From the NCBI GenBank assembly GCA_025594325.1, contig JANHCV010000010.1, positions 1 through 64,000 on the forward strand: a stretch of 64,000 nucleotides of DNA, read 5' to 3'. Shown here in pieces: positions 1 through 64,000 of the stretch (positions are counted from its first letter, which is position 1; each line of letters opens with the position of its first letter). A model generated the notes under the pieces. The model was not told where the DNA came from and ran no database searches. It worked only from the letters and a program-made list of their open reading frames with translations. Source of the DNA: Blastocladiella emersonii ATCC 22665. Its lineage: Eukaryota; Fungi; Blastocladiomycota. Made by a program: the position numbers and the translations under genes.

Positions 1-889
1 AACCTAAACCTACCTAAACCTAAACCTAAACCTAAACCTAAACCTAAACCTAAACCTAAACCAAACCTAACCTAAACCTAACCTAACCAAACCTAAACCT
101 AAACCTAAACCTAAAACCTAAACCTAAACCTAAACCTAAACCAAACCTAAACCTAAACCAAACCTAAACCTAAACCAAACCTAAACCAAACCTAAACCTA
201 AACCTAAACCTAAACCTAAACCAAACCTAAACCTAAACCTAAACCTAAACCTAAACCTAAACCTAAACCTAAACCTAAACCTAAACCTAAACCTAAACCT
301 AAACCTAAACCTAAACCTAAACCTAAACCTAAACCTAAACCTAAACCTAAACCTAAACCTAAACCTAAACCTAAACCTAAACCTAAACCTAAACCTAAAC
401 CTAAACCTAAACCTAAACCTAAACCTAAACCTAAACCTAAACCTAAACCTAAACCTAAACCTAAACCTAAACCTAAACCTAAACCTAAACCTAAACCTAA
501 ACCTAAACCTAAACCTAAACCTAAACCTAAACCTAAACCTAAACCTAACCTAAACCTAAACCTAAACCTAACCTAAACCTAACCTAAACCTAAACCTAAA
601 CCTAACCTAAACCTAAACCTAAACCTAACCTAACCTAACCTAAACCTAAACCTAAACCTAACCTAAACCTAAACCTAAACCTAAACCTAAACCTAACCAA
701 ACCTAACCAAACCTAAACCTAAACCTAACCTAACCTAAACCTAACCTAAACCTAAACCTAACCTAAACCTAAACCAAAACCAACCTAAACCTAACCTAAA
801 CAAACCTAAACCTAAACCTAAAACCTAAACCTAAACCTAAACCTAAACCTAAACCTAAACCTAAACCTAACCTAAACCTAAACCTAAAC
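1..889 (-). repeat. Telomeric array (CCTAAA)n, G-strand (TTTAGG)n
   Basis: Continuous aaacct repeats from base 1 to 889. The tract is near-perfect in the middle (~225-545), with CCTAA and CCAAA variants on both sides. C-rich strand on + at the window start, as expected for a left chromosome end. Confidence 0.95.
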
Positions 890-1735
890 GACGGGTGCGC
901 GCGGGAAGATGCACCGCGCGGTCGGTGTGATGGGCACGTGCACCACGGCGAGCGCGAGCGGGACCTAGGGCGACAAGAACGTGGTCCCTGTACACGCAAC
1001 AATGGACCGCGCCCGTGGGCGGCGGGACGAGCGCGCAGGCGAACGGGACAAGCGAGCGAGCGAGCGGGTGAGGCGAGTTCACGGCCGCGATTGCAAGGGA
1101 CGGCGACGGGACGGGTACTGGTTGATCGTGTGCGTGGCGAGCGCGCTTTGTTGCGGCGCAGCGGGCGCGCAACTGCGGCCTGCGTGAGCCCCGTCGCGCA
1201 GCGCTGTGCGCGCCGCGGGCTCGTACGCCTGGTCGATATCAAGCGAGGGCCGCCCGATCATGGTTGCGTAGACACAGCGGGGAGCGGCAAGAACAAGCAA
1301 CCCGCAGTCTTGGCAGCGAACGCCGCCACCTTGTCTCACGGACGGTTGGTGGATTGCGACATGTCCCGCACGTGATACTGCCCGCATCCCGCGGTGCGCC
1401 GTGTACACGCGGCGACGCAAGGCTCCGCCCCGACGCGCAGGGCCAGCGCCGTGGTCTCATTGGAAGGGCGGACAAGTCGCAGCAAGAGAGGTCATGTATC
1501 ATTTGCGACAAGTTGCATAGAGTGTGGTAGAGTTCCAAGCCAGTAAGAGGGAGGGGACGAGGGAGTGGAGAGGGAGAGGGAACCAGGAGCGGCGCGGCCT
1601 CGCGTGGCTGCGGATTGAAGTGGCAGGAGCCCCTTCGGCTGTTGTTGTGCGACCCGCTCCCGCCGCCGCCTCTCTCTGCACCTACTCCAAACTTGTGTGC
1701 TCCCTACTCGCCCTCACTTCTCGCAACTTGCCGCA

Positions 1736-2520
1736 ATGCTATCAACCCAACATCGCCAACCTGCACTTCGCCAGCACCGTCCTCGCCGCTGCCGCAAGTG
1801 AGCCGGCTGCACCTGGCCTGGACACCCCCTCCACCCTCGCTTCTCCTTCCCCGAGTCTGCGCCATCACCGCTGGACCGCCACGCCAAGGAGGCCGCCTTC
1901 ACCGCGCTCGCTGCCGTGCTCGCCGACCCGCGCTTCACCCGCGCCGTCGTCGCCGCGTGCCGCCCGCTCGTCCTCGACCTCGTCGAACTCATCGTGCACG
2001 CCGCTCCGCAGAACGAGTCGCCCTCCCGCAGCCCCGCTGTCGATTCCCCGGCAAGCGCCGCTGGACCGCTTCGCTCAGCGGTGCATCTGAGGATGCCGAC
2101 GGTACGCTCGCTGCGCGCGCAATCCGCCACATAACTCGTTCCTGACGTTCGAATTCGGCCCCCTCTCTCTCTAGCCGTGGACGTGGATGCCGCGCCGCCG
2201 ACGGACCGCTTCGCCCTGCACCTCCTCGGCGGCGATTCCCCCGGCGCCGTTGCCCTGTCGCCCGCCGCGCACGCCACTTCAAGGCCGTCCTCCTCGCTAC
2301 GCACCGACTGCTCGCGCACGTCCCCGCGGTCCGCGGCATGCACCCGCTGCACGCGCTCGTCAACTCGCCCGCCCCCATCCTGCGCGCGCGCTGGTTCGTG
2401 GCGCACCTCCTCACCAAGTATTTCGCGGTCGCAGACGCCGAGCTTGCGGTGATTGTCTGTGGCGCGCCCGAAGGCGACGCCTTTTTCGCGTTCGAGGAGC
2501 TCGCCGCCGCTCGTGCCCCA
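1736..2520 (+). pseudogene. MDN1: Frameshifted N-terminal fragment of a midasin (MDN1/REA1)-like gene, intron retained
   Basis: Stitched frames give ...AFTALAAVLADPRFTRAVVAACRPLVLDLVE... and ...LLATHRLL...LRARWFVAHLL..., which recall the midasin N-terminal segments (human LAQLLLD...RPLLLDLLE and VRWYTANCL, from memory). GT-AG intron at 2102-2174 with a CTGAC branch site. Several frameshifts. Confidence 0.55.
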
Positions 2521-3056
2521 CGCGATGCGCATCGCTCCCGCCACCAACCGCCTGGTCGAGCGCCCCCACTTTGCGCAATGGCGCCCGCTCCTCGTCGCGT
2601 CGGTGAACTGAAGCGCGCAGAGCCCTGCACTCGCGCCGCTCCGCGTCAGCGGCGACAACCTCGCGGTGCTCCTCGACCGCATGGCCGCGGCCGATTTCGC
2701 CCGCGACAACCACATGCGTCATCATCGCGGCCCGCCGCCGCCTCGAGGAGCGCACCGACTCGCGCGACGACCAGTTCGAGCACAAGCTGCGCTGCTTCAT
2801 CGACTTCGCGACGCGGACCAGGCGCGCGCAGGCGACCGGCGACCGCGTCCAGTGCCCCGCCCCGCCCGACGGCGACGCTGGGGACGGCCCGATCATCACG
2901 CGCGAGCCCGACGAGGTCGAGCGCGTCGTCGCCGAGCAGGTCCAGGGCTGGTTCTGCCGTTACGAGGACGGCGACGGCGGCGGCGACCCCGACGCGCAGC
3001 CGCTGCCCGGCCGGTGGCAGGACGCGTTCGCGCCGCTCCAGCGCATCAACGACAAC

Positions 3057-4679
3057 GTGTGGAACGGGCTCATGGCCGCGCCGACGCACAAGGAGCTCGC
3101 TGACGTGCTCGCCGCGTCGGGCAAGGACAAGGCGCCCGGCGGAACCGGGCTCACGGTCCGGCTCCTCGAGCAGGCCGGCGAGAAGACGCACACGGCGCTG
3201 CTCGCCCTGCTCGCGGCGTGCCTGCGCACGCGGTCCGCGCCCGCGTCGTGGAAGACGGGCCTCATCTACCTGATCCCCAAGACGAGCGCCGGGTTCACGG
3301 GCAACGCGACCAACTCGCGCCCCATCACGCTGCTCGAGACCGCGTCCAAGGTGCTCATGAAGATCCTGCTCGAGCGCATGCACCCGGTCCTGCGCGAGCA
3401 CGACGTCCTGCAGGGCGCGCGGTACTCGGCGATCCCGGGCACCGACACGACGACGCCGATCGCGATCCTGCACGCCGCCGCGCTCAAGGCGCGCATCGAG
3501 GACGGTCCGCTGTGGGCCTACTTCGAGGACAAGTCCAAGGCGTTCGACTCGGTGCCGCACGCCCTGCTCAAGCGCGCCATGCGGCGCATCCGGCTGCCGC
3601 CCGAGTTTGTCGACTTCTACTTTGACGGCATGCTGCACGGGCGCACGGCGCGCGTGCCTACGGCGTACGGCGCGCGTGCTCACGGCGTACGGCCTGTCGG
3701 ACGAGGTCCGCATCGAGCGCGGGTTCCCGCAGGGCGCCGTCGAGTCGCCACTGCCGTGGGACCTCTTCTACGACGTGTGCCTGTGCGATGTCAACCGGCT
3801 CACGGTCGAGACGGGCGACGCCGACCACGACGAGGACGCGCGCGGGTTCGGCATCACGCTCGAGGTTGGGTCGGGGCTGCGCCACGTTGGGCCCAACCGC
3901 GGGTTTGCGGCGCCGCCGTTCACGTTTCGCGCGTCGCACCGCCAGCTCGACACGCTCCGCGTCGCCGCCGTCGCCTACATGGACGACGCCGTTTTCTATG
4001 CATCGGACCGCGACCACCTGCAACGCATCGTCGATATCGTGGACGACTTCAACGAGCTCACGCGCATCAACGCGAACCCGGCCAAGGGTGCGGTCCTCCG
4101 CATGCTCTCCAAGTCGGCCGACAGCGCGCTCACGGGCGGGCCCAACGACCCGCGGAACGCGCCATCGTCGTGCGCGGCGTCCCCGTCCCCTGGGTCGGCA
4201 AGTCGTCCCGCTACCTGGGCGTGTTCATTGACCACGCCATGCTCGGCCGCGAAGCAGCCAATACGTGCCTCGCCCTGCTCAAGGACCGCCGCATCACGGG
4301 CAAGGCCGCCGTGTACCTGCTCAACGCCGTCTTCTTCACCGCCGCGGCGTACCCCTCGCTGTTCCGCGTGCCGTCGCTCGCGCAGCTCGACCGCATCGGC
4401 CAGTCGGCGCGCGCGCTCGTGCGCCGCAAGTACAAGCTGCCCAACACGTTCCCCACGGCCATGCTGCACGACCGCGACATCATCAGCCTGCACTCGCTCG
4501 CCGACCTGATCACGCAGCAGCACGTCACCGACCTGTGCGACCTGCTCAACGACCCGCGCCCGCACGGCGTGCCTGTGCGCTACGAGCTCGGCATCCTCCA
4601 GTTCCAGACGCAGTGCGCGTTCTCGCCGCTCGAGTGGCCCGACCTCGCGCTCGTGCCCATGTCCAACCAGCTGCCGTGA
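3057..4679 (+). pseudogene. Reverse transcriptase domain of the LINE (split across two frames)
   Basis: ORF 3057..4679 carries the N-terminal RT motifs and the YLGV/thumb region. ORF 3607..4509 carries PQG and YMDD. The first frame switch coincides with a 22-bp tandem duplication at 3649-3692. Confidence 0.9.
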
Positions 4680-5284
4680 GTGTGGTTCGACAACTAGCTG
4701 CTGCTCATGCGGCGGCGCAAGATGTCGATCGTGGACCGCCGCCGCGACTACAACCTCATCGTCGCCGGCAACTGCACGCCCACGGTCCTCGTCGCGCCCG
4801 ACATGACGGTGCGCGGCAAGACGAGCCAGGACCGCGTCTGGACCAAGAACTTGATCCGGTGGCTGCCCCTGTACACGCTCGAGACGCTGCTCGAGTACCC
4901 GCCCGACAACGACGACGGCCTCATCGGGCGCAAGTACACGCTGCCAATGCTCCGCCGCATGGAAACCAAGGACGTTCAGCAGCTCGTCAAGGAGTTCCGC
5001 GTGTCGCTCACGGACAACGGCAACGCGCGCATGAACGCCGACGACCGCAGCGTCGCCCGGATCCTGCTCGACGTGGCGAACCGCAACCACGCCCAGATCA
5101 CGGCCATCAGCCACGGCCAGGAAATGCACCCGCCCGCGCTGCCCATGGACGACGATCCGCCCGCGCCCGCCGGCGCGCCGGCGCTCGTCTTCCGCCACAT
5201 CCGCCCCCGCCCCGCCGCCGCGCTCGTCGATCCTGTCCGCGCCGTCGGCTCTGAGATCCTCCCACCCCGGGCAACATCGTCGCC

Positions 5285-6613
5285 GCGTACGCGGACGGCT
5301 GGTACGACGCGGACCGCCCGGGCCCCGAGGGCGTCGCGCGCGCGGGCTCTGCCGCCGTGTTCCCGCTGCCCGACGGCTACGACACGGCCAAGCGCTTCGC
5401 CGCCGAGTGCCGCGCGGTCGCCAACGGCGTCATGGACGACGACATGGGCCACGTCGCCGCCGCCAACCTCCCGCCCGGCCCGTTCTCGTCGACGCGCGCT
5501 GAGATCCACGCGTTCGTCCTCGCCGTGTCGCAGGTCGCCGCCGGGACCGCGCTGCACATCTTCTCGGACTCGCAGGCCGCCATTGAGGCCGCGCGCACGC
5601 AGCTCTCGCCAACGGCAACGGTGCGCCAGCGCGTCCGGTGCGCGTCGAGCGACCTGTGGTCCGCGCTCCGCCTCGTGCTGCGCGACCGCAACGTCACGGT
5701 CACCTTCTCGTGGGCCCGCGGCCACGCCGACGACCCGACCACGCCCAACAACGTCGCCGGCCGCGCCGCCAAGGCCGCGGCGAACCAGCCTTCCGCCACC
5801 GACGCGTACCTTTCGAAACGCACGCTCACCGAGTCGGACCTCCACCACGTCCCCGCCTTTTTCGACCACGAGAGTGGCGGCGACCCGCGCAAGTCCATGC
5901 GCAACCTCGCGCAGGCCGAGTGCCGCGACGCGGTGCTCGCCGAGAACGTGGCGCACCTCGCGCTCGCGCAGCCGCCGCCGCCCGAGCCCGTACCCGCCAA
6001 CGCCGCTGCAGCCGCCGCTGTAGCAGCTGCGAACGCCGCCGCCACCCAGGCCGAGGAGCTCGACTGGGAGGCGACCGCGCTCGCGCCCCACGGCGGGTCG
6101 CGCCCACTCGTGCGCCGCACCTCGCGCGACCAGAACAAGGAGACGTCGTTCCGCCTGCGCGCGCTCGCCAACAAGCTGCCGTGCCGCGAGTCGCTGCACT
6201 TGGTCGGCCGCATCGCTGTGCCCACCTGCGGCAGGGCCGAGTGCGCCGCCGAGCCGAACCCCAAGGCCCGCTGCATCCAGTGCTGTGACGCCGACTTCAA
6301 GGCATCTCGGTGCTCGTGCGGCCTGCAGGATACGCCGTTCCACTGGTTCCAGTGCAAGCTCGTGGACGAGCAGCGCGTCGAGACGCTCAACCAGATCTCC
6401 GAGTCGTGGCTCAGCCAGCTCACGTCTGTCGGCGCGGCCAAGCACAACGCCGCTCTAAACCCCGCCGCCGGCACGCTGATCGACGCGCTGCTCGGCCCTG
6501 ACCTGCTGCACGTCATGCACCTCGACGTCAACACGCTGCGCGCCGACCGCGACGCAGCGCTCGCGACCCGCGTCGCGGCGATCCCTGCCTGGGCGTCGCG
6601 CGCCGCGACGTAA
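5285..6613 (+). pseudogene. RNase H and zinc-knuckle-like C-terminal region of the LINE ORF
   Basis: The frame of ORF 5357..6613 extends upstream to AYADGW (Y codon at 5288). Acidic RNase H residues in YADG, RAE and SDS. Cys/His cluster in ...CIQC...CSC...HWFQC. Confidence 0.85.
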
Positions 6614-6659
6614 AGGAGGCTGGCCTGCCGATCCCGGGCGAGGACGCGCTGCCGCCGCT

Positions 6660-8480
6660 TCTCGACCTGCCCGACGCCGCCGCAATCCGCCTGTTCTCCC
6701 GCGCCATCACGCGTGGCGCGGTGCACGCGCGCCGCGAGTTCCTGGGCAGCCTGGCCGCCGCCGCTGCCGCGATCGCGCTCCACCCGCTCCCGTCCCCGCA
6801 CCACCTCGAGGTCAAGGGTATTCGCGGCCCCGCCCTGCGGAAGCCCATGCTCACCTGGTTCGCCCGCGGCCACGCGGCCCGCGAGTTCATTACAGCCGCC
6901 GTCGCGCCTGCCTGCATGCTCCACCACGGGCTCGACGCCGACGACGCCGACGACGCCGTCATGAGCGGGTTCGCCGCCGTCCCCGCCGAGCTCGTCAACG
7001 AAGGTCAAGTCGTCCCGCACCCGCCGCTGCTCCTGCACCACTCGTCGTGCCACTGTACCCGCTCCTCGGCGCGCTCGAGGCCGGCATGGCCGCCGCGATG
7101 CTCGATTCCGCGGTTTTGGGGGACGCCCACGCCGCGCCCCCCGTCCTCCTGTGGGCGTGGTCCATGTGGTCGCAGTGCCTCGTGCAGCACGAGCTCAACC
7201 TGCAGCTCGACCTCACCGCGCTCTAGCGTGACCTCGTCGCCGCCTGCATGCACCTGCTGCGCAACGTCCCCGCGACGTGCCCGCGACGCGGATCGCGAGC
7301 GCGACCGAGATTGTCTCGACCGCGACGTCGAACCTTGAGCAGCTCGGGCTCGCCTGGATCCACCTCGGGCTCGCGTTCATGGAGCTACCACTACATGCGG
7401 CAGCTGCAGGGGAGCCTCGAGCTCGAGCTGCAGGTGCGCCTCGCGCTGCAGATCCGCGACAACGACATGTCCACCAACCCGACCATCGAGTGGCTCCGCG
7501 CGCGCCTCGCAGCGGTCCCGAGCCGCTGCTGCCCATCATCACCCAGAAGAGCGACGCGCTGTCCCACAACCAGAACACGCCCGACCTCCCCGCGCCCACC
7601 ACGTCCGCGTTCGGCCACGCGCTCCACCACTACCCGGAGCCGTGCGCCACGCAGCTCGCCGCCGCGCCCGCGTACCGCGACGCCCGATCCTGTCCTTTTC
7701 GGTGCAGCTCGCGCGCATCGCCGAGGTCCCGCTCCCGCTCGCCGAGCTCATGGCGGAGCTCACCATGCACGAGGCGTCGACTCTGCTGCAGGTGCGCAGG
7801 AAGGCGTTGGCTGACCCAAGCACTTCCGCGATATGGGCCTGTCGTGGCGCCACGCACACAACCCCGTGTCCGAGGACGTGGTCGTGCTGTCGCCCATCGC
7901 CGACACCCCGCGCGTCGCCTTCAAGCCGCTCGTCGACGCGGTGACCGTCTACCACCTCCGCCTCGTCGCGCTCATGACGACGACGGCCAAGGTGCTCAGG
8001 AATCGCTCGCACGTCATCCATCACAACCAGGCCGAGTGCGCCGTCAGGTACGCCGCCGACCTGTACAAGTTTGTCGTCGTGGAACGCCGCGCTCTCGCGC
8101 CGGTCGTCGCCCTCGTCGCGGACCTCGACGCGCTCACGGCCATCGACGCCCCGTCAGGCCACTGGACCGCAGACCCCGCCATCGTCCGCGAGCTCCTCGC
8201 ACTCAGCTCCATCGTGCTCGTCACCAAGCGCGTTCTCGCGCTCGACCTGCGCGCTCCGCGCGCCGCGCCCGCCGTAAACAGCGCTCCGCGACGCCGGCAC
8301 CGACTTCCTCGGCCGCTTCCGCGCCGCGTACCCGAGCGATACGGAAGCGGTGTCTGTCCTTAACGCGGCCCTCCCGCGCGAGCGGTTCGCGGCCAAGGCC
8401 GCCGCCCGCGCCGAACTCGAGTCGCACGCGCGCACAGCGGCCCCGTTTCTACTTTATGTCGACCGTCCTCGCTTTCTGAT
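6660..8480 (+). pseudogene. Fragmented coding-like sequence, at least partly resembling the midasin helical linker
   Basis: GC3-biased short frames include LGLAWIHLGLAFMEL and YMRQLQGSLELELQVR...NPTIEWLRARLAAV, which recall the midasin linker (GRLWVSLGLL...HPHVRLLRQRM, from memory). In-frame stop at 7224 and many frameshifts. Confidence 0.4.
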
Positions 8481-11400
8481 CAACTTCATTGACTCGAGTT
8501 GAGCGCAAGCCTAACACTCGGGACAGCGGCAGGTCGTGATCGAAGTTTGGCGGCGGTCTCTTCGCTCAGACGCTCGCTCCCCCGAGAATCTGACTAGACC
8601 GTAAGGTTCGCCGGCGTCCTTCGCAACGCGCTCGATGCCACCGACGCAAAACTCGAGTACCAGTGCGCTACCATGCTCGAGCTCTATGACGACGCGTTTC
8701 CCGTCCCCCACGTCGCACTCTTCTGTCCGCCGCAATCGCATGGGGCAAGTTGCCGGTTCTCGCGCCACCCGTTCACGACCACGGGCCACGCGAAACGCCT
8801 GCCCGAGAGCATACATGTCGCCGTTGCCACGATCAAACCGGCCGTGCCCGTTCTCCACCCCACGCAGCTACCGTGGCCTTTTGCTTAGATGATTGCAATC
8901 TTGGGGCAAGTGTGAGCATTCAGCTTCGACAGAGAACCTACTTGAACACGGGCAGGAGGCAGACCGCGCGAATTCGGGTCGCCGTCGGCACGCACGCACG
9001 CGCGAGGTGAGCGTGAGCGTGAGTACGCTGAGCAACGGACGCATCCTAGGGCCTCGCTCGGGCCGCGCGGCAAAAGCGTGAATCAACAACGCGGTACGGC
9101 GGGTGCACGCGCGCGTCAAGGACGGCGACGCGAGGGGCACCGCCGCCGTGGCCGCCGGTTGAGCGAGGCGGCAGCACCCATGCTCTCGCGAAGCAGCAAG
9201 CCGCCCGCCAGCTGGGCTAGGCTACGAAAGCGCGAGGTCATAAAGCAGCAGGTGCGAAAGGCAGCGCGGCAAGGCGCGGCCGACGAGCAGCAGCGGATCC
9301 CGAAGCGCACCCAAGCCGCGGTAGCCGCTCGCGGCGGCGCACCTCGCGCGCACCTCGCGCGCACACCAAACGCTGGCCCCGCTCGTGCGTGCGCGTGCGC
9401 GTGTGGCGACGACTCACCTGGCCCGCCATGAAGTTGCCGAGGCTGTGAGCACGTCCATGTAGGTCGGCTCGAACGGAGGTCGTGCGGCTCGGGAATGCAT
9501 GCCAGCGGGGGACGAGCAGGTGGCCGGCGAGGACGACGAAGCGGTCGCGGTGGTTGGGTGAGGTTCGGCAGTGCAGATCGGCGGCGTGGGGCGACAGGGG
9601 GACCGGAACGAGGCGAGCGAGCGAGGGACGCTGGCTAGCGGGGGCCCGCCGCCAAAGCAAACCTTTGCATGCGACTAACGTAGGGCAGCACGGCAAGCGG
9701 AAGGCGGCGTTCCCGACAAGGACGACGGGGACGGACGAGCTGCATAGCTGACGAAGCAGTCCGACTGACGCTCAGCTCAGTCGTACAGTAGTAGCGGTAC
9801 AGCAGATGCGGCTGGGCACCTCGCGGCGGCGCCGATCCGCGTCAGGGCCTGTCCGGCGTGATGTTGCATCAAGTTATCACGTTGCATCGGCTTTCATGGT
9901 CATGGTGCATGGGGCGGCAGTCGGTGGAGAAGAGAGAAGAAGAAGGCTCTGGCCTCCTCACGTCTCCCCATCCCTCCCGAAGCGCGCCCCGCAACGCGTC
10001 AGTCGCCGTCAGCTGACAAAGACGCGCAGCGCGGCGGCCACGGCGCCATGGCCACCGCGTGGCGTGGCGCGGCCTCGGTCGGTCGGTCAGGCACCCCGCT
10101 CACCTCCATGTCCATGTGCACGTCAACAAGGCAAGGCACGACGTGGCACTGTAACTTGATGGAATCGCATGAACCTCGCCCGCAGCGTGCTCCGCGGGCT
10201 GCTCGCTCCATGGCATCGCTCTCGCGCTTGAGCGCTGCAGCAAGCGACCTCCTTCTGTCGGCGTCAAACAGCAGCACAGCTGGTGGTCCTCTCCTCGTTC
10301 CGTATGCATGTGGCCGAGCGGGTGCTGTCGCATGCGCCGCGCCGCGCCGCGCCGCGCTTGCCCGCCGCCGCCACCACCACCACTCCACGCTCTACGTGCC
10401 AACCAGCGCGTTTGCCCTCGTCCGCGAGCTCGACGGCCTTCGCATGCGCACGTCCGCGCCGTCGCCCCCAATCGTCGCCACTCCTCCCTCCGTGTGTAAC
10501 CCAACGCGCGCGTCGCCCTGCTCTGCCCCACCGCGTCCCGCCCCTGACCTGCTGCCCCCGTCCGTCGCGCCGACCAACGTTTCCGCTCACGGTCGTGCAC
10601 CGCTTCGAGTGTCGTTTGCGCGCCATCGCCCTTGACCACCGCCCGTCCTCGACGCTGCGGACCCTGCTTCGAATCAGCTCGCCCTGCCCTCCCCAACTCG
10701 GCGCACCTCGAGTCGAGTCGAGTCGTCGCTGCCGAGCTGGTGCCGAGCTGCTGCTCCCTCTCGCACACGCCCTCTTCTTCCCCCAAAGTCGGAACGACGG
10801 TCGGAGCTCGAGCGGCGCGCGCGCCATCCGCTGTCGCCGCCCCCGTCGCGGACTACCAGCAGGCCCGTCCGTCGTCTCTCGCTACAGCTACCTCTCGGCT
10901 TGTACTTTATGTGTCCGCGGCTTCTGGCCCTCGTTTCTTCCTCGCGCGGCGCGCCCGCTGCAGCAGCGGCTGGGCGCACCGACGACCTCCGAGATTCTCG
11001 CTCGGCTCGGTGTGGGCCGCCCCCGAACGTCGCCGCCCTGGGCGAGCGAGCGAGCGAGCGCGGCGCAGCTGTGGGATCAACGTCGGCATGTCCGTGGACG
11101 CAGCCGGCCGGCCAGCTGAGCAACGAACGTCTCGGCCGTCACGCTGGCTGGTAAGCGTACGGGGCGGCGAAACGCCATCGAAACGGCCGCGCCGGGCGTG
11201 CGTGCTGCTGTGCCGCGCCCGCAGCCTTACGATGCCTTACGATGCCTTCGCCCGAACCTGACGCTTGGCCGCTCAAACGTTCCCGCGTCGTTGTATTCGC
11301 CGCTCGCGAGCGCGCGCGGGTGCGTGTGCTCGCGAAGCCGCGGTCGGTCGTCCCGGCTCGCGAGCCATGCCGGCGTCGCGGGCGCGATCGACCTCACCCA

Positions 11401-12590
11401 TGCGGTCGACCCGGTGGTCCAAGATGCGTGCGCAGCCTGTTCGTCGTCGTTGTCAAGTCGGGTGTGACCTGTGTACCACGGGCCAAGCGACCGCGCCGCC
11501 AACCGACGACCTCCCACGGCGAGCTGCAGTCGCCCGCAGCCGAGGCCGCCGCGGCGGTGGTTCGGCTTCGGACCCCGCCGTATCCTGCTCGCTGCTCGCT
11601 GCTCGCCGCTCGCTGCTTGCGTCAGAGCGCCAGAGTCCTTGTCGGTGGCGGTGGCGGTGGCCGCCGCGTGGCAGGCAGCAGGGGCGCGGGCGGAGGAGTA
11701 TAAAGGGCGCCTCGTCGCCGCGCGCGGTCCTCGCTCTCTCGCCTGATCATGAACCGCTATATAACCTCCCCACTCCATGAAACGCATCCATGTCTACCAC
11801 ATCAACACGTCGCACATGCCGCGGCGGCACCACGCGCCCATGACCCATGCATGACCTCGTCGCTTGTTGTCGCTGGCGGGGCGCGCCAAACCTCGAGCGA
11901 CTTGCCCTCGCGCGCAAGCATCGCCCCCCTCGCCGACCGCACCCTGCCCTGCACTTTCCCTCCCACGGTGTCAGACTGCAGCGTGAGCGGTGGTGGTGAT
12001 GTCCGCGCTCGCTCGCTCCCTCGCTGCGGCCGTTGTGCTGGAGCGGCTGGCTGCGGTCGGTGGCATGGCCGTCCCGCGCGCACGCGACACTCTGCCCGCT
12101 GCCGCTGCCCCGCGTGTGCCGGCACACGCCAGCTGCACACCCGTCGTAAGCCGCCGCCGCCCCTTGGATCGTTGCCACCCGAAGCAGTGCCAGCAGCAGC
12201 ACGCTTTGGCTCAGTCGCTCGCGAGCCTGGCGGCGGGCGCCGTGGTTGCTTGATCTCTCGCCTTCGGCGTTCCGTGCTCCGTCCAGCCTTCTTCACCACG
12301 TCCTCCGCCACCGTGCTCCTCGACCGCTTGCCACTGCTTTGCCGTCTGGATGAAGCCTCGCTCTCGCTCTCGCGCTCAGGTGCGCGCGTTCAACCCGTCG
12401 CCGTCCACGCTCAACCTTGCTGCGTCCAAACATGCTCCCCGCTACCCGGCGAGAGCGTCGCCGTCCTCGAGCGCCGCTGCGTGCCGCGGCTCATCCCGGC
12501 AGCCGGCCCCGCTTCTACTTTATGCTGCCGTCGTCGCGTCGGGCCAGGTCCCTCTTGGACGCGTGCCACATCGGCAACCCTTTTTCCGCG

Positions 12591-12677
12591 CGGCGCGGCT
12601 CGGCGCGGCTCGGCGCGGCTCGGCGCGGCTCGGCGCGGCTCGGCGCGGCTCGGCGCGGCTCGGCGCGGCTCGGCGCG
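12591..12677. repeat. Minisatellite (CGGCGCGGCT) x ~8.7
   Basis: Eight perfect 10-bp copies plus a partial copy, read directly. Confidence 0.95.
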
Positions 12678-13207
12678 AATCTCGCGTACTTGGTGGCGCC
12701 CAAGCCGTGATGCTTCGTGCCGGCCACATCGCCGTCCTCCTCGGAGCTCATGTCCTCGCGCGACAGCAGGTCGACGCCAAGCAGCGCCAACGGTTCCTTC
12801 GCTGCGGACCGCCCCGCTTCTTGGCGATGCGTGGCGATGCGTGGCGATGCGCGTGAGGTCGGCCGACCGCAGGATGCGAGTCGGGTGGGGAACTTCGTTC
12901 TCGTCGACCAGTTCGGCGGCGGTCGGCATGCCGAACTTCCGAACTTGCGCGCGCGCCGTCGCGGGGCACGATCGCGATCGCGGGCGACGACAGGTTGGGC
13001 GACGACAGGTTGGGCGCGCGCCGGACGGGAACATCAAACGGACGCAACGAGCTAGCTTAGCTCGCGGACGGCGAGCTCATGAACGTCGGGCGACCCGCCG
13101 CTCGTTCCTCCCGCGTACGAGGCGCGCGCGCCTTGGAACGGCCACCGCCGCCACGACAGCGCCCGTGTCTCGCGCGTCGCCGCCGCGTCGACCACACGCA
13201 GGTCCAG

Positions 13208-13310
13208 GACCCGGCGGTCGGCCATGTTGCTTGCTGCTTCTTCGCCTTGGTCGTCGACCCGGCGGCCATGTTGCCGCGCCTTGCCTTGGTCGACCCGGCG
13301 GTCATGATGC
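13208..13310. repeat. Degenerate tandem repeat with GACCCGGCGG...CATGTTGC...CCTTGGTC units
   Basis: Three starts of gacccggcgg with related spacers of unequal length. Confidence 0.6.
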
Positions 13311-13489
13311 TGATTAGCGGCGAGTGTGGTCGTGGGCAAAGGATGGCGAGCGAAGCCAGTGGACGCGGTCGCGGGCCCGAGCAGTGGGAGCAGAGTGCCG
13401 CCCGGCCCGGTGGCCAACCCAGTGAGCGAGCGAGGTGGAGCTCGAATACGTGAACTAACCACCCCCGATGCATGCAGGGCCGTCAAACG

Positions 13490-13810
13490 ACGCCGTAAAA
13501 TTATGCTCACTAGTCTAAAATATCTCATGATATATCGGAAGATTACGTGCAAAGTTTGAGCCAGATCCGAGACAGGTCGGGAGCTGCCAGATTGAGCGTT
13601 ACGTGCTTGAATTGCCCACCCGCGCCGCGAGCTCGTCGCGACGGCCGCGAGTGAAAAACTTTTTCGCCTCGGCGCGCCCGAACACGATCTCAACACCCCC
13701 ATGCTTTGACTCGGGGATTTTTGCATTTCTGGGGTCCCTGATGGTCCCTGATCACGATTCAGTGATAAACAAGAAATATTGTTTTTGGTGAACTCATGTG
13801 TCTAAGTCGG
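13490..13810. repeat. AT-rich dispersed repeat, copy 1 (possible non-autonomous transposon remnant)
   Basis: Aligns by eye in inverted orientation with ~59165-59430. For example, gactcggggatttttgcatttctggggtccctgatggtccctgatcacg matches the reverse complement of 59195-59245. Confidence 0.75.
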
Positions 13811-14040
13811 CGGGCGGCGGGCTGGCTGCGCTGGGCCGGGCGGCCAGCGGACTTGGGGATGCGTCGCAAAGTTCAGCCTTGGTTCGACGTCACGATGACC
13901 ACCGACCTGATCCTTCATGATTCTATCGGTAGTTTCACTAGTTATTGCTTTGGTAGCACTCATATATTTATCGATGGACACGCTGTTGGTCAGGTTAAAA
14001 ACTACGTTGAAGCGCGGTATAGGCTGACGGGTCCACTATC

Positions 14041-16844
14041 TCACTGCCGCTGAGGCGATCCAGCAGCGTGGTGCTGTTGCGACTGGATCTGCTGCTGGTG
14101 GTGGCGATGCGGGTGCTGATGCGGGTGCTGGTGTGAGCGATCCGCACCGGCAGCGGTGAAGCTCGCGTTCCACCGGTCCGAGTCGGTGTGCTGGTACGTC
14201 GGCGGCGGCGGAGGAGGGTGGTACGAGGCCGATCGCTGTTGCTGCGGCGTCCGTGACTCGACGTGCTGCTGCTGGCCGTGGTAGTAGGCGTCGTGGTAGC
14301 GGTCGTGCCCGGATCCCGAGGAACGCGCGTGCGCATCCCACGAGGACGGCGGCGACGCATCCCAGCCCCAGCTCGGCGGCGCCTGGTTCGACGGCGCCGT
14401 CGAGCTTCCCGTTACCGGACTCGCTGACGACGAGGACGGGCAGACACGGCGTGCCGGTTGGTGTGGTGGCGGCGACGACCATGGCTCAGGCGCGTGGACA
14501 TGGCCGTGCCCACGAGGATGCGCGGGATGCCCGTAGTGCGCGAGGTGGTGGACAGGGTGATGCTGCTGCTGCGGATGGTGGTGGTGGTGGTGGTGGTGGT
14601 GGAACGGTTGAGGGTAGGGCGCGTGCGGGTATGAGCGGTAGCTGCCAGCAGGATCAGGGCGGCGTGCAGAGTTGGCAGAGTCGACGCGCCGCCGCTTCGA
14701 CGGGCGTTGCGAGTCCTCGCTGTTGTCGGCCTCGTGGTCGTTTGGTCGACGATCGTGACTCGGTCGCGTCGCGGAGGCCTGCGAAGCGGCCGGCGGTCTC
14801 GGGGCTGGCTCTCCATCAGGAGCATCGGTGCCGGGTGCTGCAGCGGAAATCCCCACGGGCGTCTCGCTCCCCGAGAGCATGCGCTGGAGGAGGTTGCGCT
14901 ACGAGAGGCAGAGTAACACTGGGTCAGTCGCAGATCGAGGAAGCCGTGCTATTCTCATAGCAGACGCACCTCGACGAGCAGGTCCCGGATCTGGCGCGAC
15001 TGTTGCGCAATCACGTCCCGCTCGACGGCGAGCTGGTGCTCGACCGCACCGACGCGGTCCATGAGCCACATGTTGTCCTGGACGAGCTGCTGCATGCGCT
15101 GATCGACGTGGAGCTGCTGCTGCTGTTGCTGCTGCGAGTCGTAGAACTGGTCGTGGTAGCCGTCCTGGGCGCGCGAGTGCGACTGCGACTGCGACTGCTG
15201 CTGCTGCTGCTGCTGCTGCTGCGCCTGCGACTGCGACGCCGAGGTAGGTGGTGGGCGGTGCGGCGGATGCTGGGGAGGACCCATGGAGTGGTCGACGTCA
15301 GGTAGCGGGGGCGGCTCGCGGTCAGTCGACCGGTCGGCGTCGGAGCGGGAGGGTGCCGCAGCCGAACGCGGAGACGACGGGAGCGAGGCGTGGCCGCGGT
15401 GGCGCGAGGCAGGATCTGCCGAAGACGAGCGACCACGCGACGCTGGAAGGTCATGCTCGGCGGAGGGTACAGGCGACGGACGCAAACCCGCCGCGTGCAG
15501 TCGGCCACGCCGAAGCAGGGGCGACGAGAGCGAGGCGGGCGGGTCGAGTGGTGCGTCGTCGAGGTCCATGAGCGGCCCGGGCGAGTGCCCACGCGACGCG
15601 GCATGACCATGCGGCAACGGCGACAAAGGAAGCGGAGGCGGCAGGGAACCGAGCACGGGATGGTGCAGCGCGTGATGGGGTAGCGGTGCGGCGCGGTCGT
15701 AGGCGGCAAGGTCCGCCGGCGCAGCCAGAGGGTCGGCGGGGAGCGAGGGAAGGACCATAGCGGGCGGGTCATGGTGCAGATCGGGGTAGCCGGTGCCGTG
15801 TGCGGACGCGGGCGGCAGATCGTGGGCGGGCGACTGCGGGTGCAGGGTCAGCGGCGGCGGGGGAAGCGGGTTCGGGTGCTGCTGGTGGAGCATCGGAATG
15901 CTGGTGCCGCCGGCGGCCATGGCGCGGTTGACGCTGGCGACGGCGGCGTCGCGCAGGTCGGGCGGGAGGTTGACCATGTGGCACGAGTGGCTGTCGCGGT
16001 GGCGGGTGAGGGCGTCGAGGCGGGCAAAGGACCGGAAGCAGTGGGTGCAGGTGTAGGGGCGGGCACCCGTGTGCAGGCGCTGGTGACTGCGAGGAGGGCA
16101 AGGAGGCAAGGGCGGCGGGTGAGCGACTTGTGGGGGAGAAGCGCGGACGGAGGCCGAGGCAAGCAAGACGTACCGCTTCAGGTCGTGCTGGCGCGAAAAG
16201 GACTGCTGGCACACGTCGCAGGCGAAGGGGCGCAGGTTGCGGTGGGTGAGAACGTGCGACTTGAGGTTCTGGAGGCGGGCGAAGGCGGCGCCGCACTCGT
16301 CGCAGGTGTACGACTTGGCGGCGGTCGCGGGCGAGGCAGGCGTGGCGGTGGCAGCCGGGTCGGCGTCCGTGTCCTCGGCGAGATCGACGGGTGGTGCAGC
16401 GGCCGAGTCGTAGGCGTCCTCGTCACCGTCACCGTCACCGTCACCGTCGCGGACGTGGTCGAAGACGGGTGCGGCGCCGGTCGGATGCTGGGCAGCAGAG
16501 AGCGGCGCGTCATCGAGTGCAGCGGCGGCGGCAGGGTCGAAGGTGTCGTCGGGCGGCCCGCGCGGGTGGGAAGCAGCAGCCGAGTGCGGCGGCGCGGGGG
16601 CGGCGGGCTCGGGGTCCGAGTCGGGTGGGTTCGGAGCGGCTCCGGCGTCGGACGAAGACGAGGTCGAGGATGCCGAGGAGGAGGAGGGATGGCCCGAGTT
16701 GTGCGAGGAGAGGGCGATGCCCGAGTCGGGGCGGTCCAGCGAGGGCGGCGAGGAAGACGACGAGGACGGGGAGGAGGATGAGGCCGGGCGAAGGTCGGCA
16801 GGAAGCGCAGGCGCGTCGCTCGCGGCGGCAGGCGCCGTGTCCAT
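14041..16844 (-). CDS. C2H2 zinc-finger transcription factor (3 fingers plus coiled coil), 3 exons
   Basis: Fingers YTCDECGAAFARLQNLKSHVLTH, FACDVCQQSFSRQHDLKRHQRLH, TGARPYTCTHCFRSFARLDALTRH. GT-AG introns at 16087-16173 (in frame, splits finger 2) and 14899-14969 join ORFs 14955..16844 and 14041..14880. Confidence 0.92.
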
Positions 16845-18582
16845 GGCGAAGGCGGATCAGCGGTCGGGCTAGGCGCGGTGACGCGGAAGACGGGTGCGGG
16901 TCGGGTCGGCGAGGTGGTCAGTCCAAGGAGTCCCAGGTCCGCGCGAGGTGCGGGCGGCATGGCACGCGGCCACCGTGGTCGGGAGCGCGGGCGAGAGCGG
17001 GGGCGAGAGGGGAGGCGGGCGGGAGGCGGCGCAAGGGGGCATGGGGAGGTGCGAACGAGGGCGGGCGGGCACGGCGGCAGCGACGGCGACGGCAATCGAG
17101 ACGAGCGAGCAATGGCGCGGATAGTGTGGGTAGAGGCAGTGGCAATCGGAGATAGCGGCCGACGGGCAGCGAGGAGCGCATCGCGTGGAGGCGGGCGGGC
17201 CTCGATGCGTGGCGCTGCCGCCGTCCAGGCACGGCGGGGGGCAACGCGAGCGCGGCAGCGGGTAACGGGCAGCGAGTGCATCGCAGCAACGCGGGACGAG
17301 GAGCGGAGTCGGTGCAGGCGGGAGGAGTCGGGTAACGGGGGTCGAATCGCGATCGTGATCAAGATGGCCATGACCATGGTCACGGCCATGGCCACGGTCC
17401 CGCGGGACATGGTGGGCAGCGGGCAACGTACGAAGCAGTTGGACCGAAGGGGTGGGCGCGGTGGCCAGGACAGCACACGGGGCCGATGCGAGCAGGGCCG
17501 AGGCGGGGTCGCGATGGCGGCGGGAGGTGGAGGTGGAGGTGGTGATGATGCACAGGAGCGCCGCGGAGAGGGGCGGAAGGCCATGCTCCCGCTCTGGGCG
17601 AGCGCGAGCGGTGGGGTTGGTGGAGGTGGAGGTGGTCGGTGGTGGCCGAGGAGCGGTTGCGGTCGCAGATGCTGGTCGGTGAAGCGAGCGGCAAGGCGAG
17701 CCGGCGCGGCGAGGCAAGGCGAGGGGGGATGCGGCGTGCGGTTGCGCGAGGTGGGGGCGGCCGTGGCGGGTGGGAGGCGGCCACAGCGCGGTGCCGCAGG
17801 TTGGTCGAGGGCGGCGGCGGTCGGGGCGGCGGCCGGTCGGGGGCACAGCCGGGGCAGCGGGCAGCAGGCTCGCCCGCGGATCCGAGGGCGGCGCGCAGGC
17901 GATGGCGACGGCGCGGCGGTGCGCAGCCAGCCGGCGGGCATGCACGGCATGGCGCAGTTTAGCGTTTTAGTTTTCCATGTGGGGGTGGTTGGTTTCGGCG
18001 CGCGCGATGGCCATGGCCATCGAGGGCCGTCCGCGGCGCAGGAGCGAGGGCGCCGGGCGGTCCGGATCGCCGATAGCCGCTGCCTCGCCGCTGCCGCCGC
18101 CACACCCCGCGGCAGGGTGGCGCCGCTCGCTCGCGCGGCGTGACACCGCGTGACGCGCCCCCACGTGAGCCCGACGCGACGCGCGCGTCTCGCGAAACGC
18201 GCTTCCCACGGCTGCCTCCCACGCACACGCACACGCACACGCACACCCGCGCGCCCACGCGCCCCACGCGCTCGCGTGCAACGGCCGCCCTCGTTCGCCG
18301 CCCGCCGACCACACGGCCGACTTGCCCGTCCTCTCCCTCCCCTTCCTGCTCCCTCTCTCCCCCTCGCTGCCCGTCGTCGTTTTTGAGCACCACCAGTACC
18401 CTTGCATCGCATTGCACTCTTGCACGACACTGGTGAGCCTCACCCATGCACTGCGACGCCCGCCCCTCAATGAATCGCCCCGGTGCTGACACGGCCCTCG
18501 CGCCGCCCGCCCGCCTCGTCCAGATACCGTCACCCTATACCTCCTTGCTCATTCCCGCGGACCCACCTTCAACTGGCCCGCC

Positions 18583-21513
18583 ATGCTCAACCCGCAGTCG
18601 CCGCCGCCCGCCCGCCCCGCCACCGCTGCCGGCGCCGCCGCGCTCGTCGCCAAGCCGGGCACCGCGCCCGCGACCAAGCCGCTGTCCGCCGCCTCGTCCT
18701 CGTCCAAGGACGCGCCCGCGCGCCGCACCCCGCTCGCCCACCACGCCCTCGGCACCGGCGCCGTCCATACCACGCACACGCAGCACCCGCCGCCGCAGCA
18801 GCAGCAGCAGCAGCGCATCTGCAAGGGCCGCGTCGCCAACCTCGAGTCCAACGTCCCGCCCGCCTGGTGGTCGCACGTTTTCGACCACGTCTACCTCAAG
18901 ACGGACGGCGACGTGGTCGAGGACCCCGAGATCACCCGCTCCGAGGTCGACATGCTCGAGTCCTACCCCTACCTCGCCGCCGTCTTCAAGCGCGGCTCCG
19001 CCTCGGCCGCCGCTTCCTCGCCCACCCCGCCCCGCGTCCTCGACCTCTGCTGCGGCCAGGGCCGCCACGCCCTCGAGCTCGCCAGACGCTACCCGCGCCT
19101 CGAGATCTACGGCTACGACCAGAGCGCCTTCCTCATCGACCTCGCCCGCCAGCGCGCACGCGACCAGGGCGTCGCCGACCGCTGCCGCTTCGCCGTCGGC
19201 GACTGCCGCCACCTCCCCTTCCCCGCCGACGCCTTTGACCTCGTCCTCATCATGGGCAACTCGTTTGGCTACTTCACCTCCTCGGCCTCGGACCTCCTCG
19301 TCCTGCGCGAGTGCCACCGCGTCTCCAAGCCCCACGCCTACCTCGTCCTCGACCTCACCGACGGCCACTACCAGAAGCACCACTTCTCGCCCCGCACCTG
19401 GGAGTGGATCGACGACGACACCTTCGTCTGCCGCGAGCGCCAGCTCGCAAAGGACGGCAAGTCGCTCGTCTCGCGCGAGGTCGTCACCGACGTGACCAAG
19501 GGCGTCGTCCGCGACCAGTTCTACGCCGAGCGCCTCTACGAGCTCGACGAGGTCGAGATGCTCATGGAAATGGCCCTCTACACCCCCGCCCGCGAGATGC
19601 ACGCCCGCACCTCCACTGCCGGATCGGCCGGCTCGGCGGGCCCCGCTGCCGGCGCCTCCCTCGTCGCCGCTCCGACCTCGCCCGTCCCGCACCTCCTCGT
19701 GCGCAGCCCCTCCACCCAGACGGGCCGCGGTCTCTCCAAGTCGTCGAGCGCCGCCAGCCTCGCCTCGGCCGGTGCCACCGCCGCCGGGCTCGTCACCACG
19801 GCCGCGTCAGCCGGCGGCGAGACGCTCGTGGCCGCCAAGGAGCTCAGCAAGCGCCAGGAGGACCTCGGCATGATGGGCCAGCGCATGGTCGTCATTGCAT
19901 GCAAGGAGCCGTCCTCGTCGTCCTCGTCGGCCGCTGTTCCGACCCACCGCGACGACGCGGCCCTCTTCGCCGCCTTGTTCCACTCCACCACCCCGATCCC
20001 CGACACGGCGTCCGAGGCCGAGGGCTCGACCTACGCCGGCTCGTCCGAGTACGACCACCGCGAGCACGAGCACGACCACGACCGCCGCCACGAGCACTCG
20101 TACACGGACGACGTGGACCTGCACCGCGCCACGCCCGTGTCGTCGACGGCCGACGGGACCGTGGCCGACTCGGCCTACTGCGCCAGCGTCGCGGCCAGCG
20201 TCGCCTCGCTCGCCACCCGCTCGGGCGCCACCACTTCCACGGCCACCACAAGCACGCCGATCGAGGCTCTGGCCTCGCCCGTGCCCGTGCCACGCATCGG
20301 GCAGGTGGTGGTGATCCTCGGCGACCCGTCGATTGGGTGCGTTGGCAAGCTGCACGACACGTGGAACCCCGAGGACCTGGCGACGCGGCAAAAGCTGGTC
20401 GAGGTGCTCGACGCGGCGGGTGCGTGGTCCGTGGCCGACGGCACGCTGCGCATCGTCGACTCGCACGCCGACCTGATTGGCGAGCTCGCGGCGCTGGCGC
20501 GCACCCGCGGCCGCCTCGCGCACTCGCCCAACACCAACGGCAACGTCGAGAAGGAGGACGAGATGGACGTGGTCGTGTTCAACCTGTGCGACGAGGGGTA
20601 CTGGAACGACGCGCTCAAGGAGCTGCACGTGCCGGCGCTGCTCGAGATGCTGCAGCTGCCGTACACGGGGGCGACGCCGCAGTCGCTCGGGCTGTGCTAC
20701 GATAAGGCGCTGGTCAACTCGCAGGCGCGCGCCATGGGGATCCCGACGCCGCGCGAGGCCTACTACCTCGGCAGCCTCGCGGTGGCGGACCCGGCGACGG
20801 CGGACGCGGACCTGGACCGGCTCGTGGCGGCGGCCATGTCGGGCGCCGGGCCCGGCGCGCAGTTCCCGGCGTTTGTCAAGCCGATGCGCGGCGACAACTC
20901 GCTCGGGATCACGGCGCGGTCGGTGGTGCACAACGGGGCCGAGCTGCACGCGTACGTGCGCGAGCTGCACGGCATGGGGCTCGGCGACGTGGTGATCCAG
21001 GAGTACCTGACGGGGCCCGAGTTCTCGGTGGGGGTGATCGGCAACCCGCGGTCCGGGTTCCGGTTCCTGCCCATCCTGCAGGTCGACTACTCTGCGATCG
21101 TGGCGCGCAACCTGGTTCCGATCCTCGGGTTCGAGTCCAAGTGGGACCCGGCGAGCCCGTACTGGACCGAGATCCGGTACGTGGCGGCGACGGGGCTCGC
21201 GCCGCGCGTGGTGGAGCTGCTGCAGGCGCGGTGCGCGGCGCTGTTCGAGCGGTTCGGGTGCCGCGACTATGCGCGGTTCGACTTCCGGGCGGACGGCGGG
21301 TTCGCCGTGGACGGCGCGGCGGCGCAGGAGGACGCGGACGCGGCGGCGGGGCGCATCAAGCTGCTCGAGGTGAACCCGAACCCTGGGTGGTGCTGGGACG
21401 GCAAGCTCGCGCACATGGCCAAGCTGCAGGGGCTCGAGTACCGCGACCTGGTGCTGCTGATCCTCGAGGCGGGCGTGCGGCGGATGGCGGCCGAGAAACG
21501 CGCGAGCGCGTAG
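18583..21513 (+). CDS. Class I SAM-dependent methyltransferase fused to a D-Ala-D-Ala-ligase-like ATP-grasp domain (976 aa, intronless)
   Basis: Methyltransferase motifs VLDLCCGQGRH, YGYDQS, GDCR, FDLVLIMGNSFGYF. ATP-grasp motifs VVFNLCDEG, LPYTGA, CYDKA, FVKP..GDNSLGI, IQEYLTGPEFSVG, DYARFDFR, LEVNPNPG. Confidence 0.9.
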   Translation: MLNPQSPPPARPATAAGAAALVAKPGTAPATKPLSAASSSSKDAPARRTPLAHHALGTGAVHTTHTQHPPPQQQQQQRICKGRVANLESNVPPAWWSHVFDHVYLKTDGDVVEDPEITRSEVDMLESYPYLAAVFKRGSASAAASSPTPPRVLDLCCGQGRHALELARRYPRLEIYGYDQSAFLIDLARQRARDQGVADRCRFAVGDCRHLPFPADAFDLVLIMGNSFGYFTSSASDLLVLRECHRVSKPHAYLVLDLTDGHYQKHHFSPRTWEWIDDDTFVCRERQLAKDGKSLVSREVVTDVTKGVVRDQFYAERLYELDEVEMLMEMALYTPAREMHARTSTAGSAGSAGPAAGASLVAAPTSPVPHLLVRSPSTQTGRGLSKSSSAASLASAGATAAGLVTTAASAGGETLVAAKELSKRQEDLGMMGQRMVVIACKEPSSSSSSAAVPTHRDDAALFAALFHSTTPIPDTASEAEGSTYAGSSEYDHREHEHDHDRRHEHSYTDDVDLHRATPVSSTADGTVADSAYCASVAASVASLATRSGATTSTATTSTPIEALASPVPVPRIGQVVVILGDPSIGCVGKLHDTWNPEDLATRQKLVEVLDAAGAWSVADGTLRIVDSHADLIGELAALARTRGRLAHSPNTNGNVEKEDEMDVVVFNLCDEGYWNDALKELHVPALLEMLQLPYTGATPQSLGLCYDKALVNSQARAMGIPTPREAYYLGSLAVADPATADADLDRLVAAAMSGAGPGAQFPAFVKPMRGDNSLGITARSVVHNGAELHAYVRELHGMGLGDVVIQEYLTGPEFSVGVIGNPRSGFRFLPILQVDYSAIVARNLVPILGFESKWDPASPYWTEIRYVAATGLAPRVVELLQARCAALFERFGCRDYARFDFRADGGFAVDGAAAQEDADAAAGRIKLLEVNPNPGWCWDGKLAHMAKLQGLEYRDLVLLILEAGVRRMAAEKRASA

Positions 21514-22351
21514 AGTGTCGCGGGATTTTGAGACTGTCTGTCCGCCGGGCGGACGAGACGCACCCGCGAAGAGCGATTGAGAGAATACATGTGTTTCCCA
21601 CTGTTGTTGCTGTCGCTGTAGCTGTAGCTGTAGCTGCGCCAGGTCGAGTCAGGGCGGGTCGCGGGGTGGACGCGCTGCGCCGCGCGCCGACCGCCGCGTG
21701 ACGCGAAACCCGTCACGTGGGACAGGCGGCTGATGTATCACCCGAAAACGAAAAGGTTTCCCACCCCGGGCGCGTTTCCCTGCGGGCCGCTGGCCGCCCG
21801 CCGCCCGCCCCGCCCGCCGTCCGCGCTCTCCTCGACGCGCCGCGGCCCTCCCACCGGGGCCCGCCAAGCCCGCGCCCTCCACGAAGCCGCTTCATCCACG
21901 AACGCATCTCTGCCTGCTCTGCTCTGCTCCACACGCTCGCAGCACGCTCCACGCACCAACCGACCGCACGCACATCTCGACGAGACGGGCCTCCTCCTCA
22001 TGTACTATGCTGCTCCCCGCCGTCGCCGCCGTGTCTTTGCACCGCTTCGGGCGCGCACACGCGCCGTCCTCCGTCAAAGTAGCGCGGTGTCGCGTGCATG
22101 TGTGATGATGTGGTGTGACGCGCGCCCCGCGCCCCGCGGACGATCGACGTGGGCGCCCGGTTCGCTCGCTCGCCCGCTCGGCCAACCTCCGCACTCGCTG
22201 CAGAGACTAACAGTACACGACACGTCTCTCTGCCCGTAGCGAGCCTCCTTCCGTCCCCGCCAGCCAGCCTTTCCCTCCACGTACGTCGCGCCGCCGTCGG
22301 ATCCCCGTCTCTGCCGCTCACTCACGCTCCGCCCTCCCTACCCGCAGAGCC

Positions 22352-25300
22352 ATGTCCGCCTCCACTCGATCGAAAGGATCCGCAAAGTCCGCCAGCGTCA
22401 AGCTCGCCGCCTCGCCCTTCGCCGACCTGCACGCCAAGTACCGCGCCTCGGTCGAGCAGCTCGCCGCCATCTTCCCCGACTGGACCGCCGACGACCTCGT
22501 CCTGACCCTCGACGAGGCCCACGGCGACGCCGAGCTCGCCACCACCCGCATCCTCGAGGGCCACGCCGCCCAGTGGAGCGCCGCAAAGTCGCTGTCCAAG
22601 AAGAAGGCCGACAAGAAGCCAAAAGACGCTGCCCCCGTCTCCCCGGCACCCGCATCCGCGTCGCCCTTCCCCGGCGCCGCCTCCGACGCCGCTGCTGCCG
22701 CCTCGGCCGCGCCCTCCTCCTCGCCCTTCTCCGGACCCCGCTCGGGCGCCGCCAACGCGTCCGCGACCGGCCGAGGTCGCGCCCAGCGCGGTGGCGATGC
22801 TCGCGGTCCCCGCGACTCGAACGTGAGCCAGAACCAGAACCAGCGCGACCGCGAACCGCGCGGCAGACCCCGTGGCGGTGACCGTCGCGACGGCGCGAGA
22901 CAGCCCAACACCAACAACCAGCAGCAGCAGCAACAGCGCGGCGGTCGCGGCGACCACCACGACCACCACCCGCGTAACGCGCGCGGCGGCAACACCACCA
23001 GCAGCAACAAGGGCCCCGCCGACGTCAACTGGCACGATGTCACCCCCGTCGCCGCCGTGTCCTCGGCTGCGCACACCACCCCCGCCGCCAACAACTGGGC
23101 CTCGATCGCCCGCTCCTCGGCCGCCCCTGCCCCTGCCCCTGTCGCTGCTGCCGCCAGCAAGCCCGCCGCCGCTGCGGCGCCCTCCCCCGCTCCCGCGCCC
23201 GCAGAAGCCGATGTGGACCCGTGGGCCGCCGATGCCGAGACGGGCGCCGGCGCGGACGCTGATGCGGACCCGTGGGCCACGGCGGATGCCGACGCTGACG
23301 CCGAGGTGCTCGCCGTCACCGCCGCCGCCGCGTCGCCCGTTGCGCGAAACCGCAGCCCGTCGCCCGCCCACCGCTCGCCCTCCCCCGCCAAGTCGGCTTC
23401 CCCTACCGCCGCCGCGGCTGCCTCCCCCGCGTCGCGTGCCGCGCCCGCCGCCGCTACTCGTGGTACCCCCAAGCTCGGCTGGAACGGCATCTCGTCCGCT
23501 GCCGCCCCCTCGGCTGCCGCTCCCGCTGCGGCTGCCGCCAAGCCCAAGTCGACGTGGGCCCAGATCGCACGCCCCGTCGTGGCCGCCCCTCCCGCCCCCG
23601 TCGCCCCCGCCAAGAAGGCTGCCCCGGCCGCCAAGCCCGCTGCCGAGCGCGCCGCCTCGCCCGCTCGCTCCGCGTCCCCCACCAAGTCGTCGTCACGCAG
23701 CCAGTCGCCTGCGCGCACCGCCGCTGCTGCTCCCGCCGCCGACGCGTCGCGCGGCCGCTCGCCGTCGCCCAAGCCCCTCGCTGCCGTCATCCCCGAGCCG
23801 ACGCGCATCCCGAGCCCGACCCGCTCGCTGTCGCCCTCGCGCAAGTCGCCCTCCCCCGTCCCGACCCCGTCGTCGCCCACGGCCGCCTCGTCCAAGCCGC
23901 AGTCGCCCCGCCCGCGCTCCCCGTCGCCGCCCCCGCGCGCCGCCTCGCCCGTCGTCACCAAGCAGGCTGCCGCCAAGCCGGCCGCCGCCGTCGTCCTCCC
24001 CGCCCACGTCCCGATCCCGACCCTCGGCGTCACCTTTGGCCAGTTCAACATTGACGACGATGAGGAGGAGGAGGCCGCCGAGCCCATCGAGACCAAGAAG
24101 GCCCCCGCTCCCGCGACCATCCCGTCGCCCAAGGCCCGCGCCGCCTCGCCCGTCAAGCGCGCCCCGTCCCCGGCCAAGCCCGCCGCGCGTCCCGCGTCGC
24201 CGCCCAAGCCCGCCGCTGCTGCCGTCGAGGAGGCCAAGCCGGCCGCCGCCCCCGTTGCCGCTGCTGCTCCGGCCGTCGTCGCCACCACCCCCACCACCAC
24301 CATGAACCCCGCGACCGCGACCCCGTTCACGTCCATGCACCACCAGCACCACCTCCAGCAGGCGGCCCAGCCCGCCCAGCAGATGATGCAGGGTTTCCAG
24401 CAGTACGGCTACGGCCAGCAGGCCCAGCAGTCTCAGGCGCAGCAGTCCATGGGCATCGACCTCGCGACGAACGCCTACTACTCGGCCGCCGCTGCTGCCG
24501 CGGGCACCAACCCGGGCGCCGGCTACGGCTTCGGCATGATGGGCATGAACATGGGCATGGGTATGGGCATGGGTATGGGTCTCGGCGGTCCCGCCGACCT
24601 CTACGGCTACGGCATGCACTCGCACGCTGCCGCTGCTGGTGCCGCCGCGGCCGGTGCCGACCGCAACCTCATGGGCGCCTACTACGACCCCAAGGCCGCT
24701 GGTGCTGACGCTTCCGGTGCCGGCGCGCAGGGCGCCAACGCCACGTCGCAGCCGCAGCAGCCCGGTGCCGCCGCCGGTGCGCAGCAGCCGTCGCAGGTCC
24801 AGCAGCAGCAGGCTGCGGCCGCGGCTGCCGCTGCTGCTGCCGCCGCCGCCGCGGCCCAGCAGGGCTACATGCAGCACGGCTACCCCAGCTACGGCTACCC
24901 GTACCCGTACATGATGCAGTCGTTCCACCAGCCGCAGCACTACCAGCACGCCGCCGCGCACTCGCCCGCCAACGCGTACCAGCAGTACATGAAGCCCGGC
25001 GCCGCCGCCGGCATGATGATGTACGGTCCCGGCGCCGCCGCGGTCCCGCAGACGGCCGCGCAGGGTGCGGCCGGTGCTGGCGCTTCGGCCTCGGGTGCCG
25101 CGGGTGCCGCTGCCGGCGGCGCGGGCAAGCCCGGGTCCGGATCCGGCGCGTCGGCGGGCGGGTACTACGACGACTCGCAGCAGCAGGCGCAGCAGGCCCA
25201 GGGCGGGTACATGTCGCAGCAGCAGCCCCAGCAGCAGCAGTACGGCTACGGTGCGTACGGCCAGCAGTGGCCGCAGCAGCCCCAGCAGACGCAGCAGCAG

Positions 25301-25477
25301 CAGGGCGGCTCCCAGGCCGCCGCGCAGGGCCAGGGCCAGCAGCAGCAGGCCAATAAGGGCGCCTACTACAGCAGCACCGGCTACCAGGCCGCTGGTGCTC
25401 AGGGCGCGGGCCAGTCCCAGCAGCAGCAGTACGGCTACGGCCGCCAGCAGTACGGCGGGTGGAGCCACGGCAACTGA
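22352..25477 (+). CDS. DEF1: DEF1-like RNA polymerase II degradation factor (N-terminal CUE-like domain, Q/G/Y-rich low-complexity tail)
   Basis: N-terminus KYRASVEQLAAIFPDWTADDLVLTLDEAHGD...RILEGHAAQW fits the fungal Def1 CUE-like pattern, followed by P/A/S-rich and Q-rich regions. Single 1041-aa ORF. Confidence 0.75.
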   Translation: MSASTRSKGSAKSASVKLAASPFADLHAKYRASVEQLAAIFPDWTADDLVLTLDEAHGDAELATTRILEGHAAQWSAAKSLSKKKADKKPKDAAPVSPAPASASPFPGAASDAAAAASAAPSSSPFSGPRSGAANASATGRGRAQRGGDARGPRDSNVSQNQNQRDREPRGRPRGGDRRDGARQPNTNNQQQQQQRGGRGDHHDHHPRNARGGNTTSSNKGPADVNWHDVTPVAAVSSAAHTTPAANNWASIARSSAAPAPAPVAAAASKPAAAAAPSPAPAPAEADVDPWAADAETGAGADADADPWATADADADAEVLAVTAAAASPVARNRSPSPAHRSPSPAKSASPTAAAAASPASRAAPAAATRGTPKLGWNGISSAAAPSAAAPAAAAAKPKSTWAQIARPVVAAPPAPVAPAKKAAPAAKPAAERAASPARSASPTKSSSRSQSPARTAAAAPAADASRGRSPSPKPLAAVIPEPTRIPSPTRSLSPSRKSPSPVPTPSSPTAASSKPQSPRPRSPSPPPRAASPVVTKQAAAKPAAAVVLPAHVPIPTLGVTFGQFNIDDDEEEEAAEPIETKKAPAPATIPSPKARAASPVKRAPSPAKPAARPASPPKPAAAAVEEAKPAAAPVAAAAPAVVATTPTTTMNPATATPFTSMHHQHHLQQAAQPAQQMMQGFQQYGYGQQAQQSQAQQSMGIDLATNAYYSAAAAAAGTNPGAGYGFGMMGMNMGMGMGMGMGLGGPADLYGYGMHSHAAAAGAAAAGADRNLMGAYYDPKAAGADASGAGAQGANATSQPQQPGAAAGAQQPSQVQQQQAAAAAAAAAAAAAAAQQGYMQHGYPSYGYPYPYMMQSFHQPQHYQHAAAHSPANAYQQYMKPGAAAGMMMYGPGAAAVPQTAAQGAAGAGASASGAAGAAAGGAGKPGSGSGASAGGYYDDSQQQAQQAQGGYMSQQQPQQQQYGYGAYGQQWPQQPQQTQQQQGGSQAAAQGQGQQQQANKGAYYSSTGYQAAGAQGAGQSQQQQYGYGRQQYGGWSHGN

Positions 25478-25643
25478 GCTCGCTTCTCGTGTCGCGCTAG
25501 TATCATCTTCCCCTTTCCCTCCCTTTTGTGCATCGCGAGACGACCACGTCTCGACTCTTGGCAGTTTTCTCTCCCTCATACATATGATTTAATTTTGGCT
25601 CCGCGAACATGGCTCCCTTACACTCGAGAGCAGGATTCTCGCG

Positions 25644-26472
25644 ATGAAGGCCTTGGTCGACTTGTTCGTGCGCCGTGACGACGAACGCGACCACGCGGCC
25701 ACGGCCATGGCCATGGTCATCGACCCGTCGTCGCTCACCCTGTCGCAGATCCGCAACCTCAAGCGGCGCCTGGTCGACGTCGGCATGGCTCACGTACGTT
25801 ACGTTGTTTCCTGTTCGCCCGCCCGCCGAGACGGCCGTCACTCACTGCGCGCACAAACTTGTATCCAGGACCTGGAGATCTCGAGCCTGGCCAAGTCGTT
25901 TGTGTACTTTGAGAAGCTGGTCCTCAAGCGGACCGCGGTCAAGGCAAACCGACGCCTGGTCGGGTGCATCTGCCTGCTGCTGGCGACCAAGGTCAACGAG
26001 CCCAAGGGGTTCAAGTTCGGCCCGCTGCTCGAGTCGCTGTCCAAGACGCTCGGGGTTGCGGTCAAGGACATTCGCGAGCACGAGTTCAACGTGTTTGCGC
26101 AGCTCGAGTTCAACCTGTACCTGCCGCTGCACGAGTTCATTCCGCACTTTGAGCGCATCTTCATGGCCATGGGTACGTGGGCCGCGCTCTCCTTGATTTG
26201 TGACGGCGACTGACTGTTTGACCGCGATCGCCGTCAACGTAGACTTCAACAGCCTCCAAGAGTACCTCGGCGACTCGCAGTTCTTTCTCGCGCGCGACCG
26301 CGACGACGAGCGCGACCACGGTGGCCACGGCCACGGCCACGGCGGCCACGAGCTCGATCACTACGATGATCACGATCACGATGGCCACGGCCACCACGCG
26401 CACCTCGAGCTGCAGGTACAGCAGCAGCAGCAGCAGCAGTCGGGCATGGCGGCCAGTAGCGACGGTTCCTGA
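25644..26472 (+). pseudogene. 5'-truncated duplicate of the CABLES-like gene (cyclin-box C-terminus only)
   Basis: Same last exons and introns as 37876-38619(-). An in-frame ATG at 25644 lies in non-duplicated sequence. Confidence 0.8.
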
Positions 26473-27379
26473 CATGACCCTGGCCAATACACCAGCTTTC
26501 CCCCCTGCTTCGTGACCGTGTCGCTGTATCGGTGACGGAGGGAGAGCGCTTCTTTTTTGTACAGCAAACAACGAACGAGAAGGACGGATTGAGTGAGCCG
26601 GCCGCGTTGAGCGTGTCTGTGCCGCGACGTCCTCGAGCAACGTGAACGGAACGCGGAAACAATCAAATACACTCTTTACCATCGTCACTGACGAGCTGGC
26701 GAGTGAGCAATCGACTCGGTGAGGGGGCAGCGCGCACAAGGTGGGCGAGATCACGGGCAGCATCATCATCATCAAAGTAGCAACGTAGGGTTCCGTGAAC
26801 CACGTAGAGCGAAGAATCTTCTCCCTTTCTATACCAGCAGATGGTGGTGGACGCCCATCCGACGGCTCAAACTCGGGAGTGAACAACAACAACAACAACA
26901 AGTTGCGACGAGCGACGACATGCATCGAGAGAAAAGGACAGCGGACAGAAAGCAGCAACGTAGAACGACGAACAGCGAGGTCAGAAAGAGGCGGCTTCAC
27001 GTCCGCATGTGCCCCAGAGAGGACGATAGTCAGAACAGGTCTGTGAATAGCCAATCATCAATCCGCGCTTCGTTCGTTCTGTGAAGGAGGGAGGGGAGGG
27101 GGTGGAGGGAAAAGAGTAGCAACGGTGGTAGGTTCGCCGTGAGCAGCAGCGCCGAGGACCGAGGCCGAGGTCTGTGAAGCAGTCCAGCCAGGCATCGACC
27201 GACCCGCAACGGTGATCGTGGAAGCGGACGTGAGCGAGGCTGAGGAGGGCGGCTGGCGTGGCCGGTAGCCGGTGGTCGGTGGTCGAGGCAGCGTGGTCGA
27301 GGCCCCCGAGGACAGATGGATGGCGGACGATCGCTGGGGGTGGATTTCCGTTGGTGAGGGGGAGCGGATCGCAGGTCGT
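25729..27379 (+). repeat. Left arm of a 1651-bp inverted duplication
   Basis: Mirror ORFs have identical translations and coordinates that always sum to 64348 (for example 26161..27054 and 37294..38187). Both breakpoints were located by direct reading. Confidence 0.95.
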
Positions 27380-27834
27380 CCTTGCCCAACTTCGTTTGGC
27401 AGAGGTTGCTTGAGCGGGTGCAAGGCAGATGCAGGAGGAGGCGCGTCAAGGACTAGCGTGCCGAGAAGCACACACCGGCGGAGCGGCGTCGGCCTTACAT
27501 GCCTGCCGGCCTTACATGTCGCGATGCCCCCACACCCGGGATAGCGCGCAACGAGCTTCTCGCGACGCATGCGCTCGCTCAAGTGGTCGAGGACGAGTGC
27601 TCGAGCGATTGCATGGAGTGTGTGACACACGTTACATCGGGCCGAGATACATTGCATTCGAGGAGCACAAAGCGTTGGATAGGGGCGCGTCAACGAAGGC
27701 TCAGACGAAGGCTGACTCCGAGTGCAGCTCCGAGTGCCTAGCAACGCCTCAGGTGACTGGCTGCGCCACACTCAACGCGACGAGCGAACAAGAAGCTATG
27801 ATGTATGAGTGTAGGATAGGATGTACAGGGTCGG

Positions 27835-28495
27835 TTAGGCGAACTTGACGGTGAGCTTGCCGTCGGCGAGGTCAAAGAGAAGCTAGGGAGCGCGATCGAG
27901 TGAGCAAAGTGGGCAGAGGGCGGCCCGAGAGCGGAGAAGCGGATCAGCGTACGTTCTCCTTGAGGAGGGATTTGACTTCCCGCTTGGTCATGGCGGGGTT
28001 GGCCTTGCGCACCGACTTGGCGACCTTGGAGAGGACCTTGTCGAAGGGCTCGGCCTTGAAGGAGCCGGCGGCGGCGAGGGCGGCCTTGACGAGCTCGGCG
28101 GGAGACTTGGTGGCGGGGGCCTCGTCCTCGTCGCTGCTGCTGTCCGAGGAGGAGGAGGAGCTGTCGGAGCTGCTGGACGCAGCAGCGGGGGCGGGGGCGG
28201 AAGCGGCCTTGGGGGCCGGGACGGGCGCGGCGGGCTTCGGGGCCTGCTGCTGCTGCTGGGCGCGGCCGCCGTGCTGCTGGTTCTGGTTGCCCTGGCCCTT
28301 CTTGGGCTTGTAGAGCGAGCCGTGGCACTTCTGCTCCTCGGTGATGCACGAGGTGTGCTGCTTGTAGGACAAGCCGGTGAAGGTCTTGTAGCAGTCGACG
28401 CACGAGAGCGAGGGGGGCGAGCAGCGGCGGACGTGCATGTCGGCCTTGGGCTTCTTGATCGTGTCCTGGCAGTGGTCGCAGATGAAGGAAACCAT
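27835..28495 (-). CDS. LYAR: LYAR-type C2HC zinc-finger nucleolar protein, 2 exons
   Basis: MVSFICDHCQDTIKKPK...CS...CVDC...F...Y..HTSCITEEQK. Intron 27883-27952 gives the ending KENLLFDLADGKLTVKFA*. Confidence 0.88.
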
Positions 28496-29359
28496 GGTGA
28501 GATTCGTTGCAATTGGTGGTGTGGATGCGGCAAGCCGGGAGAGAGAGAGAGCGAGTCGAGGCGGGTCAAGGGGGACGGTGCCGGTCGCTGAGGCTGAGCC
28601 GGGGATCGGCACGGCTCACGTGGGCATGTCGAACGCGAGATGCTCGGCCCGCGACACGCCGACGTCGGCGGCAAGCGAGCGTGAGCGAGCAGCACGGGTG
28701 ACCATAGGTTGCGATAGGTCGACGAGACTAGGGGTCGCGGCGGGCGGTCCGAGGCCACGCTTCGCCCCAGGTTCGGGGCGCGGTCAACACTGCCTCCCGC
28801 GGCGTTCCGTGGGCGGCGCGTGGCCGATCCGTCGGGAGAGCGTGTCCAAGCAGGGCCTGCGAGACACGCGTCCGAGTCCACGGCGCGGAGGCCTCCAAGG
28901 GTGTGCCCCGCGGCGCGCGAAGCAGGGCGGGCGACGGTGCGGGAGACGCGGCCACGGGCACGACGGGGCGCGCCGCTTGTTTCCGTCTGGCGGCGCGGTC
29001 GGGCGCGTTCCCACGCGTCGGCGCGGCGTGTCTCGCACGTCACGTCGCGTCGCGTCGCGTCATGGCCCGTCTCGGCTGCCTGGCAGGCTGCCTGGCCCGC
29101 CCCTGGCCCGCCCGCTATTTTCTGTGCGGGCACGCGCCGGCGCAGGCGCGGTGGTTATTCAGCGGCGCGGCGGGTCGGTGCGGCCGCCGCGCGGGATCGC
29201 CTCTCTCTCCCCCGCGCACCCGGCCTCGAGCAGCACCTCATCCGCTGGCCGGCCGTCCCTCTCCCCTCCCCCCTCACCCTGCATTGCACACCCCGCCCGC
29301 CTGCGATCCCGCCGCGGCCCCCTCTTGCTTGCACACCACTCCCTGCACAACCGCCCACC

Positions 29360-30302
29360 ATGTCCGCCGAGAACAAGCCCGCCACCCTCGCCACGGGCGC
29401 CGCCGCCGGCACCAAGGAGCCCATCGACCGCTCAAAGTCGCCCGACTACCTCGCCCTCGAGGGTACGCTGCCCTGCGCCGCCGCGCCGTCGCGTCGCCCG
29501 CTCACGCGCGCCCCGCCCCCGCGCCCGTCCCCGTAGCGCCCAAGGTGACGCGGTCCGTGTCGCCGACCAGCTACGAGAACCGCGTCGAGCGCATCGCCAA
29601 CAACGTGCACGACATCCTCGGCGCCCTCGGCGAGGACCCGACCCGCGAGGGCCTGCAGAAGACGCCCGCCCGCTACGCCAAGGCTCTCGCCTTCTTCACC
29701 AAGGGCTACGAGGAGAACCTGCGCGGTACGCTCTCGTCGCTGCCGTGTCGGCTTGTCGCCGTGTCCGCGCGCACGCTGACGCCCCCGCCCCCCGCCCGCC
29801 CGTGTAGACCTCGTCAACGACGCCGTCTTCTCCGAGGACCACAACGAGATGGTCATTGTGCGCGACATTGACGTCTTCTCGCTGTGCGAGCACCACCTCG
29901 TCCCCTTCTACGGCAAGGTACGCGTCATCTCCCGCTCGCCTCCTCGCCCGCCCTCCCGGACACGACCACTCACGATCGCGTCCCTGATCCCGACAGATCC
30001 ACATCGGCTACATCCCCAACAAGCGCGTCCTCGGCCTCTCCAAGCTCGCCCGCATCGCCGAGATGTTCAGCCGCCGCCTGCAGGTCCAGGAGCGCCTGAC
30101 GCGCCAGGTCGCGCACGCCATCGACGAGATCCTCAAGCCCCAGGGCGTCGCCGTCGTCATGGAGGCCTCGCACATGTGCATGGTCATGCGCGGCGTCCAG
30201 AAGCCCGGCTCCTCGACCGTCACCTCGTCCATGCTCGGCGTCTTCGAGACCCAGCACAAGACGCGCGAGGAGTTCCTCACCCTGCTCCGCCACAACCGGT
30301 AA
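29360..30302 (+). CDS. FOL2: GTP cyclohydrolase I, 4 exons
   Basis: [79 protein letters not shown]. Three GTACG...AG introns, the first at 29463-29536. Confidence 0.97.
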
Positions 30303-30496
30303 GCGCCCCCGCACCGACCTGCCGCACGGACGTGGCATTTTGCGTCTCGGTGCTCGCGTGCGGCGCGGTCGTCGTAGTGGCTCTCGCTCGTTCTCGACTC
30401 TTCTTGCTCCCCTCCCCCCTCCCTTCTCCCTGTTTGTCTCCATTGAACTATACCAACTGTGTTGATGCCTAAACGATCTATATCGCCTTGCCTCGG

Positions 30497-31554
30497 TCAC
30501 CGCACCGCCAGTCCTTGCTCGTCGAGAAAGGCGCCAAACTCATCAACGGGCCGCAACCGCGCCGCGATGGCCGGCAGCGTCCACTGGTCGCGCGGTAGCG
30601 CGTTGGCCTCGGACCACTCGCCCTGCCGCGTGCGCCGCAGCGCCACGACGTGAGCGCGCGTGTCCATGGCCACGGCCACGTCGTGTACAATAGACCGCAC
30701 GTAGGTGCCCTTGCTGCACACGAGGCGCAGCGAAAAGCTCGGCGGAAGGCCCGGGATCCGCTCGCCCGCCCCGACCCACTCGGTCAGCTCGAGGTCGTGG
30801 ATCGTAACGGGCCGCGGCTCGAGCGCGGGCGCCGGCTGCCCCGCCCGCGCGTACTCGTACATGGGCCGCCCGCCGCGCTTGACGGCGCTGTACAGCGGCG
30901 GCGTCTGCAGAATGTCGCCGCGGAACTGGTCGAGCGTGTTTAGGAGCAGGTCCCGCGTGACGTGGGCCGTCGGCGCCGTCTCGGTCACCACGCCCTCGCA
31001 GTCGAGCGTGTCGGTCGCCGACCCGAGCTCGCCCGTCACCGTGTACTCCTTGGTGCACCCGAGGTACCTGCTCAGCGCCTTGGTGCCGTGGCCGAGCGCA
31101 ATGACCAGCACGCCCGTAGCGTTCGGGTCCTAGACGGATCAGCGCGCTCGCTGGGTGAGCTGCGGTGTTCCCGGCGCAGATTGAGGGGGACACGGATCAT
31201 CAGCAGAGACGACGCACCAGCGTGCCGCCGTGGCCGACCTTGAGCCGAAAGCCGAGCTTCTTGCGCTCGAGGCGGAGCTCCTCGAGGACGGCCTTGTCCG
31301 TGATGCCAAACTCGCGCTGCACCGTCGACAGCGGGTCCAGCTCGTACTTGAGCACGTTGAGGTAGTTGTTGCTCGAGTGGCCCAGCGGCTTGTCTATGGC
31401 AAAGACGCTGATGGGCGGGCGGACGATCGAGGGAGGGTATCGTGAGCCTCGTTCGGCAGCGGGATCGGCCGCCAGAAGCTTACCCGTTCATCTTGCGCAT
31501 CAGGTCCGTGAACCCGCGCATGGCGCGCCTGATTTCATGTATACTAGGTGGCAT
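30497..31554 (-). CDS. PUS4: TruB-family tRNA pseudouridine(55) synthase, 3 exons
   Basis: After splicing: GVFAIDKPLGHSS, KVGHGGTL|DPNATGVLV (catalytic Asp motif), KEY, GSATDTLD, TPPLYSAVK, CSKGTYVRSIVHD, LRRTRQG. Confidence 0.93.
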
Positions 31555-32105
31555 GGAGTGTGATATCTGGCGGTCTACCGGCGTTGTTGACGGCGGGAGC
31601 GAAGTCGCGGCGATCGCGGAAGCAGCGGCTGAGCAGGCGGCTGAGCCACGCTGTCTCCGTCCGTGTCTCGCGACCTGCCTGTGCGTCCCACGTGCCCTTG
31701 GCCAGCGCGCCGAGGCCTCGCCATGCCCACGCAGGGTCGGACGGGCCGCGGGCAACAAGCGCGAGCCCGAGAGGAACAACCACGGCGCGGTGATGCGACG
31801 CGCTCTCGGGTCCGAACGGCAAACAAGGACACGGCGCGCAACAAGAAAGACGCGTCGCGGCGGCGGACGCGTCGTGGTTCCCGCGGACGTCCTCCCCGCC
31901 CTCGAGCGCGCGCACACACACAAGTGCCCCGCACGCTCCCTCCGCGTCCCTGCCGCTTACTACCGCGTAGGGCAAGTAGATCTGCCTTCCTCGCGCCCGC
32001 TCTCCCTTCGACTCTGCCCGGACGGGACGCGTAGACGCTACTCCTCCCCCACGCACTGCACTTCGATACACGTCGAGCTTAACCGCCGATAAAGGAAACT
32101 GGACC

Positions 32106-34099
32106 ATGGATCGAACCGCATCTGCTGCCACATGTATCTCGCCCCGCGCCCGCTGCGGGACTCGTCGTCGGCCGTGGCTCGTCGCCGCCGCCATTGTGCT
32201 CGGCCTCGCACTCGTCGCAGCGGCACCCGTTGCTGCTGCACCGGTCGGGATCGCCGTCATCGGCAAGCCGGTCGTTGCCTCGCTCGCGTCGCCCTCGCCC
32301 TCAACCACCACGAGCGCTACTGGGGCTGACACTGCGACGGCCACGACGACGGCTACTGGCGTGACGACGCTCGCCGCTTTGACGGCGCTCGCCGCCGCGT
32401 CGGAATCGATCGCGCTGCCGACGGATGCGCCTGCCCCCGCCGTCGACGAGCCCTCGATGATCGTCTCGACTCTGGCCACAACCAGCAGCACGGCCAGCGC
32501 GTCGCCCAGCCCGAGCTCGAGCCCGGCCCCGCTGCCCATGCCGCCCGTCGCGCCGCCGCCCGAGGTCGAGAACACGTACATCATTGTGCTCAAGACGTCG
32601 GCCGTCGCCTCGGCCTCGTTCGACGCCTCGGTCGCGAGCCTCGCCACCCAGATCGTGCGCGCCAACGGCGGCGCCGCGGCCACGCTCCCGTCGAGCTCGA
32701 TTGCGCGCCTCGTTGCGGCAGCCGACGCGTCCGCCGAGGAGCCTTCGGCGGCGGCTGCGTCCGCGGCACCAGCTGCTGTCGCCGGGATCGCCTCGGTCGC
32801 CGCCGTCGGTGCGGGTCCCAAGATCAGCGTCGCTCCAGTTGGCGCCAAGGCGCTCCAGGACAGCAGCGGCGCGCTCGCCAACACGGTGGTCCACAGCTAC
32901 GACGATCTCGGCTCGGTCGCCGCCCGTATGACCCCTGAGACCGCCGCCAGGATCGCCAAGCGCGCCGACGTCGAGGCCGTGGTCCGCGACGGGCCGGTTC
33001 GCATCGCGGGGAAGATTGTTCGCCAGACCGCGGCGCCGGGATGGGGTACGCTTTCGTGCACGCTTGGAGCCGCACACAGCGGGCGAATCTGACTGACACA
33101 CACCCTCGCGATGCATAGCCCTGGCGCGCATCTCGCAGCGCGAGTTCAACACGTCCGAGGCCGACTACAAGTACGACTCGAGCGCGGGCGACGGCGTCAC
33201 CGTGTGGGTCGTCGACACGGGCCTGAACGTCACGGACCCCGAGTTCCAGGGCCGCGCCATCACGGGCCGCACCTTCTGCTCGTCGTGCACGTCGCCGCTC
33301 GACAAGCACGGCCACGGCACCGCGGTCGCCGGCATCGTCGGCTCCAAGACGTACGGCACGGCCAAGAAGGCCCGTCTCGTGGCGGTCAAAGCGCTCAACG
33401 ATGCGGGCGTCGGGCAGTGGTCGGACGTGATCGCCGCGCTGCAGTGGATCCGCGCCAACATCAACAGCCCGAGGTACCGCAGTAAGCGCGGCCACGTCGT
33501 CAACCTGTCGATTGAGGGACCCATCAACGCGCTCGTCAACCGCATGCTCGTCAAGCTAGTCCAGGCCGGCGTCACGGTCGTGGTCGCTGCCGGTACGCGC
33601 CCTCGCTTCTTTCACTCGCTCGCTCGGACCTGGCCCCTGACGCTGTATCTGCGAAACGATAGGAAACTCGGCCGTGGACGCGTGCACAACGTCGCCCGCG
33701 TCAGCCACCGCCATGTCGAACGGGATCATCGTGGTCGGCGCGTCCGACTCGCTCGACATGGCCGCGTCATGGGCCAACTTTGGTACGTGCCTCGACATCT
33801 ACGCGCCCGGCTCCGAGGTCGCGTCGCTCGGCGGCGACTCCATGTCTGGGACCTCGTTCGCTTCGCCTTACGTACGGCCGTTGTGCTCCGACTCGCTGGC
33901 CACGACCGTGACTGACCCGCCACTCTCGCGTGCGCCCGCCTAGGTCGCGGGTACGCTTGCCCTGTACCTGTCCACGAGCAACCGCGTCACGTCGCGTAAC
34001 CTCAAGTCGTACGCCATCAAGCAGGCGACGCCCGACGTGATCATGGGCGACCTGCAGGAGTCGCCGAGCCTGCTCGTCTACAACTCGCTGACGGGCTGA
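32106..34099 (+). CDS. Secreted subtilisin-like (S8, proteinase K type) serine protease with an I9-like prodomain
   Basis: Hydrophobic N-terminal signal segment. Catalytic triad motifs VVDTG, HGHGT, SGTSFASP. Also VVNLS and VVAAG. Three apparent introns. Confidence 0.9.
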
Positions 34100-34240
34100 T
34101 CCAACCACCGACCACCGACCACTCCACTCCACTCCGCTCCCACAGACAGACAACAGTATTGCAATCGCACATCTCATCTCATCCTCACTGATCCCAATAT
34201 ATATACCACGCTCACTCGCCCGCCACAACTGCAACTGCTG

Positions 34241-36845
<2,605 letters not shown>

Positions 36846-36968
36846 TCACATGTCCAACATCAACACAACCCGGCCCTCTCCGCCTCCCCTCGCCTCCTCA
36901 AAGTCGGACGGCGGATTGGCCCAGAAGATGCACACCAACCTTTCACATCAGCAACGATGACAACAACA

Positions 36969-38619
36969 ACGACCTGCGATCCGCTCCCCCTCACCAACGG
37001 AAATCCACCCCCAGCGATCGTCCGCCATCCATCTGTCCTCGGGGGCCTCGACCACGCTGCCTCGACCACCGACCACCGGCTACCGGCCACGCCAGCCGCC
37101 CTCCTCAGCCTCGCTCACGTCCGCTTCCACGATCACCGTTGCGGGTCGGTCGATGCCTGGCTGGACTGCTTCACAGACCTCGGCCTCGGTCCTCGGCGCT
37201 GCTGCTCACGGCGAACCTACCACCGTTGCTACTCTTTTCCCTCCACCCCCTCCCCTCCCTCCTTCACAGAACGAACGAAGCGCGGATTGATGATTGGCTA
37301 TTCACAGACCTGTTCTGACTATCGTCCTCTCTGGGGCACATGCGGACGTGAAGCCGCCTCTTTCTGACCTCGCTGTTCGTCGTTCTACGTTGCTGCTTTC
37401 TGTCCGCTGTCCTTTTCTCTCGATGCATGTCGTCGCTCGTCGCAACTTGTTGTTGTTGTTGTTGTTCACTCCCGAGTTTGAGCCGTCGGATGGGCGTCCA
37501 CCACCATCTGCTGGTATAGAAAGGGAGAAGATTCTTCGCTCTACGTGGTTCACGGAACCCTACGTTGCTACTTTGATGATGATGATGCTGCCCGTGATCT
37601 CGCCCACCTTGTGCGCGCTGCCCCCTCACCGAGTCGATTGCTCACTCGCCAGCTCGTCAGTGACGATGGTAAAGAGTGTATTTGATTGTTTCCGCGTTCC
37701 GTTCACGTTGCTCGAGGACGTCGCGGCACAGACACGCTCAACGCGGCCGGCTCACTCAATCCGTCCTTCTCGTTCGTTGTTTGCTGTACAAAAAAGAAGC
37801 GCTCTCCCTCCGTCACCGATACAGCGACACGGTCACGAAGCAGGGGGGAAAGCTGGTGTATTGGCCAGGGTCATGTCAGGAACCGTCGCTACTGGCCGCC
37901 ATGCCCGACTGCTGCTGCTGCTGCTGCTGTACCTGCAGCTCGAGGTGCGCGTGGTGGCCGTGGCCATCGTGATCGTGATCATCGTAGTGATCGAGCTCGT
38001 GGCCGCCGTGGCCGTGGCCGTGGCCACCGTGGTCGCGCTCGTCGTCGCGGTCGCGCGCGAGAAAGAACTGCGAGTCGCCGAGGTACTCTTGGAGGCTGTT
38101 GAAGTCTACGTTGACGGCGATCGCGGTCAAACAGTCAGTCGCCGTCACAAATCAAGGAGAGCGCGGCCCACGTACCCATGGCCATGAAGATGCGCTCAAA
38201 GTGCGGAATGAACTCGTGCAGCGGCAGGTACAGGTTGAACTCGAGCTGCGCAAACACGTTGAACTCGTGCTCGCGAATGTCCTTGACCGCAACCCCGAGC
38301 GTCTTGGACAGCGACTCGAGCAGCGGGCCGAACTTGAACCCCTTGGGCTCGTTGACCTTGGTCGCCAGCAGCAGGCAGATGCACCCGACCAGGCGTCGGT
38401 TTGCCTTGACCGCGGTCCGCTTGAGGACCAGCTTCTCAAAGTACACAAACGACTTGGCCAGGCTCGAGATCTCCAGGTCCTGGATACAAGTTTGTGCGCG
38501 CAGTGAGTGACGGCCGTCTCGGCGGGCGGGCGAACAGGAAACAACGTAACGTACGTGAGCCATGCCGACGTCGACCAGGCGCCGCTTGAGGTTGCGGATC
38601 TGCGACAGGGTGAGCGACG
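36969..38619 (-). repeat. Right arm of the 1651-bp inverted duplication (native 3' end of the CABLES-like gene plus downstream DNA)
   Basis: Reverse complement of 25729-27379. Confidence 0.95.
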
Positions 38620-40825
38620 GGTCGACCTCGGGGTGCGTCTCGCGGAACTGCTCGTTGAGCTCCTTCTTGAGGTCGCTCGGCCGCGTGTACTGCATAATGG
38701 ACCCGACCGTGCCGGGCAGCGAGATGACCGTCTTGTGGCGGCCCGTGGTCAGAGCCGGGTCGTCGAGGTGGCCCGGGTCGTACGCGTTCGGGTGGTAGAG
38801 GTGGTTGTGGTGCTCGTGCCCCGACAGCAGCTCGCACCGCTCGAGCGGGTGGTCGTAGCGGCGGGTGCTGCCGCTGTCGTCGAGCAGGCCGTTGCCGCCG
38901 AGCGTGGATGGCGCGATGCCGTTGCGCGACAGCGGCACCTCCTCGTCGAGGTCGAGGCACCACGACGGCGATACCGAGGGCCGGCGCGAGTGGACCGACG
39001 GGTACGGGTGGTGCTGATCGAGGAGCCCCGAGACAGACCCGGTGCCTGTTCCGGACACGATGCCGTCGGGCGCCTCGGCCGATGCGGCGGCCGAGGCAGC
39101 AGCAGCGGACGCCGCCATGGCTGCAGCGGCACGCGCCGCCTCGCGGTGCTCGGCCTCGGAGCACAGGGACCCGGTTGGGCGCAGCAGGTGGGCGTAGCTG
39201 ATGGCGAGCCCGCGCGTGCCGCGACGGTGCTTGTCGATGGCGGCTAGGATGGACGAGGTGCCGCCAGAGGCGAGCGAGAGGGCCGACGGGTCGTGCGCGG
39301 CGCCGAGGACGGGTGGCGGGACGGCAGCCGAGAGCGGGGCGGCCTGGGCGAGAGCGAGGGCGCGCGAGTGCTTGAGGCGGCGCTTCTCGGTCGAGTAGGG
39401 GAACAGCGTCGACCAGGCGAGCGGGGGTCCGTTGCGCAGGGCAAAGAGGCCGCGGCGGACGCCGTCGGGGCGCGCCGAGATGGCGGGAGCCGGGACGGGC
39501 ACGGGCTGGGCGGGTTGCGCGAAGCGGGCCGAGGGACTGGTCGGGCCGAGGCTCGGCGAGGGCGGCGACTTGAGCGAGGAGCGCGGGGCGGCAAAGGGCG
39601 ATGGGTTCCGGTCGAGGTTGAGCGGCAGGGCGTGCGGGTGGGTCGCGCCGCGAAAGGCTCGACGCGCCCCATTCGCGGCCGCCGACGCGGTGGTAGCCGG
39701 AGTGCCGTTCCGCGGCGTGACAAAGGCGGGCGAGCCCATGGAAAGCGGCGACATGGGTGTGGCGGGCGAGCGAGTCGAAGGGGCGGAGGACGAGTCGGAC
39801 GAGTTGGACGACGAGCTCGAGCCGGCGGTCGGCAGGCGTGGACCCCGCGCGCCGCCCGCGTAGGGGTCCGCGGCGGGATCGGTCCCGGGCAGCGGCGCGG
39901 CATAGTAGGTGCCGGCGGTGGTGTGCCTGAGCGGCGCGTCGAGGGCAATGTTGCCCAGGAAGTCGAGAGCAGCGCGGTCGCGAGCGCTCCGCATGGCGGG
40001 TGCGGGCGAGACGGGCCGCGGGACGCGCGACTGCTTCGGGTTTTGTGGCGAAGCGTCGGGCGGAAGAGTCGCGGCGGCGGGATCACGATCCGCATCAACC
40101 GTCAGCGTGGCCGCCGCGGCCGCATCCGCCGGGATCGAGTCCGGGCAGGCGGCGACGAGGGCGGCCGAGGGCGATCGCGGCGAGTCGCCAGCAGCCGAGT
40201 ACGATGCCGAGGCCGAGGACGGGCTGGGACTCGGGTGCACGGTGGCGGTGCGCACGTCGGGCTTGGAGACGGGCGCGGCAGCCGACGTCGGGTGGTGGCC
40301 GGGGCGGATCGCGTGCGGGTGGTGCGAGGAGTTGGCATTGTTGATGTTGTTGTTGCGGTGGTTGGAGGCGGCGAGCAGCGAGATGGAGAGCAGGAACGAG
40401 ACGGCCGCGTCGGCGTCGGGTCGCGGCGACGTGGAGCGCGGGCGCGCGGGCAGCTCGGCGGCCACTGGCACACCATCGTCGTCACCGGTCATGTCCGCGC
40501 CGGCCACGCCATGACGCGTCAGCAGGGCGGCGGCGGAGGGCGCCGAGGCGCGGTGGCGCGCAACGGGCGCGGGCAGAGTGCGAGGGCCGGCCGCGCGCGG
40601 TATTCGGCCGGCACCGTGCTTCGCGATCGCCGCGGTCGCGGCAGGCGGGGGCGGGGGAGAGGCAGGGGGCGAGGCGGCAGGGAGGGGAGAACAGCGCGGT
40701 TTATTTCTTTCATCGGGCTCGTCGTCGGCGGGGGCGAGGGCAGAGGACGGGGCGGGGCCATGGTGGGCGAGCAGGCAGGCGCTGGACGCGCGGGCAAAGG
40801 GGGGCGGGGGTAACGAGGCGGCCAT
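37876..40825 (-). CDS. CABLES-family (CDK5/ABL substrate) cyclin-like protein; start codon uncertain
   Basis: LDDPALTTGRHKTVI...YTRPSDLKKELNEQFRETHP...LTLSQIRNLK and YFEKLVLK...KANRRL...CLLLATK fit CABLES. N-terminal AALDFLGNIALD motif. Two introns near the 3' end (one at 38480-38554). Confidence 0.85.
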
Positions 40826-41295
40826 GCGGTCGACGGCGGCAGGGCGGGGCGGCGGAGCGGAATGGTGGCGGGTCGGTGGGGGGAGAGAGCGAAGGCGGGG
40901 AGGAGGGGCGTGTTGGCGGCGTTGTCGTCGGGTCGGGTCGCCGGAGCGCGTGGGCGAGCGGGCGGGCGGGCGGGCTGCAGGACGAGTCGGGCACGGCGCG
41001 CGCGTTGCGGCGAGTGGCGGCGCGCGTTGCAGGCGGTCGCGTCGGATTCGCTGTCACTGTACGCGATGGCGGACTTGGGGCTCACTCGTTTTCGTCGGCG
41101 GCGGGTCGGCGGCGACGGCCGCGCTTCGCCGAGTGGCGCCGCGGCGCAAACCCGCGTCAGGTGACGCGCCGAAACCGGGTTTTTGCCTCTGCCTCGGGGA
41201 CGCGTCCGCGGTTCGAAGCACATGTCTCGCCCGCCCGCGCCAACCGGCCCGCGCTCTGCCTGCGCACCGCGCATACATGTAACTCTGCCCGCTGA

Positions 41296-41331
41296 GCCCG
41301 CGACTGCCCGCGACTGCCCGCGACTGCCCGC
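41296..41331. repeat. (GCCCGCGACT)x3 in the divergent CABLES/NST1 promoter region
   Basis: Read directly from the sequence. Confidence 0.8.
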
Positions 41332-41594
41332 AACGCTCCGCCCGACGCACCCACCGACCGCGCGACCCCGCGACGCCGCCCGTTTGCCGGCCATCGGATA
41401 CTCTCCGCCGTGTCTCACCACGCTTTCCCGCAACCTCGCTCTGCGCCGCGCTGCCGGTAAGTTCGCTTCTGCCCTCCGAATCGCACGGGCGGCCCCTGAC
41501 TTGCTCGCCCACCTCTGCCACCGGCGTAGCTCCTCCTCCCCTGGTTCGCGCGAACCGCTGAGACCCCGCCACCGCGCTGCGCCCACCTCGCACC

Positions 41595-44500
41595 ATGGGC
41601 GCTAAACATCGCCGCTTGCCGGCTGCCTCTGTCGCCGCATCGCCTGCACCGGCTGCGCTCGACAAGGTCGCGCCGCCCGTACCCGCCCATGCGCCGTCCG
41701 CCCCCGCCCACCCGGCGGCAGGCCAGGACCTCGATCCGGACCTGGATCTCGACCTCGCGCGCGACCAGTTCCTCTCCTTTGTCACCCGCGACGAGCGCGC
41801 CGCCGTGCGCGCCTACTGGGCCTCGCTCAACAAGGACGCCCAGCTGCAGCTCCGCCGCACCCCAAAGTGCGCCCTGCTCTCGCTCCTCAACTCGGACGAG
41901 TACTCGCACCCGTCCGCCTGCCGCCACTGCCTCGGCGACACCCTGCGCCTCGCCAACGCCGTCCACGGCCTCGGCGACCACGTCGACCTCGCCGCCATCA
42001 TGGCCGACCCGCTCTACCCGTACCACCACCACCATCACCACCATCCCACGCACCAGCATCACTCCCACCTCCATCACCATCTCCACCACAACCACAATCA
42101 CGCCCACGGGCACTCGCACTCGCACTCGCACCCGCATTCTCACTCCCACACCCAACACGGGCCCGTCGACCACACCAACCACTTCTCGCACCCGACACCA
42201 CCACCGCCGCCGCCGCCCGCTGCCACCGCGCCCAAGCGCCAACCCGCACCGCCGAAACACGCACACGCGTCCGCCACCGCCGCGGCGGCGGCAATGCCGG
42301 GGTCCGCCGCACCGGTGCCGAGCTCGGCCAACGCGACGCTTCCGCCACGATCCGGTTCGTGTCTTTCTCGCACCGCGGACCCTCCGATATGGTCTGATTT
42401 CGTCTCTTCCTCTGCTAGACGTCAACGGGAACCCACGCGGATCCGCTGATGCACCGCCGCCCGCTACCGCAACATCGTCGCCAGGAGGAGCGGTAGCGCC
42501 ATCGCCGGCCGTAGCACCACCCACTGCGTTCGCTGCTGCAGCCCCGAAGCCCAAGGGCCTCGACCTCTCCGCCTTCGACGACATTGATGGCGTCGACCTC
42601 GACGATTTCGACTGCGACAAGGTCGACCTCGAGGAGTCGGCCCAGGCCGCCCTCATGCAGGTCGCCACCGACCTCCTCGAGAACAAGGCGAGCCATTTCA
42701 TCGAGGTCATGGAGCAGCTGACCGGTTGCCGCCTGCAGCTCGCCTCCACCGACGAGGGCACCGCCGCCATCCCCGCGTCCGCTCCCCTCGCCGACGGCGC
42801 AGCGGTCGCGGCGGCCTCGGAGCTGGTCCCCGACGCCCCCGTCTCGCTCTACCGCATCCCGTCCGACCGCCCCGTGTCGCGCTTCACCCGCGACTGCCTG
42901 CACCAGCACCGCCGCGCCAACGGCGCCTCGGCCCCGCACAGCGAGCAGCAGCCGCTCTCGGCCGTCGACCATACGGCCCACCTCAACCTCCCCTACGACG
43001 TGCCCGTCCCCGCGCCGCGCGACCTCGCCCTCTCGTCCATCAAGGCCGCCGAGCTCGACCCCCGCACCCCCGCCGCCGTCGCCCTCGTCGCGTCCACCCT
43101 CGAGACCACCGCGAGCCCGCACGTCCCGGCCCACCCGTACTTTGGCCACTACACGTCCCGCGACATGTTCTCCCACGACGGCTTCGACGGGTTCTCGCTC
43201 TACGCCGACACCGAGGATACCACCACTCTCACGGGCAAGCTCGCCGCCACCTCGGCCCGCAAAAAGCACGCCCAGCCACCCTTTGCGCCCGCGGCCGCGT
43301 CTCCAGCCAAGGCCTCGCCGGCGCCCACCCAGCAGGCGCCCAAGTCCGCTGTCGCTGCCGACGCGGCCAGGGACTCGGTCTCGCAGGAGCCGCAGCGCAA
43401 GTCGTACCTCGCAGGCGCCGTCGCGTCCGATCCCGCTGACGACGAACCCGGTGCGCTCGCTGACGAGGTCCGCGCCGCTGTGCCGCTCGACGGGCCCGAA
43501 CACGCGTCAGATGACGACGCTGACGGCGTCGCGTGCGCGTGCGAGTGCGGGTGCCACGACGGCGACTGCGAGTGCGACCCGGACTGCGACTGCGCGTGCA
43601 ACGTCGACGACGAGGGCGACTACGACGTGTGCGATTGCGGGTGCGACTGCGGCGACCCGATCCACGACCAGTACACGGACGAGGAGGAGGAGGACGACGA
43701 GGACGACTACGTGTCCGACGAGGAGGACGACGAGGAGCTCGACGACGCCGACTGCGAGCGGCATCTCCGCGAAATGGCCGCCAAGCTCATGGCCCAGCGC
43801 GTCCTCGACGCCTACCGCGCCCACGCCGCCGAGCGCGCCGCCGCGGCGCTCCTCGCCGAGGAGGAAAAGGAGGCCGCCGAGCGCGAGGCCGCCCGCGCCC
43901 GCCGCCTCGACGCCAAAGCCCAGAAGCGCGAGGCGCGTCGCCTCGCTCGCCAGGCCCAGGAGGCCGCCGAGCGCGAGCGCCGCGAGGCCGAGGAGAAGGA
44001 GAAGGAGCGCGAGCGCGAGGCCAAGAAGGAGCGCGCCCGCATCGCCGCCGAGCAGCGTGCTGCTGCCGAGGAGCGCAAGGCTCGCGAGCGCGCCGAGCGG
44101 GAACGTTCTCGTGCCGCATCGGCCACCGAGTCGCCCGCGTCAACGACGGTGACGCCGCCGGTTGCTCCCCTGACCGCGGCAGCGGCCGACGCGAGTCCGG
44201 CGCCCAAGCCGGCGACGGGAACCTCGCCGCCATCCGCCGTCAAGGCCGTCGCGCACGAGCCGGCACCTGGTTCCGCCCAAACCGTCGCTCCTGCTCGCGC
44301 TCCCGTCTCCGCCGTTTCCGCGCAAGCTCCTGCACCGGCGGCGACGCCGAGCCCGGCACCCGCGCCCAAGGAGGCGCTCGCCGCGCGCAAGGCCAAGGGA
44401 AGCGCCCCCGCACCCAATGGTGCTGCGGCTCCCGCTCCTGCTCCCGCTCGTGCTGCGTCCACGCCCGCTTCGACGCCGGCACCAACGGGCCCGAGCAAGA

Positions 44501-46992
44501 GCCGCGCCGCCAGTCGCGCGACGAGTCCCGCCCCAAGGGCGGCAGCAGTACCCGTCGTCAAGTTGTCGGTGGCCACGGCTCCGCCCGCCGCCGCCGCCGT
44601 TCCTGCGACGCCGGTCTCGCCACCGCGGTCCAAGGGCCGCCGGCCGCAGACCGTCGCACCTGTCGCGGCGGCCGAGGCGCCGCGTGCGGCCAAGTCGGCG
44701 CAGCCCGTTGTCGTCGCACCGGTGCCCGAGGCGCCGACCTCGCGCAAGTCGACGCAGCCCAACACGGTCGCCACCGCGGCGGTTAAGGCTGACGTGCCCA
44801 AGCTCGCACCACCGACACTGGCCGAGCCCGCGCCTGTCGCGCCGGCGGTGGTATCGTCGTCGCCGCCCACACCACCTTCGTCGTCGGCTCCCACCGCCGT
44901 GGTCCCGCCCGCCACGATTTCGCCGCCAGCCGCTTCACCGCAACCTGGTCACGTCGGCACCCGCGACTTGAGCGCGCCGCCGTTCACTGCGCCCTCGCTC
45001 GGCGTCAACATTGACATATCCAAGGTCTCGACGCGCTCCTCGCCGTCCGTCCTCGTCGCGACGGACACGTCGGCGGCACCGACACCCTCCAGTCCGCCAG
45101 CGCCGCCCACGACCAATGGCTCGGCGCCCGCTCAACCCCCGGCCGCGCCCGCTGCTCCCGCCACCCCTGCCGCTGTCGACGAGAAGCCTGACGATCTGGC
45201 GAGTCATACCGGCTCGCAGGCTAGTCACAGCTCGGGCAGCCGAACCTCGGCGCCGAGCACGTCGGCCGCCGGCAGCAACGTGGCCTCGACGGCGTCGCTG
45301 CAGTCTTCACACCACCACGCGCCGCCGCAGTACCTCCAGCCGCCGGGTGGCGTGCCGACGCTCCTCGCTGGTCCGCCCCCGCCGTCGCACATGGGCCCGC
45401 TTCCTCCCGGCGCCGTGCCGCCCGCCGGGTTCCAGCCCGTCTTGCTCGGCCCCGGCATGCCGATGCAGATGCCCATGGGCATGCCGATGCACCCGCACCA
45501 CATGCAGCATCCTCAGGGCGGCGTCGCCATGTTTGCGCCGTACATGTACACGGGCGTCGCCATGGCCGTTCCCGGTGGCGGGATCTACACGATGCCGATG
45601 GCGCCCAACGGCGCGCCGCAGCCGCGCCCCTCGCACGCGGCTGGGTACCCGATGGCGGCGGCGCCTGGCAACGGGCCGCAGTCGCCCGAGTCCGCGGCGG
45701 CCGCCAGCGCGGATCCGTCGGCCCTGCCCGCGATGCACGCGCAGCCGCAGTACATCCAGGTCATCCCCGCGGGCGCGGCAGGCGGCGCCGTCCCCATGTA
45801 CATGGCCGCGCAGGGACCCGGCGGGCACCCCGTCATGATCCCGGTGCACCACGTCCCGCAGCCCGGGATGCCCGTCCTCGTTCAGCACCAGCATCCGCAC
45901 CAACAGCAGCAACAGTTCGCATACCCGATGCAGCCGCCGCAGCACCAGCAGCAGCACCAGATCCCGCTGGAGCAGCAGCCGCAGGCGCAGCAGGCCGCGA
46001 CGGTCGGCGATGGTGCCGATTTTGCGGCCATGCCCACCTCGCCCATGGTCGGCCTCGGTCAGCAGCAACAGCAGCAGTACCAGCAGTCGCACATGCCGCA
46101 GCCGGCGCGCGAGCGGCACCTCAGTCTCCTCGGCATGGCGCCCGTGCAGGACTCGGTCCCCGCGCTCTCAACCTCGGTCAAGAGCAGCGGCACCGCCGCG
46201 TATGGACTCGGTGCCGAGGCGTGGGACTCGTCACCGTACCGGACCGCCGACGCGTACGACGCGGCCGAGCAGGACCCGTACGCCGGCTACTACGGCCAGC
46301 AGCAGCAACAGCTCGCGCCCGGCACGGGTGCCTCGGCGGTCAAGTCTGCCGGCACGTCGGGCCTGTTCCTCGGCGGATCCAGCTCGCGTACCGCGTCGGG
46401 CAGCGGCACCGCTCCGGCTGGCGCTGCCGGGTCGACGCTCGCGCCGGTTCTCGGCACTGGCGGCGCGGGCGCGTCGATCTGGTCCCCGTTTGGCGCGGGC
46501 AACCTGTTTGACGACCTGCGCAGCCCGACCACGGCCACGGGCGCGCCCGGCGACCCGCTGTCGCACCCCGTGTCCCCGCTCTCGGCCAAGTCCCGGTGGG
46601 GCTCGACGGCGGTGCCGTCCCTCGGTTTCAGCGGGCACGGCCACGGACTCGCGGCCGCCTCCGCGTCGGCGCTCGACGGCGCTGCGCTGCTGGACCGGTC
46701 CCTCACGGACGCGCTGACGGCCGACGGCGCGGTGGACGGTGACGACGACCTGTTCAACCCGCTCGCTACGGCGATGCCCAGCATGAACGGCGCGAACGCG
46801 TACGCGTCGGCGCCGTGGTGGCCCGAGCAGTCGTCGTCCGCGACGCAGTCGGCCGTCGGCGGCACCGGCGCGAGCGGCGGGTTCGGCAGCGGGTTCCCCG
46901 GCCGCCAGTACCACCGCGAGCGCACCGTGTCGACGGCGCGCGGCGTCGATGGCCTGTTCGGCGGCAGCGGCGGCAGCAGCGGCGGGTTCTGA
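41595..46992 (+). CDS. NST1: NST1-like stress-response protein, 2 exons
   Basis: DERAAVRAYWASL...C..C, QVATDLLENKASHFIEVMEQL and MAAKLMAQRVLDAYR followed by an E/R/K coiled coil match fungal Nst1 blocks. Intron 42355-42418 joins ORFs 41595 and 41689. Confidence 0.75.
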
Positions 46993-47137
46993 CCGCGCTC
47001 TCACAGCAGCAGCAGCCACACATCATGAGATTTTGGAATCAGATCAGTTTTTGGGAACAGCTTGAGTGGGTGGTGGTGAGCGAGAGCAATGTGGGTGATA
47101 TCAAGGTGCAACAACAGCACGGCGAGGAGCAGCAGGA

Positions 47138-48583
47138 TCAGTTGGTGGCGGTCGGGACCACGGCCGAGGCGGTCGGCGCGCCGGCCCCGACGCCGTTGCG
47201 GGTGAGGGCGAGGGTCGCGGGCCACCCGAGCGTCGCGGCGAGGCTCAGGATGCGGCACCGCGCATGGAGGCGGTGCGCGAGGCGGACCGCGGCCGCAGCC
47301 GACTCGTCGTTGGCCGTCGCAGTCGCATCGGATCCCGTGGCGGCGGTCGGTTGCTGCTCGGCGGGCGACGGCGGCGCCGACCCGGGCCGCGCGACGGGGC
47401 TCTTGCCGCGGCCGAGAATCCCGCCGCTGCTACCGCTGTTGCGGCGGCGCAGGCTCGATGCCGTGGACCGCGACAGGCCGCGGAGCGAAGCGATAGCCGC
47501 GTCGACGGCGTCGCGCAGGAACTCGATCTCGGACCAGTCGCGGGCGTCGAGCGGGTGCAGGGCGAGCGGGGCGGCCGGGTCGATGATGGCGGAAGCGGAC
47601 GCGGGCGGGGTCGGGCGGCGCAGGGCGTTGAAGAAGGCGCGGCGCGGCGAGGTAGAGGCGGTGGCCGTCGCCGGCGAGGCCGGGTCGGCGGCGGCGGTCG
47701 CGACGGGCGTGACCGTGGTGGTGGGGCGCGAGCGCTCGGCGAGCAGGCGGGCCATGGCGTCGCGCGCGTCGGTGAGCAGGCGGTGGGCCTCGAACAGCTC
47801 GAGGACGGGGGCCGCCGGGTTGGCCGCGGTGGCGGGGGTGGTGGGGGTGTCCATGGCGTTGGGCGCGGGGCGCGGCGACTTTTTCTTCTCAGGCGACAGG
47901 GTGCGGGCGACGCGGCGCAGCGTGACGCCGAACGGCGAGCCGTGCGACTGCTGCGGCTTCTTGGTCGGGGAGGGAGGAGCGGCGGCGGCCGTGTCGAGGA
48001 GGGACGAAGAGGAGCCGTTGGCCGAGTCGGAGGCGGCCGCGTTCTCGCCGGGCGCGGGTGTCACGCCGGCCGCAGTCGCCGTGGCCGTTGCGGCATCGAG
48101 GTGCAGCTGGAGGGCATCGAGGGCGGACGCTGTGATGTTGGGTCAGCACTCGAGCGACGGAAAGAACGTGAGCGGAGCGAGCGTACCCAGCGCGTCGTCG
48201 CGGTCGTCGACAGGCTGCTCGCCCGCGGTCGCGACGGCGGCGATCAGGCCCTGGATAGCTGCGGCGGCGGCCGAGTGCTCGCTGGCGCGGCCGGCGGCGT
48301 GGTGCTCGAGGCGGCGGCCCATGGCGTCGCGCCAGTGCTCCTGGACGGCGCGCGCCGCGTCGTCGGGCGTAGTCGCGGCGTCGGTGCCGGCAGCGGTCAT
48401 GGCGAGGAGCGAGGCTAGCGAGGCCGCGGCGGGGCCCGTGTCAGCGTCGGAGCCCGGGATCAGCGAGTGCAGCTCGGCGAGGGCGGCCGTGACGGGGGCC
48501 GGGATGACCTTGGCCGCGACGAAGCCGCCGACGCGCTCGCCGGCAAACTTGGCGCAGCCCCAGATGGCGTCGGACGCGGTCAT
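47138..48583 (-). CDS. Hypothetical protein, probably 2 exons
   Basis: ATG at 48583. A probable short intron at ~48130-48186 (GTACG...CTGAC...CAG) joins ORFs 48143.. and 47138.. . GC3-biased codons. No family recognised. Confidence 0.6.
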
Positions 48584-49109
48584 TGTGGCTAGGGAGGGGA
48601 GTGATGGGAAGGGTGATTGGCGGGGAGGGGCACGAGGGCGCGAGTGCGACGGATCGGGGTGCGAGTGCGAGGGCAGCCGAGTGCGGGCGGTGCGGGCGGC
48701 CTTTATACCCGGGTGCGAGTGTGTTGGGTTGCGTTGAGCGGTGGGGGCAGAGGAGGGGGAGAGCGGATTCGGCTGCGCGCGCCGTTTTTCACGCGGCCTC
48801 TCCCGCCGCGGTCCGCGTCGCGCGTCACGTCGCGTCGCGCCACTTGTTCCGGCCGCGTTCCTCTCCCTCCTTCCTTCCTCGCTCCGAGTGGCTCGGCTGC
48901 CCATGTGAAAAGACCTGCAACTGCCATCGCCCTCACTATCAATCGCTCGTGGCCACGGCCGCGGTCGGGCGCACGCCGCCGTGCCGTGGGGATCGCGCCG
49001 TGGCCACGTTTCCGCGCAACCGCGCCCACCCTATCGCTCGCCCACCACCATCGACTGAAGTGACTAGCTAGTATCAGTACTAATGTATATGTCTCCCCAC
49101 GGACCGCGC

Positions 49110-52100
49110 TCACAGCTTGCGCCGCTTGCTCTCGCGCTTGAGCTTCTTGAGCTCGCCAATCTCGTCGCCGAGCCTGCCCTCGATGCGCCGCATCTTGGCC
49201 GCGTACTCGGCGTCCTTGCGCCGCTGCTCCTGCACCCGCACCGACGCCAGGAACTCGGCGTCGCGCCGCAGCTCGCGCAGCACGCCCCTGCGCTCCTGCT
49301 TGACCTGCGCCTTGAGCTTCTCCGTCTCGAGGTCCGCCGCCACCTTGCTGTCCTCGCCGTACTTGCGGTCCAGCGAGTAGTGCTCCTCGAACGCCGGCTC
49401 CGCCATGGCGATCCCGACCGCACGGTGCTTCTGGAGCTGCAGCGCGCGCCGCCGCTGGATCCCGCGCGCCACGTTGTCGCCCAGCACGTCCGCCAGCTGC
49501 TCGCGCGCCTCGTGCAGCAAAACGTGCATCGTTGCGGGCGCCGCCTCGGCCGGGGCCGCCGCCGACGACGACGACTTGGACGCCTTGCTGCGCTTGCCCT
49601 TCTTCTTGCCCTCGGCCTCAGCCTCGGCTTCGCCCACCGGTGTTGGCCCCGGCAGGCCCTTGAGCAGCGTCACCACCGGCGCGTACAGCTCGGGCACCGA
49701 CTCAAGCGTCGCGCCGTACAGCGCGTCGAGCTCGTTCAGCTGCCGCAGCGTTGCCATGAGGATCGACGAGTGCACCGCCGCCCCGCCCGCCGCCTTGCTC
49801 GTCGTCCCGAGCGGGAGCTTGCCGGGCGCCGCCGTCAGCGGGCCGGGCGCGAGCAGGTCCGTCGTCGGGAAGTGGCCCGCCGTGCTCGAAGAGTACGCCG
49901 ACACGAGCCGCACCAGGTAGTTGAACACCTCGGGCATCCACCGCTTGCTGTGCACCTGCGTCTCGATGCAGAACCCCGTCAGGAACAGGCCCGTCGCCGC
50001 ATCGCCCAGCGTCCGCGGCGGCCGCACCAGGTAGCTCGCCACCACCACCAGCAGCGGCGTGATCACCGCGTGGTAGAAGTCGGACACGGAGAACACGTTG
50101 CCGAGCACCTTGAAGCACAGCAGGTTCGCCACCGAAAAGTCGGTCGGCGCAGCCTGCTCGCTGCCCAGCAGCGACGCCAGCATGTCCGACGCCCACTGCG
50201 CCATGGCCTGCGGGAACGCCTTGGCCATGTCGGTCACCACCGGGTACAGCGTGTCGAACGCCGCGCGCACCTCGTGCGTCGTGCTCGCCTCGAGGTTCCA
50301 CATGTAGTTGAGCAGGAACCCGAGCGCCTTGCCCTGCCGCTCCTTGTTGCCGACCGCCAGCGACGGGTGGTACAGCTTGCGGAACCGCGTCATGAGCTCC
50401 GCCACCTGGTCGACCGACCGCCCCGCCATGAGGTGGTCGAAGTCGTCTTGCCGCTCGGGCGCCGCGAACGTGTACGGCAGCTCCTCCTTGGCCTTGAGCA
50501 TCATGGCCGTGCGCTCCTCCTCGGACATCTCAAACTTGCCGTCGCCGAGCTTGCCCGCAGACCGGCGCCGGCGCGCGCCCGCACCCTCGTCGTCGGACCA
50601 GATGTCGGACCCGTCGTCGTCCTCGTCCTCGTCGTCCGAGTCATCGACCTCGTCCGAGTCGGCCTCGAGCTGCGACCCGTCCTCGTCCGAGTCCTCCTCC
50701 TCGTCGTCATCCGTTTCCTCCTCGTCGCTGTCGGACATCTCGGACGCCTTGCGCTTCTTGACGAAGATGGACGCGCCGTTGACGAGCGAGCCGTCGGTGC
50801 CGTACGTGAGGGCCTGGGGCTCGCCGGCCGTGGCGTTGCCGAACCGGTCGACGGCCACGTTGCCGTTGAGCTCGTCGTCGGACCAGATGTCGGACCCGTC
50901 GTCGTCCTCGTCCTCGTCGTCCGAGTCATCGACCTCGTCCGAGTCGGCCTCGAGCTGCGACCCGTCCTCGTCCGAGTCCTCCTCGTCGCTGTCGGACATC
51001 TCGGACGCCTTGCGCTTCTTGACGAAGATGGACGCGCCGTTGACGAGCGAGCCGTCGGTGCCGTACGTGAGGGCCTGGGGCTCGCCGGCCGTGGCGTTGC
51101 CGAACCGGTCGACGGCCACGTTGCCGTTGAGCTCGTCGTCGGACCCGAACTCGGGCTCGGCGCCCTCGGCCGCCTCCATCTCGCGGCGGCGGCGCTCGCG
51201 CTTGGCGCGGTACCCGCCGGCCTTGGGGCCCGCGGCGGCCTCGTCCTCGTCGTCGGACGCGATGCCGTTCATGCGGCGCATGCGGTCGCGCTCGAGCCGC
51301 TCGAGGCGCTCCTTCTCCTCGGCGGCGAGCTCCTCCTCGGTCTTGGTGCGGTCCGTGGGCTTGGCGCGCTTGTCGAAGCGCAGCTCGCGCACCATCGAGT
51401 CAAAATCGTCGGCCTCGGCGCGCGCGGCGGGCGCGGGCGCAGCGGCAGTAGCGGCGGCGGGGACGGCCTTCTTGTCGACGAGCAGGGCGCGGATGGCGTC
51501 AAACTCGTCGTCGAGCTCAATGCGCATGTCCTCGTTCTCCTCGCGCTCGCGCTGGCGCTCGGCCTTGTGCTGCTTGGACTTGGCCATGACCTCCTTCATA
51601 ACGTCGGCCTTGGACTTGTGCTTGTCGCCGCCGGCGTGGTTGCTGCCGCCGCCGAACATGGCCTCGGCGTAGTTGCGCGACAGGTTGCCGTTGTCCTCGT
51701 CGTCGGAGCCGTGCACGTCGTCGAACGAGTCGATCTCGTCAATGGACCGGCCCAAGTGGGTCAGGCCGCCGAGGTCGTTGGCGTCTTCGGCATCGCCGAG
51801 GTTGAAGGCGGACGCGCCCGATTTGCTGCTCCGAGCAGACGCGCGCTACACGTTTGGGAGGGCGGAGCAGGTCAGCAGCGTGTCGGATCGCGGTCACCAG
51901 TAAAACTAACGGACCTGCTTCTCGCGGGTCCAGCGGAGCATCATCTTCTCCTCCTCGGACATGTTTTTGTCGTGCTCGCCGATACGGCGGTCGACGACGC
52001 CGCCGGCGCGGTTGCGTGCGGCGAGCTCGCCGAGGATGGCGTCCTTGCGGATCTCAAGGCCGCGCTGGCGGGTGAGGCCGGGGCGGCCCTGGGCGCCCTT

Positions 52101-52349
52101 GATCTTGCGGCCGAGCACGTCGTGCTTGGTCTTGGTGACCTTGGCCTCGAAGGGGTTGTTGGAGCGGATCGAGCGCAGCACGGCGTCGGCGCGCTGGGCG
52201 AGGGCGCTCTGGCGCGGCTGGGCCGTCTTGGCGGCGGCCTTGCTCTTGCCGGCCTTGGCGCCGATCAGGCCGGCCGACTTGAGGTTGGCCTTGAGCCGCT
52301 TGAGCGTCGACCCGCCCGAGGCGCCGGGCCGGTTGGTTCCAGGCTTCAT
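49110..52349 (-). CDS. NOP14: Nucleolar protein 14 (SSU processome), 2 exons
   Basis: NPFE...KHDVLGR...G.PG, DRRIGE...EEKMMLRWTREKQ, FNL...LTHLGRS, KSKADVMKEVMAKSK, RAKPTDRTKTEEE, ELPYTF. Intron 51846-51914. Confidence 0.93.
50586..51145 (-). repeat. In-frame tandem duplication inside NOP14 (units of 285 bp and 261 bp)
   Basis: The block SDDELNGNVAVDRFGNATAGEPQALTYGTDGSLVNGASIFVKKRKASEMSDSDEE...DGSDIW occurs twice. Unit starts are at 50586, 50871 and 51132. Confidence 0.95.
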
Positions 52350-52695
52350 GGTAGTGTGCGATGCGTGTGGTGCGTAGCGTGGGTGGATGCCGCCTTCGTG
52401 GTCAATCCGTTGCCATGCAACACGTAATCGCGACCACAGCGGAGCGCGTGCAGCAGGCAGGGTGTCGTGTTTTCGCGGTCAGGTGGGGTCGGGTGACGCG
52501 TTGGCGGCGCCACGGGAGGTGCGTGCGGCCATGTGACGGCTCGGCACGGTCGTACGTCACGAGCGCGCGTCGTTCACCTCGCGTCCGCCGCCGCGCCGGC
52601 CGCTCAGCTCGCCCGGTCCCCCTAAACCACGACGCATCCGAGCAACACACGCATCTGCAACGCAACGCATCGAACCCCTCATCCCAGTCTACACC

Positions 52696-53528
52696 ATGGT
52701 ATCGACACCCACCCGCGGCGACCGATGGATCGGATCGGGCTCGAGGCCGGCGTGCTGACGCACCCCTCCCCTCCCCCGCGTCTAGTCGATTATGGCATAC
52801 AACGGAGCGTCGGTGGTGGCCATGAAGGGCAAGAACTGCGTGGCCATCGCCAGCGACCGCCGCTTCGGCGTGCAGGCGCTGACCGTGTCGTGCGACTTCC
52901 AGAAGATCTTCAAGGTCAACGACCGCCTCTTCTACGGGCTCGCCGGCCTCGGCACCGACGTGCAGACGCTGTCGGAGCGCTTCCGCTTCAAGTCCAACAT
53001 GTACAAGCTGCGCGAGGAGCGCGACCTGGAGCCCAAGACGTTCGCCCACATGGTGAGCTCGACGCTGTACGAGAAGCGCTTCGGGCCCTACTTTGTCGAG
53101 CCCGTGGTCGCCGGCCTCGACAAGAAGGGCGAGCCGTTCGTGTGCTCGACCGACCTGATTGGCTGCATCAACTTTGCCAAGGACTTTGTCGTGGCCGGCA
53201 CCGCGTCGCAGAACCTGTACGGCATGTGCGAGACCGTGTGGCGCGAGGACCTCGAGCCCGAGGAGCTGTTCGAGGCCGTGTCGCAGGCCCTGCTCAACGC
53301 CGTTGACCGCGACTGCTTGTCCGGCTGGGGCGCCGTCGTGCACATCATGTACGCTGCTTCTGGGGTGGCGGCCGCGTATCGGGCCGTGACTGACTGACAC
53401 GTTGCTCCGTGTAGCACGCCCGAGAAGATCATCACGCGGACGCTCAAGGGCCGCATGGTACGCACTGCTTACTCGCCGCACCCACCGAACAGCCCCTCAC
53501 TCGCCTCGCTCTCGCCGTGTAGGACTAG
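52696..53528 (+). CDS. PUP3: 20S proteasome subunit beta-3, 4 exons
   Basis: M|[28 protein letters not shown]...[11 protein letters not shown]...[14 protein letters not shown]...[14 protein letters not shown]|[15 protein letters not shown]|D*. Confidence 0.97.
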
Positions 53529-53625
53529 AGCACCGTGTCCATGCTGTCACGTCATCAATTGGAGTCTTTCTGTGTTCAATGGATTCACGCCCTCGTTTGT
53601 ATACCATCAGGATCCCCCTCGCTCC

Positions 53626-53999
53626 TCACTTGCTCGATGACGACGACGACGAGCTGAAGGGCGACGCAATCTCCTTTTGCGCCTCGGCCAGCATCTTGTC
53701 AATCTTCTTCTCCTTGACGGCGCCCTACGCTCGCCCGCTGAGTGTCAGTCCATGCTCGCGTTGACGCTGAACCCAACGCGCGCGCGTACCATCACACACT
53801 CGCGGTACCGCTGGAAGATCTCCTCGCACTCGGGCTTGGTCTCGCCCGAGAGGAACTTTTCCGTGTACCACTTGTTGAAGCAGTTATCGTACTCGTGCTT
53901 GAGCGGGGTGCACTCCTTGCCTGCAGCCGTGTCTCATCGCGACCCGTCAGCGATGCTCGGACCGGTCCCCGTGGCGTGAAGCGTACCGATGGACTCCAT
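53626..53999 (-). CDS. MDM35: MDM35/TRIAP1 twin-Cx9C mitochondrial intermembrane-space protein, 3 exons
   Basis: Spliced product [60 protein letters not shown]... Confidence 0.88.
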
Positions 54000-54113
54000 G
54001 GTGGATGTTGCAGCGAGTTGTTGCGCTGAAGAAGGGGCGATGGTGAGTGGAGAGGGAGCAATCGAGCATCTATTTCTTTCGCTCGGGACATCAACACGCG
54101 CGCGCGTCCGCCA

Positions 54114-55957
54114 TCACCGCGCGCCCGCCATCCTCGGCTCGCCGCCGGCCGCGTCCGCCTCGACGACGGCCGCCATCTCGAGCGTGAGCATATCGACGCG
54201 GAGCGCCGCGAGCACGTCGTCCTCGCTGTCGCTGTCGGTGTGCGGGTCGAGCACGCACAGCGGGAAGACGCCCTGCGCGCCCGTCGCGACGTCGACGCCC
54301 CACGCCCACGCGTCCGAGTACATGCGCGTGACGGCGACGCGCGCACCGCGACGCAGACTCACCTCGTCGTCGCGCGCCGCGTCGAACGCCACGCTGACGC
54401 GGCGCAGACCGCGGAGGACCGCCGTCGTTCCGCCCCGGTGCGCGCGCGCAGCGAGGTACCGCGGCAGCGTCGTTGTCACCGAGGGCGTTGGAGATAGCGG
54501 CGACAGGGCGGGGCTCGGGTCGACGGCAGCAGCAGATGAGAAGAAGTAGGAAGAGGTCGGCGACGTCGTTGGCGGCCGCACAATCGACCCGCCGACCGTC
54601 GAGTCGCGCCGCGACAGCGTGCGGTGGCTGAGCCGGGACAGCGGCGGGTCGCACTCGTCGTCGTACTCGTACTCGTCCTCCTGCTCGACGAGGTGCGGCA
54701 CCGCCATGAGCTGCTGCGCCGGCGGCAGCGACGCTCCGGGCGCGACCGCGACGCCGATCGCACGCGACATGAGCTGCGGCGTCCCGATGACGAGGGTCGT
54801 GTTGGACGAGGACGGGCGCGGGGATCTGGGGCCTGCGCCGGCCTGGTCGTGCGACAGGTTCTTGGCGTGGGCAGTAGTAGCCGACGGGACGCTGGCGTAC
54901 AGCGCGCTGCCGCTGCTGCCTCGCTTGCTGGCGCTCCCTGCGCCATCGTCACCGTCGCGTTGTGACGGGTGCGTCAGCGTCGTGCCCGACAGGGGCATCA
55001 CGGACGGCACCGCCGCCTCGCCCGCCGCCGCGCGGCGGTCGAGGCTCCCGAACCACCCGTGCGGGAACAGGAGCGAGTCACGGCGGTCGGACCCGTCGCC
55101 GCGGGACGGTGCTGCGCCGCTCGTGCGCCGCGAGTCGGTTCCAGCCGCCGCCGCCGTCTTTGCAGCAGCTGCTGCCGCTGCGCCGACGAGCGCCGCGCAC
55201 TCTGAAGACAGGCACGGAGGTGGCGGTGGCGCGGACGGATCGCCCGCACTGCCGCTGCCGGACTTGAGGGGATGGTGGGGGTGGCGGTTCGCGCGACGGG
55301 TGCGGCGGCGCCGGTGGAGGACGACGAGCGCGATCGAGCCGAGGAGTACGAGCACCGCGGCGCTCGCGCCCGTCGCGATCACGCCGATCTCGCTCGACGA
55401 CAGGCCGCCGCTGTCCGAGTCGGCGGACGTGAGCGACGGCACGGCCGAGGGTGCACCGACGTCGGTCTGCGTTGGCATGGGCGTCGCCAGCGGGTTGGTC
55501 GGCGGGGTTGCCGTCCCGCGAGCCGTCGCGCGGAGCGTTGCAGCGACGGGCGTCGGCGTCGTGCCGGGCTTCCACGGGTACTGCACGCCAATGTCGCGGC
55601 ACTTGCCCGCGGCCTCCCACGCGCGCCAGTCGCCCTGCGAGTCGACGCAGTACAGCGCCTCGGCCTGCTGCCGGTTGAGCGTCTTGCCGTCCTCGATGTA
55701 GATGCCGCCGGGCCGCGCCTCGATCGGCCCGCACGCGCCGTACTGCGAGCAGCACTAGATGCAGCGAGAACAGATCAGCGCCGTCTCCCACTACGGAAGC
55801 GCTCGGGCGAGGGGGGCCGTACCAGGCCGCGCGGACACGTCGAGTTGGGGTTCCGCGCGCCGCACAGCGGCTGCCCGTCGTCCGAGACGATCAGGCTGCC
55901 GGGTGCCGGCAGCCCGCGCGCGTCGCAGTCGCGGTCATCCTGCGTAACAGCGTTCAT
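54114..55957 (-). CDS. Receptor-like protein A: hevein/CBM18-like ectodomain, TM helix, C-terminal SH3 domain
   Basis: Exon 1 ...LCGARNPNSTCPRGL, intron 55755-55822, exon 2 CCSQYGACG...YC...DWRAW..AGKC. TM IGVIATGASAAVLVLLGSIALVVL followed by HRRRR. SH3-like RRVSVAFDAARDDEVSL...YSDAWAWG...QGVFPLCVL. Confidence 0.85.
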
Positions 55958-56259
55958 GGTGGGGTGGAGCAGAGTTTGGCGGGCGGAGAGAGAGGAAGGC
56001 GCGCGGGCGAGTGTCGTCGGTTTGGTCCGCCCGCTTTGGCAGGGCGTTCAACGCATGCGCGGCTCCCCCGATCACAGACGCCCTCCAAGGCGGATCACGC
56101 CAAAGATCATGTAGATCCCACCGCAGCCTGAAAAATTCTCCTCTTTGCCAACGCGTCCTGCCAGCTGGGTCGTCCACCTTACATTCGCGCCGTTCATGAC
56201 CACGTTACAAAGTTTTATTCAAATCAGTTACAGCCTGCACCTCGCAACAGACGCGGTAC

Positions 56260-57947
56260 TCATTTGTACTCGAACATGACATGGACCGGCGCCCGCATTA
56301 CCCGGCCGCCGCCCAGCACCCTAACGGGTCGAGGCCGCAGCGCCTCGAGCAGTTGGAGGTCAACGGCCGTGAGCGGCGCCTCTCCGTCCGCAGCGCGAGG
56401 AGCTGACGCAGGATCAGAGGGTGCCACGGGCGCTGGGCGCGCAGCAGGCGCAAGGTTCGCTTCGGCGGGAGCTGCTGCGGCCGCCATCGCCGACGAGGAC
56501 GAAGCCGAGGAAGCGGAAGCGAACGCAGCGAGCGTGGCGTCGTCCTCCTTGAACAGCTGGACGAGCGTCTTGGGGTCCGACGCGATGAGCTTCGCCTTGG
56601 AGGAGCTCTCGACGAGCACCGCGCTTCTGCCGCCGCCCAGCGACGCAAGACTCGTGTAGAAGAGATCGAACGGCGAACTCTCACCCGCGGCCGTGGCAGC
56701 TGCAGGCGACGCGGGCGAGAACTGGTCGTCGAGCGGCGACAAGAGGCTGACCGGGACCACGACCACTTCCTGCGGCTGCTCGGACGGCGTGGTAGCCTGG
56801 GACTCGTTGCAGGTGAGCTCCACGTTAGTTTCGGCGTCCACCTGACGCTCGAGAACCGACGACTCGGAGATCTGCGACAGGGCGGCGTCGCGGGACCGAG
56901 CCGGATCGCGCGTCGATGCCAGCGGGGTGGCCGCGTCGGGACCGGACGGCACAACGCCGAGATGGATTGCGGGTGCCGTGACGATTGTATGGTTGACAAA
57001 CTGCCGGAGCGGGGGCAGATACAACGGCTGCTTCGCGTCGATGACCGGCGAACGGATGTTGAAGCTCCGCGGCAACGAAACCGCCTTTGGTCGCCGCGGC
57101 AAGGCGCCGTACAGCCGGCGCAGCGTCAAGGAGACGAAGCTCTCGTGAGGTTTGCCAGCCGCCGGCGATCCAGGGAGCTGTTCATCTTGGCTGGGCACCG
57201 CACGGACGCCTACAGGGCGTTGGCGGCGAGACGGATCAAGGCCACGAGAGCGCAGGAACATGCCCGCGGCCCCCACCGCAACGGCTGCGACGACTACAAG
57301 ACTGACGACTGCGATCGTCGAGAGGCCGCCGTTGTTTGGGGCGACGGTAACGACGCGATCACCAACGGCGCCGCCAGTGCTGGTCGTACCGCTGGTTCCA
57401 TAGTCGCCGCTCGATCCACCACCACCAAGTGCAGATCCGTTCGCGCCCGGCCGCAGCCCGGTACCCGAGCCCGCAAGCTTCGACGGCGGCCGCTCGCCGT
57501 TGGGCCACGGATACACGGCGCCGCCGAGCGCCGAGCACTTGCCCGCGGCAGTCCATCCACGCCAGTCGCCGGCGATCTTACCGGTACAGAACGCGGCCGT
57601 GGCGGCGGCCTTGGTGATGACGTTACCGGTCGTGTCGACATACTCGCCCGTGGCGCTAGCGACAGGTCCACACTGCCCGATCGCGCTGCAACGTCAGGAA
57701 GAAGTTAGCCGACTTCCAATTCTGCCACCGTTGACGCGTTCACGCGCACCTGCATCACTACAAACACGCGAAGCTGTCGTCAGCAAACGAGTCGGGCCAA
57801 TCGGTCTTAGGTCTGATGGCGCACCTGATCCTGAAGGCAAGTTACGGTCGCGTTGCAGATCGGGACGCCGTTTGCCCCGAACACGAGCTTCGTGGCAGGT
57901 TCCGGAAGCCCGGTCTGGTCGCACTGCTTCTGAGAGAAGCTTGCCAT
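56260..57947 (-). CDS. Receptor-like protein B: hevein-like ectodomain with an in-frame TGA in an 8-nt micro-exon (nonsense allele, pseudogene or recoding)
   Basis: Exon 1 57825-57947 (41 codons), micro-exon 57750-57757 (TGATGCAG), exon 3 from 57685 in frame with ORF 56260..57516. TM helix present. Ends RPRPVRVLGGGRVMRAPVHVMFEYK*. Confidence 0.75.
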
Positions 57948-59164
57948 GATGGGAAGGGGTGCGAATGTCGTGAATCGGGAGCGAGGGTCGAGTTTCACAT
58001 CGCGGCCGCGGTGAGCCCGTGTTGGCAGGTGCGGGAAGCCCGACCGCACGCACCGCAGGAATCACGTTTAGCACCGTATCGCAAAACAGGATGAGACAAT
58101 CATCCAGCCACTCGGGCTCTCCGTTGCAAACATGTTCAGGTCGGCTGTTGCGGGGCTCGTGGAAATGTCAAGTTGGCGAGCGGCATCAGCTGTCCATAGC
58201 AAGACGTTCAAGCTATCGCTCACTTCATTTTGCCATGTGAGGTGTCAGGGGAGCTGACGGCCGCGAGTTCGTCAAGGGTCGTGATCGGCGCGGTCACGCG
58301 GACGTGAGCAGCGCGTCCTCGCCTCGGCGCAGCCTCGCATCACGTGATACGACTTAGACGTCTAAATTCGAGATGCACCATAAACTTTGGCCTCGCCAGT
58401 CGTGCACGGCCCGGCGTTGCCGCCGCCCGCCCGGCCTGATCCGCCGCCGCCGCGGCGGGCGCCCCTCACCCGCGCAAAGCGCGCGGCCGATGGCTACGCA
58501 CCGTGCTGTCTTGCCCCGTTCGCTGACCCTGACGATGGGTGCTGCGCCGCGGGAAACCCGCGGCGAAAGGCAGTGGCCCTCGCTGACGCAGCGGTGGCCT
58601 GCCGACACAACGGCGGAACCCTCGCTGCGCACCCGGCCCTCCGACCAGCATTCGGGATCCCCGTCAACGACGACGGCTCCCCGCTGACCGTCGGGCCGGC
58701 CCTGACCCTTTTTGACCCCCTGCATGGCTCGTGGATCGACGCCCGCGTCGCCCCGCGACTCGGCGACTGGCAAGTCGCTGAGGACCCTGGCTTCCCGCCA
58801 GGGCCGCCGTAGCGCATCCCTGCACCACCGGGCGCGTCTGGACTAGCCCTAGTCTAGCTCGCGCCTGGAGGGTGTGCAGCGACATGCGCTAAGCTGCGGA
58901 GCACGCTCACACGCTCCGCTACCGCCAGGTGGGTCGAGATTTGGGGCAGCCGGGTTGGAGGGTTCTCGGCCTCGGGCTGGTCTCCCTGCCAGCCTCCCTG
59001 CCTCCGCGCGCGCCCAGCCCCATAGGTTTTTCTCCTGTTGTGCTGCCGTTCGTGAGCTCTGTTTGGTGACTGTGTGGTGACGATGAGTCGTTTTTGTCTT
59101 TCCTTTGCATTTTTCCTCCTCTAGCACGTGAATACACCTGGGCGAATTTTCAAAAAAAAAAAAT

Positions 59165-59430
59165 GCACCATAAACTTTCTTCTGAGCATTGTATCGTGAT
59201 CAGGGGACATCAGGGACCCCAGAAATGCAAAAATCTCCGAGTCGAAGTGTCGGGGTGTCGAAAAGTTGTCCGAGCGTGCAAAGTTGAAAAAAACTTTTGG
59301 TTTGGTCGTTCGGACGAAATCGGCCCTTTCTTGAATTCCACCCTACCCTTGACTTCGCTGAAACTTTGCATGTGATCTTCACATGAGTTATGGGCTATTT
59401 TAGCGCCATGGAAATAATTTTACGGTTTAA
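59165..59430. repeat. AT-rich dispersed repeat, copy 2 (inverted relative to 13490-13810)
   Basis: The reverse complement of 59357-59430 (ccgtaaaattatttccatggcgctaaaatagccc...gaagatcacatgcaaagtttcag) aligns with 13494-13560, in addition to the 59195-59255 block. Confidence 0.75.
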
Positions 59431-59574
59431 TTTGCGTGCTCTGGCGGACGGCGGTAAGTTAGCTTCAGTAATTGCGCTCGGCCGCGGCTTGCTCGGAGCT
59501 CGAGCGCGTTTTGGACTGTCAGCGACCGAGAAGCTCGCATAACGTTGTCAGTCATCTAAGATCATGTATTACAC

Positions 59575-60825
59575 TTACTTGTACTCAAACACAACGTGGG
59601 GAGGCGCGCGCAGCTTCACGCCGGCGCCCTGCACCCGCACGGGCCGCGGTCTCGCGGCTTCGAGGGCCTGAATCTCAACGGGCGTGAGCGGGGAGAAATC
59701 GGACGCAGTGTCAGCGGTCGTCGCGCTTATGACCGAGGCGGCCGCGCCGAGGAGCGAGGTCGCCTCCGGAGCATGGTCAGCGCGGTGGGCGGATGCGTAA
59801 TCGGGGATGAAGGACGAGATTTCGGCGGCGAGTGCTGCCGCTTCCTCCTCGTCCTGTACAGCGCCGGGATCCGAGACGACGACTGCCACTTTGTCGATGG
59901 ATGGTGCTGCCACGGAGTGAGAGTCGGACGACGACGAGTCGCTCGAGTGGTCAGGAGAAGCACCCTCGTCCTCGTTGTCGCGCGACCCGAGACTGGCATA
60001 GAAGCGCTCGAACGCGGTCATGTCGGCAGGGGCGGGCGAGTTCGAGGGGAAGCAGTCATCCAGCGGCGACAACAGGCCCACGGGAAGGTGAATCACGGCC
60101 AGCGGCGTGGCCGGCGGCGCCTCGGCCGCAGGGGGAGCAGGCGATGCGGAAGAATTGGCCCGAAGCAGCGGCGAGTCGTTGGCGAGGTTCTCGTCCACGC
60201 GAGAGGAGCGAGCAGAATCGACGCGGGCATTCGGCGCCGACTGGACCTGGCGTACGGCGGTATCCTTTGGAGAAGGGGCGCGTTGTGGAACAGGTTCGGG
60301 AAGCGTAGCCGGTGCAGCAGCGGAACGCTGTTGAAAACGTGGGTGAAGCATCGGCGTAAGCGCAGGCTCGGGGTAATACTGGACCGTGGCGGCAGTTTTG
60401 CTCGCGGGGAACGCAGGAGCGCCGTGCGCCAAGTGCGCTCCTACGTGCTGCGACACGGGTGGTTGCGCGGGAGTGTGCTGAGCGATGACGACAACATTTG
60501 GGTTGCGAGCGATTCCAGCATGTAGTGGGAGATTGGACGGTCGCGGGAACGGAACCGGCGCTGGTCTTGGCTGTGCGGTGTAAGGGGCCGACGTGGGTGT
60601 GTTGTTGGCCGCCACTGGTGCCGATCGCGTCGCAGGGAGTAAGCGAACATCGTCCGGTGTAGCTTTTGCGCGGCGCTTGCGGCAAGGACACCCGGTAAAC
60701 ATGGCGACCGCGGCGACCAAGGCTACGGCAACCACAGCGGCACCAAGGAGGACGGGGATCGAGGCCAGGTGTGCGGGAAGCGGCGCAACCCCGCCATCGG
60801 GTTGAGGAGACGCGGACGCGGTCAT
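59575..60825 (-). CDS. Receptor-like protein C: TM plus cytoplasmic tail, no hevein ectodomain seen
   Basis: Probable ATG at 60825 (MTASASPQ). TM IPVLLGAAVVAVALVAAVAMF then CPCRKRR. Shares PVxLLSPLDD...FxxFYxSL with paralogue B and the terminal RPRPV...HVVFEYK* motif. Confidence 0.75.
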   Translation of the reverse strand: MTASASPQPDGGVAPLPAHLASIPVLLGAAVVAVALVAAVAMFTGCPCRKRRAKATPDDVRLLPATRSAPVAANNTPTSAPYTAQPRPAPVPFPRPSNLPLHAGIARNPNVVVIAQHTPAQPPVSQHVGAHLAHGAPAFPASKTAATVQYYPEPALTPMLHPRFQQRSAAAPATLPEPVPQRAPSPKDTAVRQVQSAPNARVDSARSSRVDENLANDSPLLRANSSASPAPPAAEAPPATPLAVIHLPVGLLSPLDDCFPSNSPAPADMTAFERFYASLGSRDNEDEGASPDHSSDSSSSDSHSVAAPSIDKVAVVVSDPGAVQDEEEAAALAAEISSFIPDYASAHRADHAPEATSLLGAAASVISATTADTASDFSPLTPVEIQALEAARPRPVRVQGAGVKLRAPPHVVFEYK

Positions 60826-61230
60826 GGCGAGGGCAGGGGGTTCCGTCCGCGAAGAAGGAGGCGGAGATGCGTGTTGGTAGGCGTAGAGCAAAAAGCAGAT
60901 GATGCGAGGCGACAGAAGAGTTTGTTCTGCCGGTGCGAACAGTATGTTGGTCGGCCCAAGGAGGACTTTCACGTCGGCGGAAGCAGGTCGCTCGAGTCAA
61001 GAACGGATCCGGGAGCAGTTGCAGCAAGTAGGGAGCTCAATGCATTCGTTTTCGTGGCAGGAGGGGATGTGGTCGGGGAGCGGGCGGCTGCCCGCCGTGA
61101 GAGCGACCTGACCTCGCGCGACCTTCCCCGGATTCCTCGCCGGCGCTGCGCCACCACGCTTTCTACCTTTCCATCACGATCTATATCATTCTAGGGTCAC
61201 AAAAAGATCTCGGCGCGCAGGGCGAACTCA

Positions 61231-62998
61231 TTACGCCTCGCGCCGGACGGCGGGCGTGGCCAGCGGGAGGTACAACTCGCCGTCGTCCATGGCGTCCGAC
61301 CCGTCAAAACCGACGGCGGGAACGGGCCCGGCCGCCCCTTGATACTCGAACACGACGTGGACAGGCGGCCGCATCGTCTTGCCGACGCCCTGCACCGACA
61401 CGGGCCGCGGCTTGGCGGCGGTCACGTCCTGGAGCGCGATCGGCGAGTGCGGCGGCGAGGAGGGGCCGCTGGCAGCGTAGTACGGCACCGCGAGCGAGCC
61501 GGCGCTCATGGGACGAGCAGCGTGCGTGTCAGCGGCGGTCAGGTCGAGGTCCGCCTCTGCGGGACTCGGGAACCGTTGCTCCTCGAACGCCGTTGTGGTG
61601 AGCACGTCGAGCTGCGCAAACTGCAGGGGAGGAGTTGCAGCGACGGGGGCGAGCGTGAACGGCGGCTCGGTGCGCTGGGGCTCGGACGCGACCTGGTAGC
61701 CGACGCCCGCGTTGAGGTCGGGGTACACGGGACGGTGGACCGGGCCGCCACTGATCTCGCGTGTGTGCTGGTCGAGTCCCGGCGAGGCGAGCGGGACCGC
61801 GCCGTAACCGTCAGCCGCTGCCGGCGGGGGAACCAGCTCGGCCGTGTACCGGTTAAAGCGGCCGTAGGCGCCCGACGCGGCCGGCGTGGTTGAAGAGGCC
61901 GGTGTGGTCGAGGCGGCGACGACCTGATCCGCGGCGACCGACGAACCAGTCGTGAGCCGGCTCGCGCGCTTGTTCGCACGGGACGACGCAGCAGCGCCGG
62001 CCGACGAGGTAGGGGACGGGATGCGGTCGAGCGAGTGCTCGGCGGCGTAACGGCTGAAGCGGTGGTTTGCCGCTGCCGAGGAGCCAGCGTCCGAGGTCGA
62101 GACCGTCGGCGTCGGCGGCGGCGAGCTGAGCAGCTGGCTGCCGGACTGGGACGGCGGCGCGCCGCTCGGGCGGAGGGGCTGCGGCGTCTTCGGGCGGCTG
62201 CTGCCGCGGCTACGGCTACGGCGGCGGATGAAGACGGCAGCGGCCACGACGGCGACGGCAGCGAGCGCGGCGATCCCTAGGTACATGATGAGCGACGACG
62301 ACGAGGACCCGGTGCGGTTTCCGGATGAGTTGGCGGTGGACGAGCCCGAGGTGGAGCCCGTGGCCGACGGCGCGACGCTCCCACCAGCGGACGGCGAGGT
62401 ACCAGCCGAGCCGGCACCCGCTGAAGAGCCAGAGCCCGAGGCGCCCGAGCCTGTCGCAGCGATACCAGAACCAGCGCTGCCGTTCCCGTTGCCGTTCGTC
62501 GAGCTGCCACCGTTGGAGCCCGTACTGCCGCCATTGTTGTTGTTGTTGTTGGTGCTACCTCCGTTGCCGCCAGTGGTGGTGCCGGTGCCCGTGCGAGCGG
62601 GCGGCCGCACGCCGTCGGTCCAGGGGAACACGGCCCCGCCGAGGGCCGAGCACTTGCCGGCGGCGGTCCACCCGCGCCAGTCGCCCGACGGTTTGTTGCC
62701 GCAGTAGACGGCCGTGGCTTCGGCCTTGGTGACGTTCTTGCCGCCCTCGGTGTAGGTGCCGTCCGGGTTGGCGATGGGCCCGCAGAAGCCAAAGTTGCTG
62801 CAGCACTACTCGGTTCGCGGCTGTCAGCGGCCTGTCATGGTACGGTACGCCGCTGGCCCATGTACCTGGTCAAGGAGACAGGTGTTGGCAGCCGACTGCG
62901 GCCCGCAGACGGGCCGGTTCTGGGCGTCGCGGAACAGCGTCGTGGCGGGCTCCGGCAGCCCGTACTGGTCGCACTGTTTGTCGGCGAAGGCGGACATA
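61231..62998 (-). CDS. Receptor-like protein D: hevein-like ectodomain, G/S/N-rich stalk, TM helix, cytoplasmic tail
   Basis: Exon 1 MSAFADKQCDQYGLPEP...VCGPQSAANTCLLDQ, intron 62806-62865, exon 2 CCSNFGFCG...YC...DWRGWTAAGKC. TM IMYLGIAALAAVAVVAAAVFI then RRRSR. Tail contains KPRPVSVQGVGKTMRPPVHVVFEY. Confidence 0.85.
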
Positions 62999-63181
62999 TT
63001 GCATGCAGTGGCTACGTGAGCAGATCTCGCAGGGATCACTTTTGCTCGAGCCGACAGGGAGAGAGGAAGCGGTCGAGAAGTCCCGCCACATTGCCGCCGT
63101 GGCTCAGGGACCCCCGCGCCCCGAATCCAGTGTCATCAAACACGGTCTATTTTTGCGGGTATACACGACCGTGGGCGTCTG

Positions 63182-64000
63182 TCAGGGTCTGCGCTGGTCC
63201 AGCGTGAGGGCAGGGAGGTACACCTCGCGGTCTTCGGTGGTCGCCGCGGCTGGACCCTCGCGGGCGGTGGCGGCGGCGGGACCGCGGCCGGGACCCGGCA
63301 TGCCCGGCGACGTCGGCAGCTCGAGCTCGTACTCGGACGTCTCGGGTGCCGGCAGCCCGGGCGCGTGGGCAGCGGGCAAAGGCGTCGAGGCGTGGTACTC
63401 GAAGACAACGTGGACCGGTGCGCGCATGGCGCGGCCGCCGCCCTGGACCGTGACGGGCCGCGGACGAGCAGCTGCAGCGGCCTGTCCGGCGGCAGAGGGA
63501 GGCTCGAACAGCACGGGATCGGCGACCGAGACGGGTATGGAGCTGACGGGGGTGCGGTCGGGAGCGTCCAAGGGCGGCGGGACACCAAAGGGAACCGCAG
63601 GCGGGACGCCGTCGGACCGGCTCGCGCTGCTGTTGGCCGAGGTGTGGCCGCTGAGGTGGTACGGGTCAAACGACGGCACCATGGGACCGGCAATCGACGA
63701 GGGGACGGGCGAGCGCGGCGTGTGCATGTCTGCGGAGGGCGGGTGGTGCACGTCGAGCGGCATGAGCGCGACGGCCGCCGACGCGAGGCCGGCCGAGGAG
63801 CGACGCGAGCGCGAGTTCCGCGGGTCAGCGAGCAGCGCGTCGGGCAGGGCGGATGGGTCCGAGGGCCGGCGCGGGTGGTTGAGCGCGTCGTGCGGCTCGT
63901 TCGAGTAGGGCGGGGCGACTGGCGAGTGCGTCGTGATGGCGTCCGGGTCCGCGGTTGCGAGCGTGGTCGAGGACGCGAGAAGCCGGCTGTCGGGCCGCGA
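63182..64000 (-). CDS. Receptor-like protein E, C-terminal part only (5' end lies outside the window)
   Basis: Frame is open from 64000 to the stop at 63182. Contains ARPRPVTVQGGGRAMRAPVHVVFEY. Confidence 0.75.
   Translation of the reverse strand, partial: SRPDSRLLASSTTLATADPDAITTHSPVAPPYSNEPHDALNHPRRPSDPSALPDALLADPRNSRSRRSSAGLASAAVALMPLDVHHPPSADMHTPRSPVPSSIAGPMVPSFDPYHLSGHTSANSSASRSDGVPPAVPFGVPPPLDAPDRTPVSSIPVSVADPVLFEPPSAAGQAAAAARPRPVTVQGGGRAMRAPVHVVFEYHASTPLPAAHAPGLPAPETSEYELELPTSPGMPGPGRGPAAATAREGPAAATTEDREVYLPALTLDQRRP

Follow-up and report, generated by a model that had tools for sequence, protein, structure and literature searches.

D-Alanine-D-alanine ligases and VanA-type ligases (EC 6.3.2.4; PF07478, TIGR01205) are the described enzymes closest in structure to one half of the fusion protein reported here: the ATP-grasp fold, the residues for ATP, Mg and the transition state, and the omega loop are shared. 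By architecture, the whole protein can be likened to Ngg (also PA3460 or SMb20482), which is described in PMC8070244 (citing Sagot 2010) as a bifunctional GNAT and ATP-grasp enzyme that makes N-acetylglutaminylglutamine, the NAGGN osmolyte precursor. According to the same account, this N-blocked dipeptide is made without an NRPS or the ribosome. The likeness lies in the joining of an N-capping enzyme and an ATP-grasp former of the peptide bond in one polypeptide. The other half of the fusion resembles NmbA, CypM, CcbJ, and TylM1/DesVI: all of these have a Rossmann core with a β-strand cap, and all methylate an amine nitrogen. NmbA is the bacillithiol Cys-N-methyltransferase, and the bacillithiol pathway (BshA/B/C) is reported in no eukaryote (PMC12719100). 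In addition, Sun et al. 2016 (PMC5005798) listed a "D-alanine-D-alanine ligase" of Batrachochytrium dendrobatidis, gene family 20, as a candidate for horizontal transfer from bacteria. The row gives a bacterial best match with an E value of 8e-167 and 39% identity, together with a SAM-methyltransferase GO term, and the family was assigned to peptidoglycan and D-alanine metabolism as a transfer into B. dendrobatidis. We infer that the B. dendrobatidis homologue in our set (P0018) is gene family 20, since the row carries no locus tag.

The window, that is, the whole stretch of DNA that was analysed, comprises 64,000 nucleotides of Blastocladiella emersonii ATCC 22665 (positions 1 to 64,000 of contig JANHCV010000010.1). 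A single uninterrupted ORF with an ATG start occupies 18583..21513 on the + strand, as do all parts of it given below, and codes for 976 amino acids plus a stop; the stop-to-stop frame around it covers 1007 amino acids. The preliminary description had named one intronless 976-aa ORF with low-complexity inserts and had quoted several motifs. The ORF listing and an entropy scan confirmed the ORF and the inserts, respectively, and every quoted motif was located: WWSHVF at aa 95-100, YLKTDGDVVED at aa 104-114, LDLCCGQGRH (SAM motif I) at aa 153-162, and, in the C-terminal part, CRDYARFDFR at aa 893-902 and KLLEVNPNPGWCWDGK at aa 926-941. The gene is a single copy in the 32.6-Mb genome, with a GC content of 0.72 and a GC3 of 0.96. 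It is in a subtelomeric position, 17.7 kb from the telomere, and its 1.7-Mb contig has a telomere array at the end. The neighbouring genes, a C2H2 gene (14955-16844, − strand) and a CUE-domain gene (22352-25477, + strand), are ordinary eukaryotic genes, and both are likewise long uninterrupted ORFs. The remark in the preliminary description that most neighbours contain introns is therefore doubtful.

The protein begins with a low-complexity extension (aa 1 to ~85; 18583..18837), delimited by alignment A1 and the entropy scan, which is unconserved and which the bacterial homologues do not have. Long low-complexity stretches were detected at about aa 1-83, 314-422, and 484-585, and shorter ones at aa 127-151, 188-209, 444-464, 726-768, and 885-929. 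Of the long ones, two match host-style inserts, one inside the methyltransferase fold and one between the domains. The former (aa ~346-417; 19618..19833) comes just ahead of the final conserved part of the methyltransferase domain and is absent in the bacterial homologues (columns 480-550 of A1). The latter is the interdomain linker (aa ~446-575; 19918..20307; A1 and entropy scan), rich in Ser, Thr, and Ala and containing a stretch rich in His, Asp, and Glu; in bacteria it is only about 25 residues long.

Pfam, the AF2 model, and Foldseek place a class I SAM-dependent methyltransferase domain, consisting of a core and a four-strand cap, at aa ~86-345 (18838..19617). The Pfam match is to Methyltransf_25 (PF13649) over aa 152-250, with 74.7 bits against a cut-off of 27. 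SAM motif I (LDLCCGQGRH; 19039-19068) is invariant among the aligned homologues. The last conserved segment of the domain, found in A1, follows the insert (aa ~418-445; 19834..19917) and carries the invariant motif DLGMM..R (19858-19884), with the invariant A1 columns R272, D275, L276, G277, M278, M279, and R282. Judging only from its position, this segment would be the last strand of the methyltransferase fold. The AF2 model of the domain has a pLDDT of 92.3. Its top Foldseek matches, CcbJ, CypM, TylM1/DesVI, CalS10, NmbA, CgnL, and GNMT, are amine N-methyltransferases with a β-strand cap, and most of its structural neighbours act on small molecules. NmbA (9RI2) is also the best PDB match by sequence, with an E value of 5e-17 over about 160 residues reaching into the cap. 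The identity with NmbA in the structural alignment is 25%, whereas the members of the NmbA orthologue cluster share 35-95% (PMC12719100). Unlike NmbA, the fusion possesses a family-specific WW..F...YLKTDGDVVE block (18865-18924) and family-specific cap motifs, WEWID..FVCRER and GV..DQFYAERLY (19396-19539), and its domain is joined to a ligase. From these matches, the domain is likely to be an amine N-methyltransferase built like NmbA, CypM, CcbJ, and TylM1. This assignment is not certain, because a few C-methyltransferases (PsmD and SeMT) are also among the structural neighbours.

The pathway to mycosporine-like amino acids combines an O-methyltransferase with MysD, a Ddl-like ligase. It was dropped as a model, since the methyltransferase of the fusion is of the Methyltransf_25/11 type with N-methyltransferase neighbours. 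DsyGD, the DMSP enzyme, was likewise dropped as a precedent for a methyltransferase joined to an ATP-grasp domain: the paper describing it does not mention ATP-grasp.

The second domain (aa ~576-976; 20308..21510) is an ATP-grasp ligase of the Ddl type, as seen in the AF2 model (pLDDT 91.9), Foldseek, a profile search against the PDB, and hhalign. All of the top 50 Foldseek matches in the PDB are Ddl/VanA-type ligases, with TM scores by target of up to 0.80, and the profile search found VanA with an E value of 3.5e-25. Pfam Dala_Dala_lig_C matches aa 760-961 with 51 bits against a cut-off of 24; the N-terminal Ddl domain of Pfam was not reported in the protein. The conserved motifs of the domain are GDPS...WNPED (20314-20385), NLCDEG..N/ELHVPALLE (20581-20646), CYDK (20695-20706), KP.RGDNSLG (20872-20913), QEYLTGPE (20992-21024), ESKW of the omega loop (21127-21165), RFDFR (21259-21288), and LLEVNPNPGWCWDGK (21358-21405). 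The hhalign alignment with E. coli DdlB (probability 99.4) does not extend to the N-terminal substrate-1 site or to Glu15 of the Glu15/Ser150/Tyr216 triad. In the aligned part, Lys97, Lys144, Glu187, Lys215, Arg255, Asp257, Glu270, Asn272, and Gly276 of DdlB are kept, whereas Tyr216 is replaced by Trp, His280 by Asp, Ser281 by Gly, and Leu282 by Lys. Both the kept and the changed positions are invariant or nearly so across 121 homologues. The omega-loop lid, which is typical of Ddl enzymes with small substrates, is also kept. The fusion of a SAM methyltransferase with a Ddl-like ligase, with intact catalytic motifs, as stated in the preliminary description, is borne out by Pfam and by the DdlB alignment; the AF2 models (pLDDT of about 92 for both domains) and Foldseek lead to the same two enzyme groups, Ddl/VanA and the amine N-methyltransferases. 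It should be mentioned that the pocket for the second substrate is rebuilt in comparison with Ddl/VanA: Trp stands for Tyr216, and Asp-Gly-Lys for His280-Ser281-Leu282. In the B. emersonii protein this pocket is lined with Trp854, Trp936, Trp938, and Tyr860/Trp861, which might cage a methylated ammonium group. Furthermore, unlike Ddl/VanA, the N-terminal subdomain of the ligase has invariant motifs of its own (GD, NxED, NLCDEG, and ELH), and the ligase is always joined to the methyltransferase; its bacterial carriers have a canonical Ddl besides.

Orthologues extend across all zoosporic fungal lineages and also occur in choanoflagellates; the carriers include the amphibian pathogens B. dendrobatidis and B. 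salamandrivorans, Synchytrium, a potato pathogen, and Spizellomyces. Compact bacterial orthologues come, for example, from Hyphomicrobium zavarzinii and Methylohalomonas lacus. In animals and terrestrial fungi, the fusion was not seen, although the Atlas has a distant Ascomycota cluster in which a methyltransferase is combined with a Ddl-like domain. Bacterial relatives occupy at least 548 loci of bacterial species genomes. In two Atlas clusters of the fusion, Methanobacteriota is the commonest named phylum, and one of these clusters is 54% archaeal. The statement in the preliminary description that a similar fusion occurs in some bacteria and methanogenic archaea agrees with this; in bacteria the fusion is widespread. 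The nearest relatives are those of other Blastocladiomycota (61-65% BLASTP identity; the Catenaria orthologue is 77% identical over the conserved columns). Eukaryotic and bacterial copies share 45-47%, and the bacterial loci that were retrieved share about 60% or more among themselves. In the trees, fungi, choanoflagellates, and bacteria each form one clan, and the gene tree tracks the fungal species tree. When the tree was rooted at its midpoint, with a divergent bacterial subfamily beyond the root, the eukaryotes were nested among bacterial sequences. One ancient bacterial origin, followed by vertical descent and losses, fits the topology. As far as the sequences tell, the gene is of bacterial type, and the data fit a single, very early entry into the eukaryotes, no later than the base of the opisthokonts, with vertical inheritance thereafter among choanoflagellates and throughout the zoosporic fungi. 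Accordingly, the earlier proposal of horizontal acquisition holds as to the bacterial type of the gene and its nesting among bacteria, but not as an acquisition of this organism's own: the event would be single and ancient. A broad vertical distribution with a known function had been set against that proposal; the distribution is indeed broad and vertical, but there is no function on record. Compared with the candidate of PMC5005798, the family here spans all zoosporic fungi and the choanoflagellates, and it is not a true Ddl.

All-against-all clustering of the neighbouring genes across 70 bacterial loci found no conserved neighbour, and a conserved bacterial operon was rejected on this ground. 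SET-domain or extra ATP-grasp neighbours are confined to a few basal lineages. Two other candidate contexts were also rejected. An ORF of 53-60 residues just upstream of the gene in Rhodospirillaceae is a small membrane protein confined to that clade, not a RiPP precursor, and PADLOC gave only generic matches of the methyltransferase core to mad2 and MTase_II, not membership of a defence system. Searches of the literature by locus tag returned nothing, and biochemical or genetic data on any family member were not found there. The plasmid search gave only stand-alone ATP-grasps of about 30% identity, located beside a CapA gene on rhizobial symbiosis plasmids.

The wider ATP-grasp clade shows more varied associations. 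Tandem ligases and ligases fused to GNAT occur, a RimK-type ligase with GNAT is among the neighbours, and there are links to M3, M32, and S9 peptidases and to MFS transporters. Fusions of GNAT with a Ddl-like domain, in the style of Ngg, are found among the close structural relatives of the ligase. A dedicated SET-domain subfamily accompanies ligase relatives in two forms, one encoded by an upstream gene with translational coupling and one fused at the C-terminus; the two SET domains share 40% identity (E 6e-30). In addition, an LRR and ATP-grasp fusion is present in a Lokiarchaeia MAG, PrmA-type methyltransferases are fused to Ddl-like domains among relatives, and in two choanoflagellates an ATP-grasp domain is fused to a prolyl oligopeptidase, in Monosiga adjoining the methyltransferase-ligase gene. 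The prolyl oligopeptidase gene of B. emersonii is on another contig and is neither adjacent nor fused to the methyltransferase-ligase gene.

As an enzyme of the Ddl type, the ligase would be expected to convert a carboxylate into an acyl-phosphate and to join this to an amine in a peptide or amide bond. The methyltransferase would most likely methylate the free (α-)amino group of the substrate or of the product of the ligase. The predicted product would be a small N-methylated dipeptide-like molecule, which might be a compatible solute, a low-molecular-weight compound of the thiol type, or another abundant small molecule. The proposal of the preliminary description, in which a small molecule derived from an amino acid is methylated and ligated, is still the favoured one, and the amine N-methyltransferase affinities of the first domain strengthen it. 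In contrast to Ngg, whose cap is an acetyl group, the cap would here be a methyl group, put on by a class I methyltransferase; no GNAT domain was found by Pfam, and no asnO-ngg-peptidase operon surrounds the fusion at the 70 bacterial loci. The lack of a conserved neighbour at these loci and the very high conservation support a self-contained enzyme. The tandem ligases, the GNAT fusions, and the associated peptidases and transporters in the wider clade would support a small peptide as the product. The SET, LRR, and PrmA-type links of the relatives count against a small molecule, as these domains are known from protein modification. The full proposal, a self-contained bifunctional synthase of an N-methylated dipeptide-like metabolite, encoded by a gene of early bacterial-type entry, seems to us about equally likely to be right or wrong.

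In the main rival view, the enzyme acts on a protein or a ribosomal peptide: its ATP-grasp domain would attach an amino acid, as RimK, TTL/TTLL, and PGM1 do, and the amine so introduced, or one close to it, would next be methylated by the other domain, leaving a composite post-translational tag on a conserved target. The SET subfamily, with the fold of protein lysine methyltransferases, is tied to the ligase family twice independently, and the Lokiarchaeia LRR fusion, the choanoflagellate prolyl oligopeptidase fusions with the adjacency in Monosiga, and the PrmA-type fusions point in the same direction. The N-terminus of a peptide is what CypM, structurally close to the methyltransferase domain, methylates, and a stand-alone gene without metabolic partners would also suit a conserved macromolecular target. 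However, the closed Ddl architecture with its omega-loop lid and small pocket is kept, and the ATP-grasps that are known to tag proteins fall into other clades (RimK, TTL, and R2K; PMC4431377). No linked gene offers itself as a target, since the short ORF found upstream in one clade codes for the lineage-restricted membrane peptide, and most structural neighbours of the methyltransferase act on small molecules. Modification of a protein is thus considered unlikely, but as a candidate it has to be taken seriously. A more specific form of it is a composite tag of a kind not described before, placed on a conserved protein: an amino acid would be attached and its amine methylated afterwards. The system would have arisen in bacteria, flagellated opisthokonts alone would have retained it, and in some lineages it would have SET-domain, LRR, and prolyl oligopeptidase partners; we consider this form quite improbable.

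The protein is not a D-Ala-D-Ala ligase. The homologues bear that name in the sources, and the Ddl-like fold and catalytic residues would agree with a genuine D-Ala-D-Ala (or D-Ala-D-Lac) ligase that the fungus uses for a peptidoglycan-like structure or in the metabolism of D-amino acids. However, the protein reaches only 63.1 and 71.1 bits against TIGR01205 (cut-off 245.65) and NF002378 (cut-off 243), and NCBIfam has no dedicated family for the fusion. The D-Ala2 pocket is replaced at Tyr216, Ser281, and Leu282, and identity to the solved Ddl structures is only 17-24%. All five bacterial carriers that were checked possess a separate full-length canonical Ddl, scoring 240-346 bits, whereas the fusion scores 94-109 bits. 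Moreover, this function leaves the obligatory methyltransferase unexplained, and fungi, to which the host belongs, have no peptidoglycan. Its probability is very small. The intronless ORF, its bacterial type, and its subtelomeric position might also suggest a recent lineage-specific transfer into B. emersonii, or bacterial contamination or misassembly. This is practically negligible: the gene is situated between the C2H2 and CUE-domain genes on the 1.7-Mb contig with its telomere array, its GC3 is 0.96, its low-complexity inserts are host-style, and its nearest relatives are from Blastocladiomycota, in a gene tree that follows the fungal species tree. Contamination and misassembly, which the preliminary description had raised against itself, are ruled out by genomic context, composition, and orthology.

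The fusion is a very strongly conserved, uncharacterised bifunctional enzyme of zoosporic fungi, choanoflagellates, hundreds of bacterial species, and clusters with Methanobacteriota as the commonest named phylum. The names "D-alanine-D-alanine ligase" and "peptidoglycan biosynthesis", which are common for it in fungal genomes, are misannotations that this analysis corrects, and the published chytrid candidate for horizontal transfer would be re-dated to the base of the opisthokonts. Since the enzyme stands alone and needs no partner genes, it is readily testable. If the product is indeed a methylated dipeptide-like compound, it would be an undiscovered and widespread small molecule, for example, a compatible solute, a thiol-like compound, or a signal, and the gene would mark a metabolism that animals and terrestrial fungi have lost.

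The methyltransferase-ATP-grasp gene at 18583-21513 on the forward strand is one ORF, which starts with ATG and runs for 976 codons without interruption (stop-to-stop frame, 1007 codons); all motifs quoted in the preliminary description were found at their positions. It is present in a single copy in the 32.6-Mb assembly of 21 contigs. Pfam assigned a class I SAM methyltransferase domain (Methyltransf_25; aa 152-250, 74.7 bits) and a C-terminal D-alanine-D-alanine ligase (Ddl) ATP-grasp domain (aa 760-961, 51 bits). In NCBIfam, the matches to Ddl and UbiE were below threshold (63-71 bits versus cut-offs near 245), and no curated family covering the fusion protein was found. Alignment with bacterial and eukaryotic homologues showed that the N-terminal extension of the Blastocladiella protein is not conserved and that its two low-complexity inserts are absent from the bacterial members. 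One insert is inside the methyltransferase domain, ahead of the last conserved segment DLGMM..R, and the other is between the two domains.

The window opens with a telomere array of 889 bp (1-889; about 153 copies of AACCTA, G-strand TTTAGG). This means that the gene is subtelomeric, 17.7 kb from the chromosome end. It is head-to-head with a C2H2 zinc-finger protein gene (14955-16844, reverse strand) and is followed by a gene (22352-25477, forward strand) whose 1041-aa CUE-domain product has long low-complexity stretches rich in Q and A; both neighbours are long uninterrupted ORFs. The GC content of 0.72 equals that of the surrounding region, and GC3 is 0.96, compared with 0.88 in the CUE-domain neighbour. 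The eukaryotic flanks, the telomeric contig end and the base composition exclude contamination, misassembly and recent transfer, the first two of which had been raised as alternatives.

The closest proteins, those of Catenaria, Blastocladiella britannica, Allomyces, Sorochytrium, Paraphysoderma and Coelomomyces, mark the host as a blastocladiomycete. They are followed by dozens from Chytridiomycota, then by those of Gonapodya, Olpidium, Caulochytrium, Rozella and an aphelid, and finally by Salpingoeca rosetta, Monosiga brevicollis and two EukProt sequences clustering with them, including one of the choanoflagellate Barroeca monosierra. Animals, Dikarya, Mucoromycota and other eukaryotic supergroups were not among the best 120 matches of either protein search, the weakest of which (approximately 504-523 bits) were bacterial. 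Among the matches listed, flagellated aquatic opisthokonts have kept the gene, whereas neither animals nor terrestrial fungi show it. In the ESM Atlas, both domains are found in an Ascomycota cluster that is more distant (547 aa, 57 members, score 0.92).

Compact versions of 620-700 aa are encoded at no fewer than 548 loci, that is, at least 548, in species-representative bacterial genomes. The carriers are Alpha- and Gammaproteobacteria, including cultured Hyphomicrobium and Methylohalomonas, and Planctomycetota, Nitrospirota, Sumerlaeota, Hydrogenedentota, Omnitrophota and Eisenbacteria; the same search gave one Bathyarchaeia MAG. In two Atlas clusters of the fusion (one 54% archaeal, the other 65% bacterial), the commonest named phylum is Methanobacteriota. 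These results agree with the earlier statement that a similar fusion occurs in bacteria and methanogens. The term "prokaryote-style fusion" is likewise justified: the bacterial proteins share both domains with the eukaryotic ones and are 45-47% identical to them, and each domain contains long motifs that are invariant. Separate Atlas fusion families indicate that the methylase-ligase pairing arose repeatedly. Besides the Ascomycota cluster, the Atlas holds one of 375 members in Thermodesulfobacteriota, in which a PrmA-type methyltransferase is joined to a Ddl-like ligase, and one in Actinomycetota, in which the ATP-grasp partner of the methyltransferase is of CPSase type.

In a FastTree phylogeny of 183 sequences (87 eukaryotic and 96 bacterial), eukaryotes and bacteria were split at a support of 99, fungi and choanoflagellates were sisters, and Blastocladiomycota were monophyletic. 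IQ-TREE (59 sequences, LG+C20 PMSF), in which the bootstrap stopped short of full convergence, gave clans of fungi (UFBoot/SH-aLRT 98/86), choanoflagellates (100/99) and bacteria (100/99). The order within fungi, namely Rozella, the aphelid, Blastocladiomycota, Olpidium and chytrids, roughly matches the species tree. A further tree included a divergent bacterial subfamily of methyltransferase-ligases, which fell on the opposite side of the midpoint root. In this midpoint-rooted tree, which has SH-aLRT support only and long branches whose join at the root may be false according to the tool's warning, the eukaryotes form a 99-supported clade inside the bacterial radiation, sister first to the environmental protein P0206 and after that to P0092, which is on a bacterial contig. 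P0206 (L111, 8001-10010) is encoded on a metagenomic contig of 138 kb that is gene-dense and carries eukaryote-type genes, and its source could be an unrecorded compact eukaryote or giant virus. Genes for DHHC, ankyrin, filamin, giant protein kinase and SIR2-Ldh proteins are on this contig, with an MFS transporter gene adjacent. The simplest history is a single ancient transfer from bacteria to the opisthokont stem, or near it, after which the gene was inherited vertically and was lost from animals and non-flagellated fungi. Of the horizontal acquisition proposed previously, the prokaryotic origin is supported, since eukaryotes nest among bacteria in the midpoint-rooted tree; its date has to be moved back to one ancient event followed by broad vertical inheritance. 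Sun et al. (2016) listed a B. dendrobatidis "D-alanine-D-alanine ligase" among bacterial HGT candidates (PMC5005798), which appears to be the orthologue of the fusion.

The methyltransferase domain has its top PDB sequence match in 9RI2 (E 5e-17), which is NmbA, the enzyme that N-methylates the cysteine amine of bacillithiol (PMC12719100). An AF2 model of aa 78-345 (pLDDT 92.3) consists of a Rossmann core and a β-strand cap. Its top structural neighbours, CcbJ, CypM (a peptide N-terminal dimethylase), TylM1/DesVI, CalS10, NmbA, CgnL and glycine N-methyltransferase, are all amine N-methyltransferases; a few C-methyltransferases are also found among the neighbours. Since the best sequence and structural neighbours act on amines, the methyl acceptor is most likely an amine, probably an α-amino group.

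The ligase model (aa 578-976, pLDDT 91.9) matched exclusively Ddl/VanA-type ligases among its best 50 PDB hits, and the family profile matched VanA with an E value of 3.5e-25. In an hhalign alignment with residues 72-305 of E. coli DdlB, Lys97, Lys144, Glu187, Lys215, Arg255, Asp257, Glu270, Asn272 and Gly276 are kept. The omega loop is present (YEAKY in DdlB, [YF]ESKW in the fusion family). Conservation of the catalytic residues and this loop suggests that the predicted chemistry, involving ATP, an acyl-phosphate intermediate and attack by an amine, is preserved. Tyr216 of DdlB is replaced by Trp, and His280-Ser281-Leu282 by Asp-Gly-Lys within the nearly invariant PGWCWDGK. Judged from the alignment, the second-substrate pocket differs from that of DdlB and is unusually Trp-rich; we infer only that it would suit a methylated ammonium group. 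Besides the fusion (94-109 bits), all five fusion-bearing bacterial genomes examined have a canonical Ddl of full length (240-346 bits), which rules out the peptidoglycan D-Ala-D-Ala ligase as the identity of the fusion. The Hyphomicrobium carriers have a third Ddl-like gene (G001:C3:600562-601440 and G004:C7:179867-180745) whose frame spans about 490-500 aa and which scores 111-116 bits to TIGR01205; it may be of the GNAT + Ddl-like type seen in the Atlas.

Clustering of neighbours at 70 bacterial loci found no conserved partner of the fusion gene, which is stand-alone. A conserved single-pass membrane ORF of 53-60 aa, 10-40 bp upstream of the gene (L002, 7798-7959; L006, 7809-7991), is limited to one Rhodospirillaceae clade; a conserved secreted 90-aa protein is encoded further upstream in the same loci. 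In Berkiella-like gammaproteobacterial loci (L064, 3762-12447; L038), the fusion is flanked by an M3 oligopeptidase and a glutathione-reductase-type flavoprotein (disulfide-reductase type), together with a hexapeptide-repeat transferase, an extra Ddl-like ligase and an MFS transporter. At L055 (843-4260), an M32 carboxypeptidase gene lies 4 bp 3' of the fusion gene. In Monosiga brevicollis, the fusion gene (L103, from scaffold CH991550.1; 2273-4799, reverse strand) is head-to-head, across about 1.2 kb, with a gene for a 1210-aa protein joining a related Ddl-like ATP-grasp ligase to a prolyl oligopeptidase (6001-10479, forward strand). This ligase-oligopeptidase fusion is shared with Barroeca monosierra; no such neighbour was found at the Salpingoeca fusion locus.

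An exhaustive profile search with the ligase domain gave 1615 cluster representatives at E <1e-30, including stand-alone, tandem double ligase, ligase + GNAT and ligase + SET architectures, an LRR + ligase fusion in Lokiarchaeia and the ligase + prolyl oligopeptidase fusion of Monosiga and Barroeca. A stand-alone relative lies in the cluster order GNAT/DUF3335, RLAN/RimK, ligase and CitMHS transporter. The gene of P0092, the bacterial protein nearest to eukaryotes (L112, 625-5735), has a translationally coupled SET gene upstream (4 bp overlap) and two further convergent Ddl-like ligase genes downstream. On another contig, the related ligase P0235 carries a C-terminal SET domain that shares 40% identity with this SET protein (E 6e-30), and its gene directly follows a class I methyltransferase ORF. 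The similarity points to a putative SET subfamily dedicated to this ligase family. Other peptide-bond formers thus recur as neighbours or partners, as do N-modifying enzymes, peptidases and transporters, a pattern that suggests small-peptide metabolism.

A self-contained synthase of an N-methylated dipeptide-like compound is the best-supported model, and we hold it with moderate confidence. The Ddl-type domain would make the amide bond, and the NmbA/CypM-like domain would methylate the free amine of the ligase substrate or product. By analogy, the closest functional precedent would be Ngg, in which GNAT and ATP-grasp in one protein produce N-acetyl-Gln-Gln, with a peptidase gene in the same operon (PMC8070244); GNAT + Ddl-like fusions exist among the structural relatives of the ligase. 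The main rival, a role in protein or peptide tagging, is suggested by the SET, LRR, PrmA-type methyltransferase and oligopeptidase associations of the family. However, the active site of the fusion ligase is still that of a Ddl, closed and lidded, and small molecules are the substrates of most structural neighbours of the methyltransferase domain. For these reasons the synthase is given more weight, and tagging seems rather unlikely.

The family of which the B. emersonii gene is an ordinary orthologue is uncharacterised but remarkably conserved, and it bears a misleading name in databases. The fusion is a worthwhile target for enzymology and not a genomic oddity of B. emersonii.

What the first reader, a model, noticed from the sequence alone, without database searches (positions are those of the whole stretch)
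54114..64000. Tandem array of at least five receptor-like membrane proteins with variant hevein (CBM18) ectodomains: candidate chitin or cell-wall sensing system
Seen: five consecutive minus-strand genes. A, B and D share an N-terminal Cys domain with a phase-0 intron at the same position just before CCS, then a stalk, one TM helix with a basic stop-transfer and a long disordered tail. C lacks the ectodomain and E is cut by the window edge. Established: C-x(n)-C-x4-CCSxxGxCG is the hevein/CBM18 chitin-binding signature, and CBM18 is expanded in chytrids, where I know it mainly from secreted proteins and enzymes. Inference: an undescribed, rapidly diversifying family of single-pass glycan receptors that signal through protein-interaction tails, with full, truncated and possibly decoy members. 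Possible roles include wall-integrity sensing, substrate or host recognition, or self/non-self recognition.
Basis: partly seen in the sequence, partly recalled or inferred. Interest (0 to 1): 0.85.

Follow-up and report, generated by a model that had tools for sequence, protein, structure and literature searches.

The report
Hevein-headed membrane protein gene array
The water mould-like fungus Blastocladiella emersonii carries six tandem copies of an uncharacterised single-pass membrane protein, found throughout its phylum, whose outer head is a stretched chitin-binding (hevein) domain and whose inner tail originally ends in an SH3 adaptor domain, which makes it a testable candidate sensor or anchor for wall chitin.

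Summary
The window is from Blastocladiella emersonii ATCC 22665. The array has six minus-strand paralogues (F-E-D-C-B-A), and two of them run past the window edge.

- **Gene models:** NCBI models for A, D, E and F equal my spliced models. B and C are not annotated.
- **Head domain:** It is homologous to hevein/CBM18. Pfam scores 27.7 bits against a cut-off of 27.8. hhalign against canonical repeats gives 97.5 %. The AlphaFold model has pLDDT 89, and its only structural matches among 48,161 PDB chains are hevein-type domains.
- **Variant form:** The head is a distinct extended form, with a 21-residue hairpin insertion, a GDWR...C closure and an extra N-terminal Cys. The same variant sits behind AA9 LPMO modules in Amoebozoa.
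- **Conserved architecture:** Head without signal peptide, stalk, TM, long tail and C-terminal SH3 recur in Allomyces, Catenaria and Paraphysoderma. The intron before CCS is shared with Allomyces.
- **Within the array:** In B. emersonii only A and F keep the SH3. D and E lack it. B's lectin core is broken by a TGA. C has no head.

Chitin binding, topology, expression and signalling are all untested, and no RNA data were available. No paper in the library describes the family. I class it as a new variant of a known kind, of moderate interest.

The parts
54114..55957 (-). Gene A (591 aa): exon 1 55823-55957, 68-nt intron 55755-55822, exon 2 54114-55754
   Evidence: The length equals the NCBI gene call, which carries a weak Chitin_bind_1 hit.
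55599..55927 (-). A: extended hevein-like head, first to eighth Cys (residues 11-97), including the intron
55320..55382 (-). A: transmembrane helix, followed by HRRRRTRR
54249..54398 (-). A: SH3 domain, followed by the conserved helix D.VL.AL
   Evidence: Pfam SH3_1 scores 23.5 bits against a cut-off of 22.9 on the C-terminal piece.
56260..57947 (-). Gene B (not annotated): exon 1 57825-57947, putative 8-nt micro-exon 57750-57757 with TGA at 57755-57757 in place of the first Cys of CCS, last exon 56260-57685. The lectin core is broken in every reading.
   Evidence: The sequence is confirmed by DNA runs. No SECIS element was found.
57253..57315 (-). B: transmembrane helix
56266..56337 (-). B: tail motif RPRPV.V.G.G...R.P.HV.FEY at the C-terminus
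58355..59309 (.). Repetitive insert between B and C. It is not part of the family.
   Evidence: Contig depth is 4-15 times that of the flanks in DNA runs, and GC is lower.
59575..60825 (-). Gene C (not annotated, 416 aa from the first ATG): no head, TM 60697-60759, tail motif 59581-59652. It is B-like from the TM onward.
61231..62997 (-). Gene D (568 aa, P0001, named 'Cadherin-8' in NCBI): exon 1 62866-62997, 60-nt intron 62806-62865, exon 2 61231-62805
62650..62973 (-). D: extended hevein-like head (Cys 9, 31, 40, 45, 46, 52, 79, 96)
   Evidence: Pfam, AlphaFold model, structure matches
62227..62289 (-). D: transmembrane helix, preceded by an S/T/G/N-rich stalk of about 110 aa
61342..61413 (-). 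D: tail motif, followed by the acidic-YLP motif. No SH3.
63182..64000 (-). Gene E, 3' part (458 aa in all, P0002). Its head, intron and TM lie beyond the window at equivalent 64001-64623. Tail motif at 63395-63466.

Best explanation
The region is a six-gene tandem array (F-E-D-C-B-A) of a Blastocladiomycota-wide family of single-pass membrane proteins. Shown: each intact member starts, without a signal peptide, with a head of about 100 aa. That head is a hevein (CBM18) core enlarged in three ways: a 21-residue beta-hairpin inserted between the CG and YC elements, a GDWR...C closure, and an extra N-terminal Cys. A low-complexity stalk of 15-110 aa follows, then one TM helix with a basic stop-transfer, and a disordered tail. 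The tail carries conserved short motifs and, in the ancestral form, a C-terminal SH3 module. Inferred: the TM acts as a reverse signal-anchor, so the head faces outward. There it is disulfide-bonded and N-glycosylated at a conserved sequon, and it binds GlcNAc polymers of the fungus's own wall through the retained Ser, aromatic and Tyr positions. The SH3 and the tail motifs recruit cortical proteins. The protein would then report or anchor wall chitin to the cell cortex, in the manner of yeast Wsc/Mid2 sensors and the SH3-bearing membrane scaffolds Fus1 and Sho1. D and E kept the head and motifs but lost the SH3, so they would be modulators or motif-only signallers. B and C are degenerate copies.
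For: - **Organism and gene models:**
- **Hevein homology by sequence:**
  - Pfam Chitin_bind_1 gives E 3e-6 and 27.7 bits on the head of D, and 31 of 39 family members hit it.
  - A profile search of PDB sequences returns mostly hevein lectins, 11 of 14 hits.
  - hhalign against canonical CBM18 repeats gives 97.5 %, E 6e-12.
- **Hevein homology by structure:**
  - The AlphaFold model has pLDDT 89.3.
  - All 17 matches with Z>=2 in the second look are hevein-type; the best covers 44 of 45 residues at 1.9 A.
  - All 6 matches among 48,161 chains in the Foldseek-independent search are hevein-type.
- **Origin of the variant:** One Nematostelium protein holds both the extended form and a canonical-length form with the same GDWR...C end.
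- **Use as a carbohydrate module:** The variant is appended to AA9 LPMO modules that carry signal peptides.
- **Conservation:** The same architecture occurs in Allomyces, Catenaria and Paraphysoderma, with a conserved SH3 module.
- **Outward orientation:** R/K clusters follow every TM. A sequon sits just before the third Cys in most members.
- **Tail motifs:** They are shared with Allomyces.
Against: - No binding, topology, localisation or expression data exist, and no RNA run holds this DNA.
- Pfam matches only profile positions 2-24 of 38 and stays just under the gathering score.
- Structural Z-scores are low (at most 3.7) because the domain is small.
- The aromatic at hevein position 21 is lost in E and F, and the one at position 23 is lost in A. 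Chitin affinity may therefore be weak or changed.
- Translocating an N-terminal region of 125-220 aa without a signal peptide is unusual.
- No partner or pathway is known.
Confidence: 0.5

Rival explanations
1. The protein is a structural tether or organiser, not a signalling receptor. It pins the plasma membrane, or cortical actin and endocytic sites via the SH3, to nascent wall chitin. It might also act beside chitin synthase. It would start no signalling cascade.
For: E has almost no stalk, about 15 aa, which puts its head at the membrane surface where chitin emerges. SH3 domains commonly link to actin-patch proteins (general knowledge). D and E lack the SH3 but keep the head.
Against: The conserved tail motifs and the R..SL-type C-terminal site resemble regulated interaction or phosphorylation sites. 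Nothing distinguishes tethering from sensing computationally.
Confidence: 0.2
2. The protein is a Fus1-like contact or fusion protein, or an adhesin. The head would recognise glycans on another cell, a substrate or a host, as in gamete fusion in Allomyces or zoospore attachment. It would not recognise the cell's own wall.
For: The overall plan matches yeast Fus1: N-out single pass, a long tail, and an SH3 near the C-terminus (PMC2063912). The family is present in sexual Allomyces and in the algal parasite Paraphysoderma. The copy-number expansion and the drifting binding residues in B. emersonii fit recognition functions.
Against: Sequence homology to Fus1 was neither tested nor found. Searches with the SH3 region found only Allomyces proteins. 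B. emersonii has no known sexual cycle (own knowledge). dN/dS is below 1 throughout.
Confidence: 0.12
3. The head keeps the hevein scaffold but no longer binds chitin. It would bind another ligand or serve as a rigid disulfide knot. In that case the CBM18 label says nothing about function.
For: The Pfam match is partial and below the cut-off. Aromatic positions 21 and 23 vary among paralogues. The large insertion and the new closure may remodel the binding face.
Against: Ser19 and Tyr30 equivalents are invariant in the alignment, and Tyr30 is nearly invariant across the family. An aromatic at position 23 is retained in most members. The same variant is attached to AA9 LPMOs, the usual context of a carbohydrate-binding module.
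Confidence: 0.15

Closest known systems
Hevein / chitin-binding type-1 domain (CBM18, Pfam PF00187)
   Same: It shares the core C-x8-C-x4-CCSxxGxCG and the Y-C element, with inferred disulfides equivalent to hevein C3-C18, C12-C24 and C17-C31. The predicted core superposes on 44 of 45 residues of a Hevea CBM18 at 1.9 A.
   Different: A 21-residue hairpin is inserted where hevein has about 4 residues. The last C37-C41 loop is replaced by GDWR...C, and an extra N-terminal Cys probably pairs with that final Cys. The domain is about 90-100 aa instead of about 40. Pfam aligns only positions 2-24 of 38. Here it heads a membrane protein rather than a secreted lectin or enzyme.
Saccharomyces cerevisiae Fus1
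   Same: It is a single-pass N-out plasma-membrane protein with a long cytosolic tail and an SH3 near the C-terminus (PMC2063912). That it is O-glycosylated and lacks a cleaved signal peptide is my own knowledge, from Trueheart and Fink 1989.
   Different: Fus1 has a short Ser/Thr-rich ectodomain with no lectin domain. No sequence relationship was shown here. Fus1 acts in mating-cell fusion.
Yeast cell-wall integrity sensors Wsc1-3, Mid2 and Mtl1
   Same: They have a Cys-rich or glycosylated extracellular head on a Ser/Thr-rich stalk, a single TM and a cytosolic signalling tail. They sense the state of the cell's own wall (own knowledge).
   Different: They have signal peptides, a WSC domain or no lectin domain, and short tails without an SH3. 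No WSC or Mid2 Pfam match was found here.
Extended-hevein modules behind AA9 LPMOs in Amoebozoa (Nematostelium, Cavostelium) and in metagenomic eukaryotes; LPMO-like Paraphysoderma protein P0013
   Same: They carry the same extended 8-Cys domain with the hairpin and the GD[WY]R...C closure.
   Different: They are secreted or GPI-like proteins with a signal peptide and a catalytic module. The domain is C-terminal, and they have no TM-plus-SH3 tail.

Membership tests
Hevein / CBM18 (Pfam PF00187 Chitin_bind_1) | The Pfam profile match reaches the gathering score | tested here: inconclusive
   The head of D scores 27.7 bits against a cut-off of 27.8 (E 3e-6); full-length D scores 24.6 bits. Only profile positions 2-24 of 38 align. 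Relatives with the same variant reach 28.8-32.7 bits. 31 of 39 members hit at E<=1e-3.
Hevein / CBM18 (Pfam PF00187 Chitin_bind_1) | Canonical 8-Cys spacing C-x8-C-x4-CC-x5-C-x6-C-x5-C-x3-C | tested here: not met
   The first five Cys keep the spacing. The next gap is 26 residues instead of 6. The terminal C-x3-C pair is absent and is replaced by one distal Cys plus one N-terminal Cys.
Hevein / CBM18 (Pfam PF00187 Chitin_bind_1) | Hevein fold | tested here: met
   This holds at the level of prediction only. The AlphaFold model has pLDDT 89.3. Every structural match with Z>=2 is a hevein-type domain: 17 of 17 and 6 of 6 among 48,161 chains. Z is at most 3.7, with rmsd 1.6-2.7 A over 35-50 residues.
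Hevein / CBM18 (Pfam PF00187 Chitin_bind_1) | Sugar-binding residues (hevein Ser19, aromatic 21, aromatic 23, Tyr30) | tested here: inconclusive
   D has S, F, F, Y. E has S, S, F, Y. F has S, G, F, Y. A has S, Y, A, Y. B is broken. Ser and Tyr are invariant in the cross-family alignment.
Hevein / CBM18 (Pfam PF00187 Chitin_bind_1) | Binds chitin or GlcNAc oligomers | not testable with these tools
   This needs recombinant protein and a binding assay.
SH3 domain (Pfam PF00018) | The profile match reaches the gathering score | tested here: met
   The C-terminal piece of A scores 23.5 bits against 22.9. F scores 22.4 bits, just under. Nine family members hit, the best at E 5e-9. Atlas neighbours are SH3 clusters.
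Fus1-like membrane SH3 proteins | Sequence homology to Fus1 | not tested
   No Fus1 sequence was available from a tool. The SH3-region search found only Allomyces proteins. The resemblance is architectural only.
WSC / Mid2 wall-integrity sensors | WSC (PF01822) or Mid2 (PF04478) domain | tested here: not met
   Pfam scans of A-F and of 39 relatives gave no such hit.

The most novel reading that the evidence does not exclude
Blastoclad fungi have a wall-sensing system of their own that is unrelated to WSC/Mid2. It would be a signal-peptide-less, lectin-headed receptor that reads extracellular chitin directly and passes the signal to an intracellular SH3 scaffold. In B. emersonii, tandem duplication would have produced SH3-less and head-less copies that tune or compete with it. 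This would be the first hevein-type domain known to work as the sensing head of a transmembrane receptor.
Probability: 0.3. Interest if true: 0.75.

Novelty: new variant of a known kind. Interest (0 to 1): 0.55.

Why it matters
How fungi monitor their own chitin wall is known mainly from Dikarya, where WSC/Mid2 mechanosensors have no defined glycan ligand. A phylum-wide protein that joins a recognisable chitin-binding fold to a TM helix and an SH3 adaptor gives a concrete, testable candidate in an early-diverging lineage. In that lineage the wall is built within minutes at zoospore encystment.

It also defines an extended CBM18 subfamily that current Pfam models only half cover and that LPMOs of Amoebozoa also use.

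Finally, it is a clear case of a large disulfide-rich ectodomain that must cross the membrane without a signal peptide.

Tried and rejected
- **Shallow AlphaFold run:** A model built on the five paralogues alone was unusable, with pLDDT 44.
- **RNA evidence:** No RNA run holds this DNA. The runs that hold it are genomic DNA and read straight through the introns. No splice could be tested.
- **Selenocysteine at B's TGA:** There is no SECIS or any other Rfam match in 53500-64000. NCBI does not call the gene. I treat the TGA as a break.
- **Rescuing B by another splice:** None of 27 in-frame single-intron options keeps CCS. The canonical donor joined to an acceptor at 57672 gives an open frame but deletes CCSxxGx.
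- **Hidden signal-peptide exon:** The gaps between genes are only about 185-355 nt. The start codon sits at the same place in the Blastocladiella and Allomyces copies, and the intronless Catenaria gene also lacks a signal peptide.
- **Head remnant upstream of C:** None was found by profile search of six-frame translations.
Rejected, because F has both the motif and a separate complete SH3 about 160 residues later.
- **SH3-region search with A:** It found nothing, and A's own protein appears to be absent from that database. The same search with Allomyces P0036 found only Allomyces proteins.
- **Long plus-strand ORFs over the region:** I treat these as by-products of about 70 % GC, because the minus-strand proteins are conserved across genera.
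Full report
**What is there**

The region has about 65-74 % GC and carries long minus-strand ORFs. Reading the DNA shows that genes A and D each have a 44-45-codon first exon. A canonical GT..AG intron of 60-68 nt with a CTRAC-like branch site follows, and the second exon opens exactly with TGC TGC (CCS).

A database search with D's second exon returned one protein, P0001 (568 aa), from Blastocladiella emersonii ATCC 22665. It is identical to my spliced model, and NCBI labels it 'Cadherin-8'. I found nothing to support that name.

Fetching its contig (GCA_025594325.1, locus L001) shows NCBI gene calls of 591, 568, 458 and 668 aa. These match my models for A, D, E and a sixth upstream member, F. 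The array is therefore F-E-D-C-B-A and runs about 3 kb beyond the window. NCBI calls no gene for B or C.

**Anatomy**

All heads share eight Cys in register. Each protein has a single strongly hydrophobic 19-21-residue segment followed at once by an R/K cluster. None has an N-terminal hydrophobic signal.

The stalk ranges from about 15 aa in E to about 110 aa of S/T/G/N in D. The tails cannot be aligned apart from short motifs:
- [KR]PRPV.V.G.G...R.P.HV.FEY occurs in B, C, D, E and F.
- An acidic-[YF]LP motif occurs in B, D, E and F.
- A and F carry a C-terminal SH3 with conserved flanking helices.

F has both the FEY motif and a complete SH3 about 160 residues later. The motif is therefore not a remnant SH3 strand.

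**B and C**

B uses the shared donor. After the acceptor, however, the sequence reads TGATGCAG and is followed by a further 65-nt GT..AG-bounded interruption. If that 8-nt piece is an exon, the first Cys of CCS is a TGA.

Of the 27 in-frame single-intron alternatives, none keeps CCS. There is no SECIS-like element. Three genomic read sets show no difference there. B's lectin core is therefore broken in every reading.

C starts 22 residues before its TM, and no head remnant lies upstream. B and C align from the TM to the end at 39 % identity, with dN/dS about 0.4-0.5 and dS about 1.3. They are old duplicates that were constrained for much of their history. Whether they are still functional is unknown.

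**Is the head hevein?**

Sequence evidence:
- Pfam Chitin_bind_1 matches residues 31-53 of D to profile positions 2-24 of 38. The score is 27.7 bits against a cut-off of 27.8.
- A profile of the paralogues, searched against PDB sequences, finds mostly hevein lectins (11 of 14 hits), at E 1e-3 to 10.
- A full HMMER search of 1.84 billion representatives gave 35 hits. From these I built a 33-row alignment with eight conserved Cys and the signature CCSxxGxCGP...DGxYxE...A..LYC...GD[WY]R...C.
- hhalign of that alignment against canonical CBM18 repeats gives 97.5 % probability, E 6e-12, over 28 columns. Those repeats were themselves weak hits of my profile, so this test is not fully independent.

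Structure evidence:
- With the deeper alignment, AlphaFold gives pLDDT 89.3 and pTM 0.79.
- Foldseek's top hits are hevein lectins, but at weak E-values.
- VIA-align finds Z>=2 only for hevein-type domains. The best is a Hevea CBM18, with 44 of 45 residues at 1.9 A on model residues 27-90.
- A Foldseek-independent scan of 48,161 chains again returns six matches, all hevein-containing.
- Z-scores are low (at most 3.7), as expected for a 45-residue domain. The exclusivity of the hits and their full-domain coverage are the argument.

One Nematostelium protein (P0018) contains both the extended form and canonical-length hevein domains that end in the same GDWR...C. The variant is therefore hevein plus a 21-residue insertion. 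In the model that insertion is a beta-hairpin at residues 62-69, before the helix at 71-80.

By homology I infer three hevein disulfides plus a new bond between the first and last Cys. That pairing is inference, not a result.

**Binding site**

The Ser of CCS and the Tyr before the seventh Cys (hevein Ser19 and Tyr30) are invariant in the alignment. Across the wider family the Tyr is nearly invariant and the Ser is kept in most members. The position-23 aromatic is kept in D, E, F and most relatives, but it is Ala in A. Position 21 is aromatic in D, in A and in the LPMO-linked forms, but not in E or F. Chitin binding is plausible but unproven.

**Relatives**

The same plan (head at the N-terminus without a signal peptide, TM, long tail, SH3) occurs in these species:
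- Allomyces arbusculus, A. javanicus and A. macrogynus (AMAG_11215, AMAG_14069, AMAG_13040)
- Catenaria anguillulae (ORZ36690)
- Paraphysoderma sedebokerense (KAI9138644)

All are 'hypothetical' or auto-named 'SH3 domain-containing protein'.

The C-terminal module is conserved across these genera: a pre-SH3 helix, the SH3, a D.VL.AL helix and an R..SL site. The intron before CCS is shared with Allomyces and absent in Catenaria. Catenaria and the inspected Allomyces locus show no tandem array, so the six-copy array is a Blastocladiella expansion.

The extended domain also sits at the C-terminus of signal-peptide-bearing AA9 LPMO proteins from Amoebozoa and metagenomes, and of an LPMO-like Paraphysoderma protein. 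That is the typical context of a carbohydrate-binding module.

**Orientation**

The basic clusters after every TM point to an outward-facing head. So do the disulfide-rich head, a conserved N-x-[ST] just before the third Cys in most members, and the extracellular use of the same domain elsewhere. The TM would then act as a reverse signal-anchor. This is inference.

**Selection**

Pairwise dN/dS of the head is 0.33-0.83 at 41-62 % identity. That indicates relaxed to moderate constraint and gives no evidence of positive selection. Strong GC3 bias probably inflates these ratios.

**Function**

My best reading is a wall-chitin sensor or anchor coupled to cortical proteins through the SH3 and the tail motifs. 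It would work like Wsc/Mid2 sensors and like the SH3-bearing membrane proteins Fus1 and Sho1. Fus1's plan is confirmed in PMC2063912.

It is not a member of those families. There is no WSC or Mid2 domain, and no Fus1 homology was shown. The rival readings are a pure tether, a contact or fusion protein, and a non-chitin ligand. They cannot be separated computationally.

**Known or new**

Full-text searches for the locus tags, and for hevein combined with transmembrane and SH3, found nothing. Other first-stage notes on this same window had already flagged the missing signal peptide, the insertion, B's TGA and gene C. I tested those points here.

My verdict is a new variant of a known kind: a CBM18 derivative in a new receptor-like architecture. 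Its anatomy is well supported and its function is open.

Noticed in passing
window 58355-59309: A stretch between B and C has 4-15 times the contig depth of its flanks in three genomic runs, lower GC (0.56-0.59), and several variant letters. It is probably a multi-copy repeat or transposon inserted into the array.
   Followed up: partly
window 57686-57757: In B, a 65-nt GT..AG-bounded segment ends in TGCAG, the same five letters that precede it. It looks like an insertion with a short duplicated target, or a newly gained intron, inside the Ser codon of CCS.
   Followed up: partly
window 61231-62997 (P0001): NCBI names gene D 'Cadherin-8'. No cadherin domain was found in it. The name seems to come from its low-complexity stalk.
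   Followed up: yes
L001 7240-7440; window 61250-61413 and 63200-63466; Allomyces P0003, P0004, P0005: The tail short motifs are shared between genera. An acidic-[YF]LP[PSLA] motif occurs in B. emersonii B, D, E and F and in Allomyces, twice in the P0004 group. FEY followed by prolines occurs in the Allomyces P0005 group. The LPPLPP-like versions could be ligands for the family's own SH3.
   Followed up: partly
P0018 (Nematostelium gracile transcript): One amoebozoan protein carries the extended hevein form and two canonical-length hevein domains with the same GDWR...C ending. This gives a natural series for how the insertion arose.
   Followed up: partly
Allomyces contigs (AMAG_11207 / AMAG_11215; GGF31_005954 / GGF31_005962): In two Allomyces species, two family members lie eight locus tags apart on one contig. 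This is a loose linkage that may predate the tight Blastocladiella array.
   Followed up: no
window 53626-53999 (minus) and 52792-53397 (plus): Just downstream of A lie a small UPF0203-family gene and a proteasome beta-subunit gene. NOP14 follows. These are housekeeping neighbours with no evident link to the array.
   Followed up: no
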